In this document: positions 1-64,000 of the stretch, in pieces
How positions within the stretch are numbered: position 1 is the first letter of the stretch
How the letters are laid out: every line of letters starts with the position of its first letter
From: Methanotrichaceae archaeon
GTDB taxonomy: Archaea > Halobacteriota > Methanosarcinia > Methanotrichales > Methanotrichaceae
DNA length: 64,000 nucleotides
Assembly (NCBI GenBank): GCA_963754945.1
Contig: CAVWIG010000015.1
Span: forward strand, 1 to 64,000
Direction: 5' to 3'
Made by a program: the position numbers and the translations under genes
Notes under the pieces: model-generated
The model's database searches: none
What the model was told of the DNA's origin: nothing
The model's input: the letters and a program-made list of their open reading frames with translations, nothing else

Positions 1-330
1 GTAAGAAAGATGAGTATTTGATTTTTGGATCAGCTGGAGACTACGGATCGTCCAACTTAGATGCAAAGGAAAAACACAAAGTCTTTTGGGATAACGTGAA
101 AGAAAAAATGTACCTGGCAGATAATGCCCTGGCTTCCGAATTGCGTAATTATTTTTTAGCTATGGAGACGTTTAAGAATAGCGGATATATAAGTGCATAT
201 GCAGAGATCAGAGGATGCCAAGAATGCATTCAAGGCTGAAAAGGATAAACTTATCAGACAGATTGAAATAAGCTATGAGATTCTTCTGCAGAATTTGCAT
301 AGGACAGAAACTGAACTGAAGATCAGATGA
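1..330 (+). CDS. 3' part of a hypothetical protein (5'-truncated by window, apparent frameshift near 205)
   Basis: Open frame from the window start to 239; a second frame (EDAKNAFKAEKDKLIRQIEISYE...) runs to TGA 328-330. Confidence 0.35.
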
Positions 331-398
331 TACCTTGAATAAACGAGGGTTGAAGTGTTACTGTCGCAAGCAGCCGGTAACAGATCAAGTTCCTGAAC

Positions 399-1064
399 TC
401 ATCTTTCATCCACCAACTCCCTGGCCCGCCTGATCGCCCTGATGGCATCCTCTTTTTTGAGATCGCTCCTTTCTATATCGATAAACATCTTGAAGCGCTC
501 CAGCAGCTCCTCGGCCACCCGGCCCTTGCAGGCGTCTATTATCTTGACATAGGTTCTGTCTGGAAAGTAGAGTGACATGGCTTCCTGCAACAGGGCCTGA
601 CTGCTCCCTTCATCGAGCACTCCCTCCTTCAGGGCTATTTTCAGGTTGTGCCGAATATTGACAAGCGGTTCGGATAGCGGCTCAAAAGAGTACGGGTCGA
701 AGATCAGGGCAACCTCGTCATCTGATTCAAGCTCTCCGTGCCTGTATGCCTCGTATATCTCGCCCACGCCTTCCATGCCGTAAACATCTAGTTCAGATGC
801 GCGGAGGGCTCCCATGCTTGAAGCACCTATGACATTCACGCTACTGTCCAGGGCGTACAAGACCTCTTTGTGGGCCACTGAACAATCCTGGAAGAAGACC
901 CCGTCTATCAGACAGATAACCTCGGCTCCGTCTCTGGCCGCTCTGAAGAGATCTCCTCGCTTGGCCGGTGGAAGGTACTCGACATCGGCATTCAGAATTT
1001 CGCGGGCCTCCACTTCAGGAAGGCTTGGCCCTAGGAACACGACGATTTTTTGCATTCTTGGCAT
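399..1064 (-). CDS. tfuA: TfuA-like protein (partner of YcaO in thioamidation)
   Basis: [40 protein letters not shown] and DDEVAL motifs; overlaps ycaO. Confidence 0.95.
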   Translation of the reverse strand: MPRMQKIVVFLGPSLPEVEAREILNADVEYLPPAKRGDLFRAARDGAEVICLIDGVFFQDCSVAHKEVLYALDSSVNVIGASSMGALRASELDVYGMEGVGEIYEAYRHGELESDDEVALIFDPYSFEPLSEPLVNIRHNLKIALKEGVLDEGSSQALLQEAMSLYFPDRTYVKIIDACKGRVAEELLERFKMFIDIERSDLKKEDAIRAIRRARELVDER

Positions 1065-2238
1065 TCTTAACTCGCGCTCCAATCCTCTCAGAATCCACCG
1101 CTGAGATCTCCAGTCCTGGAACTATTACTCGAACGACTGGAACCCCTATCTCCTCCCTGGTGAGATCGACGACAATCGCCCGATCGAGTCCGGCTTCCTC
1201 CAGGTGGCCGGTCATGTTTCTGATATCCTCCAGGAAGTCGTCGGTATCATAGGATTTCATCTCTGCAAAGTCCCTGGTCCTGGAGACGTCGAACCAGTGC
1301 TTGTTGAGCCTCTTGGTCCTATCATAGCCGATCTGCTTCCGAAAATCGGCCACAGTTGTATCCTCCCTCGCTCCGTGAATCTGGGTGAGCCTGGACTGTG
1401 CTACCTCAGTCAGGGCTCGCAGAACTGCAACACTGGCACAGGTGTGGGTTCCCATGCCTGTTGTGAGAAGGGTCGGGTCCTTGAGCTTTACGTCGTCTGA
1501 AACGGCTGCACAGGTGGGAATGCCGATATCGCTTGTTATATCCTTCAGATAGACATCCACCTGAGCCTGCGAGAACTTCTCCAGAAGGTCCCCGGCCAGG
1601 CCGTCTCCAACGTTCTGGATTATGGGGCCTGTGTTTCGGGTGGCCTCCACCATCGTCCAGGCATCCCTTTCTATAACCTCAGCCAGGCCATGAAATATCG
1701 CTTCCTCCAGCTCGTTTCCTGAGGCTAGACCGCTGGTGTTTGTCCGAAACAGCAGCTTGTAGCTGTGAGCCAGAGGATGAAAGACAGCGTTGGCCGGGAC
1801 AAGGATCTCCTCGTCGTTCATGATATCGTAGCCGTTGACCCAGGGAATATCGCTGTCAGGGTCCGCCCCCTCTGGTAGGATGAGCTCTCTCGGATCAAGG
1901 GCGCTATGCTCTTTTTTCAATTCCGAGAATCGGGAGATCAAAAGTTCTCTGTCCTTCACCTCTCCAGAGTACCTCTCTATCCCCTCCATCATGGCCGAGA
2001 CCTTGGCCTCAGTCGGCGTTGCACCCTTGCCGTTGTAAACTGATATGGCACCGTTCTCCGCCATCGGCCTTATCGACGAAAATACCGGTATCCCTATCCG
2101 ATCCAGATTGGTGATGTCTGCAACTCTGGTGATGCCCGCTGCAGGCATCTTGGAATCTATTCGGGATAGCGTCTCTTCGGGAGCTAGAGCCCTGTGTGTA
2201 TCGTCCTTATACCTCTTCAAACACGACCTTAGCCTCAT
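1015..2238 (-). CDS. ycaO: YcaO-family McrA-glycine thioamidation protein (methanogenesis marker 1)
   Basis: [59 protein letters not shown] and [11 protein letters not shown] motifs; followed by tfuA. Confidence 0.95.
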
Positions 2239-2360
2239 TCGCGCCTCACGTTCAGAGCAAAGCCGGGATGCCATATAATTCTATCAGTCTTGACAATGCT
2301 GACAAGGCAGGCAAGGAAATTTGCTGGCCAGGAACATGTCAGGAGTTGACGTGACTCGAC

Positions 2361-2792
2361 TCACAGAAAAGGAAGAGGGTCCTTCTTTCTGTAGGCCATC
2401 GCCTGACAGGTGGCAATCAGGTCTCCCTTATCGTTCTTCACCTCGATACGATAACTGGAAATTCTCCTGGATCTGGAGACCTCTCTGGCCTCGGCTCGAA
2501 GGGTATCGCCCGGAACCGATGGATTGATGTATGAAACATTCACGTTCAGGGCTACGGCCACTGTCCCATGAGAGTTCGCAGCAACCTCGAAAGCACCATC
2601 GATGAGGGAAAATACTGCTCCCCCATGGGTTACTCCGAAGATGTTCTTTGTATCCTCCGATAGCTTCAGCTCAACTAGCGCAAATCCTGGGCCAACCTCA
2701 ACCAGCCTCAATCCCATCATCTTTGCGTACGGCTCTTGTTCGAACCCTCGGCGCATAGCCTCGAGTGTCTCTTCCAGTGAATATTCCTCCAT
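2361..2792 (-). CDS. PaaI/hotdog-fold thioesterase
   Basis: NIFGVTHGGAVFSLID motif. Confidence 0.9.
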   Translation of the reverse strand: MEEYSLEETLEAMRRGFEQEPYAKMMGLRLVEVGPGFALVELKLSEDTKNIFGVTHGGAVFSLIDGAFEVAANSHGTVAVALNVNVSYINPSVPGDTLRAEAREVSRSRRISSYRIEVKNDKGDLIATCQAMAYRKKDPLPFL

Positions 2793-2907
2793 ATTCTGTT
2801 ATTATGCTCTATTATGCTCCGGCGTTTTCTCGGGCCGGAGTTCAACTAGTCCAACTCTCCAGAGGTCTTCGAAATGGTTATATCAACTCTCCGATTATCC
2901 TTGACTA

Positions 2908-3372
2908 ATGGATGTGAGCCCCCGCCAGGATTACCTCTCAGTAGAGATGAGCGGAGCAACAGTTTCCGTCCTCCTCAACCAGGGGACCATAAACCTGTGG
3001 TTCGGCCGAAACGCGGAGAAGTCTCTGGTTTCCAAAATCTTTCTAACAATCTCAAGGGCGGCCGCAGCCGCAGAGCTGGAGAGGGAAGTCATGTGCAGTT
3101 TCGAGGAAATAAGTGGGTTCGAGAACTTTGGATACATTCTGACATCCTACGCCAGGAGGGGTGATAGATACAGGGCGGTCTTTCTGGTCCCCTTCTCTGA
3201 TCCCAGGGCCCTCGAAAGGCTGATCGGATCAATTTGCATTGACCTGGAGCTTGGAGAAGCCAGGATGACCATCTCCTGGAGGGGAGGAAGAACCAGGATG
3301 AACACGCTGCACCAGGAGCTTTCCAAGCTGAACTGCTTTTCCTTCTCCAACATAACTTATAAGGATGGCTAG
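2908..3372 (+). CDS. hypothetical protein
   Basis: 154-aa ATG ORF filling the intergenic gap with host-like codon usage. Confidence 0.65.
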   Translation: MDVSPRQDYLSVEMSGATVSVLLNQGTINLWFGRNAEKSLVSKIFLTISRAAAAAELEREVMCSFEEISGFENFGYILTSYARRGDRYRAVFLVPFSDPRALERLIGSICIDLELGEARMTISWRGGRTRMNTLHQELSKLNCFSFSNITYKDG

Positions 3373-3451
3373 CCAGAAGACGCAATCATAATGCTGCTCC
3401 GTCATAGACCAGCAATAGACAAGCGTTTAGATATTAGCTCGGAGAGAGACC

Positions 3452-4555
3452 ATGAAGTTTGCAAGCCACATAAGCGAGATGGATATATCCGGGATAAGAA
3501 AGTGCTTTGAAGGCGCAGGGCCTAATGCGATCAACCTTGGTTTGGGCCAGCCGGACTTCGATACTCCGGCGCATATCAAAGAGGCAGCGATCAAGGCCAT
3601 TCAGGATGGGTTTACGGGTTACACCCCCAACTGCGGTTTCCCTGATCTGCTCCAGGCCATCAGCCAGAAATTCTTGCGAGATAATCGGCTAAGATACTCG
3701 CCCGAAGAGATTATGGTCACCAGCGGAGCAAGTGAGGCCCTCTTTCTGGCCATTGCTGCCCTGGTCGAAAGAGGAGACGAGGTCCTTGTGGGCGACCCCA
3801 GTTTTCTGTCTTACTCGGCCCTGACCAAACTGGTGGGAGGCAAACCAGTTGGCGTGCCGCTAAACGACCAGCTGAGGCTTACACCCGACGCCGTGAACGA
3901 AGCGGTCACCGAACGTACGAAGGCCATTATAATCAACTCTCCAGGCAACCCAACGGGTGCCGTCCAGACCGAAGGTGAGCTGCGCGGAATCGCGGAGATC
4001 GCCGACGACCGCGATATTGCAGTAATTTCCGACGAGGTCTACGAGCATTTCATCTACGACGGACAGCACATAAGCCCCGCCAGGTTCTCGGACAATGTCA
4101 TCACCGTTAACGCAGTCTCTAAAACCTACGCCATGACGGGTTGGAGACTGGGCTATCTGGCGGCAAAAGGCGGGGCGCATGAGCAGCTTCTCAAAGTTCA
4201 CCAGTACGTCCAGGCCTGTGCCTGTTCCATATCCCAGAAGGCGGCGCTGACGGCCATTGCCGGTCCCCAGGAATGCGTGTCCATGATGAGAGATGAGTTC
4301 CGTCTCAGGAGAGACATGCTGGTGAAGGGTTTCCTGGAGTTGGGAGTGGACTTGGTCAAACCCCAGGGTGCCTTTTACCTGTTTCCAAAGGTGGAAGACG
4401 GTGACGCCATCGTGTCAAAGCTGGCCAAAGCGGGTGTCATCGCAGTTCCAGGATCGGCCTTCGGGCCAGGAGGCAAAGAGCACATCAGGCTCTCCTATGC
4501 ATCATCCAGGAAGAACCTTGAGGAGGCTCTAAAGCGGATGAGAGGTATTCTTTAA
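3452..4555 (+). CDS. PLP-dependent class I/II aminotransferase (AspC-like)
   Basis: LGQPDF, NSPGNPTG, SDEVY and SKTYAMTGWRLGY motifs. Confidence 0.95.
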   Translation: MKFASHISEMDISGIRKCFEGAGPNAINLGLGQPDFDTPAHIKEAAIKAIQDGFTGYTPNCGFPDLLQAISQKFLRDNRLRYSPEEIMVTSGASEALFLAIAALVERGDEVLVGDPSFLSYSALTKLVGGKPVGVPLNDQLRLTPDAVNEAVTERTKAIIINSPGNPTGAVQTEGELRGIAEIADDRDIAVISDEVYEHFIYDGQHISPARFSDNVITVNAVSKTYAMTGWRLGYLAAKGGAHEQLLKVHQYVQACACSISQKAALTAIAGPQECVSMMRDEFRLRRDMLVKGFLELGVDLVKPQGAFYLFPKVEDGDAIVSKLAKAGVIAVPGSAFGPGGKEHIRLSYASSRKNLEEALKRMRGIL

Positions 4556-4594
4556 ATAGGAGAGTTGCATTCGTCGCTAGGAGTGATGAAATAA

Positions 4595-4978
4595 ATGAAA
4601 GAGCAGGTTGAGGTCAGGGAGCTGAAAGAAGGAAGATACGTTATAATAGACGATGAGCCCTGCATAATCAAGGCAATATCCCACTCCAAGCCAGGCAAGC
4701 ACGGTTCGGCCAAAGCTAGGGTTGATGCCATCGGTATCTTCGACGGCCAGAAGAGATCAGTAGTCAACCCTGTTACCACAAAAACATACGTCCCGACAGT
4801 GGAGCGCAGGACCGGTCAGGTCCTCTCGGTAAGCGAGAAATCCGTCCAGCTTATGGATATGGGAACTTACGAGACCCTTGATGTCCCAATCACACAGGAA
4901 GACAAGCCGAAGCTTGAGCAGGGAAAAGAGGTTGCATACCTCAATGTCATGGGCAGAACTAAGCTGGATATTCGTTGA
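4595..4978 (+). CDS. eif5A: translation initiation/elongation factor aIF-5A
   Basis: Hypusine motif SKPGKHGSAK. Confidence 0.97.
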   Translation: MKEQVEVRELKEGRYVIIDDEPCIIKAISHSKPGKHGSAKARVDAIGIFDGQKRSVVNPVTTKTYVPTVERRTGQVLSVSEKSVQLMDMGTYETLDVPITQEDKPKLEQGKEVAYLNVMGRTKLDIR

Positions 4979-5225
4979 GTCTCTCCATTCAGCCGAGCAT
5001 TGGCTCGTAGAATCGGGCTTACTAGATGCGACTAAGCCGGCAACCGAGTTGCCCTGACCTGGCTATCTCTTTTCTTATGAACTGTGTTGTCCAGGGCCGA
5101 TTTAAATCTTCAACGTGAGACTAAATCCTGTGGTTAAATGAAGTACCCAAATCTTTGCAACTAGCTCGTTATTGTCACGTACGAACTGGCCCTTCTATAC
5201 GACCATGATTATCTAAAGGTCTTTA

Positions 5226-6218
5226 CTATTTGCCGTCTTTCCTGCACGAGGATTTTACCGCCGAGGCACAATTGGTTAGGAGCGAGCTTGCCATTGACTG
5301 GCTCGGCCAGGACCCGAGGCCGCAATCAGGACCTACAGCCCTCAGCCTATCGCCAAAGGATTTGCGTGCCATCTCCAGCCTCTTCTTAATAACTTCAACC
5401 GACTCAATGGCCAAGATCTCTCTCTCCAGCCTGGCAGGATCATCCCAAAGATTGGTGCGCAGCCGATCGTTCAGGCTAGCTGCCATGGAAAGAATGTCTG
5501 TCCTGGCAATGCCCGCCCGAAGGTAGGTGTCCGTCTCCTCCAGGAGCTTCCTGTCTATCAGCTTCAGGTAATCTGGATGAGCCGCAGACTCGACGCCTAT
5601 TATGCTCAGTCCTGGAACCCGGGCGCAGGGCTCAGCGTACAAGGGGGAGTGAAGGTGGACCTCGCAGTCGATCCCTTTGCATGGATCGCTTGCTATCTCC
5701 AATGCCTTGAGGATCTCCTCCTCCTCGAAGACCACTGTGGAGCTGAGGCCCAAGGACGGCTCGTCTAAGGAGGCGACTGCCACATTTACCGATTCCCTGG
5801 CTCGCTCAAGAAATCTGGCTACGCTTCTTGCTAGGTTATAGAGTATGTCAGTGTATTTCGTGGCCCCAAAAGCTGAGAGGTAAAGCTCTACCGGGCCAGT
5901 AACACAAACGCGAACCCTACAGCCTAGCGGGATTGCCTGAAGCTCAACTATTTCCGCATTTTCTTTTTTTATTAGGTAAGGGCTCTCCTGGTTTTCAGGT
6001 TTCTCAATTGGGTCCAAGAACATCCGGATCATATCCCTGAACTGTGGATAGGTCGGCACTTCCACTCCCGCAGCTATTTTCTGGGCCAGTGTGTCTTTCA
6101 CCATTTCCAGGTACTGCTCCCTCGAAAGGCCATCAAGCCGGACTCCTTTGGGCAGGGGATAGCTGCCTATGTCGTCGAAGAAAATGCCTTCGCAATCAGA
6201 CAACATGTCGAACTTCAC
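5226..6218 (-). CDS. short archaeal methionine synthase (MetE C-terminal-like, methylcobalamin:homocysteine methyltransferase type)
   Basis: DDIGSYP, VCVTGP, LDEPSLG, HLH, GVES and GPDCGL motifs; coupled to thrC. Confidence 0.85.
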   Translation of the reverse strand: MKFDMLSDCEGIFFDDIGSYPLPKGVRLDGLSREQYLEMVKDTLAQKIAAGVEVPTYPQFRDMIRMFLDPIEKPENQESPYLIKKENAEIVELQAIPLGCRVRVCVTGPVELYLSAFGATKYTDILYNLARSVARFLERARESVNVAVASLDEPSLGLSSTVVFEEEEILKALEIASDPCKGIDCEVHLHSPLYAEPCARVPGLSIIGVESAAHPDYLKLIDRKLLEETDTYLRAGIARTDILSMAASLNDRLRTNLWDDPARLEREILAIESVEVIKKRLEMARKSFGDRLRAVGPDCGLGSWPSQSMASSLLTNCASAVKSSCRKDGK

Positions 6219-7579
6219 TGCTCCTGGGTTTTGGCAAAACGCCGAAGGTAATCTTTAAGGGATTCGTAGTTCATGTTGATTTTATCGAAATGCTCCTCTA
6301 GTTGATCAAGCCGGGCCATGGCCTTGGGCAGCAGCGGGTTTACTCCGGTTAGCCTGACTATCTCCTCAGGGAACTTGGCAGGGTCAGCGGTCTCTAGAGA
6401 AACGCAGGGGTTCCAATCTTCAACTTCTTTCAGGTATCTGGAGAGGCCGGCCCAGCCTACGGCGCCGTGGGGCTCCAGAAGAACCTTGTACTGGCTGTAG
6501 GCCTCCTTTATCGTCCTCCTGGTTTCCTCGTCGGAGATGGAGACGGCGAACAGGTCTTCCCTCAATGCCTGCATGTCGGGCTGTTTGTTTACGTGGCCGG
6601 TCTCGTCCATCTGGCCGCCGTAGAGACAAAAGAGCCGGGCTAAATTGCTTGGGTGGCCCACGTTCATGGCGTTGGAGATGCAGTTCTCGCTTGGCCGGAT
6701 GGGCTTGTAAATGCCTGTTTTCACGAAGTTGGGGAACTCGTCGTTCTCGTTCGTAGCCGCAATGAACTTATGGACAGGCAATCCCATCTTCATGGCTATC
6801 AGTCCGCCCATGAGGTCGCCAAAGTTACCGCTGGGCACGGAGAAGACAATTGCACTGCCATCCGTGGCCGTCCGGGAGTAAGCATAGAAGTAGTAGACCG
6901 CTTGTGGGAGGAGCCTTCCTATGTTTATGGAGTTGGCTGATGAGAGATTTAGGCCCTTCAGGTCGGAATCCGCGAATGCCTGCTTGACCAGAGCCTGGCA
7001 GTCATCGAACTTGCCATCTACTGCGAGGGGAAATACGTTCTTTCCCAAGGTAGTCATCTGCTTGCGCTGCCTAGGTGTGACCTCCTTTTCAGGGAAGAGA
7101 ACAACGACTTTTACGTTCTCCAGTCCAAAGAAGGCGTGAGCTACAGCCGAGCCTGTATCACCGGAGGTTGCTGTAAGAATGAGAAGACTCTTTCCGTCCT
7201 TCTTCAGGAAGTACTGCATCAGCCTTCCCATGAGCCGAGCAGCGAAGTCCTTAAAGGAGCAGGTAGGTCCCCTGTCAAGGCGCAGGATGTACTTGCCTTC
7301 GTAGACCTTCTCAACAGGAACGTCGAAGTTGTAGGAGTCTTGGAGCATGGTCCGGAAGGCTTCGTCTGCAACTAGGTCGCCCAGATAAGGTTTGACTACC
7401 TGATAGGCAATCTCCGGATAGCTCATCTTGGAGAACTGCGAGATCTTGCTCAAGGGAATAACCGGGATGTCTTCGGGCATGTATAGGCCCTTGTCCGGTG
7501 CCTGGCCCACTAGCAATGCCTGCCGGAAGTCCACCCGATCTGAATGGCCGTTGGTACTGAAGAATTTGATGTCGGACAT
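6215..7579 (-). CDS. thrC: threonine synthase
   Basis: GPTCSFKDF, ATSGDTGSA, SSANSINIGRL, VPSGNFG and TADPAKF motifs. Confidence 0.96.
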   Translation of the reverse strand: MSDIKFFSTNGHSDRVDFRQALLVGQAPDKGLYMPEDIPVIPLSKISQFSKMSYPEIAYQVVKPYLGDLVADEAFRTMLQDSYNFDVPVEKVYEGKYILRLDRGPTCSFKDFAARLMGRLMQYFLKKDGKSLLILTATSGDTGSAVAHAFFGLENVKVVVLFPEKEVTPRQRKQMTTLGKNVFPLAVDGKFDDCQALVKQAFADSDLKGLNLSSANSINIGRLLPQAVYYFYAYSRTATDGSAIVFSVPSGNFGDLMGGLIAMKMGLPVHKFIAATNENDEFPNFVKTGIYKPIRPSENCISNAMNVGHPSNLARLFCLYGGQMDETGHVNKQPDMQALREDLFAVSISDEETRRTIKEAYSQYKVLLEPHGAVGWAGLSRYLKEVEDWNPCVSLETADPAKFPEEIVRLTGVNPLLPKAMARLDQLEEHFDKINMNYESLKDYLRRFAKTQEQ

Positions 7580-8547
7580 GGTCGAAAACGGTAAGGCGCA
7601 TATATTCTATAAAGCTTTGGCAAGGCTGAAAAGGAATTGCAAAGTAATCGCAGAGACGAAGCGGATCATAAATTCAGAAACCATCTGAATAAGAACTCTG
7701 ATGAGTTGGCTCTTTCCGACAATGTTGTATCGTTCTATTGGATGTGTTGAAATAAGAACTCAGACCAAAGCTGAAGAAATGCAGGTATAGAGGTTATAGT
7801 CTTTAACGCAACTTTTTTAACCTAACAAGAACATACAAAACCTCATGGGAAGAAAGCAAGAGAAAGAGATCATAAAACATATTACACTAGACGAGTTAAA
7901 TAAAATAATTAAGAAAGAAGAAAAGTCCGTTCGCGTTCTTGAAAGACTATATTTTATAAGGTTTCTTTATAAAGGAGATAAGATTAAAGAAGCCTGCGAA
8001 AAAATAGACATAACAGAGCCGACTGGTTATAGCTGGCTTGATTCATGGAACAAAGGTGGATATGCTGGCCTTGTGCCAAATTTTTCGGGCGGTCCAAAGC
8101 CTAAACTGGGGGATTCAGAACGGGAAGAATTAAAGCGATTGCTGGGCGAAAAAGATGCTTGGACATTGAAAGAAGTGCGCTTATTGATAAAAGAAAAATT
8201 CAATGTAGAATATTCCGAAATGCAAGTTTGGAGAATGCTGACGTCGTGGAATATGCATCATGCCAAGCCCTATGTTCTAGATAAGAGACGCCCAGATGAT
8301 GCCGAAACTATTTTAAAAAAAACTTGATTCTTAAAGAGGGGGATATCTTAGGATTTGTCGATGAGTCATCACAGAATGTCAACTCAAATACCGAACGGCT
8401 CTGGTCGTTTAAGGAACTTAAGATGAAAAAGATAACCGCGCATCTCAGCGCTAATTGCGTAGGTTGTTTTATGCTTAATGGCATTGATACGATTGAGTTT
8501 CCAATTCATACCAAAAAAGAAGATTTTTGCCAATTTCTATACGAAGT

Positions 8548-9536
8548 TGCTGTGTCGATTAAGCTTAAATAGTTTAAATATAAATATTGTGTTATGAACT
8601 ATGTTGATAATAGAGACTGGCCAGAATATAATGCCCAACTTGTTCGAAGAGGCGAATTCTATCTCGATTTGAGTTGTGTGAAGAACTGGAGTTGGGAATT
8701 AAGAGAAATGAATAGAAAGAAAACAGGCGCTCCATACAAATACCCTAACACTTTTATAACTTTTGCATCAATAATATACTCTTTTTTCCGAATGCCATAT
8801 CGTCAACTTGAAGGATTCTTTGGACGACTTTCGACCTATGAACCAGGATTGGTGGCGGCAGATTATACCACCCTCCATAAGCGAATCTCTAAGCAAGATC
8901 TTGGAATAGAGATACCAGAGAACGACGCTGTTGTTGCAGTTGATTCAACTGGGATAAAGGTAACAAATAGAGGGGATTGGATGCGCGAGAAACACGGAAA
9001 GCAGCGGCGAGGATGGCTTAAAGTTCATGTGGCAGTCGACGTTGAATCAAAGAGATTATTGTCTATGGAAGTTACAGAAGAAGACACCTCGGATAGCGAG
9101 GTTTTGCGCCCTTTGTTGAAAGACGTCAATATTGAGGAGGGGTTGATGGATGGCGCATATGACACAAACGACGCATTTGAATTTATGAAATCGAAAGGTG
9201 TAGATTGTCCAGGGATTAAGATCAGAGAGAACGCGATAGTAGGTAAAGATGCATCAGCCAGGTCAACAGCTGTTCTGGAATTCAAAAAAATGGGCTACAA
9301 GGGTTGGAAGCAAATGCATCAGTACGGTAGAAGGTGGGCAGTTGAAGGCTTCTTCTCATCGATCAAGCGTATCTTTGGTGAGACGGTTCGGGCATCTTCA
9401 CCAGAAGGAATGGTCGCCGAGATTAAAAGAGCATTCATTTTGTATAATATACTTAGGAGCATATAAGTAATTAGTTAAAATAAATTATGAATTCTTGAAT
9501 AACGAAATAATACTATAATAATCATGCGACACAGCA
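8548..9536 (+). mobile_element. IS5-family (ISH1-like) element nested in the IS630
   Basis: IR TGCTGTGTCG/CGACACAGCA; 8-bp TSD TACGAAGT at 8540-8547 and 9537-9544. Confidence 0.93.
8594..9466 (+). CDS. IS5-family transposase
   Basis: YNAQLVRRG, AVDSTGIK, WLKVHVAVD, DGAYDT and RWAVEGFFSSIKRIFG motifs. Confidence 0.93.
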   Translation: MNYVDNRDWPEYNAQLVRRGEFYLDLSCVKNWSWELREMNRKKTGAPYKYPNTFITFASIIYSFFRMPYRQLEGFFGRLSTYEPGLVAADYTTLHKRISKQDLGIEIPENDAVVAVDSTGIKVTNRGDWMREKHGKQRRGWLKVHVAVDVESKRLLSMEVTEEDTSDSEVLRPLLKDVNIEEGLMDGAYDTNDAFEFMKSKGVDCPGIKIRENAIVGKDASARSTAVLEFKKMGYKGWKQMHQYGRRWAVEGFFSSIKRIFGETVRASSPEGMVAEIKRAFILYNILRSI

Positions 9537-10060
9537 TACGAAGTCAGAAGAAACAACCCTGTAAATAGAATTTGTTTGATTCTCGATAATTCGCAACACA
9601 TAAAGCAAAAATTGTAAAAGAAAAAGCAAGAGCGTTGGATATCGAATTGATCTATCTGCCACCCTATTCTCCTGACCTAAATCCGATAGAATATCTATGG
9701 AAAAGCATAAAGAGGATTATATCTGCATCTGAAATTGAAAATAAGTTGGAACTCATAGAAATTGTGAGAGACAGCTTTCTTGGCCTGACGAAGAGTCTTT
9801 CCTCTGCAAGAACGTGGATTCCCAGATTCTTACATGATAAGTTAAATCTGTTATGTTAGGGACTATAAATAGAACTATAGTGTTTAACCTAATGGCTTTA
9901 TAAGTAGAAAGTTGTTCGATTAAGCTACGCATTGCGATCATAAGTTTCATATTTTGGGTTAAACACTATAATCCGCCTGTAAGGTAATCCCTTCATCGCA
10001 GTATTTATAGCCTAATGGGCGGATGACGGGTCTGAAACCATAAGGTTCGAAAGGCAGATA

Positions 10061-10582
10061 ATGACTATTTCGACGAATTTCGAAGATATAAAAACCATCG
10101 AAGACTTAGAACGAGTTTCAAAAGGAGCTGTCTGGCAGAACTTTGAAATATTAGTAGGCTTCATCTTCGAAACGAATGATTTCCAAGTTATTATAAATAA
10201 AGTGAAAACGTTTAATAAAAAACGCAGACAATACGACGTTATCGCTAAAAAAAATGATATAACCTATTTGATAGAATGCAAGAAATGGTCTGGCAACAGG
10301 TATAGACTATCCGCATTAAAGAAAGCAATTAAAAGGCATAAAGAGAGAATAGAATTTTACAGTAATCTAACAAAAAAGAAATTAATTCCTGTTATAGTCA
10401 CATTTATTGAAGAAGATATAAAATTCTATGAAAACATGCCCATCATTCCAATATTTAGACTCAACTCGTTCATAAATGAAGTTGAAAGAGACGCAATTAT
10501 GATTAGCGATGATACAGCGCTAAAACTTAGCCAAGATAATGATCTTAGGACTTACGCAGTTGAATCTTTCGACAATGAATAA
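10061..10582 (+). CDS. Mrr/restriction-endonuclease-like PD-(D/E)xK protein; last codons replaced by IS701
   Basis: WQNFE...QYDVIA...LIECKKW motif; native end DLRH* restored at 11635-11650 after removing the IS. Confidence 0.75.
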   Translation: MTISTNFEDIKTIEDLERVSKGAVWQNFEILVGFIFETNDFQVIINKVKTFNKKRRQYDVIAKKNDITYLIECKKWSGNRYRLSALKKAIKRHKERIEFYSNLTKKKLIPVIVTFIEEDIKFYENMPIIPIFRLNSFINEVERDAIMISDDTALKLSQDNDLRTYAVESFDNE

Positions 10583-11634
10583 TAAGGATATTTTATATAT
10601 TCGCGAATTGACTCGCGAATAATTCTTCGCTTAGATTCGAACCAACTCATTCCTATTCTAAGCCTTTCTACTTCTAATCTGAGAAACGCTCTCAGGGAGA
10701 ACATTATGTGTGCTCTCTGGGACTGACTTTTTCTTGCTTGACAGCTTTCGACTCCACAGAATTGCTTTAATCCCCTGTGATATTCCTCAATCTTCCAGGA
10801 ATATCCACCAATTTCTTCACGTTTAGCTTCGTCCATCTCCAGCACGTCAGTTGCCCAGTATCCTATGTCACCGTCATTAGAGACTATCCGGAATACTTTT
10901 ATAAAACCATAAGCTTTTAAATGCACTTCCCTGCCTTGCAACGGTATCTCTATCTCCTGAATTTGCATATTTTTGGTGTTATTCGGATTCACTAGCCTAT
11001 TTTTCTTCAATCGGGTCAGCCAGTGCCATCCAGACTTTCGTATGGTTTTGAGATTATCTACACTGGCATACCAGCTATCGAAGAGAACAATACAGGGCTG
11101 AAAACGCCGTTCTTTTGCTTTGGCAAGCATATCTCGAAAATGATCATTTTTTGTCTTGCCGTCGACATCTATATCGTAGATTCGGAAATCAACGGGAATT
11201 ATAGCGTTTCCATCTGTCCACAGCAACGTACAAATATTGACTCCATTCACCAATCGATGCTGTTTTCCACTCCATTGATGATAGACTAGGCTCATATTTT
11301 TAGCATATGGCTTGTCCAACGTCGTATCGTCAATAACCAAGAAACCATTTTGAGGCTGAACAATATCCTTTACCTCATTCCACAACGTATCCGTATCTGG
11401 AGGCTGTCTTTGTAGAAGACGGGTAAATGCATCATGCGATGGACTATTTTCTCCTACTGGCTGGCACCTTGCAGCCTCAGTACAGGTAAAAACATCTACT
11501 GATGCTATCAGAAAGTGAATATAATCAAGATCATCGCACTTGGAAGGATTCAAGTTCAGCCCTATCCCATTTATTTGTTGGTATTAATATAGCATATGCA
11601 ATATAAGAAGATTCTGCCAAGTGCGTAAGTCCTA
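10546..11634 (-). mobile_element. IS701-family element, copy 1
   Basis: IR TAGGACTTACGCA/TGCGTAAGTCCTA; 6-bp TSD TGATCT at 10540-45 and 11635-40. Confidence 0.92.
10552..11553 (-). CDS. IS701-family transposase
   Basis: SHDAFTRLL, VIDDTTLDKPY, FDSWYAS and WKIEEYHRGLKQ motifs. Confidence 0.92.
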   Translation of the reverse strand: MNPSKCDDLDYIHFLIASVDVFTCTEAARCQPVGENSPSHDAFTRLLQRQPPDTDTLWNEVKDIVQPQNGFLVIDDTTLDKPYAKNMSLVYHQWSGKQHRLVNGVNICTLLWTDGNAIIPVDFRIYDIDVDGKTKNDHFRDMLAKAKERRFQPCIVLFDSWYASVDNLKTIRKSGWHWLTRLKKNRLVNPNNTKNMQIQEIEIPLQGREVHLKAYGFIKVFRIVSNDGDIGYWATDVLEMDEAKREEIGGYSWKIEEYHRGLKQFCGVESCQARKSQSQRAHIMFSLRAFLRLEVERLRIGMSWFESKRRIIRESIREYIKYPYYSLSKDSTA

Positions 11635-11818
11635 TGATCTGAGACATTAGTGCATCAAACTCATAATTACCTATTCTTGTCACATGTGTTAGGTGCACGC
11701 GAAGAATCAGAGAGATCCTGTAGGTAATAGATACTGCTCCATCTAGCGAAAATCTATTTATAGCTTACCGTATCTCGTATGAAGAGCGATTTGAACTAAT
11801 CGCAAATCACTATCTTGC

Positions 11819-11903
11819 GCGGGGATAACCAAGCCAGGCCAACGGTGATAGACTCAAGATCTATTCTCGCAGGAGTTCAGGGGTTCGAATCCCTTTCCCC
11901 GCA
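11819..11903 (+). tRNA. tRNA-Leu(CAA)
   Basis: Acceptor stem GCGGGGA/TCCCCGC, anticodon arm ATAGA-CTCAAGA-TCTAT, long variable arm, T-arm GGGG-TTCGAAT-CCCT. Confidence 0.96.
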
Positions 11904-11911
11904 CCTTTATG
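11848..11911 (+). repeat. att site (attL): 3' part of tRNA-Leu, 64-bp direct repeat copy 1
   Basis: Identical to 23493-23556. Confidence 0.95.
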
Positions 11912-12431
11912 ATCCTCTAGATAACGAAATCGCAAAATGTCTTTTGGCTTTGATCTAGCCTATGTGAATAGAATGTAGTCTATCGAGTAGGTGAAAGAGA
12001 TGGCCAAGATGAAAATTGACTGGTATTCCAGGCCAGCGAGTGATCATCATAAAGATATCATTATTGAGAGATTCAAGCGTTATCTAAAGAACATTGGTCT
12101 TCATGAAGAGACAATTAAACTTTACATGGGTAGGGTTAGAGCCTTCTTAGATTTTGCTAATAGCCAAGATCCTGATGTTGCAGTGGCAGATAAGTATAGG
12201 GCTATGCTGATCGAAAAGGGGTTATCGCGATCCCATTTAAATAATACATGCTTTGGCATAAAGAAGTTCTACGAAATGAATAAAATTGAATGGAATTTTA
12301 TAAAGCTTAGACCTAATGATGCGATTCCTTATTACTTCGACGAGCAGGATGTTTTAGCTATCTTCTCTGTCTGCTCCAATATCAAGCATCTAGCAATGCT
12401 ATGGACTGCACCCCTGATTGTAGACAATTAG

Positions 12432-13301
12432 TTAAGCAACAGTATTTAAGGCAACCTCCATTTCGAACTGCTCAGGAGACTTATAACCAAGTGATGAATG
12501 CAGCCTCTTCCAGTTGTACACTTTCTCAATAAAACGCCATATGTTTCTATAGGCATCTTCAAATGTCCCGTATTCATTCAGATATACCTCCTCGACCTTT
12601 AGAGTTTTGATAAAGCTCTCTGCAAATGCATTGTCGTATGGATTTCCTTTTCTTGACATGCTAATCAGGATGCTATGCTTTTCAAGACAATCCACATAAT
12701 CTTTTGATGCATATTGAACTCCCTGATCAGAATGATGAACGAGTCCTTGAGTAGATTCTGACCAGCGGTTTTCTAATGCCTTGTCCAGGGCATTCATGGC
12801 TAGCTGGCCGTCGATGTTTCTGCTCAGCTCCCAGCCGATGCATTTTCTGCTGTATAGATCCAGTATCACGGCGAGATAGATGTGCTCATGTGACAACTGA
12901 ACATATGTGATATCTGAAGCCCAAACTTGGTTTAGTCCGGTGATCTCGGCGTTTTTTAGAAGGTTCGGATATACAGGCAATCCATGACTAGAATCGGTTG
13001 TTATTGGCTTAAATCTCTTCTTCAGGCACAGAAGGTTATCTTGTCGCATCAGTCTCAGAACGCGCTTGCGGTTAACCTCAAAGCCGCGGTTTTGGAGTTC
13101 AGCAGTCATCCTCCTATAACCGTAGCCAGTAAATTCCAGAGCGATCTCTTGAATCTGGTTTCTCAGATCCATATTCGCGGATGGGTCAATTTCCGGCTGT
13201 GTCCGCCATCTGTAGTAGCCGCTGCGACTTACTTCAAGTGCCTCGCAGGATTGGGATATTGACAACGCAAGGCCGTCCGAAAGGACGTCATGGATAGTCA
13301 T
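12432..13301 (-). CDS. IS3 transposase OrfB (DDE)
   Basis: YGYRR, WASDITY, HHSDQGVQY and DNAFAESFIKTLK motifs. Confidence 0.93.
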   Translation of the reverse strand: MTIHDVLSDGLALSISQSCEALEVSRSGYYRWRTQPEIDPSANMDLRNQIQEIALEFTGYGYRRMTAELQNRGFEVNRKRVLRLMRQDNLLCLKKRFKPITTDSSHGLPVYPNLLKNAEITGLNQVWASDITYVQLSHEHIYLAVILDLYSRKCIGWELSRNIDGQLAMNALDKALENRWSESTQGLVHHSDQGVQYASKDYVDCLEKHSILISMSRKGNPYDNAFAESFIKTLKVEEVYLNEYGTFEDAYRNIWRFIEKVYNWKRLHSSLGYKSPEQFEMEVALNTVA

Positions 13302-13642
13302 ATACCGTCCCTCAGCGTCGGTTTGATTCTCTCCTCTCGAACCTTCTTCTGGGTCATGGCAAAGGCTTTTTTTAAAAGCTCGATCTCGGCATGGGCCTGG
13401 CCGAGCAGCCTCTCAAGTTCTGCAATCCTTGCCTGGTCCTTGTACTTGTTTCCATTACCGCTAAACGCTTTTTCGGGATTCTCGGCCAGCTCTTCTCTCC
13501 ACCGAGAGGGCAAGCCTGGATGAATACTATGCTCGCGGGCGATCTGAGCAAGTGGTTTACCACTCTCAAGTTCAGCTACTACTGATATCTTGAATGCTCG
13601 GTCGTAGCGTCGCCTCGTCTTTTTCATATACTTCCCTCCCAT
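13298..13642 (-). CDS. IS3 transposase OrfA (HTH)
   Basis: RRRYDRAFKISVV...IAREHSI; overlaps orfB. Confidence 0.9.
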   Translation of the reverse strand: MGGKYMKKTRRRYDRAFKISVVAELESGKPLAQIAREHSIHPGLPSRWREELAENPEKAFSGNGNKYKDQARIAELERLLGQAHAEIELLKKAFAMTQKKVREERIKPTLRDGI

Positions 13643-14242
13643 GAGTTGATGTTGCTTAACTCATTGTCCACTCGGAGGGGTTCACTCCACTACAGACTTT
13701 ATTCTATGGATGCCTGCGCTCTTCGGAGTTATGTAAACTAGATGATGGGGATCTAAATCTAAACGCGAGATCGATACATCTTCGAGAAACCAAAAATGGC
13801 AGCGATGGGATGGCATATATAAATGGTGAATGCGCTGAAACCCTGCGTTTATATTTGAAGATTAGGCCACAGGTAAAGATAGGCGATAGAATACCCCTTT
13901 TCTACACAGATAATTTGAACCTATGGTATAAGAACGATGTACATAGGATGTTTTTGAGCTATAAGAAGAAGGCGAGAATCAATAAGCCAGGTGCGGTTCA
14001 TGTATTCAGCAGACACACTCCAGCTACTATCATGGTAGCCAAAGGCTGCGATATCCGGATAGTGAAAGAGGTTTTGAGACATCGCGATATCAGGACAACT
14101 TTGAGGTATGCTCATGTTTCAGACAAGACAAAGAGGGAGAAGTACGAGAAGTATTTGACTTTATAGAAACAATTTTCATTTTCTAGTAATATCATAACGA
14201 TTATGCGATTCGAACGCGATTATTTAATATACATTATTCTCC

Positions 14243-15829
14243 TTAATGCAAAAGGGTAGCCTTCATTATTTTTATCGTAATACCCCGATGCTTGCATCGG
14301 GGATAAAGGGCATCCGTGTCCGACTTAGGAATTGATCAGATCGATTTAGTATCAACTTCATGCGGCGGCGCCTCGCATGCCCCGCCTGCTTGCAGCGGGG
14401 TGCGCCGCCGCCGTTTGACTCGAAGAGCGGAAGTTGGTTTGAGGAATTCATAGAAAATTCTAACCATCCAGCCGTCTCCTAAATGAAAAAATCTATCTTC
14501 CAGCGATACTTTCAAGATTTTATTATTATAATCCAAAATCCCATACTTATTGGCTGTACTTCCAGATTCCTTCTTTTTCTCCCATTCGCAGACTAATCCT
14601 ATTTCCTCTCCTATATTAATCAATTCATCATAATCTAGACACGCTAATATCAATTTTTTCCCCAGTGCAATATCGATTACGTCTTCTTTTTTTAGGTTGA
14701 AATTGAAAATAGGATCGGAAAGAGGGCAACAAAAAGTTGATTGGAAATTTATAATCGGATATTCAACATTTAATTCAGCCATCCACGAACTAAAAGCTTC
14801 ATACGCTTTCCTCAAAGGAATTTCCATGCTATATGCAGCGATATATAGGCAATTATCGATAACGTCGAGAGAGAATCCATTATTCTCACAATCCAATAAC
14901 ATGTTCTCAATATTATCCATGTAGATTTCCAGTTCAATTGGGTTATCCAAGATTTTTACAAATGTCCCAGCTTCATCAATTCCAGAGCCTTCATTGATTA
15001 TTGATTTAGCTTTAATCATTCTATTAGCTTGCCTAAACTGGCGTTCAATTTGGTCAATTTCTTTTGGATTTAGAAATTGCAAAAGCTCGTCTTCGTCAGC
15101 GTCTTCATCACCCAATTTTTCTATGAATTTCTGAATTTCCCAATTTACCTTACCTTCTTTTAATTCTATCAAATCCCAAGATATAGAATCATCTGAATTT
15201 ATATTTACTAATATCATATCACTAATCTGGATAAAAGAGGTTATATCAGTGAGAAGCGCAAATGACATCTCACACTGATTTATTTTTTTTGAAAAATCCC
15301 AAGTAGATTCTAAATTTGTATGTGAGATGGGATTGGGGTTCTTACCAATATACAAACGCCTTGCAGTGGAATGATGTTGAATGAAATGCCATGCTATCGA
15401 ATCTGCCAACTTTCTCAAGATACACTCCCTATAGGTTAAATCCACAATACAATGCCTAATTTTGTTGATTAAATTCTTATTGCGGTCTTTATTGGCCTCT
15501 TTTAATTCTTTTTTAAATTTATTCTTTGAAGATTCTATCTCTAAAATTTCTTGGATTATGTGATTTTGCGCTAATCCGAAACCCTCATGCACTTTTTGAT
15601 AAAAATAATTTTTATTTTCATCTAAAAATCTTATCGGACAATATCCAAAAATATATTCATAAATTCTTTTTATTTTATTTTCGAATTCCTCTATTGAATC
15701 ATCCCTTAAATAGAACTTGGAAAGCGCTCCATTTTCTGCTTTAACAAATAATATATATCCATATTTCGCATTATAGCGGGAACAAGGGGAAACCGCGACA
15801 GCTCTATTATTCGCCAAAATTGTGCACAT
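14243..15829 (-). CDS. AT-rich hypothetical cargo protein with possible PD-(D/E)xK motif; 3' end hit by the MITE (current stop 14336)
   Basis: 497-aa ORF; DITSFIQISD...LIELKEG; removing the MITE gives ...SALR-IMKATLLH* (stop 14243-45). Confidence 0.7.
14270..14419 (+). mobile_element. 150-bp non-autonomous MITE derived from IS200/IS605-type ends
   Basis: Left hairpin CCCCGATGCTTGCATCGGGG and right GC-rich hairpin ending TTTGAC match both ends of the tnpA element at 21555-22147; no TSD. Confidence 0.8.
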
Positions 15830-16000
15830 CCTACGAATGAAATTTGTTTTGCCGTAATTCGATATTACTTTTGCGGTAATTCACACCTGCTAAGTTATCC
15901 TTAAGTATTCTCAGTAACTTGCATATGCGCATCTTAAGGGGTTCATGGTGCAAGAATGAGAGGCAGAAAACCAGTTCCGGATTTCACCCATGTCATGCTA

Positions 16001-17212
16001 GTGTCGCGTCAGCTATCTAGTGTCGGATAAAGCCTAGATAGTTTAACTCTTGCATCCGCTGTAGTAAATTGCCAATTTACCTTTGCATTTTTATTATTTC
16101 TGAACTCCTGCCATGCCGCTACTTCATCCTTAACAGTTTCAATTTTATCGATTCGCCTATTCAGACATTGCCCTGTAAGGACATTCAGCTCTATCTCAGC
16201 CATATTTAGCCAACTGCCATGCTTCGGCGTGTACACAAATTCAAACCTATCCATTAACGCCTTTGCCTTATCTGGCGTAAACTTCTCATAAAACGATCCT
16301 GCATTATGTGTGTTGAGATTGTCCATCACCAATGTTATCTTTTCTGCATGTTCGTATTGGGCGGCGACATCTTCCATAAAGCAAGCCCAGTCCAGCGCAG
16401 TTTTTCTTTCAGTGACCTTTACCATACGCTTCCCGGCCAACGGTTCGCATGCAAGGAAAATATTTGATAAGCCGCAGCGTTTGTATTCATAGTCGTGTTT
16501 GGCAGCCCGCCCTGGAGATATTGCAATAGGTACTCTTGTCTCGGATATCAGCTGCTTTGGAGATTCGTCCATGCATACAACCGGATGATATGAATCAAAC
16601 GGACGCTTATAAACATCCAATACCCTTTCCATATTTGCGACGAAGCTACCGTTTTGATTTGGCGGAATTACCCATCCTTTGCGTTGCCATGGCTTGATCT
16701 CGTTTTTTTAAAATTTGACGCACAGCTTCATGAGAAATGCTGTCAATGTAGTTGAGCTCGACGACCTTATCGGCTAACAGCCTCAAAGACCACCGCGCAA
16801 AACCATCTGGTGGTTCGCTGCAACTCAATGCAACTAAATGGGCTTCAAAATCTCCATCGGTCTTCTTGGCATAGATGCGGTTTCCCGTTCTTCTTTCAAG
16901 AGCTGAATCAAGACCTCCCTCTACAAATCGCTTTTTTAAACGGTCTATCTTTCTCATGCTTATATGGAGCACACGGGCTATTTCTTCATTCGTCGAGCCC
17001 TCTGTTTGGTACTCACCTTCATCACAACCGAGCAATATTAATGCATTGAGGATCTTCTGTGATTTTTGCTTTCCCTTGACTGTAAGGTCGCTAAGAGCTT
17101 TGCGCTCGTCCTCAGTAAGCGTTACGATATATTTCTTCATTGCTATTACCCCACATTGGATATGAAGATAATATATCTTAAACCTTATGTCACTTCAATA
17201 TTGACGCGACAC
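16001..17212 (-). mobile_element. IS630-family element
   Basis: IR GTGTCGCGTCA/TGACGCGACAC, TA duplication at a CTAG site. Confidence 0.92.
16009..17140 (-). CDS. IS630 transposase (two ORFs joined by a probable programmed -1 frameshift)
   Basis: HTH ORF 16646-17140, TTTTAAAAAAAC slippery site near 16705, DDE ORF with MDESPKQL, DNLNTH, PKHGSWLNMAEIE. Confidence 0.9.
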
Positions 17213-17600
17213 TAGAAGGAAACGCCAAAGAAGTTCAGCAACAAGGCTCTCAAATAGACTTCATGGCATCCGACATAACCGTCTTATCTCAGCAACCAGG
17301 CTTGGGCAAAACTCATGCCGTGATAGAATTCTGCAAAAATAACCCCGACAAGAAAATATTGTACCTGACGACGCGTCATCGGCTCATCGATGAGACTATC
17401 AAGGAATTACCTAGAGCAGCTCATTGGCATGGCTTCACGCATTTAGATAAAGGATGTCCAAAATATCAAACTACTCCACGGGTCCGAAACCTCCATAAAG
17501 CATGTCAAAATATATCGCTCACATGCTATTTGATGGGCTGTGATAAGAGAAAATGTCAGTATTGGAAGCAGTTTAGTAAAAGCGATATTGTGTTTGCACC

Positions 17601-18871
17601 GGCAGTGTAACGATTTTTCTGTACTTTGATAATAAGAATGATTATCGGCCCTGTATCCTATCCAATCTTGAGAAAAGGAGGACACAGGACCATGATACCC
17701 ATAGCACTCTTGGAAGATTACCTTATCGATCAGGAAGATGGACTAAAGAAGCTTCTGACCTGGTTCTTGAACCTTGTAATGCAGCTAGAAGCGGCGCAAC
17801 AGGCAGATGCAGAACCGTATCAGAGAGTCGAATCCCGAAAGGCACATAGGAATGGCTACAAGGAAAGATCTCTGAAGACGCGAGTTGGAGAGCTCCGACT
17901 CAAGAAACCTCAATTCCGTGAAATTTCCTTCGAAACCAAGGTGTTCGACAGATTTTCGCGCGTAGAGAAGGCTTTGGTCAACGCTGTACTCGAATCGTAT
18001 CTCCAGGGGGTTTCAACCAGGAGAATCCAAGATATTGTCTCTCGATTTGGCATCGAGAATTTATCTGCCTCTAGCGTTTCCAGGATATCCAAAGAGCTTG
18101 ACGAGAAGGTAGAAGAATTCCTGAAGAAACCTATCGAACGTCCTATTCCTTATCTTTATGTAGATGCAAGCTACTTCAAAGTAAGAACAGAATCAAGATA
18201 TGTTACCAAAGCTTTCATGATCGTCACAGGTGTTAGAGATGACGGTTATCGCGAGATACTTGGCGCAAGAATAGCTGACAGTGAAGATGAACTCTTCTGG
18301 TCGGGATTATTTCAAGATCTGGCGGATCGTGGGTTGTCCGGAGTAAAGCTCGTGATATCAGATGGTCATAAGGGAATCCAGAAAGCGGTTGAGAAATCAT
18401 TTCTTGGTGCTTCATGGCAAATGTGTCACGTTCACTTTTCAAGAGCGGTCTTGAGAAACGTTGCCAAGAAGTATCATAAGGAGATCGCCGATAAGATCAA
18501 GATCGCTCTGGAAGACGAAATCAAGATACAGGACTTAGCGAAAGAATTGAGGGAAAGAGGTTATGCGAAATCTGCTGACACTATCGACCGCTTCAGATTC
18601 AGTCTGTGGAATTACAGGGCATTCCCCAGAGGTCACTGGAGAAGGATTCGGACTACAAACGGGCTGGAGAGGATCAACAAGGAGCTGAAAAGAAGATCCA
18701 GGGTAGTCGGTGCCTTCCCAAGTGAGAGCTCGTTCATGAGGTTAGGGGTTTCGATCCTCATCGATATCAACGAAGAATGGCTGACCGCTAAAAAGTATTT
18801 ATCTATGGATGCTGATTGAGTATGTTGGGATACAGGGCAACTCCAAATTACAGAAATCTCGGCACACTACC
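17601..18871 (+). mobile_element. IS256-family element, copy 1 (no TSD; flanking deletion)
   Basis: IR GGCAGTGTAACGATTTTTCTGTA / TACAGAAATCTCGGCACACTACC; same as the copies at 45222 and 49340. Confidence 0.93.
17626..18819 (+). CDS. IS256-family transposase (likely start 17692)
   Basis: RNGYKER, YLQGVSTR, YVDASY, ISDGHKG, WQMCHVHF and RTTNGLERINKELKRR motifs. Confidence 0.94.
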   Translation: MIIRMIIGPVSYPILRKGGHRTMIPIALLEDYLIDQEDGLKKLLTWFLNLVMQLEAAQQADAEPYQRVESRKAHRNGYKERSLKTRVGELRLKKPQFREISFETKVFDRFSRVEKALVNAVLESYLQGVSTRRIQDIVSRFGIENLSASSVSRISKELDEKVEEFLKKPIERPIPYLYVDASYFKVRTESRYVTKAFMIVTGVRDDGYREILGARIADSEDELFWSGLFQDLADRGLSGVKLVISDGHKGIQKAVEKSFLGASWQMCHVHFSRAVLRNVAKKYHKEIADKIKIALEDEIKIQDLAKELRERGYAKSADTIDRFRFSLWNYRAFPRGHWRRIRTTNGLERINKELKRRSRVVGAFPSESSFMRLGVSILIDINEEWLTAKKYLSMDAD

Positions 18872-19238
18872 ATGACAAGCCTTCATAGTCTCTGCGTGAT
18901 CATATCCTTTGGATACTCGCCAACAACGTGGGGGAAATGATGAAAGCGAAGCAGATTGAGGCAGGCACACTTGATCAATTTTCGGAAATTCTAAGAATAT
19001 CTCCCACTACCCAATAAGTCTCCATTACACACTGATTTACCTCAAATTCCGAAACCTCAGTATGAGGTCCTTTATTCGCAAGTTCATTAAGCCGTTTAAT
19101 CTTATTACTTAATTCTTGAATTGAGGAATTAATTAATTCGCCAGAAGTTGAACGATCGGTTTGTTTAGATATATATTTCCTCAACCGAAGCAAATATTTA
19201 TCCTCAGTTAATTGATATGATTTGCCATCATTTCCTAT

Positions 19239-20523
19239 GAGGGTTTCGATTTAGTGTTGGTTAATGAAGCCTTAAATTCTTGCGTTAATATTTTCAATCT
19301 TTATAGTGGTTTTTTAGCATATTTCACCCCTAAATTGGCTTATTAGATTTCAATTTACCTTGTTGTTTCTAATTTTTGCGCTTTTTTAGAGAGCTTCCGC
19401 TAGGCTGTTTGTTTATGCACTAAATATTTCAACTGTTCCAGGTTGTAAACGACCGAATTCATCATGAATTTTACTCCAGCTCTTGCGACAGTTGTTACAT
19501 AAACATGTGCTCCCTTATGCCCCCGCTTCATAACAGCGAAGCATCTTTCGATGTGCGATCGCGTTTTACTGATTCTCTTATTCCTCAGAAGATCTATGAT
19601 TCCAAGCTTGTGACCTCTTGTAGCTTTTTTCATGGCTGCATCATATCCTCGAGTTTTTGCACCATCATATCCCTTATCGGCGTAACGTGGTAGCCCTTCA
19701 ATTCCAAGATCTACCTGACTATCGTGTACAGAAGCAGTTGTAGTCTCAAAATATCTGATAAGGTGGTAATTGGTATCGATTGAGATATGACCTTTATATC
19801 CGAAAAAGGATTTGACACCCTTTTTTGCCCAACTTCCCTCATTTATTGGCTCTTCTTCGAGTCTCTGTGGTTTGGCCTTGTCATCAATAATATTATTTGA
19901 AATACCAATTAGCTCTTTATCAAACTCCTGATTCAGGCTCGTACTGGTGGCTTCGGAATCTTGACCTTCCTTTTTGTCCCCGCCTTGCTCGTCTTTCTTG
20001 TTCCTCTTCCGACCTGGGTCCGAAGTTATGAAGGTTGCATCCTGGATAGTGCCATTCTTTACAGTAAACCCCATCTCATCGAGCTGCCTTTGAAGCTCAT
20101 TCCAAAGATCATCGTATACGTCGCACTTAATCAAACGTTCACGGAATAGCCAAACTGTGCTGAAATCAGGAATTACTTCAGTGGTGCCAAGGAAAATACG
20201 AAAAGAGATCCTATCCGCAACCTGTCGCTCCAGTTCTGGATCTGTTAGACCAAACCAATGCTGAATTACGAGAGCTTTCACCATAATCACGATGTCAATG
20301 TTCGGACGACCTCCGCGGCTAGTTTTATTTTTGTATATCAATGGTTCCAAAAATCTGAAACGCTCCCAATTGATCAACGATCCGATCTCGGATAGATCAT
20401 CTCCGAGGGCTTTTACTCGAGCATATTCTGCTCGAATGGCAAAATCAATGAGAGTCCTCATGCATTATATTATAGTATTAATAGTATATAAGTATTTCGA
20501 TTGATTAGTTTTTCGAAACTCTC
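19239..20523 (-). mobile_element. IS5-family element
   Basis: IR GAGGGTTTCGA/TCGAAACTCTC; 4-bp TSD CTAT (19235-38, 20524-27). Confidence 0.92.
19400..20461 (-). CDS. IS5-family transposase
   Basis: GGRP, DRISFRIFLG, QDATFI, FGYKGH, ASVHDS, YADKGY and RSHIERCF motifs. Confidence 0.93.
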   Translation of the reverse strand: MRTLIDFAIRAEYARVKALGDDLSEIGSLINWERFRFLEPLIYKNKTSRGGRPNIDIVIMVKALVIQHWFGLTDPELERQVADRISFRIFLGTTEVIPDFSTVWLFRERLIKCDVYDDLWNELQRQLDEMGFTVKNGTIQDATFITSDPGRKRNKKDEQGGDKKEGQDSEATSTSLNQEFDKELIGISNNIIDDKAKPQRLEEEPINEGSWAKKGVKSFFGYKGHISIDTNYHLIRYFETTTASVHDSQVDLGIEGLPRYADKGYDGAKTRGYDAAMKKATRGHKLGIIDLLRNKRISKTRSHIERCFAVMKRGHKGAHVYVTTVARAGVKFMMNSVVYNLEQLKYLVHKQTA

Positions 20524-21384
20524 CTATAAAAGTCTCTGCGGATGGTGGACAAAGCGCATCTGCAAGATCTTTTATTATTCTGCGGCAGGAAGTTAGAGCT
20601 TGTGAATAGGATTCCTTATCGTTTTCTTCCATCCGCTTATAAATTGAAATGAATTTGGATACCGCTTCGGGACAAATAATTTCCAGTCTCTGATCTACAT
20701 ATTGCCTATTTTTATTAAAAATATCAGACATTAATTGTCCGAATAATAATTGTTTTTCACAATCGCTTAGAAATTTATGCACACGTTGTTTTATTCTTTC
20801 GAGTACCATCTCGTGACCAATTATTAATGTATTCATGATATATCTGTTTTTTTCTTTAGATATTTCATCAAAATACAAATCCAGAGGGTGAAGACCTTCG
20901 GGAGGAAATGATTTTTCGACTAATTGCTTATTGTGAACTATGGAAACTTCGATTTCGCCCACGCTCATATTGGATACTTGATTTTCTACAGGCTCAAGAT
21001 GTTCGTTGACAGTTGTTATTTTTCTTTCATTAATCCATTCTAATGCAAAAATTTTCTTATAGGATGCGAATTCTTTGTTGGTAAGATGTGGAGCAATTTC
21101 CCGGAAGATTTCATTGTTGAAATTTTTATCTAAAGGGCTCTTCATTTCCCAACTTAGCCATAAAAGATTTATATAATCATTTCTTAATCTGGAAATACGG
21201 ATGCATTTTCGGATAACCGTACTCAAAGAAACGTCCATTTTATCAAGATCGTTTAGAGCATCTTTGACAAGACTTAGAATATATGCACTAGGATTCTCTT
21301 CTTGACTTGTCATAATGAAATCTGTATAGCTTTCTGAATGATAAATTTGCCTACGGTATATTATAAAAGAAAAATTGAGGAATC

Positions 21385-21554
21385 CTACGCAGGGGGTAGG
21401 GATATTGGCTTTGCTTCTCCATTTTTACAGTGTCGCAAATATGAGTATACCTTAGTGTGGTATGGATATCGCGATGCCTCAAGATGGCTTGAACGCTTCT
21501 TAGATTACAACCTTTGGTAATCATCAGCGTGGCACTTGAATGCCTTGTGGAGCA
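21385..21554 (-). pseudogene. C-terminal remnant of a third tyrosine integrase
   Basis: STRHSSATLMITKGCNLRSVQAILRHRDIHTTLRYTHICD aligns with the C-termini of both integrases. Confidence 0.85.
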
Positions 21555-22147
21555 GTCAAACGTTGCGGCGGCGGACCCCGCTGCAAGCAGGCGGGGCATG
21601 TTCCCGCCGCCGCCAAGTTAATCGAATTCAAGCAAACTCATTTGCTTAAATCCTTCTTTTTCTTCCGTTGTTCCTTGCATTTCGACATAATTGCGAATTA
21701 TGTCCGATAATATCCCATCACCTACCGTCCCAATATATCCCCCCATCGCTCCAAAATTCGCTGCCCCAAAGTGCTTTTTTGATTTGAGGAAATCTTTTGA
21801 AAATTTCTCTTGCGGTTATGCTTTTTATTATTTGCATAATCCTTGATGGCGAATGCTTTGGAGCTGCTCCAACGAAAATATGTATGTGATCTCCATCAGT
21901 CCCAATGGCATCAAATACAAATTGATATCGTTCTCCCAATTCTGAGCAAATATATTTGAAATATTCAATCTTATTATTTCGAGAAAGTAATTTCTTTCTA
22001 TACTTTATACATAGAACCATGTGATACCTAATTTTGTACACGCAATGATTCGCCCTTCCTAATTTAACCATAAGCCGAATATGCAACTACCCTTAAGTCG
22101 GTTTTCATGCTCATCCCCGCAGCAAGCTGCGGGGTATTCACTTAAAA
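21555..22147 (-). mobile_element. IS200-type element (tnpA only)
   Basis: Subterminal hairpins CCCCGCAGCAAGCTGCGGGG and GC-rich right end ending TTTGAC (minus strand); Y1 transposase inside. Confidence 0.88.
21618..22086 (-). pseudogene. tnpA: IS200 TnpA (HUH Y1 transposase), frameshifted in a G run near 21740
   Basis: YHMVLCIKYR, DHIHI, IKSITAR, FWSDG; other frame continues GYIGTVG...IRNYVEMQG. Confidence 0.85.
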
Positions 22148-22492
22148 ATCAAAAGAGAATGTTTTGGAAGAAGGGCAAAAGTCGTGAGGTATGTCGGAAT
22201 GAGTGTTTTTCGCGGCTTTGCCCAACTCTTATATTAGCGTCTTAAAGATTTAAAGACGTGGTACCGCCTGATTTAAGCGCAAGAATTACACTTCGGGAAT
22301 GAACGAAAAAGAGGCAAGAGTCCATCGATGCAGACAGAAGAAGTGGACGCACGACTCTTTGCCTAACTACCTTTCGGCATTTAACACATATAAAGATGTG
22401 GTACTATTAAGATAGTATCTCCTTTAATGTAATCCTAGAGCTAGACTGGTTTTTCGCATGCGCAGCAGCATTTTACAGTTGGGTCCCATGAT

Positions 22493-22948
22493 TTAAGTGC
22501 TCGCTGGTATGTTTTCCTTTAAATGTTGAGTGGTATGCTCCAAGATCTGTTGCCGAAATGCCATCGGATTAGCGATATTCGGAAAAGATTCATGTGAGCC
22601 GCCCGTGCCATTCAAGATAACAGTTCCATAACCTAATTTGCTGCCTATAAAGCCTTGGTTTATACTTACGCCCTCTACTTTATCTAGGTTCATTTCAACT
22701 GAATGCTTGCTAGTCGATCCCCATTTCGCTATAATTCGTCGGTTGGTGACTGCGAATTCTGCAGAAGTATAGCCCCAATAGACAAGCCCCAACCAGATTA
22801 ACGGTATAATGGCAATCCATCGAGCGCCATCACCAAATAACAAGAATAATAAGGTCAAAACCACAGGCCAGAAGAAGATAAACGAATGCAGGTGAGCAGA
22901 AGCAATTACTCTCTCTCCTTCCATTAGATTTTTTTCAATATATCCCAA
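22493..22948 (-). CDS. bacterial PH-domain membrane protein
   Basis: YIEKNLMEGERVI, two TM segments, EFAVTNRRII, Q...LGYGTVI; GGAGG RBS. Confidence 0.85.
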   Translation of the reverse strand: MGYIEKNLMEGERVIASAHLHSFIFFWPVVLTLLFLLFGDGARWIAIIPLIWLGLVYWGYTSAEFAVTNRRIIAKWGSTSKHSVEMNLDKVEGVSINQGFIGSKLGYGTVILNGTGGSHESFPNIANPMAFRQQILEHTTQHLKENIPAST

Positions 22949-23219
22949 TTCAATACCCTCCTACTAACTTACTGAGTCTTGATACGAGCATAAGATAATT
23001 AAAGATTACGATAGATTTAACAAATCTTAAGAGTGATTGGTGAAAAAGGTATTATGAAAGCGAAGTATAATTCTCAATACGATATGATTTGAGAATGGTT
23101 AACCAATAATACTTCTATCAATAAATTAAAATATCGAATGCCGATTCAATCGATTGCTGCGTAGGATTTTTGAAGATCATAGCCGAGAGCGACGCTGACT
23201 CCTTGTAGACTGGAAGAAG

Positions 23220-23261
23220 CTAAAGCGTAAGATATTGGCTATGCTTCTCCCTTTTTACGGC
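23220..23261 (-). pseudogene. 13-codon remnant of an integrase C-terminus
   Basis: Reads AVKREKHSQYLTL* (integrase 1 ends KTKREKYEKYLTL*); 26/28 nt identical to 21401-21428. Confidence 0.65.
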
Positions 23262-23492
23262 ATTATAGCTTAAGAAATCTTTCATATTTGTTCGCTTGAT
23301 ATCAACATCCAATGGATTGAATCATATTTGGTTGAATCCCTATTCAAGATAGAATGAATCTAATCTGCGTAAAAGCTTAAATAGAATGAGTTAGATTTGA
23401 ATATTAAGGCAAATTAAAGCCAAGAGATAACAAAGGCAATGCGAATTGCTTCTGCGAGGTGAGAAAAGGCAGCAGCCTTTTCGAATCGAGCT

Positions 23493-23556
23493 ATAGACTC
23501 AAGATCTATTCTCGCAGGAGTTCAGGGGTTCGAATCCCTTTCCCCGCACCTTTATG
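23493..23556 (+). repeat. att site copy 2 (attR of element 1 / attL of element 2), partial tRNA-Leu
   Basis: 64-bp identity with 11848-11911; lacks the tRNA 5' part. Confidence 0.95.
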
Positions 23557-23634
23557 TAACGACGCTTAGTGGTTTCTCGATTCTTATTTTGACTTCAGTA
23601 AGCCCTACGTTAATATATCCAAATATATTTTGGG

Positions 23635-24519
23635 GTGGGCGCAGTGAGTAGGGTAAAAGTCAACTGGAATATAATGCCAACAAAAGTCTTTAAAAAAGAT
23701 ATAGTGTTGGACCGATTCGTGAGATACTTGAAGGGCTTAGGGCTAAGGAACGAGACAATAAAGCTCTATTTAGGTAGGGTCGGGGCATTCCTGGATTATG
23801 CCAAGAGCGATTTGCCGAACATCCAAACCGCTGAGAATTACAGGGCGAAACTGATTGAAGACAAATTATCTCGTGGCCACATAAACAATACTTGTTTTGG
23901 CATGAAGAAATTTTATAAAATGAATGATATCGATTGGAATTTTATTGTGTTGAAGACCAACGACGGAGTTCCCTACTATTTCGATGAGAAAGATGTACTT
24001 GCGATCTTTCGAGTGTGTTCAAATATTAAGCACCTGGCCATGCTTCAAACTCTGTTCTATGGATGTCTAAGAAGCAGCGAACTATGCAGGCTAGAAGACA
24101 ACGACCTCGATCTTAAAGCTAGGACCTTAAGGCTTAGGGAAACAAAGGGTGGCCGCGATGACATCGTGTATATCAACGAAGAATGCGCTGAAACCTTGCG
24201 ACTATATCTGAAGCTTAGGCCACAGGTAAAGATCGGAGATAAAACCTTGGTTTTCTATACTGACAATCAAAATCCCTGGACTAATGGCGACGTACACCGA
24301 ATGTTTATGGGGTACAAAGCGAAAGCCGGAATTACAAAGCCGGGTGCGGTACATGTTTTTAGTCGTCACACAACCGCTACAATGATGGTAGCAAAAGGCT
24401 GCGATTGCAGGATTGTTAAGGAGATTCTGCGGCATAAAGACATTCATACAACGCTGAGGTATGCACACCTTTCAGATCAGACTCGCCGCGAGAAGTATGA
24501 GAAATTCATGGTATTGTGA
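23635..24519 (+). CDS. tyrosine recombinase/integrase (intact)
   Basis: GCLRSSEL, ETKGG, HVFSRH and LRHKDIHTTLRYAH catalytic motifs. Confidence 0.95.
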   Translation: MGAVSRVKVNWNIMPTKVFKKDIVLDRFVRYLKGLGLRNETIKLYLGRVGAFLDYAKSDLPNIQTAENYRAKLIEDKLSRGHINNTCFGMKKFYKMNDIDWNFIVLKTNDGVPYYFDEKDVLAIFRVCSNIKHLAMLQTLFYGCLRSSELCRLEDNDLDLKARTLRLRETKGGRDDIVYINEECAETLRLYLKLRPQVKIGDKTLVFYTDNQNPWTNGDVHRMFMGYKAKAGITKPGAVHVFSRHTTATMMVAKGCDCRIVKEILRHKDIHTTLRYAHLSDQTRREKYEKFMVL

Positions 24520-24533
24520 ATGAGGTGGATTGA

Positions 24534-24677
24534 ATGGCCCTTACTAAGAGTGAACTGGTCGATAGTATTGAGCGTATAGATGAGATGACAACTGCCCTGG
24601 ATGAGATTAGGCATCGATTGGTTCAAGAACTTGAAGAAATCGAACAGCAGAAGTTGAGTCCACGCAAATGTCATTAA
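24534..24677 (+). CDS. small coiled-coil hypothetical protein (47 aa, absent from the ORF track)
   Basis: GAGGTG RBS, MALTKSELVDSIERIDEMTTALDEIRHRLVQELEEIEQQKLSPRKCH*. Confidence 0.55.
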   Translation: MALTKSELVDSIERIDEMTTALDEIRHRLVQELEEIEQQKLSPRKCH

Positions 24678-24895
24678 GTGATTCATTACCCGAGGACAGT
24701 TTGCGAAAACTATAAATAGAAAGATTGTGCAAGGAGCCGCTTGGCTCATGATAAGAGCCAGGAGCTAAGGTGGTCTGAACACCTCGGCTCAGGGAGGCTT
24801 CTATGCCTACAAAAGATGCAAGGAAAAACTATACGTATAAGTATAAAAGAGTTTCGGTGTCTTCGCCGAAACCCACTGCGGCGGAGGTTATCTAG

Positions 24896-25486
24896 ATGGT
24901 CCACTGCGAAGCGTTCTATAACCACATGCAGAAAGACCAAGACTTCTGCCGGAAAAACCCGGATACAGTCAAGCGTATCATGAATCATATTAAATTGCGG
25001 ACTATTCTAGACTCAGAAGCCGCGAAAAGCGAAATTCTGAAGGATAGTTCTCAGCCATTTGGCAGTATCCTTAGTGAAGGAGCCGGTCGCCCATTACATG
25101 ACCTGGATGAAACCGAGCTGAACAAGGCAATTGCTTTGATCGTTCAGAGGGCGGAGCAGAGAGAGATGAATTGTGACGAAAAGATTTCGGTGACGTCTAA
25201 AGAGGTAGCTGCGATCGTCCGTCAGGTTGCGCCATCGAAGGCCAAAGCAGCACCAAAGGCAAAGAAGTACAAGATCGAGGCGTTAGAGGACATCCTACAG
25301 TCTGCTTTCACCGGTGGCGAAATACCCAACGATGCGATATCATCAACCATCGTCAAGATCGACACCCTCATCAGAACTTTAGAGGCCCACAAGTCTGCTC
25401 TCACACAGAGGCAAGCAACCTTGAATGCTCGTGGTGCTAACGACACAATCCCAGAGCAGACACAACCGGAAGGGGCTAAAGCATGA
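24896..25486 (+). CDS. hypothetical protein (element 2)
   Basis: GGAGGT RBS, 196 aa, followed by a T-rich tract. Confidence 0.75.
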   Translation: MVHCEAFYNHMQKDQDFCRKNPDTVKRIMNHIKLRTILDSEAAKSEILKDSSQPFGSILSEGAGRPLHDLDETELNKAIALIVQRAEQREMNCDEKISVTSKEVAAIVRQVAPSKAKAAPKAKKYKIEALEDILQSAFTGGEIPNDAISSTIVKIDTLIRTLEAHKSALTQRQATLNARGANDTIPEQTQPEGAKA

Positions 25487-25687
25487 CCCTTCCTTTTTAG
25501 TCTTTTTACGGATTCACTAGTTTGATGAGATTCTTCAGAAAAATTTTAAGCTCGGGCTGCTATGGATTGTTCAGCATACCGAAACCGATTTTCAATATTT
25601 GGGCCGATAAGGGTTACACCCATGTTGAAATGCTGTATGATGATGTTCACAATACACTGATAGTCTGTCCGTTGTAGGTGACATAGA

Positions 25688-26380
25688 ATGAAAGATTATC
25701 GCTATTTTCGAGCCAAAAGCATCTTAAAGAAGACACTTTCCGGTAAATCAGACGATGTTCTTGTTTCCGACGAGCTAGAGGCAGCACGACAACGGCTCAT
25801 TAAATCCAATTCAAGAGGTTCCGCGCTTGAGAAGGCAAAGGCACAGGTGAAGGCAACGCTTGGAACCCCTAAGAGAGAATCGCCGTACAACACCAAATTC
25901 GATCCGGATTATGATGAATTTCTCATGATCCTGAACGAAAAGAATCGCAGTCCTGAGAAAGCCAGACAGCATTATGAGGCATTCAGAGATCAGGGATTCA
26001 CTTATTTGGACGATCATCCCGAAATCATCAATCCGCAGCCCGCTATGAAATTTAATCAGACGCACGACGAATTGAAAGCACAGCTACACAGAACACTTTC
26101 GACAAAATCTAATGTCGTACCTGGCAATCGAGAAGAGGCGGAACGGGAACTGGCTACCGCAAAGGCAAGATTGGCGGACACGCTTGCGAAGAAGCGGAAC
26201 ACGCCGGATCGTGTCGGTGGAGTAGATCAAGATACACGTTCGTCGTGCGTAGGCCCGTTCGGTCAGACGACTATGGAATCCGATGATGACCTTGAAGCAG
26301 CAAAATCCCGTCTACGTCAGACCCTGAATAGGAAGCGGGATGCCCTTTCGAAAGCTCAACGCGAGCAGGAGCAGTTATGA
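25688..26380 (+). CDS. hypothetical helical protein with repeated 'ELEAAR/K.RL..TL' segments
   Basis: AGGTGA RBS, 230 aa. Confidence 0.75.
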   Translation: MKDYRYFRAKSILKKTLSGKSDDVLVSDELEAARQRLIKSNSRGSALEKAKAQVKATLGTPKRESPYNTKFDPDYDEFLMILNEKNRSPEKARQHYEAFRDQGFTYLDDHPEIINPQPAMKFNQTHDELKAQLHRTLSTKSNVVPGNREEAERELATAKARLADTLAKKRNTPDRVGGVDQDTRSSCVGPFGQTTMESDDDLEAAKSRLRQTLNRKRDALSKAQREQEQL

Positions 26381-26898
26381 GTGGCATCGAGGCATTCCTG
26401 GGAGCTGCCAAGCCTGGTTCATCAGAAGGGAAGCTTGTTGAAGCCTACAACCAGGCGAAGATAGACTTAGAGAGGAAGCAGTCCGATCTGGTCAAGTGCC
26501 TTCGTATCGAGAAGGTAGGCGACCGTCTGATCCCAGCCTTTAGCCCTGAAGCTGCAAACTTGGCAGGACCACATTGGGATTCTGAAGCGCTGCTGCTGGA
26601 GATTCAAGCAGATATACAGAAATTTTTAACATGCACTAATGGAGAGCCCTTGAGCGGCCTTCTCGATAGGCTGTCGAGAGCTCGCCGGATAGTTAATGAT
26701 TCAGTGTTGGACGCCAGGAACGCAGTCGAGAGGTCTATCAGAAATCACGCTGCCCTGAACGTTCGTGAAGCAGAGGCGTTGCCCGAAGTTCAAAGCGCCT
26801 TCGACAAGAGAGACAGGACTCAGAGCGAGAAGGGTCCCATTATTTCGGATCTCGAAAGCCGGGTCCGAGAGGCGAAGAAGATCTTGGCAAAATATTAA
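26377..26898 (+). CDS. hypothetical coiled-coil protein
   Basis: ATGA overlap with the upstream gene. Confidence 0.75.
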   Translation: MSGIEAFLGAAKPGSSEGKLVEAYNQAKIDLERKQSDLVKCLRIEKVGDRLIPAFSPEAANLAGPHWDSEALLLEIQADIQKFLTCTNGEPLSGLLDRLSRARRIVNDSVLDARNAVERSIRNHAALNVREAEALPEVQSAFDKRDRTQSEKGPIISDLESRVREAKKILAKY

Positions 26899-26945
26899 CT
26901 CCAGATCTTTTTTTATCGTCTTCACTATTTTACGTCGTTATAACG

Positions 26946-27179
26946 TTGGTGAGAATCATGGTTAGGCAGACAAAAAGACAAAAATCGGTAGACTCAGACA
27001 AAATGACTGATATTATCGCTCTTAGGGTAACGCCGAATGAGAAGAAACAATTGAAGCAAATGGCTAACAACTTAGGAATGACAATTTCAGGCATGATTTG
27101 GAAATGCGTCCATATCGGTGTAAAGGTAGAACAAGATAGACGCGACAAGATAAACAAATTAGGATTAGGAGAATGCTGA
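26946..27179 (+). CDS. small ribbon-helix-helix-like DNA-binding protein
   Basis: IIALRVTPNEKKQLKQMANNLGMTISGMI pattern. Confidence 0.65.
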   Translation: MVRIMVRQTKRQKSVDSDKMTDIIALRVTPNEKKQLKQMANNLGMTISGMIWKCVHIGVKVEQDRRDKINKLGLGEC

Positions 27180-27235
27180 AAAAAGGTTAAAGGATTCAGT
27201 GCTACAACACTGATCCAAAAAGGTGTGATAAAATT

Positions 27236-27559
27236 ATGCAAATTAGTAATTCTGAAGATAGTATAAAAAGCTTGCGGTTTAAGAAAGCCGATGAAATCAG
27301 TCGCAGTGAAGTCAATTTCCCTGATCAGTCTGGCATTGAGAAAGAAGAACAAAATTGGTATCGTCTGAGCTTAGAGGAGAGACGGGCCAAACTGAGTAGC
27401 CACAGTATCGAAGAATTCCCGGATCCATTCGAGAGTGAAGAAGAGCGTCGGCTGTATAGGGAATTTTTGAAAAGGAAACTGGCATGGACCCATAGTCCCG
27501 AGTTCGACCTGTTCGTTGACTATGATAGGCAATATGAAAAAGCGCACGGAATCATCTGA
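27236..27559 (+). CDS. hypothetical protein
   Basis: 107-aa ORF, AGGTGTGA upstream. Confidence 0.6.
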   Translation: MQISNSEDSIKSLRFKKADEISRSEVNFPDQSGIEKEEQNWYRLSLEERRAKLSSHSIEEFPDPFESEEERRLYREFLKRKLAWTHSPEFDLFVDYDRQYEKAHGII

Positions 27560-27618
27560 AGAAGCTTGGACTAGTTAAAACCGGATAAAAGCAGAAGTTA
27601 GAACGGAGAAATATAGAA

Positions 27619-27768
27619 ATGTTTGAAAAAGATTTGGTAGATGAATTCAGTCCCTTTCTGGGACTGATAGTAGATATAAGATCAGAAAAGCACGATCTTC
27701 CTCTATATGGCAGGGTGAAAGCTGTATCACCGGACTTCGTGACAATTGAGAGGAAGGATGGACGGCTA
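27619..27768 (+). pseudogene. small beta-rich (Sm-like?) protein truncated by IS630
   Basis: LYGRVKAVSPDFVTIERKDGRL then reads into the IS end. Confidence 0.5.
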
Positions 27769-28950
27769 GTGCACCATAACGCAAGTTTTAAATCTTATAA
27801 AAGGTCTAGAATATAGATCGTGGCAAGAAAAACAAAATTCTGTGTGAAACTGGAAGAGAAAGAACGAGAAGAGTTGAACCAGTACATCCGTCGTGGGAAG
27901 TCGTCTGCAAGGAGTTTAACTCGCGCAAGAATACTGCTCCTGGCCGATGGAGGGCAATCCGATGCGGAGATCATTGATGCATTGAAGGCGAGCAGAACGA
28001 CAATAGTGAGGATAAGAAAGAGATATTTCGAGGGTGGCCTGGAATCTGCATTGAATGAAAGATCTCGCAGTGGAGCGCCTCCGAAGATAGATGCACGAGT
28101 TGAGGCTAAACTGACCGGCATTGCTTGCTCAGATCCGCCTGAAGGCAGATCGAGATGGACGCTGAATCTATTGGCCGACAAGCTTGTTGAGCTGGGGGAA
28201 GTGGACTCGATCTCAGGAATGAGCGTTTGCAGAGCGTTAAAAAAAATGAAATAAAGCCATGGCTCAAACAGCGATGGTGCATAGGGAGCATGACGAGCGA
28301 ATATATCTGGAACATGGAAAATGTATTAACTCTGTACGAGCAACCATATGATCCGAGGCATCCTGTGGTTTGTTTCGACGAGAGGCCATGCCAACTGATA
28401 GGCGATGTCTTAGTGCCTATACCCATGAAACCAGGCAGTCCGAAGAAGGTGCATTATGAATACGTCCGTAACGGGACATGTTGCATCCTTATTGCTTTTG
28501 ATCTTCATGCAGGAAAAAGAATGATTCGTGTCATGGAGCACAGGACAAGGGTGGACTACGCCCATTTCATGAAAGAACTTACCCAGCAATATCCAGGTGT
28601 AGAATCCATTCGATTGGTCCAGGATAATCTCAATACGCATACTTCAGGCTCATTTTATAATGCTTTTGCGCCTGAAGAGGCGTTTGAGCTGGCTAAGGAG
28701 TTCGAATATTATTATACGCCAAAGAAAGGTAGCTGGCTCAACATGGCTGAGATAGAACTCTCAGCCCTATCGAAGCAATGCCTCGATCGTCGGATTGGAG
28801 ACATCGATACTTTAACCAAAGAGGCTTCGGTGTGGGCACAAGAACGTAACGCAAAAAAAACTACTGTAAGATGGAAATTCACGAAGAATGATGCAAGATT
28901 AAAGCTAAACAGGCATTATATTAATTTGCAAAATTAATGTTATGGTGCAC
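27769..28950 (+). mobile_element. IS630-family element
   Basis: IR GTGCACCATAAC/GTTATGGTGCAC, TA duplication at CTAG. Confidence 0.92.
27820..28937 (+). CDS. IS630 transposase (probable -1 frameshift at the A8 run near 28240)
   Basis: RARILLLAD HTH ORF plus DDE ORF with FDERPCQL, QDNLNTH, PKKGSWLNMAEIE. Confidence 0.9.
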
Positions 28951-29576
28951 TAGCTTTTGCACGGCTTTTCGGATACGATTCCCCTGAAGAGCTGATTGCT
29001 TCCGTCACGGATATAGGTCATCAGTTTTACGTTGATCCCCGGGACCGAGACAGAGCAATTAAGACTATTCTTGAGAAAGGTTTCCTGGAAGGATTCGAAC
29101 TTGAAGCGAGGCGGAAAGATGGCACCAAGTTTTGGGTTTCCATGAACACCAGGATAGCAAAAGATGAGAACGGCACGCACTTCGATGGCACCGTTGAGAA
29201 TATCACAGAGCGCAAGCAGATGGAAAAGGCGCTGCGAGAATCTAGAGATTATCTAGATAAGATTATCAATTCTATAGGCGATCCGATATTCGTTATCGAT
29301 AGACATCACCGACATATTCTGGTAAACGATGCTATGTGTGCACTGGCGAATCGCACTCGTGAAGAATTCATTGGGAAGACACCTTACGATTTCTTCCCCA
29401 GGGAGCAAGTTGAAGGTTTCTTGCAGAAGGACGAAGTCGTCTTTGAGACGGGAGAAGAGAACGTAAATGAGGAAACAATTACGGATTCGCAGGGAGTCAC
29501 TCGCACCGTAGTAACCAAGAAGACCTTGTATACAGATGCATCAGGGAACAAATCAATTGTTGGAATCATCCGGGAT

Positions 29577-30665
29577 TAGGACTTACGCAGTTGAATCTTT
29601 CGACAATGAATAATAAGGATATTTTATATATTCGCGAATTGACTCGCGAATAATTCTTCGCTTAGATTCGAACCAACTTATTCCTATTCTAAGCCTTTCT
29701 ACTTCTAATCTGAGAAACGCTCTCAGGGAGAACATTATGTGTGCTCTCTGGGACTGACTTTTTCTTGCTTGACAGCTTTCGACTCCACAGAATTGCTTTA
29801 TGCCTCTGTGATATTCCTCAATCTTCCAGGAATATCCACCAAATTTTTCGCGTTTAGCTTCGTCTATCTCCAGCACGTCAGTTGCCCAGTATCCTATGTC
29901 ACCGTCATTAGAGACTATCCGGAATACTTTTATAAAACCATAAGCTTTTAAATGCACTTCCCTGCCTTGCAACGGTATCTCTATCTCCTGGATTTGCATA
30001 TTTTTGGTGTTATTCGGATTCACTAGCCTATTTTTCTTCAATCGGGTCAGCCAGTGCCATCCAGACTTTCGTATGGTTTTGAGATTATCTACACTGGCAT
30101 ACCAGCTATCGAAGAGAACAATACGGGGCTGAAAACGCCGTTCTTTTGCTTTGGCAAGCATATCTCGAAAATGATCATTTTTTGTCTTGCCGTCGACATC
30201 TATATCGTAGATTCGGAAATCAACGGGAATTATAGCGTTTCCATCTGTCCACAGCAACGTACAAATATTGATTCCATTCACCAATCGATGCTGTTTTCCA
30301 CTCCATTGATGATAGACTAGGCTCATATTTTTAGCATATGGCTTGTCCAACGTCGTATCGTCAATAACCAAGAAACCATTTTGAGGCTGAACAATATCCT
30401 TTACCTCATTCCACAACGTATCCGTATCTGGAGGCTGTCTTTGTAGAAGACGGGTAAATGCATCATGCGATGGACTATTTTCTCCTACTGGCTGGCACCT
30501 TGCAGCCTCAGTACAGGTAAAAACATCTACTGATGCTATCAGAAAGTGAATATAATCAAGATCATCGCACTTGGAAGGATTCAAGTTCAGCCCTATCCCA
30601 TTTATTTGTTGGTATTAATATAGCATATGCAATATAAGAAGATTCTGCCAAGTGCGTAAGTCCTA
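29577..30665 (-). mobile_element. IS701-family element, copy 2
   Basis: Same IRs as copy 1; 6-bp TSD CGGGAT (29571-76, 30666-71). Confidence 0.93.
29583..30584 (-). CDS. IS701-family transposase
   Basis: Near-identical to 10552-11553. Confidence 0.92.
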   Translation of the reverse strand: MNPSKCDDLDYIHFLIASVDVFTCTEAARCQPVGENSPSHDAFTRLLQRQPPDTDTLWNEVKDIVQPQNGFLVIDDTTLDKPYAKNMSLVYHQWSGKQHRLVNGINICTLLWTDGNAIIPVDFRIYDIDVDGKTKNDHFRDMLAKAKERRFQPRIVLFDSWYASVDNLKTIRKSGWHWLTRLKKNRLVNPNNTKNMQIQEIEIPLQGREVHLKAYGFIKVFRIVSNDGDIGYWATDVLEIDEAKREKFGGYSWKIEEYHRGIKQFCGVESCQARKSQSQRAHIMFSLRAFLRLEVERLRIGISWFESKRRIIRESIREYIKYPYYSLSKDSTA

Positions 30666-31539
30666 CGGGATATAACCGATCGCAAGAAGGCAGAGGAGGA
30701 GTTACGTCAGAATCGGGACCATCTGGAGGAGCGTGTCAGAGAACGGACTGCTGAGATGGAGCGGTTCATATACACTGTCTCTCACGATCTGAGGTCTCCC
30801 TTGGTGACGGTGAGCGGTTTTGTAGGCTTATTGAAAGGGGACCTAGAGAGTGGTGACAGCCAGCGTGCATTTAGCGATCTCGTCACAATAAGCGAGGCCA
30901 TAACCAAAATGGATTGCCTATTGGTCGACACTCTGGAGCTGAGCAGGATCGGGCGGGTAGCTAACCCACCGGTGGACGTGTCCTTCGACAAGATCGTACA
31001 GGAGGCAATTAGGCAGACAGAGGAGAGGATAAAGTCTCTAGATGTGGCTGTCTATGTGGCAGGGGATATGCCAAAAGTCCGCGTGGACGTGCTCAGGATT
31101 GTGGAAGTGCTGGTCAACCTGATAGAGAACAGCGTGAAGTACATGGGAGATCAGGAGAGGCCAGAGATAGATATCGGCTCCAGAAAGTTCGGCGAGGAGA
31201 CGGTATTCTTTGTCAAGGATAACGGCATAGGTATCGACCCTAAGGAACACGAAAAGGTCTTTGGCCTCTTCTACAAGGTGGACAGAAAGAGCGAGGGGAC
31301 CGGCGTAGGTCTGGCGATAGTGAAGAGATAATTGGGGTCCATGGTGGGCGGATATGGATTGAATCTGAGCTGGGTAAGGGATGCACGGTATGTTTTACGC
31401 TGCCGTTGGCAGATTACCAGTAAACTAATGCGGGGTCCGTCCCCGCAGGTTAATTAATCCAAAAAACTTACCGGTATTTATTTTTACGTCGAAAGCAGCA
31501 GGGTCCACAGACGCGATGTTTGACTTGCATAGGCAGCAC

Positions 31540-31956
31540 TTATTTTCTTCGGCTCTCGACGATCTGCTTAGAGGCTGTCTCGGCTTCCAGCTCTCGGCGG
31601 CAGAACGGGCAGATCCTAACCCAGGATCGACCTGTCGAATCTGTCTGTAGATTGGCAGGAATGGTCTCTCTGATTCTCTTCAACAATGGCTCCGTCGCAA
31701 AGCCTTTCCCACACACTTCACAGGGTACCAGATCGAGAGAAACCTCTATGACGTCGGGCGTCTTGTCGCTGAAGGGAACCAGGGTCAAGGCCTTGGCAGG
31801 ACAAAACTCCACACAAATATCGCATTCTTCTTTGCACTTGGACCAGCGAATAGTCCTTTTTTTGCCCTCATCTTCCTCTCTCGTTATAAACTGATTAGGG
31901 CATATGTTGGAACACGCAAAGCAGCCCAAACACTTGTTGACATCAACCTGGATCAT
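31540..31956 (-). CDS. 4Fe-4S ferredoxin-like subunit
   Basis: CLGCFACSNICP, CKEECDICVEFCP, CEVC and CPFC motifs. Confidence 0.9.
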   Translation of the reverse strand: MIQVDVNKCLGCFACSNICPNQFITREEDEGKKRTIRWSKCKEECDICVEFCPAKALTLVPFSDKTPDVIEVSLDLVPCEVCGKGFATEPLLKRIRETIPANLQTDSTGRSWVRICPFCRRELEAETASKQIVESRRK

Positions 31957-32393
31957 CTTTTACCTCCCAGAATAGTGGCTCTGCCAGCTCTGGCCCTTGC
32001 TCTTTTGAGAGCAAGCTCATAGTCGTTTGACAGCGCCTGGGCCGGGCATGTGAGAACGCATGTCGGTGTCTCGTTGGGAGCGCACAGATCGCACTTGTGA
32101 GCCAGCTTGTCCGTCCACACAACCCCGAAGGGACATGCAAGCCGGCATAACCCACATCCAGTGCACTTGTCCAGGCTGAAGGAGGTGCGTTCTCCATCCT
32201 TGGTCAGGGCACCGCTATAGCAAGCCATGGTGCAGGCCGCCTCTTCGCAGTGGTGACAGAAGAGAGGGACTGATGCCCGGTCTTCACGGATGTGAACATT
32301 GACGTGGCCCTTGCCGCCATGAACGCGCTTGCAAGCCACCTCACAAGAACGGCAGCCTATGCACCGGTTGATATCTACGTAGACCCGCATCAT
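31953..32393 (-). CDS. HycB/FdhB-like four-[4Fe-4S] electron-transfer subunit
   Basis: CIGCRSCEVAC, CHHCEEAACTMAC, CTGCGLCRLACP and KCDLC...CVLTCP motifs. Confidence 0.92.
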   Translation of the reverse strand: MMRVYVDINRCIGCRSCEVACKRVHGGKGHVNVHIREDRASVPLFCHHCEEAACTMACYSGALTKDGERTSFSLDKCTGCGLCRLACPFGVVWTDKLAHKCDLCAPNETPTCVLTCPAQALSNDYELALKRARARAGRATILGGKR

Positions 32394-34430
32394 CTAATCC
32401 CTCCCGGATATCTTGCAGGCAGCCACCTTGAACTCAGGGATCTTGGCCTCCGCGTCCCTTGCGTCTGTGGTGAGGAGGTTTGTTCCTGGATAGTGGAAGG
32501 GCATGAAAACCACTCCCTGCTTTACGCTGTCCGTCACCCTGGCCAACGCACTCGTCTTCCCACGTTCTGTTGCTACCTCAACGCTATCGCCGTCTTTTAT
32601 CCCAAGTGGAGCTGCGTCCACTGGGTTTATCTCAACAAAGAGGTTCGGCGCTCGTTCCATCAGCGACGGGCTCCGTCGTGTCATGGAACCGGCATTGAAG
32701 TGTACGGCGATTCTGCCCGTAGTCAGGATGAGCGGATACTCGGTCCCTGTGTCCTCGGCTGCAGGCCTGTACTGGACTGGGGCTATCAACGCCCGACCGT
32801 CCTGCAGTTTGAAGCCCGCAGAGTGCAGAATGGGAGTGCCAGGATGGTCCGTGCTCGGGCACGGCCAGATGAGACCTCCAATTCCCAGGCGTTCCCGAGT
32901 TATTCCTTTGTAGGTCGGAACTAGTTTGTTGATCTCTGCCAGAACGGCAGCAGCATCTGGATAATCGAAATTCAGGCCCATGCTTTTTGCTACCATGCAA
33001 ACGATCTCCAGATCGCTCTTGGCCTCTCCCGGAGGTTCTATGGCACGGTTGGACCACTGGACTCTCCTTTCCGTGGAGGTATAGGTCCCCTCCTTCTCGG
33101 CCCACGAGGCTGCAGGGAGAACTACATTGGCGAGCCGGGCTGTAGCTGTCATGAATATATCCTGAACCACCAGGAAGTCCAAATTCTCAAGACAGTCCTT
33201 TATGTGGGAACTATACGGATCGGAATTAGCTGGGTCCTCGCCCACGATGTACATGGCCTTGAGCTGACCCTCGCAAGCCGCATCCATCATCTCTGTGGCA
33301 GCTAAGCCTCGGCCTACTGGAAGCAAGGTGGTGCCCCAGGCCTGGCCAAAGAACTTCGCAGTCTCGGGATCGTCGGACTTTCTGTAACCGGGATAGAACT
33401 CAGCCAGAGCGCCCATGTCACAGGCTCCCTGGACGTTGTTATGGCCACGCAGAGGAAGAACGCCCGTGCCCTCCTTCCCGATCTGGCCGGAGATCAGAGC
33501 AAGGTTGGCGACGGATTGGACGTTGTCCGTACCGGAGGTATGCTGGGTTATTCCCATGGAGTAGACGATCGCCGATGCCGGGGATTGGGCATACATCTTT
33601 GCAGCCTTGATTATATCCTTTACAGGGACTCCGGTTATATCTGCAGCTCTCTCTGGTGTGTAGTCCTTTACCGCTTCGGCTAGGTCCTCGAAACCCCTGG
33701 TACTCTTGGATATGAAGGCTTTATCGACGAGGTTCTCGTCTATGATCACCTTCATCATGGCGTTCAGAAGGGCCACATCGGTTCCTGGCTTGAGCTGCAG
33801 GAAAAGATCTGCCAACCAGGCGGTGTGAGTCAGCCTGGGATCGGCTACGATCACCTGGGCTCCCGAGTCCTTAGCCCTGTGAATCCATCGGGACAGGATT
33901 GCGTGGTTCTCAGCCAGGTTGGACCCTATGATGAATATGCATTTGGAGTTGGCCAGATCGGAGATGGGATTGGTCATTCCAGCCGCTCCCAGGGTTCTGT
34001 TCAAACCGACTACGGAGGGTGCGTGGCAGAGACGTGCGCAATTGTCCACATTTCTGGACCCGAGTGTCCGGGCCAGCTTCTGGATAAGGTAGTTTTCCTC
34101 GTTGGTGCACTTCGATGAGGAGAGGAAACCAACTGAATCGGGTCCACTATTTTTGATGGCCCTGCCCAGGCCTTTGGAGACGAGCTCCAGAGCCTCATCC
34201 CAAGAAATCCTAGTCCACTCGTATCCGTTTCTCTTCATTGGATAGAGCAGCCTATCCGCACTGTAGACGACCTCCAGAGCAGCATTGCCCTTGGGACAGA
34301 GGGACCCTTCGTTGGCTGGATGCTCTGGCATATACTCGATCCCCGTAGCTTGACCCTTCTCGACTGCGACATAAAACCCGCAGCCTGCAGCACAATACGG
34401 ACAGATCGTTGAAACAAGCGATTTCGACAT
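32394..34430 (-). CDS. fdhF: Mo/W formate dehydrogenase catalytic subunit (Cys-type, no export signal seen)
   Basis: CPYCAAGC...LCPKG, NCARLCHAPS, PLRGHNNVQG, EKEGTYTSTERR, LTTGR and KIPEFK motifs. Confidence 0.95.
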   Translation of the reverse strand: MSKSLVSTICPYCAAGCGFYVAVEKGQATGIEYMPEHPANEGSLCPKGNAALEVVYSADRLLYPMKRNGYEWTRISWDEALELVSKGLGRAIKNSGPDSVGFLSSSKCTNEENYLIQKLARTLGSRNVDNCARLCHAPSVVGLNRTLGAAGMTNPISDLANSKCIFIIGSNLAENHAILSRWIHRAKDSGAQVIVADPRLTHTAWLADLFLQLKPGTDVALLNAMMKVIIDENLVDKAFISKSTRGFEDLAEAVKDYTPERAADITGVPVKDIIKAAKMYAQSPASAIVYSMGITQHTSGTDNVQSVANLALISGQIGKEGTGVLPLRGHNNVQGACDMGALAEFYPGYRKSDDPETAKFFGQAWGTTLLPVGRGLAATEMMDAACEGQLKAMYIVGEDPANSDPYSSHIKDCLENLDFLVVQDIFMTATARLANVVLPAASWAEKEGTYTSTERRVQWSNRAIEPPGEAKSDLEIVCMVAKSMGLNFDYPDAAAVLAEINKLVPTYKGITRERLGIGGLIWPCPSTDHPGTPILHSAGFKLQDGRALIAPVQYRPAAEDTGTEYPLILTTGRIAVHFNAGSMTRRSPSLMERAPNLFVEINPVDAAPLGIKDGDSVEVATERGKTSALARVTDSVKQGVVFMPFHYPGTNLLTTDARDAEAKIPEFKVAACKISGRD

Positions 34431-34715
34431 CTATCTCCCTTGTGGCGATCTCGTTAAATATGAATTCGAGGCCGTAAGCAAGGCGATCCTTGCATTTGCC
34501 TCTGATGGCTCCTTGGTGACATATCCACTGCAGTGGCAGTGACGTGGTGCTTTTTGCAATGATTTCTGGTTCATGCGAGGTTCGGGACGCGGATTGCGTA
34601 GGATCTCGCAAGCATCCTATCCCTCAAACATGTTCAAAGCTATATCCCTTGCGGGCGCAAGATGCCTTTTTCATAATTTTCTAAATGCTTGCCGGGTGCA
34701 TTTCTCGCCACTCGA

Positions 34716-35219
34716 TCAGGCCCTCGATCTCTGAATCTCGGCTGTTTTGAGGCCGGCGTCCCTGCTGGCAACATCAGCGAGCTGCCCTTCATCCAGGAAG
34801 ATCAGAGTTCCTGTTGGACATGCGTTAACGCAGGCCGGGATCTCAAGGTCCTTGCAGCGATCGCACTTCAGGGCGATTCTCTCTTCCTTTTCCCTGCCGA
34901 CTACGCCGTAGGTGCAGATAGTAGCGCAGACCCAGCAGCCCACGCACTTGTCACGGTCTTTCGTGACGATGCCCGTGACGTCGTCCTTGGATGTGGCACC
35001 CGTCCTGCACACGGCCACACACGGAGCTTCATCGCAGTGGTGGCAGAGTAGGGGCATCCTCTGGCCCCCAATCATCTCAACGTAAAGCCTCTTCCTCGGC
35101 TCCGGCTTATCGGCGAGGGCACCGAAGAGATTCTTGCTGCCCGAGTGCTGCACGGCACAGGCGATCTCACAAGAACGGCATCCCATGCAGCGTTCAGGAC
35201 GGACGAATATCTCCAACAT
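34716..35219 (-). CDS. cooF: CooF-like Fe-S protein
   Basis: CMGCRSCEIAC, CHHCDEAPCVAVC, CVGCWVCATIC, KCDRC...CVNACP; 9 bp downstream of cooS. Confidence 0.9.
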   Translation of the reverse strand: MLEIFVRPERCMGCRSCEIACAVQHSGSKNLFGALADKPEPRKRLYVEMIGGQRMPLLCHHCDEAPCVAVCRTGATSKDDVTGIVTKDRDKCVGCWVCATICTYGVVGREKEERIALKCDRCKDLEIPACVNACPTGTLIFLDEGQLADVASRDAGLKTAEIQRSRA

Positions 35220-35228
35220 AAGCAGCCC

Positions 35229-37076
35229 TCAAAGCCCCAGCTTTTTGCGCTTGCTCTCGATGTGGTCAATAATCAGCTTCGCAGCCTTGAAGGGGTCCGG
35301 CTCCACGGCAAAGGCTCCACCGGTGACGCCCTTTATCCCCTCAGTCAGCAAGCTTGTCACACCTTGGCTCCCCAAGATCGGTGGAATGGTGCCCAGAACG
35401 GTATAGACTCCTGAAGCCACCACATAAGCACCGATTGACACCGCCTTCTCGCTCATCCACTCCGGAGCCGCAGCCGCGGCTGGAAGGTCGCTGATGTCAC
35501 AACCTAGAGCATCGGCCATGGCAGCGCAGGCTACCATTATCCTGCTGATGTCCACACAAGAGCCCATGTGCAGTACGGGCGGCACTCCGATGGCTTTACA
35601 GACGGTCTTCAGGCCATCGCCGGCCAGATCGGCGGCCTCGGGCAACAGCAGTCCGGCCTTTGCGCAAGCCTGGGCATTGCAGCCAGTAGTGACCACGAGA
35701 ACGTTGTTCTTTATCAGCTCCTTGACGAGGTTAACATGGCCGTAGTCCTGCTTCACTTTTGGATTGTTGCAACCGACGACCGCTGCCACGCCACGGATAG
35801 CTCCACCGGCGACGACGTCCAGCAACGGCTTTAGCGTTCCTCCTAGAGCACCAACGATGGCCTCCACGCTGAAGCCTACAACGGCCTCAGACTTGATGTC
35901 GGGAATATGGACCTTTGCGGGGTCGCGTAGACGGTAGTTTAAGACCGCCGTCTGGACGATCTGCTTGGCAGTCTCAAAGGCGCTCTCCTCCTTGAACTCC
36001 ATATGCGTTGCGCCTGGGAACTTTGCTTTTTGCGATGTAGAGATGAACTTGGTGTGGAAGCAGCCAGCCAGCGCGCCCAGGGCTGGCATGACGCACTGGA
36101 CGTCCACAACCATGGCGTCCACAGCTCCTGTGGCCACCGCAAGCTCCTGTTGGAGGAAGTTGCCGGCGATTGGTACGCCATGGCGCGCTAAGACCTCGTT
36201 CCCGGTACAGCACATGCCGGCCACGTTGATGCCTTTGGCTCCCTGATTCTTGGCTAGGTCTACAAGCTCGGGATCGCTGGCTGCTGCGACTATCATTTCG
36301 GACAGAAGGGGCTCATGACCGTGGACTACGATGTTGACCTTGTCGGCCTCCAGGACTCCCAAGTTGGCCTGGGAGCGGACGGGCGTTGGTGTGCCGAACA
36401 TGACGTCCTGCAGCTCAGTTGCGATCATGGAACCGCCCCAGCCGTCGGCCAAGCTCGTCCGCAGGCCGTGAAGCAGCAGGTTGACGTGATCATTGTCAAC
36501 ACCCATGGTTGTCCTGTGCATGCACTCCACTATCTCTCGATCGATTCCCCTTGGATCAATGCCCAGTTTCTTCCACAGCTCCTGGCGCTTTGCGGGAGCA
36601 CGACGAGTGAACTGGATCGGACCTTCCTGCTTTCCAAACTCTGCCATTACAGCGTTGGCTAGATCGATCTGGGTGGATACCCCGTACTCTTTCATCAGCC
36701 GGTCGAGCTTGGCTTGGTCCTTGACCTGATAGGATGGCGCTTTGCCCTCAGACATCAGCTTGAAAGTATGGGCCACATCCCTCGCGTGGTCCGAGTGGGC
36801 TGAAGCCCCGGCGGCAATAGCTCGCAGAAGGTTACGGGCAACGATGATGTCTGCTGTAGCACCGCATACGCCTTTTGTAGCCGCCTCCCCAAAGGGATCA
36901 ATGCGGCAGGGACCCATGTTGCAGTTGCGGCAGCACAGGCCAAGTTCTCCGAAACCGCATTGTGGTTGCTGCTTTTCTAACCGATCCCATGCGGTTTCCA
37001 GGCCAGCCTTGTGAACGATGGCCAGCATTTCCTGGCTGGCAGGGTCTATTGATCTCTCTTTGATGTTCGTGACCAT
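35229..37076 (-). CDS. cooS: anaerobic Ni-CO dehydrogenase catalytic subunit
   Basis: QCGFG..GLCCRNCNMGPC, HSDH, HGHEP, MCCTGNE, DVQC, GCNN, TGC, GSCVD and WMSEKA motifs. Confidence 0.96.
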   Translation of the reverse strand: MVTNIKERSIDPASQEMLAIVHKAGLETAWDRLEKQQPQCGFGELGLCCRNCNMGPCRIDPFGEAATKGVCGATADIIVARNLLRAIAAGASAHSDHARDVAHTFKLMSEGKAPSYQVKDQAKLDRLMKEYGVSTQIDLANAVMAEFGKQEGPIQFTRRAPAKRQELWKKLGIDPRGIDREIVECMHRTTMGVDNDHVNLLLHGLRTSLADGWGGSMIATELQDVMFGTPTPVRSQANLGVLEADKVNIVVHGHEPLLSEMIVAAASDPELVDLAKNQGAKGINVAGMCCTGNEVLARHGVPIAGNFLQQELAVATGAVDAMVVDVQCVMPALGALAGCFHTKFISTSQKAKFPGATHMEFKEESAFETAKQIVQTAVLNYRLRDPAKVHIPDIKSEAVVGFSVEAIVGALGGTLKPLLDVVAGGAIRGVAAVVGCNNPKVKQDYGHVNLVKELIKNNVLVVTTGCNAQACAKAGLLLPEAADLAGDGLKTVCKAIGVPPVLHMGSCVDISRIMVACAAMADALGCDISDLPAAAAAPEWMSEKAVSIGAYVVASGVYTVLGTIPPILGSQGVTSLLTEGIKGVTGGAFAVEPDPFKAAKLIIDHIESKRKKLGL

Positions 37077-37504
37077 GAATAATCCTCTTTTTATAATCAT
37101 TGTTGTTTATAAACAGTGCCTCTTCCGACCTGAAACTACTTAAGCTTATCTTTATTATTTTAAAATATTTATCTTGATTTGATATTGCACAATAACTTAA
37201 AAATTTTGTTACTCATCATGATCATACAATTATCTAAATTAAATGCGATCTGGCCTTTTTTGACGATTGTAAATAAGAGCTTTTTCTAGCTAAATTTTCT
37301 CGCTAATATTTCTACCAGATATTTAAACTTGATTCATAAACTTCCAAATTTTTGATTAATTTTCTGCGTAATTCCGCGACCACATCATTCAGACAACTCT
37401 TGGCAATTATCTCTTGATGAGTCGAAACTGAAGTGACGATCCAGTTAGCAAAGCTTCGCTCAATTGATAGAGACTCTCAATGACCTGATAGACACAAGGA
37501 TTGA

Positions 37505-39514
37505 CTATTTTTTTTTCATCCAGGGCGGTGTCGGTATTTTCAGAGATCGAAATCTATTTCCGTTATTGGTCTGCTTTTTTTTGGATTCTTGGGACTGGGC
37601 TGAGACTTTTGTGTAGATGTCATTTTTGCTATTGTCTCCTGCGTGATTCTGAGATATTTCCGTCCCATTGTTAAACGACGACATGGCTGAGAGAGATGAT
37701 CTTCCTTGGCTTTGTCCAGTTTTTGTGAGATTGTTACTGAGGTCGTTGTTAGGTTCTTGGATTTTGTTGGAGATGTTATTTTTGGCTAGTACAACTCTTG
37801 TGCTCGATTCAGAGGAGTTCGAGTGGCCTTTAAGGTTTCCAAAACCTTCATTGATCTTGTTTGATCCGACATTTGATGATTTATCTGGCGTATTATTGAC
37901 TGAAACATTGTCGTCGCGCACCTTTGATACAATGGGGGTTAGTTTGCCCCTTTTATCCTGCACAGAAAGCATCGATTCGTTCTGGGCTTTTTTATCCTTG
38001 ATTGCGCTGTCGTTTGTCGTTAGGTTGAAGGTACCATTCTCTATGTAAGTTTTATCGTTTATAAGATCCGATTCTTTGGGGGCTGATACTGCCGAACCAT
38101 TTTTGTCAGAAGCGATTCTTCCTTCTGTCTCTGTAGGTTTCGAAGTCGTAGAACTCGTCTGAGGCCGCGCAGAATCTGTAGAACCAGAAGAGGGGTTATC
38201 AAATGAAAGGTTGGGTCTCCCTGAGATAAAAAGATAAGAGCTGCTTCTACTCTCATTACCTCCAAGTTTCGCGTCAGGAAGAACATTTGAGATGTTACTG
38301 GTCGGATAAGAGTCCCTCTGCTGTTCATTCCCTTTTGATTCATTTGTCAGCGATTCAACTATCTGTGAATCGTTCATCCGAGTCTCATTCATCCGAGATT
38401 CAATGATCTGGGTTTGATTTATCCGGGATTCAGTCAATTGAGATTCGTTTGTCTGAGATTCGTCTATTCGGGTATCGTTTACTCGGGATTCATTAGTCCG
38501 GGTTTCATTCATCCGAGTCTCGTTTATCGGGGATTCGCTGACCTGGGTTTGATTTATCCGGGATTCAGTCAATTGAGATTCGTTTGTCTGAGATTCGTCT
38601 ATTCGGGTATCGTTTACTCGGGATTCATTAGTCCCGGTTTCATTCATCTGAGTCTCGTTTATCGGGGATTCGCTGACCTGGGTTTGATTTATCCGGGATT
38701 CAGTCAATTGAGATTCGTTTGTCTGAGATTCGTCTATTTGGGTATCGTTTACCCGGGATTCATTAGTCCGGGTTTCATTCATCCGAATCTCGTTTGTCTG
38801 AGATTCGTCCACTTGGGTATCGTTTACCCGAGATTCGTTAATCTGGGTTTCGTTCATCTGAAAATCGTTATTCTGAGGTTGATTTCCACCAATTGCGTTA
38901 AATGGAACTGCATCAGCTCTGTCAGCCTGATATGCAACACTTTTATCTTTCGAAGGGTTATATTCCCAGCACTTAACAGGCGTATCTGAGCCGCTATCGA
39001 GATCTGAGCTTCCTATTATGGGAGCGCTGGCTTTCTTTGCTGATTGAACAAGCCTTTGGGCTCGCGATGAGTTTGATGAGTTCAAAGATATCTGCTGATG
39101 GTTGAGATTTTTCATGCTGGCATTAGTCTCTTTTGCCTTAGGGACCCTATTCTTAGCCATTAGAGCCCGGGCTTTATAGCTATTGACTGCTGCTTTTTTG
39201 GCTGCCGCGCTGTTTAGAGAATTTATTCCCAGAATAGATTTGAATTGATCCATCAGCCTTATGCCATTTTCCTGCCAGGTCTTTATCGCCTTTATGCTTC
39301 CTTGAGGGACCTTGAGATCGAATCCGGTGAATGGTCCCTTGTGGGATGTGTTTGATTTGAAAGAGAGGATATCGGATAACAGGAAAGCACCCATGGCGAT
39401 CAAACAGATCAGCGCCAAGGCCAGGAAAATGTTAAACATCTTCGGATGTTTCTGAATTAAGCCTTTGCTAACTGAGCTATATATGGTGCTTCTTGTTTTC
39501 TCCGGATCCCTCAT
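37505..39514 (-). CDS. N-terminally membrane-anchored Asn/Ser/Thr-rich repeat protein (probable glycoprotein)
   Basis: One hydrophobic helix (IFLALALICLIAMGAFLL), dozens of N-x-S/T sequons. Confidence 0.8.
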   Translation of the reverse strand: MRDPEKTRSTIYSSVSKGLIQKHPKMFNIFLALALICLIAMGAFLLSDILSFKSNTSHKGPFTGFDLKVPQGSIKAIKTWQENGIRLMDQFKSILGINSLNSAAAKKAAVNSYKARALMAKNRVPKAKETNASMKNLNHQQISLNSSNSSRAQRLVQSAKKASAPIIGSSDLDSGSDTPVKCWEYNPSKDKSVAYQADRADAVPFNAIGGNQPQNNDFQMNETQINESRVNDTQVDESQTNEIRMNETRTNESRVNDTQIDESQTNESQLTESRINQTQVSESPINETQMNETGTNESRVNDTRIDESQTNESQLTESRINQTQVSESPINETRMNETRTNESRVNDTRIDESQTNESQLTESRINQTQIIESRMNETRMNDSQIVESLTNESKGNEQQRDSYPTSNISNVLPDAKLGGNESRSSSYLFISGRPNLSFDNPSSGSTDSARPQTSSTTSKPTETEGRIASDKNGSAVSAPKESDLINDKTYIENGTFNLTTNDSAIKDKKAQNESMLSVQDKRGKLTPIVSKVRDDNVSVNNTPDKSSNVGSNKINEGFGNLKGHSNSSESSTRVVLAKNNISNKIQEPNNDLSNNLTKTGQSQGRSSLSAMSSFNNGTEISQNHAGDNSKNDIYTKVSAQSQESKKKQTNNGNRFRSLKIPTPPWMKKK
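38340..38860 (-). repeat. intragenic 15-bp pentapeptide repeats (NE[T/S]xx) arranged in 135-bp higher-order units
   Basis: GGTTTGATTTATCCGGGATTCAGTC recurs at 38411, 38546 and 38681. Confidence 0.92.
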
Positions 39515-39893
39515 ACATTACATGATATTTTTTTAAGTTTATAACATTTACGCTTGAAAAAATTCTGAAGTTGACTTAGATTCGAGCCGCCTTAGAATAA
39601 GCGTGAATGCTTCTCAATATACGAATACCTCGCTGGGTCTGGTTTTCTTTTTTCCTTGCTTAATGAGTATCAATGTCTCATATTAAATAAATTAAATAGA
39701 TTAAAAAACAAATTGATAAAGTACTCGCCCTTAACTCGTCGGCCCCTCCTTCCAGAAAGATGGAACTTCTCGGCCATGCCCACTAAACAAGGACGAGGCA
39801 CTTAAGTCGTATAGATCTTGTATGAGGTCGCGAGGAAAGATCTATGCGAGATCATCTGGGTTTTTAAAGGTTAATCCTTTTAAAGGAAATGAA

Positions 39894-40700
39894 ATGCGAT
39901 TAAGGGAACGACTTAAGGGGATCATTCCGGAAGATGATTTAGCTCGTCTCTCAAACCGGTTTCACGTCGTCGGAGATATAGCGATAGTCTCAGTCCCTCC
40001 AGAAATAGAGATCTATAAGATGGAAATCGCAAAAACCATAGTCTCTGGACACAGAAACATAAGAACCGTTCTCAACAAGGTCTCCAAGATTGACGGCGAT
40101 CGGAGGGTGGCAAGCTTTGAGATGTTGGCGGGCAATAAAACTGTAACCCTACACCGAGAGTTCGGATTCGTATACAGGTTAGATGTGCGCAAGGTCTTCT
40201 TCAACAGCCACCTTGGCTACGAAAGAAGGAGAGTGGCCCAGAAAGTCAAATCCGGGGAAAGAGTGCTCATTCCCTTCGCTGGAGTGGGTCCTTTTGCAGT
40301 GCCCGTAGCTGCTAATTGTGCCAGGGTTGTGGCCATTGAGTCGAATTCGGAGGCGTGCAAGTGGCTGGTCGAGAACGCCAGTTTGAACAGAGTAGAAAAT
40401 AACATCGATTTAATTAGAGGGGATGCTCTCAGCGTTGCTAATTTGCTAAATTTTAAAGATCTTAAATTCGATAGAGCAATTATACCAACGCCCTATGGAA
40501 TGGATCAGATTCTAGATATCTTATTGCCTTTGGTTAAGAAAGGATGCACAATCCATTTTTACACCTTCAAGAAAAAGCATCAGATAGATGGTCTAATTGC
40601 AAAATATGAAAATGAGGGGTTAAATGTCGAATTTCATCGCAGTTGCGGTAACGTGGCTCCTGGTGTATGCCGGTGGGTTTTTGATATGGTAAAAAGCTAA
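39894..40700 (+). CDS. Trm5/Met-10-like SAM-dependent tRNA methyltransferase
   Basis: FHVVGDIAI, HREFG...LDVRKVFFN..L.YERRR and FAGVGPFAV motifs. Confidence 0.88.
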   Translation: MRLRERLKGIIPEDDLARLSNRFHVVGDIAIVSVPPEIEIYKMEIAKTIVSGHRNIRTVLNKVSKIDGDRRVASFEMLAGNKTVTLHREFGFVYRLDVRKVFFNSHLGYERRRVAQKVKSGERVLIPFAGVGPFAVPVAANCARVVAIESNSEACKWLVENASLNRVENNIDLIRGDALSVANLLNFKDLKFDRAIIPTPYGMDQILDILLPLVKKGCTIHFYTFKKKHQIDGLIAKYENEGLNVEFHRSCGNVAPGVCRWVFDMVKS

Positions 40701-40758
40701 GGTGCAGAAAATAGCAGAAGAATCGTAGAAGAACAATAACAGAAATAAGAGGCATACT

Positions 40759-41630
40759 ATGCAGATTTCCGACAAAATTCACGCACTTAAGGTCCCTTTC
40801 CAGATTACTGACCGATCCGGCCTGAAGGTCCCGCGGTTTGTTTACGTTTACCTCATCCATGGCGAAAAGACGTGTCTTATCGATAGCGGAGTCGCATCCT
40901 CGGAGCAATTCATATTCGATTATATCAGGAATACGGGAAGACAGCCTGAGGAGATTTCTCTGCTCGTCCTTACCCATTCTCATCCCGACCACATCGGGCC
41001 GCCCTGGCAATAAAAAAGGCATCAGGCTGTGCCGTCGCAGCGCCTGCGGCCGAGAAAGCCTGGATCGAAGATGTTGACCTGCAATCCAGAGAGCGTCCTG
41101 TCCCAGGCTTTCATTCTTTGGTTGGAGGATCGGTCAAGGTGGACCGTGTGCTTGAGGAAGGTGACATCTTGGACCTGGGCGACAGCTTGAACCTGGAAGT
41201 CATTCACACTCCCGGTCACTCCATAGGCTCGATCTCCCTATGGCTAGCAGAAGATGGGGTGCTTTTCTCCGGAGACGCAATTCCACTGCCGGGAGAGATG
41301 CCCATATACGACGATCCTCTGGCATCCGTCAAATCCATCAAGAGGCTGAAGGCTATCGTTGGAATCAAGTTTCTGCTCTCCGCTTGGGATCAGCCCAGGG
41401 AAGGGGAGCAGGCATACCGGATTATGGAAGAAAGCCTGCGCTATCTTCAGCGCATCCATGAGGCAGTTATCAAGATCTCAAGAGGGCAGCAAACGCTCGA
41501 TTCTATGGAGCTGACCAAAAGTGTCCTGAAAGAGCTGGGACTGCCGGAGACGATGGCAAATCCAATTGTTGCCAGGTCTTTCCTGGCCAACTTGAAGGTT
41601 CGCAACCATCAGAACCTGCTACAAGATTAA
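40759..41630 (+). pseudogene. metallo-beta-lactamase-fold hydrolase, single frameshift near 40998
   Basis: LIDSG, THSHPDHIG then frame change, HTPGHSIGS, FSGDAI. Confidence 0.85.
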
Positions 41631-41694
41631 GACCATAAGATAGACCATAAAGATAAACCGCCAAGACAGACATTGACTTAACAGGAGAAGACCG

Positions 41695-42769
41695 ATGCCT
41701 ACCAACCTTCGCATTGCCACATTCAATCTTCTGAACCTCGACGACAAGCTCGGGCGCATGCCCACCCTGGACGAGCGCATCCCCATCATGCGCCCGCAGC
41801 TTGTCAGGCTCAACGCCGACATCCTTTGCTTCCAGGAAGTGTGCGGCCAGGATGAGCATGGCAAGACCCGCCTGTCTGCCTTGAACAAGCTCCTGCAGTC
41901 CACTCCCTACGAAGGCTACCACAGGTTTTCCACCACATTTGAGGGAACCAACCGGGTCTACGAGAGCCGAAACCTTGTGATCCTGAGCCGCTATGAGATC
42001 GTCGAAAGCCATCAGTACATGCACACTTATGCGCCATCCCCTCGATACCAGAAGGTGACTGCCCAGCCGGAGGAGACCGAAGCAAAGGAGGTATCCTGGG
42101 AGCGGCCCATCCTCCACGTCAAGGTAAAGGTGGAGAACAACATGGTCCTGGACGTGATCAACCTCCACCTGAAGTCCCGGCGGCCCACCAGCATACCCGG
42201 TCACAAGCTTGATGACTACACCTGGAAGACGGCCTCCGGCTGGGCTGAGGGCGTCTTCATCTCCAGCATGAAGCGCATCGGTCAGGCCCTGGAGACAAGG
42301 ATGCTCATCGACAAGCTCTTCGACGTAGAGCCTTCAGCCTTGATCGTTGTGTGCGGCGACTTCAACGAGGAGTTCGACGAGGTTGCCATCGAGGCTATCA
42401 GGGGCGACGTTGAGAACACCGGAAACATGGACTTAGCCATGACGGGTTATGGTGCCAACGGAGCGCAACATCCCTGAGCCTGCCAGGTACTCGTTCCTGC
42501 ACAACGGCAAGGGCAAGATGCTTGACCACATTCTGGTCTCGCGGACCCTGCTTGCATACTTCCGTGGCTCGGAGGTACACAATGAACTTTTGCACGACGA
42601 GTCGATAGTCTTCACTCCAAGGATATTCTATCCTGAGTCGGACCACGCCCCGGTGGTGGCGGAGTTCGAGCTGCCAGATTCAAGGATAAAATGGGCCATC
42701 GGATCGCGGCCAAGGGTGTTGAAGGATTCAAAGGAGAGAACGCGGGAAGAGTGCAGCTATAAGCCTTGA
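41695..42769 (+). pseudogene. endonuclease/exonuclease/phosphatase (EEP) family protein, single frameshift near 42442
   Basis: ATFNLLN, DILCFQEV, HLKS, CGDFN; second frame LDHILVS...SDHAPVVAEF. Confidence 0.87.
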
Positions 42770-43003
42770 GATGCTGTTCAATTCGATTGATTCTCTCATT
42801 TTGGAATGACGCATTTCTTCAGAAGCTGCCCCAATTCTGTCTGCCAGAGCGTCATCCTGACCAATCTCATCCAGGATCTCTGAAAGTTTCCGTTTGGCTG
42901 GGAAGTTCTGCATAATAACCTCCGAAAAGCTCTGATTCTCACCTTTTCGACTATTCAGCCTGTTATAAGCCTCTTCTGTTATGGTTATTGTCTTGGTTGA
43001 CAT
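42728..43003 (-). CDS. VapB-like antitoxin (DUF217 type), no cognate toxin seen
   Basis: MSTKTITITEEAYNRL.SRK.ENQSFSEVI. Confidence 0.8.
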   Translation of the reverse strand: MSTKTITITEEAYNRLNSRKGENQSFSEVIMQNFPAKRKLSEILDEIGQDDALADRIGAASEEMRHSKMRESIELNSISRLIAALFPRSLL

Positions 43004-43269
43004 GCTTGAACATACGTGTAGGTGCTTGAATTCATTTAGATCTTCAGGCACCATGTCCGTAATTTCGATTCAGGCCGAGCCAGTTTAATTACTGTTCTGT
43101 TCTTTTTCAACGCTCACAAGCAAGCTGCTTAATGCATTTTTGTCTAACGGACATTGAGGCAGGCTAAGCTGAGTTACAGAGAGCGCGAATAATCACTTAC
43201 AATGTCTTCAATTGAAGTTCCACCATACTATCGAAGGGCTTATAACCGCAGCCTATAATTGTAGAGACT

Positions 43270-43704
43270 ATGGGGATTTGTACAAGGCATGCGATTTTGT
43301 TTCTGGCGGTCATGTTATCCGCCTTCATCTGTCTTCCTCACGCTAAAAGCTGTGGAGGGTCTTGTGCAGTCAGCGGAGGTTCTTCTTACGACTTCATGGG
43401 CGACCCAGCAGTCAACATTGACATGCCCAGCTATGATGAGTTTGCGAGAGACAACCTCGGCAACCATCAAACGACATTACCTGCGAAATCTCTCTCGCGG
43501 GAGATTCTTTCAAATAACAATTCATCCTTTAACCAAACCAACAAAGGCAATGTAAGTCAGAACAGCTCTGCAGTCAGCCGTGTAATCGATAGCCCAGTAA
43601 ACACGACATCCGATAACACGCCGGTTAAATTGGGAGCCTTAGGCATGCAGGACAAGAGACTATCAACTCTGGCTCTTACTACTTTCAATAACAATATGTT
43701 CTAG
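43270..43704 (+). CDS. secreted hypothetical protein
   Basis: Signal-like N-terminus followed by CGGSC. Confidence 0.7.
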   Translation: MGICTRHAILFLAVMLSAFICLPHAKSCGGSCAVSGGSSYDFMGDPAVNIDMPSYDEFARDNLGNHQTTLPAKSLSREILSNNNSSFNQTNKGNVSQNSSAVSRVIDSPVNTTSDNTPVKLGALGMQDKRLSTLALTTFNNNMF

Positions 43705-43793
43705 GCGGAATTCCTGGTGAAGCTGAAGGGTGATTTTAAACCATCCAATCACCTTTAGCGAGATTTTCTTCTATACACTGTAGAAGTCCAATT

Positions 43794-44004
43794 TGCTGGA
43801 CCTCATCCTGGTTTCGCGGACCCTTTTGGCTTACTTCCGGGGTTCGGAGGTACATAATGAACTTTTGCATGAAAAGTCAATAGTCTTCACTCCAAGGATA
43901 TTCTATTCCCGAGTCCGACCACGCACTGGTGGTGGCTGAGTTCGAGCTGCCAGAGTCAAGAATAAATGGGCCATAGGATCGCGGCTGCAGGTGCTGAAGG
44001 ATTC
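43794..44004 (+). repeat. degenerate copy 2 of the EEP gene 3' end
   Basis: Aligns with about 42519-42729 (GTCTTCACTCCAAGGATATTCTAT etc.). Confidence 0.9.
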
Positions 44005-44106
44005 GAACTATGCAGAAGACCTTCAATCGAGCCATGCATAGGCATCCTTACCTGGATTTTATCAAACTTCAGAGTGCCTGCCTTAAAATCGATTTAATGG
44101 GCTGGA

Positions 44107-44441
44107 CTAAAGCTTCAAACAAACATCCAGGGCCTTGTTAACTTCGGCCCTCAAGGATTTATCGGCTGTCCCAAGCAGACCCACTATAAAATGAGTCTTT
44201 ATTGTTGCTATTTTATTTAACTTTATGACCGAATTCCACTTAAGGCCAGACTCATCAAAAGGAGATGTACCTCTCGTTATAAGACATCACTAGGAGCGGG
44301 GATTACGGGAACCCTCGATGAAATGTAGGCGATTGTTGTCTCATTTTCTATGCTATCTTCATAGAGAATCAACGCTGGCCTCCGCTTCACTGTGCTGAGG
44401 TCGGAATTTGGAAAAGGAACGAGTACGATATCTCCCTTCAT
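44107..44441 (-). pseudogene. PemK/MazF-family toxin, frameshifted near 44282 (absent from the ORF track)
   Basis: MKGDIVLVPFPNSDLSTVKRRPALIL...; other frame ITRGTSPFDESGLKWNSVIKLNKIATI... Confidence 0.82.
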
Positions 44442-44620
44442 CGGTATCGGACTTTCAGATCATCGTCCTTATAAATATCGGGTTCACTCGCTAAAAAGTC
44501 GTGTAGTGATATCTCCGAGATCTTCATGAGTGCATCGGTAATCTTCCTTTCGTCTCCTGGCTCTTCCAGGTCGTAAGGGAGATCATCCGGCGCAGTCCTG
44601 CTCTCTAGACTCTCACACAT
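44438..44620 (-). CDS. putative antitoxin of the PemK/MazF pair
   Basis: Acidic 60 aa ending SEISLHDFLASEPDIYKDDDLKVRYR; ATGA overlap with the toxin. Confidence 0.72.
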   Translation of the reverse strand: MCESLESRTAPDDLPYDLEEPGDERKITDALMKISEISLHDFLASEPDIYKDDDLKVRYR

Positions 44621-44690
44621 AGATATTACCTTCAGGTTCTTGCTATTTAAACACTGGGAAAAGACCAAATGAGGCTGATTCGCTACCACG

Positions 44691-44951
44691 TGAGGAACAC
44701 GGAAACATGGACTTGGCCACGCGGGTAATGTACCAACGGAGCGCAACATCCCCGAGCCTGCCAGGTATTTGTTCCTGCACAGCGGTAAGGGGAAGATGCT
44801 GGACCACATACTGGTCTCCCGTTACCTTGCTGGCCTACTTCAGGGGGCTCGGATGTCATAAGGAGCTGCTTCACGACGAGTCGATAGTCTTCACTCCAAA
44901 GGATATTCTATCCCGAGTCCGACCACGCCCCAGTGTTGCGGAATTCGAGCT
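44691..44951 (+). repeat. degenerate copy 3 of the EEP gene 3' end
   Basis: Aligns with about 42411-42672 (GGAAACATGGACTT...CCAACGGAGCGCAACATCCC...GACCACGCCCC). Confidence 0.9.
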
Positions 44952-44963
44952 AACCTGCATGGA

Positions 44964-45221
44964 TTACCACCAATCCATCTTAAAGAATGCATAAACGCCT
45001 AGAACCATGAGGAAACATATTAGGAAAATAACATCTGATATGTTTAATGGAAAACCATCGCCTTGTTTCGAAAGGGCCGAGAGATTGACACCAAGTATTC
45101 CTCCAATTACTGCCGGAATGATAGCAAGACATGTAATGGCGGCGATTTTTTTCATGATTCTGTTCGTGTCATAGGAAACATTATTTGTATGCAATTCTAT
45201 TAAGGATGCGAGGTCTTCCTT
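44964..45221 (-). pseudogene. C-terminal (TM, GVN motif) fragment of the CorA-family fusion gene
   Basis: KEDLASLIELHTNNVSYDTNRIMKKIAAITCLAIIPAVIGGILGVNL. Confidence 0.85.
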
Positions 45222-46492
45222 GGCAGTGTAACGATTTTTCTGTACTTTGATAATAAGAATGATTATCGGCCCTGTATCCTATCCAATCTTGAGAAAAGGA
45301 GGACACAGGACCATGATACCCATAGCACTCTTGGAAGATTACCTTATCGATCAGGAAGATGGACTAAAGAAGCTTCTGACCTGGTTCTTGAACCTTGTAA
45401 TGCAGCTAGAAGCGGCGCAACAGGCAGATGCAGAACCGTATCAGAGAGTCGAATCCCGAAAGGCACATAGGAATGGCTACAAGGAAAGATCTCTGAAGAC
45501 GCGAGTTGGAGAGCTCCGACTCAAGAAACCTCAATTCCGTGAAATTTCCTTCGAAACCAAGGTGTTCGACAGATTTTCGCGCGTAGAGAAGGCTTTGGTC
45601 AACGCTGTACTCGAATCGTATCTCCAGGGGGTTTCAACCAGGAGAATCCAAGATATTGTCTCTCGATTTGGCATCGAGAATTTATCTGCCTCTAGCGTTT
45701 CCAGGATATCCAAAGAGCTTGACGAGAAGGTAGAAGAATTCCTGAAGAAACCTATCGAACGTCCTATTCCTTATCTTTATGTAGATGCAAGCTACTTCAA
45801 AGTAAGAACAGAATCAAGATATGTTACCAAAGCTTTCATGATCGTCACAGGTGTTAGAGATGACGGTTATCGCGAGATACTTGGCGCAAGAATAGCTGAC
45901 AGTGAAGATGAACTCTTCTGGTCGGGATTATTTCAAGATCTGGCGGATCGTGGGTTGTCCGGAGTAAAGCTCGTGATATCAGATGGTCATAAGGGAATCC
46001 AGAAAGCGGTTGAGAAATCATTTCTTGGTGCTTCATGGCAAATGTGTCACGTTCACTTTTCAAGAGCGGTCTTGAGAAACGTTGCCAAGAAGTATCATAA
46101 GGAGATCGCCGATAAGATCAAGATCGCTCTGGAAGACGAAATCAAGATACAGGACTTAGCGAAAGAATTGAGGGAAAGAGGTTATGCGAAATCTGCTGAC
46201 ACTATCGACCGCTTCAGATTCAGTCTGTGGAATTACAGGGCATTCCCCAGAGGTCACTGGAGAAGGATTCGGACTACAAACGGGCTGGAGAGGATCAACA
46301 AGGAGCTGAAAAGAAGATCCAGGGTAGTCGGTGCCTTCCCAAGTGAGAGCTCGTTCATGAGGTTAGGGGTTTCGATCCTCATCGATATCAACGAAGAATG
46401 GCTGACCGCTAAAAAGTATTTATCTATGGATGCTGATTGAGTATGTTGGGATACAGGGCAACTCCAAATTACAGAAATCTCGGCACACTACC
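45222..46492 (+). mobile_element. IS256-family element, copy 2
   Basis: Same as copy 1; flanks TCTTCCTT and CTGAGTTC. Confidence 0.94.
45247..46440 (+). CDS. IS256-family transposase
   Basis: Protein identical to 17626-18819. Confidence 0.94.
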   Translation: MIIRMIIGPVSYPILRKGGHRTMIPIALLEDYLIDQEDGLKKLLTWFLNLVMQLEAAQQADAEPYQRVESRKAHRNGYKERSLKTRVGELRLKKPQFREISFETKVFDRFSRVEKALVNAVLESYLQGVSTRRIQDIVSRFGIENLSASSVSRISKELDEKVEEFLKKPIERPIPYLYVDASYFKVRTESRYVTKAFMIVTGVRDDGYREILGARIADSEDELFWSGLFQDLADRGLSGVKLVISDGHKGIQKAVEKSFLGASWQMCHVHFSRAVLRNVAKKYHKEIADKIKIALEDEIKIQDLAKELRERGYAKSADTIDRFRFSLWNYRAFPRGHWRRIRTTNGLERINKELKRRSRVVGAFPSESSFMRLGVSILIDINEEWLTAKKYLSMDAD

Positions 46493-47589
46493 CTGAGTTC
46501 AGCGCAAATAAGATATTCAGTGACGACTTGATGATTGCTCTTGCAGCAATTCTAGCCTTCGTCGTGATTCTTCCGTCACAGCATTTTCTTACATTCTCTC
46601 CGGCAATGGAAGCAATCTTTGAAAGTCTTTACTACCCAATCATTGCTGCATTTGTTGCAGAATACGTTTCGAAGTTTTATATAGCCGAATCGAAGAGGAC
46701 TTTCATCACAAATCCTTGGAAGATCCTTGATCTTCTCATTATCATTCTTGCATTATCCGATTTCTTGAATTCGATTCCAACCATCCCTTATTTGTCGGAT
46801 TATCAAATTGATTCGCCTATGTTGCGATTGTTACGGGTACCTCGTCCCCTTTTCGGACTCATTTCTGCAACTATCGCATCTACACGCAACAAAAAGCCTC
46901 CTGATACAATTGAGCCGCCAGCATCTAAGCTACAGATCTCAACGCTCGAAATTGACAAACAAGGCAAAAAGGTTGTCAGAAGGTGCTCAATGGGAGAGTC
47001 GTGTTGCATGTTTGCGAGAGAAGAACATCCGCGTTGGTTTGACCTCCATCTCAATACTGAAATGGAACCCGACAAAACAAAGGCAAAAATTGTCAGAAAG
47101 TGTTCTGTAGAAGAGTCGTGCTATCCTATAACGAGTGATGGACAACCACGTTGGATTGATCTTCAACTTATTACCGAAATAGATCTCGATCGTATCGCAA
47201 GCTAATAACTATTTCTCGCGAAGACATCGACAAAAAGCTGGTTAAAAGGTCAATTCCAAGGATAGACCATATTGATGGTATCTCAACTCCAACAATATTC
47301 TTATCGGATCTCCAATTCAATCCACCTGATCATAAGTTTAATTCAAATGAACCTAATGATTCGGACCTCAATATTACTATAAACAATATGCTGATAGTTT
47401 GCAAAAATAACAACATAATCACTTTAAGTAAACTAAGAAGCAAACTATTTGACGAAATATGCAAGCCACCTGAATCTAACCTGTTACCACTAAAAGAGGA
47501 AACCTTCGCGGTTGGTGTTTTGTATTCCATACTAAACCCTCATGATTCGTTGACTCATACATGGAGCATGAGAAACCTGATTGCCTCAT

Positions 47590-47760
47590 CTAACCTTAAT
47601 ATGGTTGATATGGGCAGTGAAGGCTGTTTTATTTTTGGGACCACGATCCTGTAATCTAAACTAGCCATCAAACCGCTCGCATACATGGATGCGTCTTTGA
47701 ACGCGTATGGGAAAATGTCCCTACGAGGGTTTAAGGATCTGCCCATATCAGGCCAGGTTA
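47590..47760 (+). ncRNA. putative IS110 bridge RNA
   Basis: 12-bp stem 47606-17/47739-50 encloses ATGGGAAA and GAGGGTTT, which match the element's predicted circle junction. Confidence 0.6.
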
Positions 47761-47764
47761 AAAT

Positions 47765-49012
47765 ATGGAGCAGCAAAGGAATAAAGTTTGCGGAGTTGAC
47801 ATCCACAAGAGATTTCTTGTTGCCACAATCCTCACACGAGACGGAACCAAACTGCAGAAGCGGTTTGAGACTAACATCGATGATCTATTGAATTTCAGAG
47901 ATTGGGTCATCAGGGAAAATTGTGATTGTGTGGCTATTGAGTCGACTGGAGTCTATTGGTATCCAGTTCATGCCGTTCTAGAAAATAAGGTCGAGCTGAT
48001 ATTGGCTAATGCACATCAGATCAAACATACTCCCGGCAGAAAGACGGATGCTTTAGATTCAGAATGGATCGCAGAGGTTGCTCTCAACAATCAGATTGAT
48101 CCATCGAGGATATTACCGAAAGAAGATCGAGAGCTTAGAAGATTGACACGAACAAGAGAAAGTCTAGTCAAAATCAGATCTCAGATGAAGAACCAAGTTC
48201 ACCAAGGACTGGAATCATGTAGCATAAAGCTCTCTTCCGTTCTATCGGACAGCTTTGGCAAATCAGGGAGATATATCCTGGACAGCTTGATCAAGGGAAA
48301 GAACATCGATGAGGTTATTGCTGGAATTCCTTCGAAGAGGGTCAGAAATAATGGTGATCAGATACGAGCGGCAATTAAAACCGGTCTAGACCAAATCCAA
48401 GTATTTCTTATCCAATCTCATCTGGACACCATTGACTGCTTAACGCAAAAGCTCGATGATATCGATCTTGAGATAAAGCAAAGGGTCTCCGGAAGAACAG
48501 AAGATTTGAAGATCGCCATGTCTGTACCAGGTATAGGATTCACAGCGGCTACAACTATTCTAGCAGAGATAGGGAATTACAGGGACTTCAGTACTCCCGA
48601 TAAACTTGCTGCTTGGTGTGGATTAGTCCCCAGTGTGTACCAATCGGCAGACAAGCTCATTACAGGTAGCATTACGAAACAAGGTTCAAAGCACATCCGT
48701 TGGATACTCGTCCAGGTTGCTCAAGCCGCAGCCAAAAAGAAAGGGTCGAAGCTTAGGAAGTTCTTTCTCAGGGTTAAGGCCAGAAAAGGGCATAACGTGG
48801 CGATCGTGGCTTTAGCCAGAAAGATCCTCTGCATTTTGTATCATCTTCTAATGAACCAGGAAATTTATCAAGAAGATGGGGCGGAGAAATCAAGAACATC
48901 TAGGATCGATTGGTCTTCCTCGACAACTGGTAAGATGAGTCTCCAAACCATGATTGAGATCATTGCCAAAGCAGGTTATGAGGTGAAGAAAATTGAACGA
49001 GATGGGGTTTAG
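47765..49012 (+). CDS. IS110-family DEDD recombinase/transposase
   Basis: GVDIHK, IESTGVYW, KTDALDSEWIA, SVPGIG, GLVPSVYQSA and VALARK motifs. Confidence 0.95.
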   Translation: MEQQRNKVCGVDIHKRFLVATILTRDGTKLQKRFETNIDDLLNFRDWVIRENCDCVAIESTGVYWYPVHAVLENKVELILANAHQIKHTPGRKTDALDSEWIAEVALNNQIDPSRILPKEDRELRRLTRTRESLVKIRSQMKNQVHQGLESCSIKLSSVLSDSFGKSGRYILDSLIKGKNIDEVIAGIPSKRVRNNGDQIRAAIKTGLDQIQVFLIQSHLDTIDCLTQKLDDIDLEIKQRVSGRTEDLKIAMSVPGIGFTAATTILAEIGNYRDFSTPDKLAAWCGLVPSVYQSADKLITGSITKQGSKHIRWILVQVAQAAAKKKGSKLRKFFLRVKARKGHNVAIVALARKILCILYHLLMNQEIYQEDGAEKSRTSRIDWSSSTTGKMSLQTMIEIIAKAGYEVKKIERDGV

Positions 49013-49339
49013 GTCCCCCCTTCTCGGTTTTTGAAGGTTTCTCATGGGAAATCAAAAAATGAGCCACTACTACGAGATCATCCAACTCATAAAAAATGAG
49101 TTTGAGGAAGATAATCTGGAAAAGACATCACCTACCTTCCTTAAAGATGCCTTTCACTTAAAGGAAGAGATTCAAAAGGTTAATAGCAGCCTTTGGCATT
49201 TTCACCAAGTTGTACGTCAAATAAAAGAGCATAAGATCGGAACTACATTTGACTTGAAAATAAAAGACAACAGATATTTTGATGATCTTCATGAAGATTC
49301 AGATTTCATGCTAAAAAGCATTCAAAATATCAAGGAAGA

Positions 49340-50610
49340 GGTAGTGTGCCGAGATTTCTGTAATTTGGAGTTGCCCTGTATCCCAACATACTCAATCAGC
49401 ATCCATAGATAAATACTTTTTAGCGGTCAGCCATTCTTCGTTGATATCGATGAGGATCGAAACCCCTAACCTCATGAACGAGCTCTCACTTGGGAAGGCA
49501 CCGACTACCCTGGATCTTCTTTTCAGCTCCTTGTTGATCCTCTCCAGCCCGTTTGTAGTCCGAATCCTTCTCCAGTGACCTCTGGGGAATGCCCTGTAAT
49601 TCCACAGACTGAATCTGAAGCGGTCGATAGTGTCAGCAGATTTCGCATAACCTCTTTCCCTCAATTCTTTCGCTAAGTCCTGTATCTTGATTTCGTCTTC
49701 CAGAGCGATCTTGATCTTATCGGCGATCTCCTTATGATACTTCTTGGCAACGTTTCTCAAGACCGCTCTTGAAAAGTGAACGTGACACATTTGCCATGAA
49801 GCACCAAGAAATGATTTCTCAACCGCTTTCTGGATTCCCTTATGACCATCTGATATCACGAGCTTTACTCCGGACAACCCACGATCCGCCAGATCTTGAA
49901 ATAATCCCGACCAGAAGAGTTCATCTTCACTGTCAGCTATTCTTGCGCCAAGTATCTCGCGATAACCGTCATCTCTAACACCTGTGACGATCATGAAAGC
50001 TTTGGTAACATATCTTGATTCTGTTCTTACTTTGAAGTAGCTTGCATCTACATAAAGATAAGGAATAGGACGTTCGATAGGTTTCTTCAGGAATTCTTCT
50101 ACCTTCTCGTCAAGCTCTTTGGATATCCTGGAAACGCTAGAGGCAGATAAATTCTCGATGCCAAATCGAGAGACAATATCTTGGATTCTCCTGGTTGAAA
50201 CCCCCTGGAGATACGATTCGAGTACAGCGTTGACCAAAGCCTTCTCTACGCGCGAAAATCTGTCGAACACCTTGGTTTCGAAGGAAATTTCACGGAATTG
50301 AGGTTTCTTGAGTCGGAGCTCTCCAACTCGCGTCTTCAGAGATCTTTCCTTGTAGCCATTCCTATGTGCCTTTCGGGATTCGACTCTCTGATACGGTTCT
50401 GCATCTGCCTGTTGCGCCGCTTCTAGCTGCATTACAAGGTTCAAGAACCAGGTCAGAAGCTTCTTTAGTCCATCTTCCTGATCGATAAGGTAATCTTCCA
50501 AGAGTGCTATGGGTATCATGGTCCTGTGTCCTCCTTTTCTCAAGATTGGATAGGATACAGGGCCGATAATCATTCTTATTATCAAAGTACAGAAAAATCG
50601 TTACACTGCC
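49340..50610 (-). mobile_element. IS256-family element, copy 3 (inverted)
   Basis: Reverse complement of copy 2; flanks AAGGAAGA and GAACTCAG. Confidence 0.94.
49392..50585 (-). CDS. IS256-family transposase
   Basis: Protein identical to the other copies. Confidence 0.94.
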   Translation of the reverse strand: MIIRMIIGPVSYPILRKGGHRTMIPIALLEDYLIDQEDGLKKLLTWFLNLVMQLEAAQQADAEPYQRVESRKAHRNGYKERSLKTRVGELRLKKPQFREISFETKVFDRFSRVEKALVNAVLESYLQGVSTRRIQDIVSRFGIENLSASSVSRISKELDEKVEEFLKKPIERPIPYLYVDASYFKVRTESRYVTKAFMIVTGVRDDGYREILGARIADSEDELFWSGLFQDLADRGLSGVKLVISDGHKGIQKAVEKSFLGASWQMCHVHFSRAVLRNVAKKYHKEIADKIKIALEDEIKIQDLAKELRERGYAKSADTIDRFRFSLWNYRAFPRGHWRRIRTTNGLERINKELKRRSRVVGAFPSESSFMRLGVSILIDINEEWLTAKKYLSMDAD

Positions 50611-50709
50611 GAACTCAGCTACTTCATGCAGTTTTTTTTCGATAACCTTACATGCTTTATGTAGCCTTATTTTCCAGGATTCACCTTGCTGAACATCGTC
50701 ATCCTCCAT
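50611..50709 (-). pseudogene. N-terminal fragment of the voltage-sensor/CorA fusion gene
   Basis: MEDDDVQQGESWKIRLHKACKVIEKKLHEVAEF continues in frame as AEFSANKIFSDDLMIALA at 46493 (+). Confidence 0.8.
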
Positions 50710-50916
50710 TTTCAATCCCTCTTGAAAGAGCATCGTTAATCTACTATAAAAACATTGCAAGAGATTGATTCTCCATTGACGGCCAATATGCTATATGGGC
50801 TGGTATTTTCAATGGGCAAACAAATGTTATGGTTCTTAACATTCAATCCAAATAGATAGATATAAATTAAAATTAAAATAGAGCGAAAGGCAAGAGCTTT
50901 GCCAACCTCTGCGATT

Positions 50917-51792
50917 TTATTTCCTGCGTATCATCGTCCCAATCCCTTCGTCCGTCAGCAGCTCCAAGAGAATGGCGTGCGGCTTCCTGCCATCGATGAT
51001 GTGGGCCTTCTCCACTCCGCCCTCCACCGTCCGAACGCAGGCTTCCACCTTGGGGATCATGCCGCCCTTGATAACGCCGTCCTCAACCAGTCGCTCGAAG
51101 TCGGAGACCGGAAACTCGGAGATCACAGTGTTCGGGTCGTTGGGGTCCATCCGGACGCCTTCGACATCCGTTATGGAGATGAACTTCTTGGCGTGCATAG
51201 CAATGGCTATTGCTCCGGCGGCGGTGTCGGCGTTGACATTCAGGTTGTTGCCCTCATCGTCAACGGCAATTGGTGAGATGACAGGGATGTAGCCCTTGCC
51301 AGCGGTGATCATGATGATCTCCGGGTTGACGGACTCCACATCGCCCACCCAGCCCAGGTCCACAGGCTCTCTTCCCTGAATTTTGACTGGCGCCTTCTTC
51401 CTGGCCTTGAGGAACATGCCGTCCTGGCCTGAGAGGCCGATGCCCTTGCCGCCGTATTTGCCGATAAGGGAAACAAGCTCTGCGTTGATGTTGCCCAGAA
51501 GGACCATGCGGGCTATCTGCAGGGTCTCCTTGTCCGTGACCCGCAGGCCGCCCACGAACTCGGCCTTCTTGCCGAACCTCTCCATGGCCTCGGAGATCTC
51601 CGGGCCGCCGCCGTGAACTATTACCGGATGAATGCCGATGTACCTGAGCAGGACGATGTCCTGGATGAAATCCTCCAAGACCGCCTTGTCGGACATGATG
51701 GAGCCACCGATTTTGGCCACCATGACAGAGTCGTAAAACTCGCGAATGTAAGGCAAAGCCTCAATGAGCACCTGTTCTCTCTTGATGGACAC
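50917..51792 (-). CDS. argB: acetylglutamate kinase
   Basis: EALPYI, KIGGS, VHGGGPEI, GLRVTD, NVNADTAA and GGMIPKV motifs. Confidence 0.97.
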   Translation of the reverse strand: MSIKREQVLIEALPYIREFYDSVMVAKIGGSIMSDKAVLEDFIQDIVLLRYIGIHPVIVHGGGPEISEAMERFGKKAEFVGGLRVTDKETLQIARMVLLGNINAELVSLIGKYGGKGIGLSGQDGMFLKARKKAPVKIQGREPVDLGWVGDVESVNPEIIMITAGKGYIPVISPIAVDDEGNNLNVNADTAAGAIAIAMHAKKFISITDVEGVRMDPNDPNTVISEFPVSDFERLVEDGVIKGGMIPKVEACVRTVEGGVEKAHIIDGRKPHAILLELLTDEGIGTMIRRK

Positions 51793-51944
51793 CTTTGTTG
51801 CTCCTAATCTTGTAAACTTCTTATTCCTTATTACCGATCTTCGGCCTAGCCTTATTAAATTGATGGCTTTACGATTGCCTCTTACGATGGCTTGCCCAGC
51901 AGGCTTTCTAATCCCAATAATCCCAATACCAATTTTCCTCAGTC

Positions 51945-53657
51945 CTAATCTATGGACATCAAGACGTCGCCCGGGGTGACAGTTGTCCCTTCCTTGACGT
52001 AGATCTCCTTGATCGTGCCGTTCTTGTTGGCCAGGATGTTGTTCTCCATCTTCATGGCCTCTAGAACGGCCACTGCGTCACCCTTGGCTACCTTGTCCCC
52101 CTTCTTCACCGCGTACCTTATGATCACACCCTGCATGGGTACCGTGACACCATCTGTGGGAGCCTTGGGCTGGGCTTCCTGGATGGTCATTCCTGCTGGA
52201 GCAACCTTCACCAGATAGGCTTCTCCATCGACCTCCACATCGAAGGCCATCGGGTGTCCGGCATTGATTGGCTCAGCAGCGTGAGTATGGGCAGGCTGTT
52301 TCTTTACCAGCGGCTCCTCTACAGCTTCGCCCTGCAAGAATTTCAGTGCCACCTGGGGATAGAGGGCATAGGTCAGGTAGTCCTCCTCCTTCTTGGCAAG
52401 GCACAGAGCATCGACAGCTTTCCTGGCCGCCTCGTACTCCGGCGGCAGAAGATCGGCTGGTCGGACGGTTATTGGCTCCTCGTCGCATAGGACCTTGAGC
52501 CTGACCTTCGGGTCTATCATGGCTGGGCTTTTCCCATAGAGCCCCTTCACGTAGTCCTTGACCTCTTTGGGGACCATCTTGTACCGATCGCCTGTCATGA
52601 CGTTCAGCACTGCCTGAGTGCCAACGATCTGGCTGGTTGGAGTTACCAGGGGCGGGTATCCCAGGTCCTTTCGGACTTTAGGGATCTCTGCCAGGACTTC
52701 CTCGTACCTGTCAAGGGCCTTCTGTTCAATAAGCTGGGAGACCAGATTGGACAGCATTCCTCCAGGAACCTGGTAAGCCAGAACGTTGGTGTCCACGCGG
52801 GCTGATATGGGATTGAAGACAGGGGCGTAAACCTCGACAAGCTTCTCGAAGTACCTCTTAATCTCCGTCAGAAGCTCCATGTCCAGGCCAGTGGCAAAGT
52901 GAGTGCCAACCAGGGCAGCAACCACGCTCTCTGTCGAGGGCTGAGAGGTGCCACCTGAAAGAGGCGATATGGCCGTGTCTAGAATGTCCACACCTGCCTG
53001 ACAGGCATAGAAGTAGCTCATCTGAGCCATGCCGCTGGTGCAGTGGGTATGAAGATTTATCGGCAGGCTTACCTCCTTCTTGATCGCCCGGACCAGATCA
53101 TAGGCGTTCTGGGGAGTGATCAACCCTGCCATGTCTTTTATGCAGATGGAGTCGCAGCCTAGCTCTGACAGGCGAACGGCGAAGTCCGCAAACTGTTCAA
53201 TGGTGTGAACCGGGCTGGTCGTGTAGCTTATTCCGCCCTGGACGTGAGCGTCGGCGAGCTTGGCGGCCTTTATTGACCTTTCCATGTTCCTGATGTCGTT
53301 GACCGCATCGAAGATCCTGAATATGTCAACGCCGTTCTTGGCAGACCTCTCAACGAACTTGTCCACCAAATCGTCGGCGTAGTGCCTGTACCCAACCAGG
53401 TTCTGTCCGCGAAGAAGCATCTGCATCGGCGTATTGGGCATTGCCTTCTTCAGCGCCCGCAAGCGTTCCCAGGGGTCTTCGTTCAGATAACGGATGCAGG
53501 TATCGAAGGTAGCGCCACCCCACATCTCCATCGAGAAGAACCCGACCTGGTCCATCTTCTCCGCTATGGGTAGCATATCCCTGGTCCGCATCCTTGTAGC
53601 CAGAAGAGACTGGTGAGCATCCCTAAAAGCCGTTTCAGTAAGCTTTACCCTGCCCAT
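51945..53657 (-). CDS. pycB: pyruvate carboxylase subunit B / oxaloacetate decarboxylase alpha
   Basis: RDAHQSLLATR, WGGATFD, IKDMAG, HTHCTSG, QVPGGM and biotinyl EAMKM motifs. Confidence 0.93.
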   Translation of the reverse strand: MGRVKLTETAFRDAHQSLLATRMRTRDMLPIAEKMDQVGFFSMEMWGGATFDTCIRYLNEDPWERLRALKKAMPNTPMQMLLRGQNLVGYRHYADDLVDKFVERSAKNGVDIFRIFDAVNDIRNMERSIKAAKLADAHVQGGISYTTSPVHTIEQFADFAVRLSELGCDSICIKDMAGLITPQNAYDLVRAIKKEVSLPINLHTHCTSGMAQMSYFYACQAGVDILDTAISPLSGGTSQPSTESVVAALVGTHFATGLDMELLTEIKRYFEKLVEVYAPVFNPISARVDTNVLAYQVPGGMLSNLVSQLIEQKALDRYEEVLAEIPKVRKDLGYPPLVTPTSQIVGTQAVLNVMTGDRYKMVPKEVKDYVKGLYGKSPAMIDPKVRLKVLCDEEPITVRPADLLPPEYEAARKAVDALCLAKKEEDYLTYALYPQVALKFLQGEAVEEPLVKKQPAHTHAAEPINAGHPMAFDVEVDGEAYLVKVAPAGMTIQEAQPKAPTDGVTVPMQGVIIRYAVKKGDKVAKGDAVAVLEAMKMENNILANKNGTIKEIYVKEGTTVTPGDVLMSID

Positions 53658-54287
53658 GAAGATCTTCTCCTATACGGTCCCTCATATTTAAAGCACCTTC
53701 GACCATCGAACTCCGGCAACATGATCTGATCATCTCTCCGCATCCTGGACGTAGATAACTGGGCTGCCCTACCGAGCTTAATCCTATGACTGACTTTTGT
53801 TATGGCCCCAACGCCCACAGCTCGTAACGCCTCTTACTATGGAGCATTTGGAGAAGCATAGTTCGATCTTAATTCTCCAGCTGAACCAATTATATGTTAT
53901 ATAAAGCTAGTGGAATGAAATTCTTTGAGATCTATAAATTCTCGCTGATATCAAATAATCCGTAATTCCATAGCAGATCAAATCAATTAGGCTCATTTTG
54001 GTTGGATTATGCCCGTGCTAAATTTTATTTTGCATAAATACGCGGATATATTGTTATTCGCTTCCTTCAATTCGAAAGTCATTTATGAAGGCAGACTGTC
54101 TTGCGCAGAATCTATCTGTAACTATCTGTAACTCGAAAATTGTGGTGAGAATGCCTTCTAGGCTTTCGAATCATACGAATTTCAGCAGACTTTGGTAGGT
54201 CCTATCCATCTTTAGCTGTTACTCTCCTCTAGCGGGATCATACAATAGGTGGAAAGTTTTATGGTCCGGTAAGTCACATCCCTTCAG

Positions 54288-54893
54288 GTGGCAGAACCTC
54301 AATCCAAGATGTTGTTGATCGTAGCATGCGTTCTGGCGATTTATACGGTATCCATCTTTAATGTAGCAGCTTCCGGCAGAAGCGTAGAAGACCTGGTCGG
54401 CGTCTTCTCCATTCAGAAGACCATCAAACTAGGCAGCAACAGTGAATGCTTTGCCGGTTCGCAGAGCTCTTCGGATTCTCTGAGCCCGCAGAACAACGGT
54501 TTATCAGACAATCAGCCTCCAGGCCTGGCCGGCCTCAGCATTGAGCCCAAAGCGATAAAGGCATCGTCGTCTCAATCAATCAACCTGACGGCCCACATTG
54601 TTGACGACCAAAGTGGCCTTGCGGAAGGGAGTGGATCGAACCTGTCGACCGCCTGGTTTGTAAGCCCTTCGGGGAGACAAGTGATCGGAACTAGCTCTTG
54701 CTCCGGGCGACCTCACATCTGGAACCAAGCTGGACGGCTTCTACAAAGGCTTGATAGTTCTGCCAATGAACAGCGAGATAGGAACCTGGCGTCTTGACAA
54801 CCTCACAATTGTCGATGAACAGGGCAACCGAAGGGTTATAGGACGAGACCAGATGCTCGGATCGGGATTTCCGGCAGAATTTCTGGTGACTTG
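54288..54893 (+). pseudogene. secreted hypothetical protein, frameshift near 54690
   Basis: Signal-like N-terminus, DDQSG; alternative frame LALAPGDLTSGTKLDGFYKG...GTWRLDNLTIVDEQGN...FPAEFLVT*. Confidence 0.6.
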
Positions 54894-54895
54894 AG

Positions 54896-55333
54896 CTATT
54901 CGCCCAAGATCTGGAGGATGATCCTTCGCTTTCGAGGCCGGTTGTCCAATTCCAGGAAGACTATTTGCTGCCATGTTCCCAACATGAGCTGGCCGTCTAG
55001 GAAAGGAACTGTCAGGCTGGGACCGATGAGCGATGCCCGGATGTGGGAGTGGCCGTTACCGTCTCCCCACTTTTGATCGTGTGCGTACTGAATCTCTTCA
55101 GGGACAATCCTCTCCAGAGCAGCTCTGATGTCATCGACCAGTCCCGGCTCGTGCTCTATGGTGGTTACAGCAGCAGTTGCTCCAGGGACGAATACCACAG
55201 TTATGCCGCTACGCACGCCGCATTCACGAATTGCAGCCGCTACCCTCTCTGTTATATCGATGACATCTCCGATGCTCGCGTCAAACTCCAAATACCTGGT
55301 TAAAATCAACGACTTTTCTCCCGATTTTATCAA
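54896..55333 (-). CDS. yjbQ: YjbQ/UPF0047 family protein
   Basis: GATAAVTTIEHEPG, YAHD, NGHSHIRASL and LGTWQQI motifs. Confidence 0.93.
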   Translation of the reverse strand: MIKSGEKSLILTRYLEFDASIGDVIDITERVAAAIRECGVRSGITVVFVPGATAAVTTIEHEPGLVDDIRAALERIVPEEIQYAHDQKWGDGNGHSHIRASLIGPSLTVPFLDGQLMLGTWQQIVFLELDNRPRKRRIILQILGE

Positions 55334-55620
55334 AGAAATATCGATAGATTACATGATATATCCTTCGCTAGCCCATGCTTGAATCTCCCAGGAGATCTCA
55401 GCGCCCATCCGCCTGAGATTGGCTGTAGAGAGATAGTTTCATAGGATTGGGGAGACAAATATACGTAAAATCTAGAACACATGAAGTTCTAAATCCTAAA
55501 CAAACGTCCAGGAGGTACCATAATCCGCCCAACTTCTATTGAATCTGTAACTCATAACCCGATTGGCGAAACATCATTCCAGCGGTCTATCTATCGTAAT
55601 GCCTCTATGGCACAAGGCGG

Positions 55621-58600
55621 TTGGCGATTGTGAGCAGCGAATCAACCGTTCTCCTGTCTGTGAGGGGTTCTGGAACACCAGCCGCACGGAGCTATGCGTT
55701 TACCATCCTTGCCGAAGGCAGGACCCTGGACGATCGCACTCTAACGCCTGTTGAGTCTCAGGAGATCGGTGAAATATCCGGGCAGTATCAGTCGCTATTT
55801 GATCAGAGCTGCCGATACAATACAACCGATTACCTGGATATCCTGGGGTCAGGACTGTTCCATCTCTTCTTCGAGGCAGCTTGGGGCCAAATAAGATCCA
55901 GAACCTCTTTTGGCAAGGTCAATCTGGTAGTAGCCACGGACATCTACGAAGTTCTGACCCTGCCCTGGGAGATAGTGCGCCCTCCCGATGGAGATATGCT
56001 AGGGTTCGACTCATCTATTAGCATCCTGCGCCTGCCAGAGGAACAGAACTCCATGTCACAGTTCAAAGGCCAGCTACCACCTGGACCTTTGCGAGTTGTC
56101 TTTGCCGCATGCGCCCCAAGACAATCCCTGGACTACGTCAAGGAGGAAGAATCCTTTTTCAGAGCTTTAGATGGCATGGAGATCGTCTCGGATTCTTGCG
56201 ACCTAGGAACCTTCGAGGAGCTGAGGAAGAGAGTTGATGAATTCAAGCCCCAGATCGTCCACCTAGTCGGACAAGGAGTTGCGAAAGACACCCAGAACTA
56301 CTTTGCCTTCGAAGGGACCAATGGAATTGCCGATCTCAAATCGTCAGCAGAGATTCTGAAGGCAATGCCAGGAGTTCAGCTGGTATTCCTGAGCGGTTGC
56401 CAGGGCAAGAATCCTTACGTTCTGGCAACCCTTGGAATCGAGTTGGTAAGGTTGGGTCTGCCCTTGGCCGTTATCTGGCCCGGCTCAATTGCGGATGCCG
56501 AATCGGCTGTGAGAGCATTCTATGGAAATTTAGCTTCTGGAAAAACCCTAGAGAGCGCGATGACATCCATGCGCCAGGAGATCGGGGTTGTTCACGAACA
56601 GGGTGCGGCCTTGCTCGCCTTTCCGTCACTCTATTCCCTGACTGATCAGAACAGGACCTTCGATCCTCTACAAAGATCTGTTCTTCCTCGGACTTTCCTT
56701 TCCAGACAGCCGCCCCTGAAGGGCACGACTGAAGGGTACACAGAGAATTTCGTGGGACGGAGGAGAGATCTACAGCGTCTTGTGCCAGCATTGAGTGAGG
56801 GCACAGTCAAAGCAGTGGTAATAACGGGCCGTCATGGAACAGGTAAGAGCACCCTGGCAGTCCGGCTTGCAGAAGAGCTTGAATCGGCAGGATTCTGTGT
56901 AATCGCTATTTCTAGCTCTATAGAGAACCCTTTAAGCGCCGCCAGGTTGATCGATGCTCTGGGCAGTGCCTTTCACAGGGCGGCAGCAGAACGCCGGGCT
57001 CTTGGCAGGAACGATCTTGCGGAGAGCATCCAGGCCGCAGTCCACACCTTGAGGACTCTTGGGAATTCTGCAGATAAGCGCCTCAGGGAAGCCGTAGAAT
57101 CATTGAACCTGGGCCAGTTCCTCCTGGTTCTCGACGGCTTTGAGGTCAACCTGGACGAGTCAGGGCGGATAATTGACCCTGACGTAGCAATGTTCTACTT
57201 GCTGGTCCTGAACAGCCTCGACCGATCCAGGGCCATCATCACCAGCGAGCGCTTGCCTGCGAACGCTACGACCTTGCCCCAGAGAGCATGGGAGTATGCC
57301 GTTACGGGATTGACTAAGGCAGATTTCTTCAGGTTCCTTCTAAGGGATGGCGATTTAGTCGACCGCCTTAGATCCGGAGAATTGAATCATCAAATGCTCG
57401 CTCAAATCTACGAAAGAACTGATGGACGACCGCTATGCTTTGACCGGACTTGCAAAACGCTTGGAGGTGTTAATCCCGCTTATTCCTTGGCAGAAGCTAT
57501 GTCTCAGTCTGCTCTGCGGTCTTCGAGCAGCTTATGCGATGAGATTACATCCAGGCTTTACGGTTCATTGAGCCCTGATTCTCGGGCATCTCTCAGCGGG
57601 GCGGCGGTTTATGCGGTTCCGATCAACTTGGATGGACTTGAGGCCGTAACCGGAGAGACGCAGGAGCGGATCAGAGGTCTCTCCGAAGAGTGGACAAAAA
57701 AAACCCTGGCATTCCGGAGAGACGACTGTCTGCTCGTCATCCGAGGCGAGCTGAGGGTCTGGCTGACTGAAAAGCTGAGCAAAGAGGAGGCCAAGCAGGC
57801 ACATGAAGCCGCAGGGGACTTCTTAGACACAACATTCAAGGAAAAAAACTGCGAAGAGCTTGGACTTACAAACCTAGAGTGTTCGTTGGAAGCGCGAGCG
57901 CACTTTCTTGCCGCTGGTGTTTTGGATAAAGCCATTGAGGTTACAAGCCGTATCAGCGCCACGATGATGGCCCGGGGGTTTTATGGGGAGGTCATAAGGC
58001 TTAACCAAGAGCTTCTTGTGCAGAGCGAGCACTCAATGCCGATAAGATGGACGGCCCAGGCGTTCTTCGAGCAAAATGACTTCGAGCATGCTCTGGAGTG
58101 GTATCAGAAGGGGCTCCTGGTTCCAGGCAGATCTGAAGAAGACGATGCTACATCGTGGCAAGGAATTGCCTCAATCGCCCTACGCCAGGGCAGATACGAT
58201 AAGGCAGAAGAAAACCTACGAAATGCCTTGGATGTCTATAGGCGAAAGGGTGACGTAAAGCGCGAAGCTGAAGTGCTTCGTGGCTTGGCCTCAATGGAGA
58301 TGGCCAAAGGAAACTACGAGAACGCCGGGGAGAATTTGAATAAGGTTCTGCAAACTCAAATGAAAACTGAGGACTTGGCGGGACAAGCCTCCACGCTGAA
58401 AGACCTTATCGCCATCGACCTGTACCAGAAAGATCGAGATGCTGCAATCGAGAAGCTCAATAGGTCCGTGGAGATCTTCAGAAAATTGGGTCATCCCGCT
58501 GACGAAGCGGCTGCACTCTACGGTCTGGCATCCCTGGACATGGAGAAAGAGGATTTCGATTCTGCTACCGAGAAGTTCCAGAGGGCCCTCGAGATCAGGA

Positions 58601-59016
58601 GACAGATCGGTGAGCGTGAGGGAGAGGCTGCAACACTTCACAGCCTGGCCTTGATCGATGCCCATAAAGGAGACGTCCAGGTAGCTAGCGAAAAATTCGA
58701 GGGTGCTCTTAAGATCTACCAGCAGAACGGAGACAAGTCCGGTGAGGCGGCAGCCTTTTTCCAACTCGGCGTTCTGGCAGTACGTCTCGGCCACAACATG
58801 AATGACGGAATGAAGCTCATGGCCCTAAGCGGCATAATCCTGAGATCGATAGGGAGTCCTGATGTCAGGAATGTAGAGCCGGTTATAGAAAGGATGGCTT
58901 CCCACATGAAGTACACTCAGGACAAGTTCGCGGAGTTGGTGCAAGAGGCTGTTACGGCATATAGGAAGGACAAGGGTTGGGGGCTTCTGGAGGCTGCTTT
59001 CGGAGTTGAAAGGTAG
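55621..59016 (+). CDS. CHAT domain - NB-ARC/STAND NTPase - TPR protein
   Basis: LPWE, LRVVF, VHLVGQG, VFLSGC (CHAT); FVGR, GRHGTGKS, LLVLDGFE, IITS, GRPL (STAND); C-terminal TPRs. Confidence 0.88.
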   Translation: MAIVSSESTVLLSVRGSGTPAARSYAFTILAEGRTLDDRTLTPVESQEIGEISGQYQSLFDQSCRYNTTDYLDILGSGLFHLFFEAAWGQIRSRTSFGKVNLVVATDIYEVLTLPWEIVRPPDGDMLGFDSSISILRLPEEQNSMSQFKGQLPPGPLRVVFAACAPRQSLDYVKEEESFFRALDGMEIVSDSCDLGTFEELRKRVDEFKPQIVHLVGQGVAKDTQNYFAFEGTNGIADLKSSAEILKAMPGVQLVFLSGCQGKNPYVLATLGIELVRLGLPLAVIWPGSIADAESAVRAFYGNLASGKTLESAMTSMRQEIGVVHEQGAALLAFPSLYSLTDQNRTFDPLQRSVLPRTFLSRQPPLKGTTEGYTENFVGRRRDLQRLVPALSEGTVKAVVITGRHGTGKSTLAVRLAEELESAGFCVIAISSSIENPLSAARLIDALGSAFHRAAAERRALGRNDLAESIQAAVHTLRTLGNSADKRLREAVESLNLGQFLLVLDGFEVNLDESGRIIDPDVAMFYLLVLNSLDRSRAIITSERLPANATTLPQRAWEYAVTGLTKADFFRFLLRDGDLVDRLRSGELNHQMLAQIYERTDGRPLCFDRTCKTLGGVNPAYSLAEAMSQSALRSSSSLCDEITSRLYGSLSPDSRASLSGAAVYAVPINLDGLEAVTGETQERIRGLSEEWTKKTLAFRRDDCLLVIRGELRVWLTEKLSKEEAKQAHEAAGDFLDTTFKEKNCEELGLTNLECSLEARAHFLAAGVLDKAIEVTSRISATMMARGFYGEVIRLNQELLVQSEHSMPIRWTAQAFFEQNDFEHALEWYQKGLLVPGRSEEDDATSWQGIASIALRQGRYDKAEENLRNALDVYRRKGDVKREAEVLRGLASMEMAKGNYENAGENLNKVLQTQMKTEDLAGQASTLKDLIAIDLYQKDRDAAIEKLNRSVEIFRKLGHPADEAAALYGLASLDMEKEDFDSATEKFQRALEIRRQIGEREGEAATLHSLALIDAHKGDVQVASEKFEGALKIYQQNGDKSGEAAAFFQLGVLAVRLGHNMNDGMKLMALSGIILRSIGSPDVRNVEPVIERMASHMKYTQDKFAELVQEAVTAYRKDKGWGLLEAAFGVER

Positions 59017-59953
59017 TATTTTCCATCGATTTCACAAGTGCGTACAATGTTTCATTTGCTGGCACTTTCATGCCATGCTTTCTGGCCAGGCTGATCACAT
59101 AGCCGTTTATGGAATCGATCTCTGTCATCCTACCCCTCAGCACGTCTTGTTGCATGCTCGACGTGTTCATGGAGGTTTTTGAGGCGATCGAGTGAACAAG
59201 GTCGAGGACGGTATCTTTATTCGCTATGCACCCCTCCTTGGCAGCAACGCTCACACATTCTTCAACTATCTTTTCGACAGTGTCTTCGAGGCATTTCGAA
59301 AGTACGATGCCGTTATGTTCCCTTGTCAGGGCGGTTATCGGGTTTATTACTGAATTTACAAAAAGCTTGTTCCACTGGTGGTTCTTAAAGTCCTTCGCGA
59401 ATTCTATCTCGAAGCCCTTTTCCTCAAACATCTTCCTCATGAAATGTTTGATTTTCGGTCCTATTCTTTCCTCAAAAACAGTCTTTCCTCTTCCTCTGAG
59501 CTCGATTGAGCCATCTTCAGGAAAATTGATGCCAATAGAGGTAACGCCTTCGAAAACGTTATGGGAAGTCAGTTTGAAAACGTCCCTGTTTCCCATTCCA
59601 TTCATCAAGAGCATAAAATCCGCTTTCTTTAAATTCCCGTTCAGCGCCCCGGACGCCATTATCTCATCCAGAGCTCGTTGTAGAGAATATGTCTTGACAC
59701 ATACGATCACCTTATCAGGGAAAAAGTTCGAACTACATAGTTCGCCGAGGCTAGTAAAACAATGCCTGTACCTCAGAGACTTGTGCCCTTCCGGAAAATC
59801 GATTCGTAAACCTGCTTTGATTATCTTTTGAATATGGCTTTTTCTGCCCAGAAGGGCCACATTCTCGATTGGGGTGTCCCCGGCAATATCTGAGAGCAAG
59901 TAACCCACAAATGAGCCTATTGCCCCTGCCCCATATATCATTACATTTTTCAT
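58952..59953 (-). CDS. panE: 2-dehydropantoate 2-reductase
   Basis: GAGAIG, VKTY, MNGMG, WNKLFVNSVINPITAL and SSMQQD...TEIDSING motifs. Confidence 0.93.
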   Translation of the reverse strand: MKNVMIYGAGAIGSFVGYLLSDIAGDTPIENVALLGRKSHIQKIIKAGLRIDFPEGHKSLRYRHCFTSLGELCSSNFFPDKVIVCVKTYSLQRALDEIMASGALNGNLKKADFMLLMNGMGNRDVFKLTSHNVFEGVTSIGINFPEDGSIELRGRGKTVFEERIGPKIKHFMRKMFEEKGFEIEFAKDFKNHQWNKLFVNSVINPITALTREHNGIVLSKCLEDTVEKIVEECVSVAAKEGCIANKDTVLDLVHSIASKTSMNTSSMQQDVLRGRMTEIDSINGYVISLARKHGMKVPANETLYALVKSMENTTFQLRKQPPEAPNPCPSYMP

Positions 59954-60086
59954 AAATTCGGGCTTATTGAGCTGTTCGTTTCAGCAAAGATGGATGCACG
60001 AACGATATGAATCTTCTCAATGTAAGATCGGCGTTACAACTCGAAGTTCCAGGCATTCCGTAAGGCTCGAACTCTAATATTAATTC

Positions 60087-60578
60087 TTAATCCATGATAC
60101 GGTCAAGGCAGAACCTCCAGACACATCTTTCAGCGCCTTTGCAGATCTGCTCCTCCAGCTCAAAGCTGATATTCCCGAACTCCGAGGCCCAGGCCGAGTT
60201 CTCCTCTCTGCAGATCAAGCTGCTCACCTTTTCCGAAAGATGCTCTCTGCCTGATTTGACCATGAGTTCATGCCACGGACACCGCTCGATGAAGAACTTT
60301 AGGCTGTCGTTTTCCTTCTCGGCCTCAAACTCGAACCCTTCCAGAGCGAGCCGGGTCTCGATGCTTTCACCTAGCCCCTTCATTCCTTCATCCAACAGCA
60401 GCATGGACTTGAGCATCCTGGCCTGGATCTTGGGCAGGACTTTCCACACCTGGTCGTCGATCTCCAGAGCAGTGTCGAAACCGCACTTCTCTTCGACCTT
60501 CATGAACCACAGTCCGTCTGCTGCGGCGTAGGAGCGGTGAAAGTACGCTGCAATCTGCTTGTCGGTCAGTTCTTTCAT
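60087..60578 (-). CDS. DUF6125 / V4R-like Cys-containing protein
   Basis: AADGLWF..VEE, CPW, C and C..G...C.W.F pattern. Confidence 0.75.
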   Translation of the reverse strand: MKELTDKQIAAYFHRSYAAADGLWFMKVEEKCGFDTALEIDDQVWKVLPKIQARMLKSMLLLDEGMKGLGESIETRLALEGFEFEAEKENDSLKFFIERCPWHELMVKSGREHLSEKVSSLICREENSAWASEFGNISFELEEQICKGAERCVWRFCLDRIMD

Positions 60579-60593
60579 TTTATCCTTTTCGGC

Positions 60594-62531
60594 TTATGCT
60601 TCCTTTTTGTCCTGCCATTTTTTGGCTGAAGCTTCCTTGGCTTTCCTGGAAGTTTTGAGGATCTTCCGGCAGGCTTCAATGGCATTCTGACACTTGTCTG
60701 CCTTCTCCCTGGCCTCGGCCGACCTCGGGTCCTCGACAGATTCAAACTCTCTGTAGGCGTCTGAATAAGCTTTAAAGGCTTTCTTGTAGGCTTTTACTGA
60801 CATCTTGCAGTTTTCTGCCTTATCTTCTACGTCCGAAAGAAGGAGGTAAGTGTATCCGATGTCCCTCTGGATTTCTGCATGTTCAAAGGAAGCTATATCT
60901 GCCGAGTAGACCTTCAAGGCGGCTTTGTACGATTCGATGGCCAACTCACAGTTCTCTTTGAGACTTTCAGTCTCGGCGAGGGTTACGTAGGTATAGCCCA
61001 GGTTCTTGAGGGCGTCTGCATAATCATGGCTGTTCTTCTCGTAGATCTCCATAGATCTCTGGCAGGCAACAATAGCCTTCCGGCAGTTTTCGGATTTATC
61101 CTCTACCTCGGCTAGAGTGGTAAAAGCCGTCCAGAGGAGGTTCTGAATCTCAGCGTACTCCGCCGGTTGATCTGTAGGCGTGTAGACCTTCAGGGCTTCG
61201 TCGCAAGCAGCAATGGCCTTATTGCAATCCCATGTCTTGTCCTCGGGGGTGTCCTCCACGTTTGCCAGCATGCTGTAGGTTATGGCTAGATCCTTCTGGC
61301 AAGACGCGTACTGTTCCGGACAGGCTGCTGCGTAGACCTTGAGCCGCTCCTGGCATGCATCCAGGGCCAGGATGCAGTTCTCCGCACGATACTCCGAGTC
61401 GGCCATTGTGGAGTGAGCAACCCACAGATACCCTTGAATATCTGCATAATCTTCAGGGAAATCCTCGATGTTGTAGACCTTGAGCGCCTCCTTACATGCC
61501 TTGACGGCTTCCCGGCAGTTATCGAATTTCTGGTCTGATTCGGCGAGGACTAAGTAGGCATTTGCCAAGTTGCCCTCCGTCAAAGCATACTGAATAGGGA
61601 ACTTCTCGAGGGAATAGACCTCAAGGGCTTTCCTGTAAGCATCAACAGCTCGCTGGCAGTTCTCAAATCCCTCTTCTGTCTCAGCCAGAGTCAGATAAGC
61701 GTTTCCCAGGTTATTCTCTGTGGCTGCATAGTCGAACGGCAAGCGTTCTTTTGTCCTAACCCGAAGGGCGTCATCGCAGGCCTCGATGGCACGCCAGCAG
61801 TTTGTCGCTTTCTCCTTCGCTCTTGATAGCGAGGTATATGCTGCAGCCAGATTGTTTTGAACTGAGGCGTATACAAATGGCGAGCGGTCAAAGGTGTAGA
61901 ACTCCAAGGCCCTAACATAGGCACGTATAGCGTTACCACAATTTTCCTCTCTCGACTCAATTTCTACCAGAGCTGCATAGGCCATTCCCAGGTTGATCTG
62001 CACGTCTGCAAACTTGCCTGGATAGTCTTTAAATGTATAAAATTTGAGGGCTTCCGTGCAGGCTCTTATAGCTAGCCGACAATTGACTTCATTCTTCTCA
62101 GATTCGGCCAGTCTCCTGTAGGCTATTCCAAGGCTGGCCTGTATCTCGGAATAGTCGGTCGAGAAGCTCTCGGGGAGATAATAATTTAGAGCTTCCTTGA
62201 AGGCAGCAGCCGAAGATCGGCAGTTTTCAGCCTTTTGCTCCGTTTCACCCAGACCGAGGTAGGCTGATCCGATAGCCCTCTGGACTCTTGCTCTTTGGGC
62301 AGGATGGTTCTCTGAGGTAAAGGCCTCCAGGGCCATCTGGTAGGCTGTAATTGCCAGCTTGCAGTTCTTCGCCTTATCCTTCTGCTTAGAGATTTCCGAG
62401 TAAATGTCTCCGACCTTCCTCTGAATACCGGCTCTCTGGATAGGGTCCATCTCTAAGGCCAATATCCTCTGGTATGTTCCCAAAGCCTTGTGGCAATCTT
62501 CGACGAGATCAACAGCATTCATTCCCGGCAT
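60594..62531 (-). CDS. tetratricopeptide-like repeat protein
   Basis: About 12 repeats of YA..Q.NLG.AY..LA..E...ENC..AI.A...AL.VY. Confidence 0.9.
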   Translation of the reverse strand: MPGMNAVDLVEDCHKALGTYQRILALEMDPIQRAGIQRKVGDIYSEISKQKDKAKNCKLAITAYQMALEAFTSENHPAQRARVQRAIGSAYLGLGETEQKAENCRSSAAAFKEALNYYLPESFSTDYSEIQASLGIAYRRLAESEKNEVNCRLAIRACTEALKFYTFKDYPGKFADVQINLGMAYAALVEIESREENCGNAIRAYVRALEFYTFDRSPFVYASVQNNLAAAYTSLSRAKEKATNCWRAIEACDDALRVRTKERLPFDYAATENNLGNAYLTLAETEEGFENCQRAVDAYRKALEVYSLEKFPIQYALTEGNLANAYLVLAESDQKFDNCREAVKACKEALKVYNIEDFPEDYADIQGYLWVAHSTMADSEYRAENCILALDACQERLKVYAAACPEQYASCQKDLAITYSMLANVEDTPEDKTWDCNKAIAACDEALKVYTPTDQPAEYAEIQNLLWTAFTTLAEVEDKSENCRKAIVACQRSMEIYEKNSHDYADALKNLGYTYVTLAETESLKENCELAIESYKAALKVYSADIASFEHAEIQRDIGYTYLLLSDVEDKAENCKMSVKAYKKAFKAYSDAYREFESVEDPRSAEAREKADKCQNAIEACRKILKTSRKAKEASAKKWQDKKEA

Positions 62532-62759
62532 CCTTGCTTAGGTATTTCTCCAAGAGTATAAAGATTTAACCTATGTCATATATTGATGAATGTATCCACG
62601 AAGCCTCTTCATAAAGGCCCTGATCGTTTAAGCCTGGCGGAGGAACGAATGATTCAAATGGACTATCATCCTTCTAGCCCTCGCCCTGGTATTTACTGGT
62701 AAACAATATCTGCTGTTTTAAGGGGGGAAGGTGGCCCGTTCGACGTCTCAGGTACACGA

Positions 62760-63626
62760 TCAGTTCGGTGTGAGTGCACCGATCAGATCTGCTGGGGTGA
62801 TTATTCCCCAAGGAACTCCCGAATCTAAGACTACGAGCTGGCTCGACCCACTCCTTCCCAGAACCTTGACAGCTTCGAAGATTAGTTCCTTCGAATCTAT
62901 GGTCAAAAAGTCGTGAGTCATAATATCCCTGACCTTGAGATCGGCCCTGCCGTTCGCTACGGCTCGGGTTATGTCGGTCATGCTGACAAGACCAAGAGAG
63001 CTTTCATCGACCAGCGCCTCTCGGACTCCGTCATGAATCAACGTCATGGCTGCCATTTGAATGGTGACATTAGGATCAATATGAACAGCCCGCTGCGCTA
63101 TCTTCTTGACTGGAATTCTCGGCACTGAAATGATCTCTTTAACGTGAAAAATGAGTCGGGACATGGTGTCGTCCCTTCCTTCGACATCTCCTCGGATGTA
63201 AAGCTTGTTCACTGGGGTAGGTCCGATTCGGATTTCGTCTCCGACGTTGAAGTCCTTCACATTGCCCAATATGCGTACTGTTCCCCCACACTCGTGGGAC
63301 GACATTACCTTATTGAAGACAATCTCGCTCACAGTTACCCCATCGACCACAACTCCGTTCTTAACGATGGGAACAACAACCACGTCGCCAGCGGTGTCCA
63401 GACTGAGGGCTTCGTATGCGGAACCAGTAGCCTTGTATCCACCTTTGGGCCCTGGCACGCCTTCGACTAGGTTCAATGCCCTCAGGGATTGCATCTGGTT
63501 CCTGACAGTGCCTGGGTTGCGGTCAATGAGACCTGCAATCTCCTCGCCCTTGACAGCTCGATCCTCCTTACGATAAATGTTTATTAGGGCGGTCAAGATA
63601 TCTCTTTGAACAGGAGTTAATTCCAT
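62760..63626 (-). CDS. HrcA-like winged-HTH plus CBS-domain regulator
   Basis: LTPVQRDIL, NPGTVRNQMQSL..L.LVEGVPGPKGGY; C-terminal CBS pair. Confidence 0.9.
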   Translation of the reverse strand: MELTPVQRDILTALINIYRKEDRAVKGEEIAGLIDRNPGTVRNQMQSLRALNLVEGVPGPKGGYKATGSAYEALSLDTAGDVVVVPIVKNGVVVDGVTVSEIVFNKVMSSHECGGTVRILGNVKDFNVGDEIRIGPTPVNKLYIRGDVEGRDDTMSRLIFHVKEIISVPRIPVKKIAQRAVHIDPNVTIQMAAMTLIHDGVREALVDESSLGLVSMTDITRAVANGRADLKVRDIMTHDFLTIDSKELIFEAVKVLGRSGSSQLVVLDSGVPWGIITPADLIGALTPN

Positions 63627-63870
63627 TGTTGATCGGCATTAATCATGACTAATGGAATATATAGGTTTGTTGATCTACGGTTCAAACCACGATATTAGAA
63701 TAAAAAATAACACTCGTTGGTCAAGGCATAAAGTTAACTAACCGATGCACTATTAGAGATGCTAAGTTTATGGCCTGACCGAACGTCGACGTGAGCACTA
63801 TACGGAACATGGCCTGCTCACTGGACAACCATGGCCAGAAGTGCACACTCATTCGATAGCTGGAGGATTC

Positions 63871-64000
63871 ATGATGAAGAGATTCGATAAACTACTCGAG
63901 CAGGAAGTCTCAGGCTATAAGGGCAAGCACAGCGAGATCATAATTAAGGCTCCTGCTCTTTACAAGTTGATGACCCGATTGCTGGACGATCCAGCCCTTC
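63871..64000 (+). CDS. 5' part of a DUF1232/YkvA-like protein (runs off the window)
   Basis: GGAGG RBS; MMKRFDKLLEQEVSGYKG...APALYKLMTRLLDDPAL. Confidence 0.6.
   Translation, partial: MMKRFDKLLEQEVSGYKGKHSEIIIKAPALYKLMTRLLDDPAL

Follow-up and report, generated by a model that had tools for sequence, protein, structure and literature searches.

Does a methanogen possess an enzyme of its own that passes electrons from the oxidation of CO directly to the reduction of CO2 to formate? The question is raised by five neighbouring genes in the window, that is, a 64,000-nucleotide stretch of DNA from a Methanotrichaceae archaeon. An earlier note on this DNA had read these genes as a natural soluble wire between a Ni-CODH and a formate dehydrogenase (FDH). 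The host genome carries mcrA, and its nearest named relatives are Methanothrix.

Layout and identity of the five genes

We have found five intact open reading frames at positions 31540–37076, all on the minus strand, in the order cooS-cooF-fdhA-FeS1-FeS2 and with intergenic spacings of 9, 285, 0 and -4 bp. Their coordinates and common orientation, as given in the earlier note, are borne out by the reading frames and the profile scores.

35229..37076, minus strand: cooS, monofunctional Ni-CODH catalytic subunit, 615 aa (TIGR01702, PDB 6t7j, invariant ligands)
34716..35219, minus strand: cooF, four-cluster FeS protein with 16 Cys, 167 aa (Fer4_11 match, alignment)
34431..34715, minus strand: cooF-fdhA gap, 285 bp (inverted repeat, then a BRE/TATA-like motif at about 34630–34663; candidate fdhA promoter)
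32394..34430, minus strand: fdhA, cytoplasmic Cys-type formate dehydrogenase alpha subunit, 678 aa (TIGR01591, PDB matches)
31953..32393, minus strand: FeS1, HycB/HydN-type four-cluster protein, 146 aa (profile matches)
31540..31956, minus strand: FeS2, HycF-type protein with a ferredoxin domain and a C-terminal CxxC...CxxC site, 138 aa (NF009053, model)

CooS scores 748.5 bits against the TIGR01702 profile (cut-off 478), with 6t7j as the nearest PDB chain, and FdhA scores 849.5 bits against TIGR01591 (cut-off 666), with PDB matches to 9t1s_L, 7qv7_S (the FdhF of HDCR) and 7bkb_D. An in-frame ATG at 37100 offers an alternative start for cooS; the alignment of relatives begins at 37076 instead. 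The 17 Cys, His, Lys and Glu positions checked in the CODH, which we take to be the B-, C- and D-cluster ligands and the catalytic His and Lys, are invariant in the window and in 16/16 aligned five-gene loci. The same is true of the [4Fe-4S] Cys, Lys47, Cys135-His136 and Arg328 of the FDH, to which we assign the roles of the known FDH sites. Judged by profile and ligand residues, CooS is a Ni-CODH, in agreement with the motifs pointed out before; judged by profile and active-site residues, FdhA is a Mo/W formate dehydrogenase alpha subunit of the FdhF type. The Cys-type FDH was also said to lack an export signal, and indeed it has Cys135 and no twin-arginine motif was found in it. The maximum hydropathy over 19 residues among all five proteins is 1.75, and in every gene most differences from two relatives (G001 and G002) are synonymous.

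The two small proteins had been described as polyferredoxins. They do abut or overlap the preceding gene at the end of fdhA, and the generic label should give way to more specific ones. FeS1 (16 Cys) has its best profile matches in 7z0s_B (HycB) and 7qv7_A/B (HycB3/HycB4). FeS2 (12 Cys) matches NF009053 with an E of 1e-12 and aligns to residues 38–161 of 7z0s_F, and its predicted structure (pLDDT 87) compares with 7z0t_F at Z 14.1 and rmsd 2.5 over 123 aligned residues; about the first 31 residues of the HycF N-terminus are missing. Searched against PDB sequences, its C-terminal 79 residues give only weak zinc-finger CxxC matches, and in several relatives FeS2 has lost one of the two ferredoxin-type Cys motifs.

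The cluster lies between a repeat protein (37505–39514) on one side and a histidine-kinase remnant with an IS701 transposase on the other. As the flank annotation confirms, no hydrogenase, flavin, F420, membrane or ACS gene adjoins it. The cluster holds no FrhB/FdhB-type flavoprotein gene, the FdhA and FrhB-type pair of this genome sitting on another contig (C27), and group 4 NiFe hydrogenase or membrane subunits are found neither in it nor beside the mapped five-gene loci. There are no ACS or corrinoid FeS subunits alongside cooS; the ACDS genes are on contig C45, and the sole cooC-like gene found (with one query) belongs to that ACDS cluster, none being present here. Elsewhere the genome encodes an FdhA with sulfhydrogenase beta/gamma-type subunits, a formate/nitrite channel and a NiFe hydrogenase operon; a NiFe hydrogenase has been found in 2 of the 37 family genomes.

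Conservation, spacing and expression

The five-gene order is complete in 16 of the 37 family genomes, representing 7 of 16 genera, and two further loci end at contig ends. Within the family, cooF directly follows cooS in all 33 loci holding this cooS type. The cooF-fdhA gap measures -1 to 10 bp in seven family genomes and 43–56 bp in five, with start codons chosen by a script. In genus g21 of another family, the FDH subfamily occurs in 3 of 59 genomes, each time within the five-gene order. Supplementary Table 2 of PMC6344411 has 53 occurrences of COG3383 in CODH contexts. Six of its rows read CooS-FeS-COG3383-FeS-FeS/unlabelled without an ACS, flavin or hydrogenase label (two each from Methanothrix, Methanosarcina and Desulfacinum; CODH groups E-1 and E-2), and the paper gives them as table entries with no comment; the Desulfacinum and Methanosarcina rows are known from COG labels alone. 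Overall, the neighbourhood search proposed in the earlier note finds the order in family genera, in another family and, by the published table, in Desulfacinum. Among 75 named cooS loci, fdhA stands directly behind cooF in only two, both Methanothrix.

Two candidate loci were rejected as the same cluster: L134 is a hydrogenase/Wood-Ljungdahl cluster with [FeFe] hydrogenases and fhs, and L184 is an opposite-strand fragment. When 151 genomes from the phylum were searched with an FeS2 profile, with up to 27 candidates scored in each, the only matches came from the five family genomes among them. The family-restricted system suggested by this result is overturned by the g21 genomes and the published table. 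In the tree of the FDH subfamily the earliest branches are all coo-linked, and a single clade of coo-linked FdhAs is rejected (AU p 5e-5), all FdhA trees being quick searches; it seems that coo and fdh were joined early and that a later duplication either left the link in place or was followed by its renewal.

The 285-bp gap had been raised as a caveat. Its coordinates stand, and we have observed in it an inverted repeat and a BRE/TATA-like motif that are conserved in the window's lineage (G001, G002, G012, G023, L234, L257 and L264) and were not found elsewhere among the 322 loci compared. L257 keeps the motif before fdhA-FeS1-FeS2 at the corresponding locus, and its 3.7 kb of upstream sequence contains neither cooS nor cooF. 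From its sequence, the element is a candidate internal promoter of fdhA, and coo and fdh are probably less closely coupled in transcription in the window's lineage than in relatives with tight operons. The inverted repeat is not enriched genome-wide (4 found vs 5.3 expected), and a sigma-70 promoter scan, a model ill-suited to an archaeon, gave nothing above shuffles.

In the RNA-seq supplements of PMC10470525 on Mx. thermoacetophila, Mthe_1341, 1340, 1339, 1338 and 1337 all appear in the set 'up acetate vs DIET' (82 rows), with fold changes of 2.18, 1.87, 2.08, 2.11 and 2.12 in that order. From the same data, the ratio of fdhA to cooS expression is 0.77–0.97 across four conditions (n = 4), and two other fdhA genes of this organism do not track cooS (n = 4). 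In one contrast only Mthe_1339, 1338 and 1337 lie above the 1.5-fold cut, and in another Mthe_1337 lies below it. RNA contigs from four metatranscriptome runs (word shares 0.13–0.19; 85% likeness) give some cover on all five genes, and such contigs are no guide to transcript starts, to expression levels or to whether one transcript spans the genes. Two of them, each of depth 2 and from different studies, extend from the end of cooF to 34601, in libraries that may contain DNA; the joints in metatranscriptome contigs are those of relatives with shorter cooF-fdhA gaps. Taken together, a CODH, an FDH and only FeS wire subunits are encoded together and, in a cultured relative, expressed together.

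From CO to formate: a proposed path and its rivals

Based on the above analyses, we lean towards the view that the cluster is a soluble wire carrying electrons from CO to formate, and that the formate supplies FDHs linked to F420, NAD(P) or glutamate synthase. CooS would oxidise CO, most likely leaked from acetyl-CoA cleavage, and the electrons would travel through CooF and FeS2/FeS1 to FdhA, which would reduce CO2 to formate. FdhA-FeS1-FeS2 would match the input arm, FdhF-HycB-HycF, of formate hydrogenlyase, minus its hydrogenase and membrane arm. In a family mostly without hydrogenases, formate may take over from H2 both as a sink for CO and as a diffusible reductant, to be re-oxidised by the F420-type and NAD(P)-type FDHs of the cell or exported. 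That the two halves touch, which of FeS1 and FeS2 comes first in the wire, and what becomes of the formate are our inferences.

A broader version is offered only tentatively. It would make the cluster the first natural CO:formate oxidoreductase, a five-subunit complex, free of flavin and of hydrogenase, at the hub of an intracellular formate cycle, with a formate-dependent glutamate synthase as the duplicate arm. Leaked CO or low-potential electrons from acetyl-CoA cleavage would end up in formate in these hydrogenase-poor acetoclastic methanogens, and paralogous FDH modules would use it for F420H2, NAD(P)H and glutamate synthase.

The energetics have been calculated from published values. The reaction from CO to formate has a ΔG0' of -16.5 kJ/mol, according to PMC9166738, and CO at 0.16–0.25 Pa has been reported (PMC4652020). 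The computed equilibrium formate at these pressures is 1.2–1.9 mM, and the computed ΔG at 10 μM formate is -12 kJ/mol. At the CO levels that have been reported, formate production from CO is thus exergonic. CO does not support the growth of Methanothrix, and 2 kPa CO inhibited the growth of strain CALS-1 on acetate (PMC4652020). In the portions of the Methanothrix literature consulted, we found no report of formate excretion from CO. Zinder and Anguish in 1992 reportedly made measurements of all three compounds, CO, H2 and formate, in this genus, and these may bear directly on the claim.

The two halves could also be co-regulated separate modules, each trading electrons with free ferredoxin or an FpoF-less Fpo, with only an indirect flux from CO to formate and a role in scavenging both. 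A ferredoxin-fed headless Fpo is indeed described in Methanothrix (PMC10470525), FeS2 is related to complex-I NuoI-type subunits, fdhA has a promoter-like element of its own, and the halves do occur apart: cooS-cooF lacks fdh behind it in 13 of the 37 family genomes and in the four intact g21 cooS loci first mapped (L080–L083). However, we hold this arrangement to be unlikely, considering that the order and the -1 to 10 bp spacing are retained over three families and two CODH subgroups, and a ferredoxin-linked FDH presumably would not need two dedicated wire proteins. In addition, formate oxidation to the ferredoxin level is uphill at micromolar formate. It is less probable still that FeS1-FeS2 conduct electrons to glutamate synthase or to some other acceptor in biosynthesis, with CooS-CooF and FdhA as alternative donors and both CO and formate oxidised. 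This idea draws on the window's FdhA being of type A, since FdhA-FeS1-FeS2 of this type usually stands behind glnA-gltB1-gltB2-gltB3 (it follows gltB3 in 11 of the family genomes whose fdhA is intact; of 79 metagenome loci, 24 have it behind gltB3 and 2 behind cooF), where it most simply would oxidise formate. In the window's lineage, 6 of 7 genomes have glt genes without the fdh tail (G012 ends at a contig end) and the module behind cooF. FeS1-FeS2 also outlast fdhA at both places, behind cooF where fdhA is deleted or internally deleted (G015, G023, probably G011, L124 and L114) and behind gltB3 (G005, G017 and G027), although their survival could be due to an orphan FdhA paralogue that has no small subunits of its own. 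Against it, only type A has the glt link while the earliest branches are coo-linked, and six genomes carry a copy at both loci, an argument for two separate jobs.

A reversed flow, in which formate is oxidised and CO2 reduced to CO for the ACDS complex, seems very improbable. Both CODH and FDH are established to be reversible, and FDH activity, splitting formate, is reported for some Methanothrix (PMC6687939), but at 0.16 Pa CO this direction requires formate above about 1.2 mM, expression of the genes goes up on acetate, a condition in which CO comes from acetyl-CoA cleavage, and ACDS has its own CODH. That rearrangement in an IS-rich genome brought the genes together by chance is hardly credible. 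The IS701 transposase and kinase remnant adjoin the cluster, and a KaiC-like gene, the usual downstream neighbour in relatives, is on a different contig in this genome; nevertheless, the order is shared with 15 other family genomes, three of another family and six published contexts, so this explanation is already largely refuted. Returning to the passage of electrons directly from CO to formate, the conserved order, the tight spacing in many relatives, the co-expression in cultured Methanothrix and the favourable thermodynamics speak for what the earlier note had proposed. On the other hand, the module is detachable, type A usually sits behind glt, the gap holds a promoter-like element, and the wire itself is what we infer.

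Relation to known systems and significance

The synthetic CFOR of Thermococcus onnurineus NA1 (PMC9166738) joins CodhAB and Fdh3ABC and has the same kinds of parts and overall reaction: a CODH, a four-cluster CooF-type protein, an FDH, and a four-cluster and a two-cluster subunit. Its FeS proteins needed linker fusion, whereas the parts in the window are naturally co-encoded and unfused. HDCR (PDB 7qv7) is likewise soluble and flavin-free, with an FdhF-type catalytic subunit and HycB-type wires, but its donor is the [FeFe] hydrogenase HydA2, of which none is present in the window cluster; here the donor is a Ni-CODH, a HycF-type subunit is added and the host is an archaeon. Compared with E. 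coli formate hydrogenlyase (PDB 7z0s/7z0t), FeS1 is closest to HycB and FeS2 has the full HycF fold save for the N-terminal residues mentioned above, while HycE, HycG and the membrane subunits are missing. FdhA is close in sequence to that of the methanogen F420-dependent FdhAB (9t1s_L, 7bkb_D), but the cluster lacks the FrhB/FdhB-type subunit; Mthe_1339 is annotated as an F420-dependent FDH in PMC10470525. The CODH clusters of acetogens and sulfate reducers (PMC6344411; L134) also bring cooS and an FDH-family gene into one neighbourhood, but 47 of the 53 tabulated occurrences add ACS, NuoE/F-type flavin, GltD, Hdr or hydrogenase labels, and L134 its [FeFe] hydrogenases and fhs.

According to a 2022 paper (PMC9166738), a natural enzyme that links the oxidation of CO directly to the production of formate had yet to be demonstrated. 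The cluster may be nature's counterpart to a CO-to-formate catalyst hitherto known only from engineering. Since the cluster occurs in cultured strains, the claim lends itself to direct testing. If true, it would provide a mediator-free catalyst for converting syngas CO to formate, with mesophilic and thermophilic versions available. It would also bear on the role of the Methanothrix FDHs, stated to be unclear in PMC6687939, and on the supply of F420H2 without hydrogenase in these methanogens, which PMC10470525 and PMC12072023 treat as debated.

The five genes and their products

Five ORFs of the same direction are seen on the minus strand, in agreement with the earlier note's claim of five intact co-oriented genes. 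They and their surroundings in the window are:

37076-35229, -, cooS
35219-34716, -, cooF
34430-32394, -, fdhA
32393-31953, -, FeS1
31956-31540, -, FeS2
37505-39514, -, gene of a 669-aa protein with a hydrophobic N-terminal stretch
29142-31331, PAS-domain and histidine-kinase ORFs with an IS701 transposase (29583-30584) between them
23635-26898, +, region with an ORF that is tyrosine recombinase-like by its motifs, followed by small unknown ORFs

The histidine-kinase ORF ends prematurely at 31331, and a 15/45/135-bp tandem array (38373-38877) within the 669-aa protein gene encodes pentapeptide-like repeats. The region 23635-26898 is possibly an integrated element; a short helical motif is repeated in the small ORF at 25688-26380.

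The gaps along the cluster are 9, 285, 0, and -4 bp. The cooS product exceeds the TIGR01702 cut-off with its checked cluster-ligand positions invariant, which bears out its reading as a Ni-CODH, and the fdhA product exceeds the TIGR01591 cut-off, as claimed for a formate dehydrogenase. There are 16 Cys in the cooF product, 16 in FeS1, and 12 in FeS2. In all 16 related five-gene loci the checked cluster-ligand and active-site positions are invariant, except FdhA position 330, which is His in the window's genus and in the related genome G012 and Gln in the other loci. The window's genome (G000) encodes mcrA, and the nearest named cooS loci belong to Methanothrix and unclassified Methanosarcinales records, on which grounds its family is taken to be Methanotrichaceae.

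Two FeS proteins do follow fdhA, but they are of more specific types than the polyferredoxins previously assumed. FeS1 matches E. coli HycB best, with HycB4/HycB3 of hydrogen-dependent CO2 reductase (HDCR) next. FeS2 matches HycF in sequence over its whole length, its start corresponding to about HycF residue 32, and its predicted model matches the HycF fold (Z 14.1, rmsd 2.5 A, 123 residues; next unrelated row Z 7.8). FdhA-FeS1-FeS2 is therefore the FdhF-HycB-HycF arm of formate hydrogenlyase (FHL), minus hydrogenase and membrane parts, whose absence had been pointed out before. In genera g6 and g8 (L069-L071, L074, L076-L079; alignment A4), most Cys of one ferredoxin-type cluster of FeS2 are gone, while the remaining ligands and the CxxC...CxxC site are retained; judging from these sequences, the electron wire there may be one cluster shorter.

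The proposed operation is like that of HDCR and of the synthetic CO:formate oxidoreductase (CFOR), although the cluster is not itself an HDCR. It is neither an FHL, having no hydrogenase or membrane part, nor an F420-FdhAB. In a literature search mostly of papers outside subscription, the cluster was nowhere described as a CO:formate oxidoreductase, and the supplement of PMC13056359, seen in part, may list the operon.

Conservation of the gene order and the cooF-fdhA gap

We have mapped the cooS locus across 37 genomes of the family Methanotrichaceae, and the synteny search proposed in the earlier note shows that the order recurs: 16 of them, from 7 of 16 genera, hold it in full and with fdhA intact. 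It is interrupted by a contig end in two (G006, G008), and has an internally deleted fdhA in three (G015, G023, and G011, the last spread over two contigs). Thirteen genomes, of which two have a broken cooS, carry cooS-cooF without fdh; cooS of this type was not found in 3 of the 37 searched. Of 59 genomes in g21, a genus of another family, 8 gave an FdhA match; three carry this FdhA subfamily (identity 58-59%), all in the five-gene order.

In PMC6344411, Supplementary Table 2 has 53 COG3383 occurrences within CODH contexts. Six rows (Mx. thermoacetophila PT, M. harundinacea 6Ac, Methanosarcina sp. (WWM596 and MTP4), Desulfacinum infernum, D. hydrothermale) read CooS, FeS, COG3383, FeS, FeS/unlabelled, with ACS, flavin, and hydrogenase labels absent. 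By a term count, 'formate' and 'FDH' are absent from its main text. The order is already tabulated in print, without interpretation. With the same order in these six contexts and in the family and g21 genomes, a neighbourhood due to chance is hardly credible.

The gap of 285 bp between cooF and fdhA, raised earlier as a caveat, is confirmed in size. Twelve of the 16 complete loci have cooF and fdhA spaced by -1 to 56 bp; the spacing is 270-376 bp in the lineage of the window (G000, G001, G002, G012, G015, G023, G011), which the GltB2 tree recovers as a single clade, support 87. The 285-bp gap holds a short inverted repeat and then a BRE/TATA-like motif, which among 322 loci occur only before fdhA genes of one form (type A) at the cooS-cooF site (coo locus). 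From its sequence the motif is a probable internal promoter, which weakens the case for co-transcription in the window's own organism. Locus L257 retains both elements, though cooS and cooF are missing from the 3.7 kb upstream; small gene pairs that resemble HicAB and VapBC-type toxin-antitoxin modules lie where cooS-cooF would be (L257:1265-3410).

A portable FdhA module at the glt locus

In FdhA trees from quick searches, the subfamily falls into three forms. Early branches, comprising type B and g21, are coo-linked; a second form is an orphan FdhA that lacks small subunits; the third, type A, contains the window's fdhA. Type A with FeS1-FeS2 also sits after glnA-gltB1-gltB2-gltB3 (the glt locus; Pfam Gln-synt, GATase_2, Glu_synthase, GXGXG), with intact fdhA in 11 family genomes; among 79 metagenome loci, 24 are glt-linked vs 2 behind cooF. 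Six genomes have both coo-linked type B and glt-linked type A. In the window's lineage it is the coo locus that holds type A, and no fdh follows the glt genes in six of seven genomes, G012 being cut by a contig end. A single clade of coo-linked FdhAs is rejected (AU p 5e-5). Either the window's lineage re-made the coo link using the duplicate, or the duplicate moved to the glt locus more than once.

The glnA-gltB1-gltB2-gltB3-fdhA-FeS1-FeS2 operon (L090-L102, L235-L255), seen in many family genomes, is a candidate formate-dependent glutamate synthase, of which the literature search found no account. The tail-less operon of G000 lies at C22:23355-28457, with glnA (27091-28457) split over two frames by a frameshift or an assembly error. 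At several loci fdhA is lost or internally deleted yet FeS1-FeS2 are kept (L105, L106, L107 at the glt locus; L053, L058, L109, L114, L124 at the coo locus). N runs are absent at the junctions of these deletions at both loci, and the missing FdhA could be supplied by an orphan paralogue (L103, L104, L232).

The proposed electron wire and the fate of formate

We lean slightly towards a dedicated wire, in which electrons would pass from CooS through CooF and FeS2/FeS1 to FdhA. The dG0' of CO + H2O -> formate is -16.5 kJ/mol (PMC9166738), and CO in acetate-fed cultures and reactors is 0.16-0.25 Pa (PMC4652020). At those levels we computed an equilibrium formate of 1.2-1.9 mM (25 C) and -12 kJ/mol at 10 uM formate, so the favoured direction is CO to formate, and the reverse is very improbable. 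Formate in such habitats is typically micromolar. Against the wire, CO does not support growth of Methanothrix and strain CALS-1 is inhibited by 2 kPa CO (PMC4652020); the printed physiology does not yet support it.

For Mx. thermoacetophila, expression data come from the PMC10470525 supplements (files 4 and 5 by row search, file 6 in full). All five genes (Mthe_1341 cooS, 1340 cooF, 1339 fdhA, 1338 and 1337 FeS proteins) are in its acetate vs DIET up-sheet of 82 rows, at 1.87-2.18-fold. Mthe_1336 is likewise there, and in the rows retrieved Mthe_1342 occurs only in magnetite sheets of opposite direction. Over four conditions, hence four points only, the fdhA_1339/cooS ratio is 0.77-0.97, and Mthe_0913 and 0915 do not track cooS. 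The coupling is imperfect: one contrast has 1339, 1338, and 1337 only, one is without 1337, and one has 1339 and 1340 only. The supplementary text covers cooSF and the Mthe_0913-0915 FDHs and is silent on a link to Mthe_1339. That the coo and fdh halves are co-regulated modules joined via ferredoxin or FpoF-less Fpo is a less likely but serious alternative to the dedicated wire, and a shared anabolic wire served by two donors is rather improbable.

The usual partner of CooF is a hydrogenase. A search of the 37 family genomes for the NiFe hydrogenase large subunit found it in G000 and G019 only, so nearly all carriers are without this partner; the family is commonly described as hydrogenase-free. 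In G000 there are two NiFe hydrogenase operons, nearly identical to each other and accompanied by maturation genes (C42:27-6288 and C26:1-7664; L315, L013-L016). Two near-identical operons, fpo-like (complex I-type) by sequence look alone (C1:7291-14732, C30:200-7474), could be a strain duplication in the assembly.

For formate, G000 encodes FdhA with an FrhB-type subunit (C27), FdhA with FdhD (C20), a formate/nitrite channel, and a candidate formate:NAD(P) oxidoreductase:

G000:C5:5304-9127 (L313), FdhA, then sulfhydrogenase beta- and gamma-type genes

By these predicted genes, it has the means for formate reuse or export. Overall, we tentatively suggest, with somewhat less than even confidence, that the cluster may be the first natural CO:formate oxidoreductase and the hub of an intracellular formate cycle in hydrogenase-poor acetoclastic methanogens; a duplicate of its FdhA-HycB-HycF arm would form a formate-dependent glutamate synthase.

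Follow-up and report, generated by a model that had tools for sequence, protein, structure and literature searches.

A broken archaeal gene and its intact homologs belong to a family of voltage-sensor-domain/CorA fusions

Proteins in which an S1-S4 voltage-sensor domain (VSD) is fused to a CorA-type subunit form a real family, and the window analyzed here, a 64,000-nucleotide stretch of DNA from a Methanotrichaceae archaeon, carries a member that has been broken into pieces. The locus is almost certainly a pseudogene of a true VSD-CorA fusion, and the copy in this window is dead. The ancestral gene lay on the minus strand and encoded a membrane protein of ~ 555 amino acids, in which a pore-less, four-helix N-terminal VSD (S1-S4) was followed, after a tether, by a complete CorA-type 2-TM-GxN divalent-cation channel subunit. 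The account as a whole, which combines the lesions of the dead gene with a family of voltage-regulated CorA-like pentamers, is held with moderate confidence to be the best explanation.

Reassembly of the broken gene

The gene was reassembled against an intact homolog of 568 amino acids (P0001), which is 77% identical over the VSD piece used as query. When P0001 was compared with the window by tblastn, five pieces were found that jointly span the homolog end to end (Table 1), and the damage at the locus was tallied as three IS insertions, one inversion and the loss of one base. A preliminary description of this DNA had proposed that four pieces rejoin through the IS target duplications, and this was borne out by the swapped 8-bp duplications described below and by the tblastn cover of P0001. 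No second, intact copy of the gene was found in the same genome, and an Rfam scan of positions 43000-51500 gave 0 matches.

Table 1. Features of the disrupted locus, in window coordinates.
Feature	Position	Strand	Basis or detail
Gene piece 1: start codon and first 33 residues	50611..50709	-	tblastn, P0001 residues 1-33
CTGAGTTC target duplication, one copy (last 8 nt of piece 1)	50611-50618	-	
IS256/Mutator-type IS, copy B	49340..50610	-	transposase 49392-50585
IS256/Mutator-type IS, copy A	45222..46492	+	transposase 45247-46440
Gene piece 2a: VSD, tether, first strands of CorA N-domain	46493..47199	+	tblastn 46495-47199 = P0001 residues 32-267
CTGAGTTC duplication, second copy (in piece 2a)	46493-46500	+	
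S1	~46528-46575	+	window VSD
S2	~46603-46686	+	Phe 46651, Glu 46660
S3	~46714-46767	+	Asp 46729
S4	~46813-46875	+	Arg 46825, 46834, 46843 (R-x-x-R-x-x-R)
Tandem duplication of 41 codons in tether (piece 2a)	~46954-47063 / ~47071-47180	+	
One-base frameshift	47199..47205	+	base missing ~47199/47200, then old-frame stop TAA 47203-47205; P0001 residues 267/268 change frame
Gene piece 2b: CorA cytoplasmic alpha/beta domain, +1-shifted frame	47199..47536	+	tblastn, P0001 residues 268-~380
IS110-type element	47537..49051	+	CCC...GGGA 47537-49049, plus 2-nt AA duplication; transposase 47765-49012
Gene piece 3: CorA helical region and stalk	49052..49339	+	tblastn 49053-49339 = P0001 residues 381-~485; CorA profile 121-211
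AAGGAAGA duplication, one copy (in piece 3)	49332-49339	+	
Gene piece 4: stalk end, TM1, GVN loop, TM2, stop codon	44964..45221	-	tblastn 45221-44967 = P0001 residues 484-568
GVN loop; stop codon (in piece 4)	45092-45084; 44966-44964	-	
TCTTCCTT duplication, second copy (in piece 4)	45214-45221		

The two IS256-type copies are the arms of a single inverted repeat, each 1271 nt long and 100% complementary to the other. A 397-aa transposase of the Mutator family is encoded in each arm (Pfam PF00872, E 9e-103), and the Mutator-type DDE transposase, the terminal inverted repeats and the 8-bp target duplication place the element in the IS256 family; its ends read GGCAGTGT... and GGTAGTGT..., and 24 full-length copies, ~ 100% identical, were counted in the genome. 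The 8-bp duplications pair as TCTTCCTT with AAGGAAGA and as CTGAGTTC with GAACTCAG (the latter at 50611-50618), and every duplication is shared out between both IS copies in inverted orientation. The duplications being swapped in this way, the stretch between the copies has therefore been flipped by recombination. A metagenome contig (run X2) carries an IS256-free, un-inverted joint in which 49339 continues directly into 30 letters; compared by eye with the reverse complement of 45184-45213, 27/30 of these match and the 3 differences are synonymous. Two copies of this currently expanding element inserted, each with its own 8-bp duplication, and recombination of the inverted copies turned the middle of the gene round.

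The transposase of the third element carries the Pfam domains PF01548 and PF02371, and the element was assigned to the IS110 family by its DEDD transposase, its lack of long terminal inverted repeats and its short or absent duplication; its ends were compared with those of mini-elements. A run X2 metagenome contig links 47533 to 49049 in an IS110-free form, skipping 1515 nt with a joint that slides by 3, and the skipped stretch equals the IS110-type element plus 2 nt. The joint proposed earlier (47536|49049, 1512 nt out) leaves one extra codon and gives way to this natural empty site of 1515 nt. A contig end of G001 was considered as the same IS110 and rejected, as it has no similarity. The IS110-type element came to sit in the gene by insertion, and one base appears to have been lost at ~ 47199. 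That one extra base is needed near 47200 had been recognized before, and the tblastn match does switch frame at that point. Only small shares were found in the sequencing runs (0.13 and 0.05), whose coverage takes in neither the N-terminal joint nor the site of the frameshift; at the latter, a sequencing error is possible.

Occurrence of the fusion in other genomes

Both PF01544 (CorA) and PF00520 (Ion_trans) were detected in 10/10 of the longer homologs. A profile search of 1.84 billion representatives (50%-identity clusters) returned 152 proteins at E ≤ 1e-30, and 72 of the best 150 of these are full length (profile ≤ 42 to ≥ 479). Members were found in Methanothrix, Methanocellaceae, Methanoperedens, Methanomicrobiales, Methanomethylicia, Chloroflexi and Moduliflexus. 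Fifteen loci were located in genomes, 13 of them single open frames of 468-531 aa; of the two broken loci, L028 has its frame shifted within S4 and L027 is degraded, and neither is split between VSD and CorA. Broken copies recur (G002, L027 and L028), so some lineages can do without the gene.

Among 10 sequences read of the 78 shorter profile matches, no convincing case of a free-standing VSD gene was seen. Unrelated sequence follows the match in P0084, P0102 and P0149, which resemble frameshifts; P0112, P0119, P0123, P0156 and P0159 end inside the first CorA strands and resemble truncations; and P0091 and P0092 are plain GMN CorAs. No conserved neighbour gene was found by Pfam among 47/75 flanking ORFs of the 15 loci (nearest ORFs, hand-picked), the matches including CobN, ABC transporters, PHP, Cache, TPR and NAD synthesis genes, and the gene neighbourhood gives no functional hint. 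No published description of a VSD-CorA fusion was found in the titles and abstracts searched, subscription journals lying outside the search. CorA is unmentioned in the VSD reviews PMC13095418 and PMC13661669, and magnesium is also unmentioned in the latter; sequence databases, for their part, label proteins of this type with the two Pfam domains already.

Voltage-sensor and CorA parts

The N-terminal part in the window matched Ion_trans with 37.8 bits (cut-off 25) over positions 7-106 of the 241 in the profile, a stretch that takes in only S1-S4 and no part of the pore. The helices named in the preliminary description (S2, S3 and an Arg-periodic S4, with no S5-P-S6) do, then, match a voltage-sensor profile, and their residues are present. 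In a search of the PDB, family profile positions ~ 25-126 aligned to the VSDs of CaV3 and NaV channels (E 1e-25 to 1e-13). A charge-transfer centre consists of an aromatic and an acidic residue in S2 and an Asp in S3, and all three (S2 Phe, S2 Glu, S3 Asp) occur in the window. Residue conservation was scored in 82 full-length members with 27% mean column identity. The S2 Phe was present in 82/82, the S2 Glu in 76/82 (plus Asp in 4), the S3 Asp in 76/82, and the first and the second S4 Arg in 76/82 each. The third S4 Arg occupies the main column in 57/82, 10 more members having an Arg in an inserted S4 turn, and a further Arg occurs in 66/82. S4 is short, its third Arg is absent in some members (e.g. 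P0007), and two prolines are found in it in the window (RVPRP) and in P0001 (RIPRP). Ion_trans was matched by 76/82 members, with 6/82 falling short of E 0.001. With the VSDs of voltage-gated cation channels (CaV3, NaV) the family shares the four helices, the S2 Phe-x-x-Glu, the S3 Asp and an S4 Arg at every third position, whereas it has no S4-S5 linker, no S5-P-S6 pore and fewer gating charges, and its partner would, by homology, be a five-fold non-P-loop pore and not a four-fold one.

CorA (PF01544) was matched by 82/82 members. In the window, it was matched by the C-terminal piece (38.4 bits, cut-off 27; profile 213-291, E 1.2e-9) and by the middle piece (15.7 bits), and the joined pieces make up a complete CorA, with the soluble domain, stalk, two TM helices and GVN in place of GMN that had been described from the first reading. 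In the intact homolog P0004, residues 195-482 match CorA (profile 3-289 of 292, E 8.5e-33, 114.3 bits) and residues 29-142 match Ion_trans (profile 7-112 of 241). Within the GxN loop the Gly and the Asn are each kept in 80/82 members, and the middle residue is M in 49, E in 11, V in 9, S in 5, Q in 3, I in 2 and T in 1; in contrast to GMN-type CorA, the window's clade has GVN and its sister clades GEN or GSN.

An AlphaFold2 model of P0004 (82 sequences) reached a mean pLDDT of 86.4 and a pTM of 0.70, and its top Foldseek matches were T. maritima CorA (TmCorA; E 1.5e-15, TM (target) up to 0.77) and also MjCorA; in the PDB profile search, family positions 152-474 aligned to TmCorA 29-351 (E 2e-40). 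The CorA fold, with an alpha/beta N-domain and a long stalk helix running into TM1, is thus present in the predicted structure, which is that of the homolog and not of the broken window gene. The likeness to the CorA proteins of Thermotoga maritima and Methanocaldococcus jannaschii extends over the whole subunit (alpha/beta N-domain, long stalk helix, TM1, GxN loop, TM2), to which the fusion adds ~ 150 N-terminal residues, namely the S1-S4 VSD and the tether. By homology, the subunits would form a homopentamer.

In PMC12933068, D89/D253 of TmCorA are given as the M1 sensor, and D253K loses closure. In ordinary CorA the balance is set by intracellular Mg2+ at this site, which the VSD-CorA family does not appear to keep; the M1 sensor is a feature of characterized CorA and does not define the superfamily. 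In one profile alignment, the column aligned to D89 holds Ser in 32/82 members, Glu in 6 and Asp in at most 2 (Asp being outside the eight residues listed), and most residues in the D253 column are hydrophobic (I 16, L 13, A 8, V 7), an Asp standing there in the window and in P0001 (YFDDLHE).

Possible voltage regulation and its alternatives

The intact proteins would be CorA-like homopentamers with one peripheral voltage sensor per subunit, in which the membrane potential, read by the S4 arginines, may set the open/closed balance of a Mg2+/transition-metal pore; we infer both the gating polarity and the conducted ion. Both the end of S4 and the CorA N-domain lie in the cytoplasm, and coupling might run either along the tether to the N-domain or through in-membrane contact with TM2. 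The tether, measured between the Arg that follows S4 and the invariant Trp in the CorA N-domain, is 50-55 residues long in 67/82 members. In the model, pLDDT is ~ 49-67 over S4 (121-137) and < 50 over the linker 138-158, and the tether route is doubtful because a linker this flexible would transmit force poorly. A complex prediction of the VSD (12-140) with two CorA copies (160-488), made from an 82-row alignment, gave a score of 0.00 (mark 0.32), which speaks neither for nor against packing of the VSD on the pore. The earlier suggestion of a CorA-family metal channel joined to a stand-alone voltage sensor is supported by the domain make-up and by the single-gene homologs. On residue conservation, we lean slightly towards voltage actually regulating the channel. 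It is put forward more tentatively, at just under an even chance, that these proteins are the first voltage-gated channels on a five-fold non-P-loop pore, with five peripheral VSDs replacing the Mg2+-feedback sensor.

The chance that the VSD and CorA parts are two genes, or an assembly-chimera join, is negligible. In the window a stop does separate them and their reading frames differ, but that stop, at 47205, is a lesion and not a gene end because it lies within the CorA N-domain, the first strands of which share the frame of the VSD. The 13/15 genome loci and 72 full-length representatives are moreover single frames, and both broken loci break elsewhere, so that a genuine stop with separate genes, which the preliminary description had allowed for, fails on both counts. 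One interpretation that deserves more weight, although still unlikely, is that the S1-S4 bundle is a structural relic, an anchor or an assembly or localization module that senses no voltage, the channel being regulated as other CorAs or not at all. Bundles of this kind exist in other channel families, such as TRP channels, and here S4 is charge-poor compared with Kv/Nav sensors, its third Arg is variable, it contains prolines in the window's clade and it is modelled with low confidence. An anchor would not, however, need the sensor residues that are conserved at so low a mean column identity (the S2 Phe, the S2 Glu/Asp in 80/82, the S3 Asp and two S4 Arg), and the usual acidic pair of the Mg2+ sensor seems not to be kept, so some other control would be needed.

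The zinc transporter ZntB belongs to the same 2-TM-GxN superfamily but has no VSD; it, too, has a GxN motif other than GMN. Were the VSD itself to conduct protons, as in Hv1, the protein would be a proton-coupled metal transporter like ZntB and not a voltage-gated channel, a reading that we consider highly improbable. Hv1-type proton conduction requires an S1 Asp, and no conserved acidic residue was seen in mid-S1 in alignments read by eye; the Phe of the S2 hydrophobic plug is invariant and the canonical GMN is kept in most of the family (49/82). In its favour, the window's clade carries non-GMN motifs (GVN, GEN, GSN), and ZntB transport is stimulated by the proton gradient, whereas CorA flux has the membrane potential as its driving force, as stated in PMC6972854.

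Voltage regulation of the CorA-type pore, the preferred reading, would share its principle with the Ci-VSP phosphatase, the Hv1 proton channel and the sperm Na+/H+ exchanger SLC9C1, in each of which an S1-S4 module controls a non-canonical effector. The differences are that the VSD-CorA effector would be a CorA-type metal channel, with the VSD N-terminal to a cytoplasmic regulatory domain, and that the family is prokaryotic (archaea and bacteria). To our knowledge, every voltage sensor studied in depth acts on a four-fold P-loop pore or, failing that, on a phosphatase, on a proton path or on a single exchanger from animals. SLC9C1 is described in PMC10620092 as the only known transporter regulated by VSDs.

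The window is a textbook case of IS-mediated inversion, readable from the swapped target duplications, and it shows a VSD-CorA family member under destruction by an ongoing IS burst. The family is easily testable because intact genes of ~ 480 aa exist in cultivable methanogen lineages. It would provide a prokaryotic test case for S4 movement controlling a five-fold pore via a cytoplasmic regulatory domain, and would add a new way of regulating the uptake of Mg2+ and other metals. If the proteins are indeed voltage-gated channels on a five-fold pore, energy-limited anaerobes such as Methanothrix, Methanocella and Methanoperedens could couple their uptake of divalent cations directly to how large the membrane potential is, and prokaryotes would have recruited the voltage-sensor module to a channel class whose symmetry and gating are unlike those of every voltage-gated channel studied.

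Reassembly of the gene and the elements that interrupt it

The largest piece of the gene (46501-47202) was used as a query for longer homologs and returned 10 proteins of 476-568 amino acids, all previously tagged with both PF01544 and PF00520. The best match, the intact homolog P0001 (568 amino acids), was 77% identical over this piece, and its residues 1-568 proved to be fully covered by five segments of the window, in exactly the order and on exactly the strands predicted from undoing the inversion. This end-to-end coverage bears out the preliminary description, in which the scattered pieces had been joined as one gene with one extra base near 47200. The frame changes between P0001 residues 267 and 268, within the CorA N-domain. 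Because the N-domain strands preceding the change (..PRWIDLQLITEIDLDRIA) share the frame of the voltage-sensor domain (VSD), the stop codon listed in the table is read here as the result of a lesion (the assembly lacks one base at ~47199/47200) and not as a gene boundary. Almost certainly, the locus is a pseudogene whose intact ancestor encoded VSD and CorA as a true fusion in a single gene.

Coordinates of the gene segments, mobile elements and repeats in the window
Feature	Position	Strand	Detail
P0001 segment 1	50709-50611	-	tblastn
P0001 segment 2	46495-47199	+	tblastn
P0001 segment 3	47199-47536	+	tblastn; other frame
P0001 segment 4	49053-49339	+	tblastn
P0001 segment 5	45221-44967	-	tblastn
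Stop codon	47203-47205
41-codon tandem duplication	~46954-47063/~47071-47180		~70% DNA identity
IS256-type element	17601-18871
IS256-type element, copy A	45222-46492	+	arm of inverted repeat
IS256-type element, copy B	49340-50610	-	arm of inverted repeat
Flipped segment	46493-49339
IS110-type ORF	47765-49012		415 aa; PF01548 and PF02371
Direct repeats	43794-43934 and 44797-44938		~140 nt; 1004 nt apart

A repeat search of 44000-51500 found one long inverted repeat, the 1271-nt arms of which (copies A and B) are 100% complementary, and each arm carries a 397-amino-acid ORF matching the Mutator/IS256 transposase family (PF00872, E 9e-103). The left flank of copy A reads ...TCTTCCTT and that of copy B ...AAGGAAGA, the reverse complement of the former flank, while the right flanks read CTGAGTTC... 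and GAACTCAG..., respectively. Each 8-bp target duplication is split across copies A and B in inverted orientation, as expected if opposite-orientation insertions into one gene had recombined and flipped the segment between them. The IS insertions in the gene are themselves certain; since the two IS copies do not differ, the middle segment may owe its orientation to the assembler, or its orientation may be polymorphic within the population. In the host genome (G000), an archaeal MAG, the IS256-type element occurs 24 times at full length and ~100% identity, besides partial copies and 77-83% diverged ones, which indicates that an IS burst took place recently.

The flipped segment also contains an IS110-type element. 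The original suggestion to remove it stands, but the joint then chosen (47536 to 49049, 1512 nt) leaves an extra codon and gives way to the natural empty site, which removes 1515 nt. A removal of this length fits the P0001 spacing as well as the element ends (CCC...GGGA, deduced from two mini-elements elsewhere in G000) plus a 2-nt AA duplication. Contigs from two public sequencing runs containing small shares of the gene (X1 and X2) were compared with the window. In one X2 contig 47533 is followed directly by 49049, so that 1515 nt are absent, and the joint can slide by 3; this is the IS110-free allele. A second X2 contig passes from 49339 into 30 letters, 27 of which are the reverse complement of 45184-45213 (by eye), with three mismatches that are all synonymous; it is an IS256-free, un-inverted junction. 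An X1 contig runs across the left IS110 joint and is identical to the window over 47358-47562.

Elements of ~75 nt at L007:1501-1580 and L008:1501-1580 (G000 contigs C17 and C39), and also at loci L006 and L009, share the left end CCC[A/T]CATGATTCG... and the right end ...TTTTCATGGGA with the IS110-type element of the window. They sit in similar, A-rich surroundings, look like miniature transposase-less derivatives of it and hint at a sequence-specific target, as IS110-type elements would have. Separately, just downstream of the 3' end of the gene, the direct repeats are 78-86% identical in three blocks and have small ORFs between them.

Domain content and distribution of the fusion

In Pfam searches of the window pieces, Ion_trans scored 37.8 bits (cut-off 25) over profile positions 7-106 of 241, corresponding to S1-S4 without the pore, and CorA matched the C-terminal piece (profile 213-291, E 1.2e-9) and, weakly, the middle piece (profile 121-211), in keeping with the voltage-sensor-like, poreless N-terminus and CorA part recognized in the preliminary description. 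The intact 488-amino-acid member P0004 carries Ion_trans at residues 29-142 and CorA at residues 195-482 (profile 3-289 of 292). When a profile of 82 full-length VSD-CorA members was compared with the PDB, positions 152-474 aligned to residues 29-351 of Thermotoga maritima CorA (TmCorA; E 2e-40), and individual VSDs of CaV3, NaV and CaV1/2 channels aligned with positions ~25-126 (E 1e-25 to 1e-13). AlphaFold2 modelling of P0004 gave a mean pLDDT of 68.9 with 10 sequences and of 86.4 (pTM 0.70) with 82. In the 82-sequence model, four helices at the N-terminus are followed by a disordered stretch (138-158), an alpha/beta domain and a 65-residue helix that continues into TM1, with TM2 after it, and Foldseek matched this model to TmCorA and to Methanocaldococcus jannaschii CorA (E 1.5e-15 to 7e-12, target-normalised TM up to 0.77).

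When one genome was scanned for each species, 15 VSD-CorA loci came to light. The archaeal loci belong to six Methanothrix/Methanotrichaceae MAGs, Methanocellaceae, Methanocellales, Methanoperedens, Methanomicrobiales, Methanomethylicia and an uncultured archaeon, and the bacterial ones to two Chloroflexi, Moduliflexus and an uncultured bacterium. None of the 15 is split between VSD and CorA; 13 are single open frames of 468-531 amino acids, contrary to the earlier proviso that homologs might encode the two parts separately. Locus L028 has a frameshift within S4, and L027 is degraded and spread over three frames. Two full-length paralogs beside one plain CorA are present both in G041, the complete chromosome of a Methanothrix sp., and in genome G045. 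An exhaustive profile search returned 5713 proteins at E<=1e-3, mostly ordinary CorAs and channels, and 152 at E<=1e-30. Among the 150 of these 152 that were listed, 72 spanned the profile from <=42 to >=479; ten of the 78 shorter matches were examined and comprised truncated or frameshifted calls together with two plain GMN CorAs of ~330 amino acids, P0091 and P0092, the nearest unfused relatives within that sample.

Among 40 relatives of G000, the VSD part was found in only two, both same-genus genomes (G001 and G002), and the CorA part alone was matched in ten further family or class genomes. The same-genus genes are of the P0004 type and 37-48% identical to P0001; that of G001 is split across two contigs, and that of G002 (G002:C45:37034-38396, L030) is damaged by the loss of ~31 residues and a shift of frame. 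Gene loss seems to recur (G002, L027, L028), and assembly errors are possible too. The G000 assembly comprises 54 contigs and 2.97 Mb, and at its 87.7% completeness yielded no second VSD-CorA, no other PF01544 match above cut-off and no match to MgtE (PF01769).

Sensor residues, tether and a proposed mode of gating

Residues were counted in the 82-member alignment, which has a mean column identity of 27%. The S2 Phe is present in 82/82, and the position three residues after it is Glu in 76 members and Asp in 4 more. The S3 Asp and the first and second Arg of S4 (SPxLRLLRxxR) are each found in 76/82. The third Arg is present in 57/82, and a further 10 have an Arg within a turn inserted into S4. 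Seven positions further on, 66/82 have another Arg. The window gene keeps every one of these residues, which in working sensors supply the gating charges and build the charge-transfer centre. In the G-x-N pore signature, Gly and Asn are each conserved in 80/82, and the middle residue is M in 49, E in 11, V in 9, S in 5, Q in 3, I in 2 and T in 1; the window gene has GVN, as had been noted, and belongs to the GVN clade, where most of the family has GMN.

The post-S4 Arg and the invariant Trp of the CorA N-domain lie 50-55 residues apart in 67/82 (median 52). The separation in the outlier P0001 is 95, since the first hairpin of its CorA N-domain is tandemly duplicated over 41 codons. The window gene shares this duplication with P0001, the remaining 80 members of the alignment lack it, and it nearly doubles the sensor-channel tether. 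Since the profile alignment to TmCorA includes both wild type and a D89K/D253K mutant, the columns of these two residues are fixed: the D89 column is Ser in 32/82 and Glu in 6, and the D253 column is mostly hydrophobic, with Asp in the window gene and P0001. According to PMC12933068, D89 and D253 form the M1 Mg2+ site, and D253K is reported to abolish closure by intracellular Mg2+.

The mechanism proposed here is that the proteins form a CorA-like homopentamer with a peripheral S1-S4 sensor on each of its five subunits, in which membrane potential would move S4 and so bias the closed/open equilibrium of a divalent-cation pore, voltage replacing the Mg2+ feedback site wholly or partly. The topology fits, since the end of S4 and the CorA N-domain are both on the cytoplasmic side. 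The conserved tether length would suggest that coupling works by pulling on the N-domain; the tether's model confidence of <50, however, argues that it may be floppy, favouring in-membrane contact with TM2. Judged from their sequences, regulation of these proteins by voltage is slightly more likely than not. It could instead be that the sensor is a relic serving purely as an anchor, but the charge-bearing positions are selectively conserved and this seems rather unlikely. An Hv1-like proton path with ZntB-like coupling is most improbable, given that the S2 Phe plug is invariant and that no conserved acid is seen in mid-S1 (alignments read by eye), and two separate genes, or a chimera, can be dismissed with near certainty, being refuted by the intact homologs.

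Databases already place both Pfam tags on VSD-CorA proteins, and the JGI name is "Mg2+ and Co2+ transporter CorA". Among the titles and abstracts listed by a full-text literature search, none described a VSD-CorA fusion, and a look-up of the term in VSD reviews gave no mention of CorA; SLC9C1 is still called the only known VSD-regulated transporter in the abstract of PMC10620092. The copy in the window is a wreck, and it is the VSD-CorA family that is of interest.
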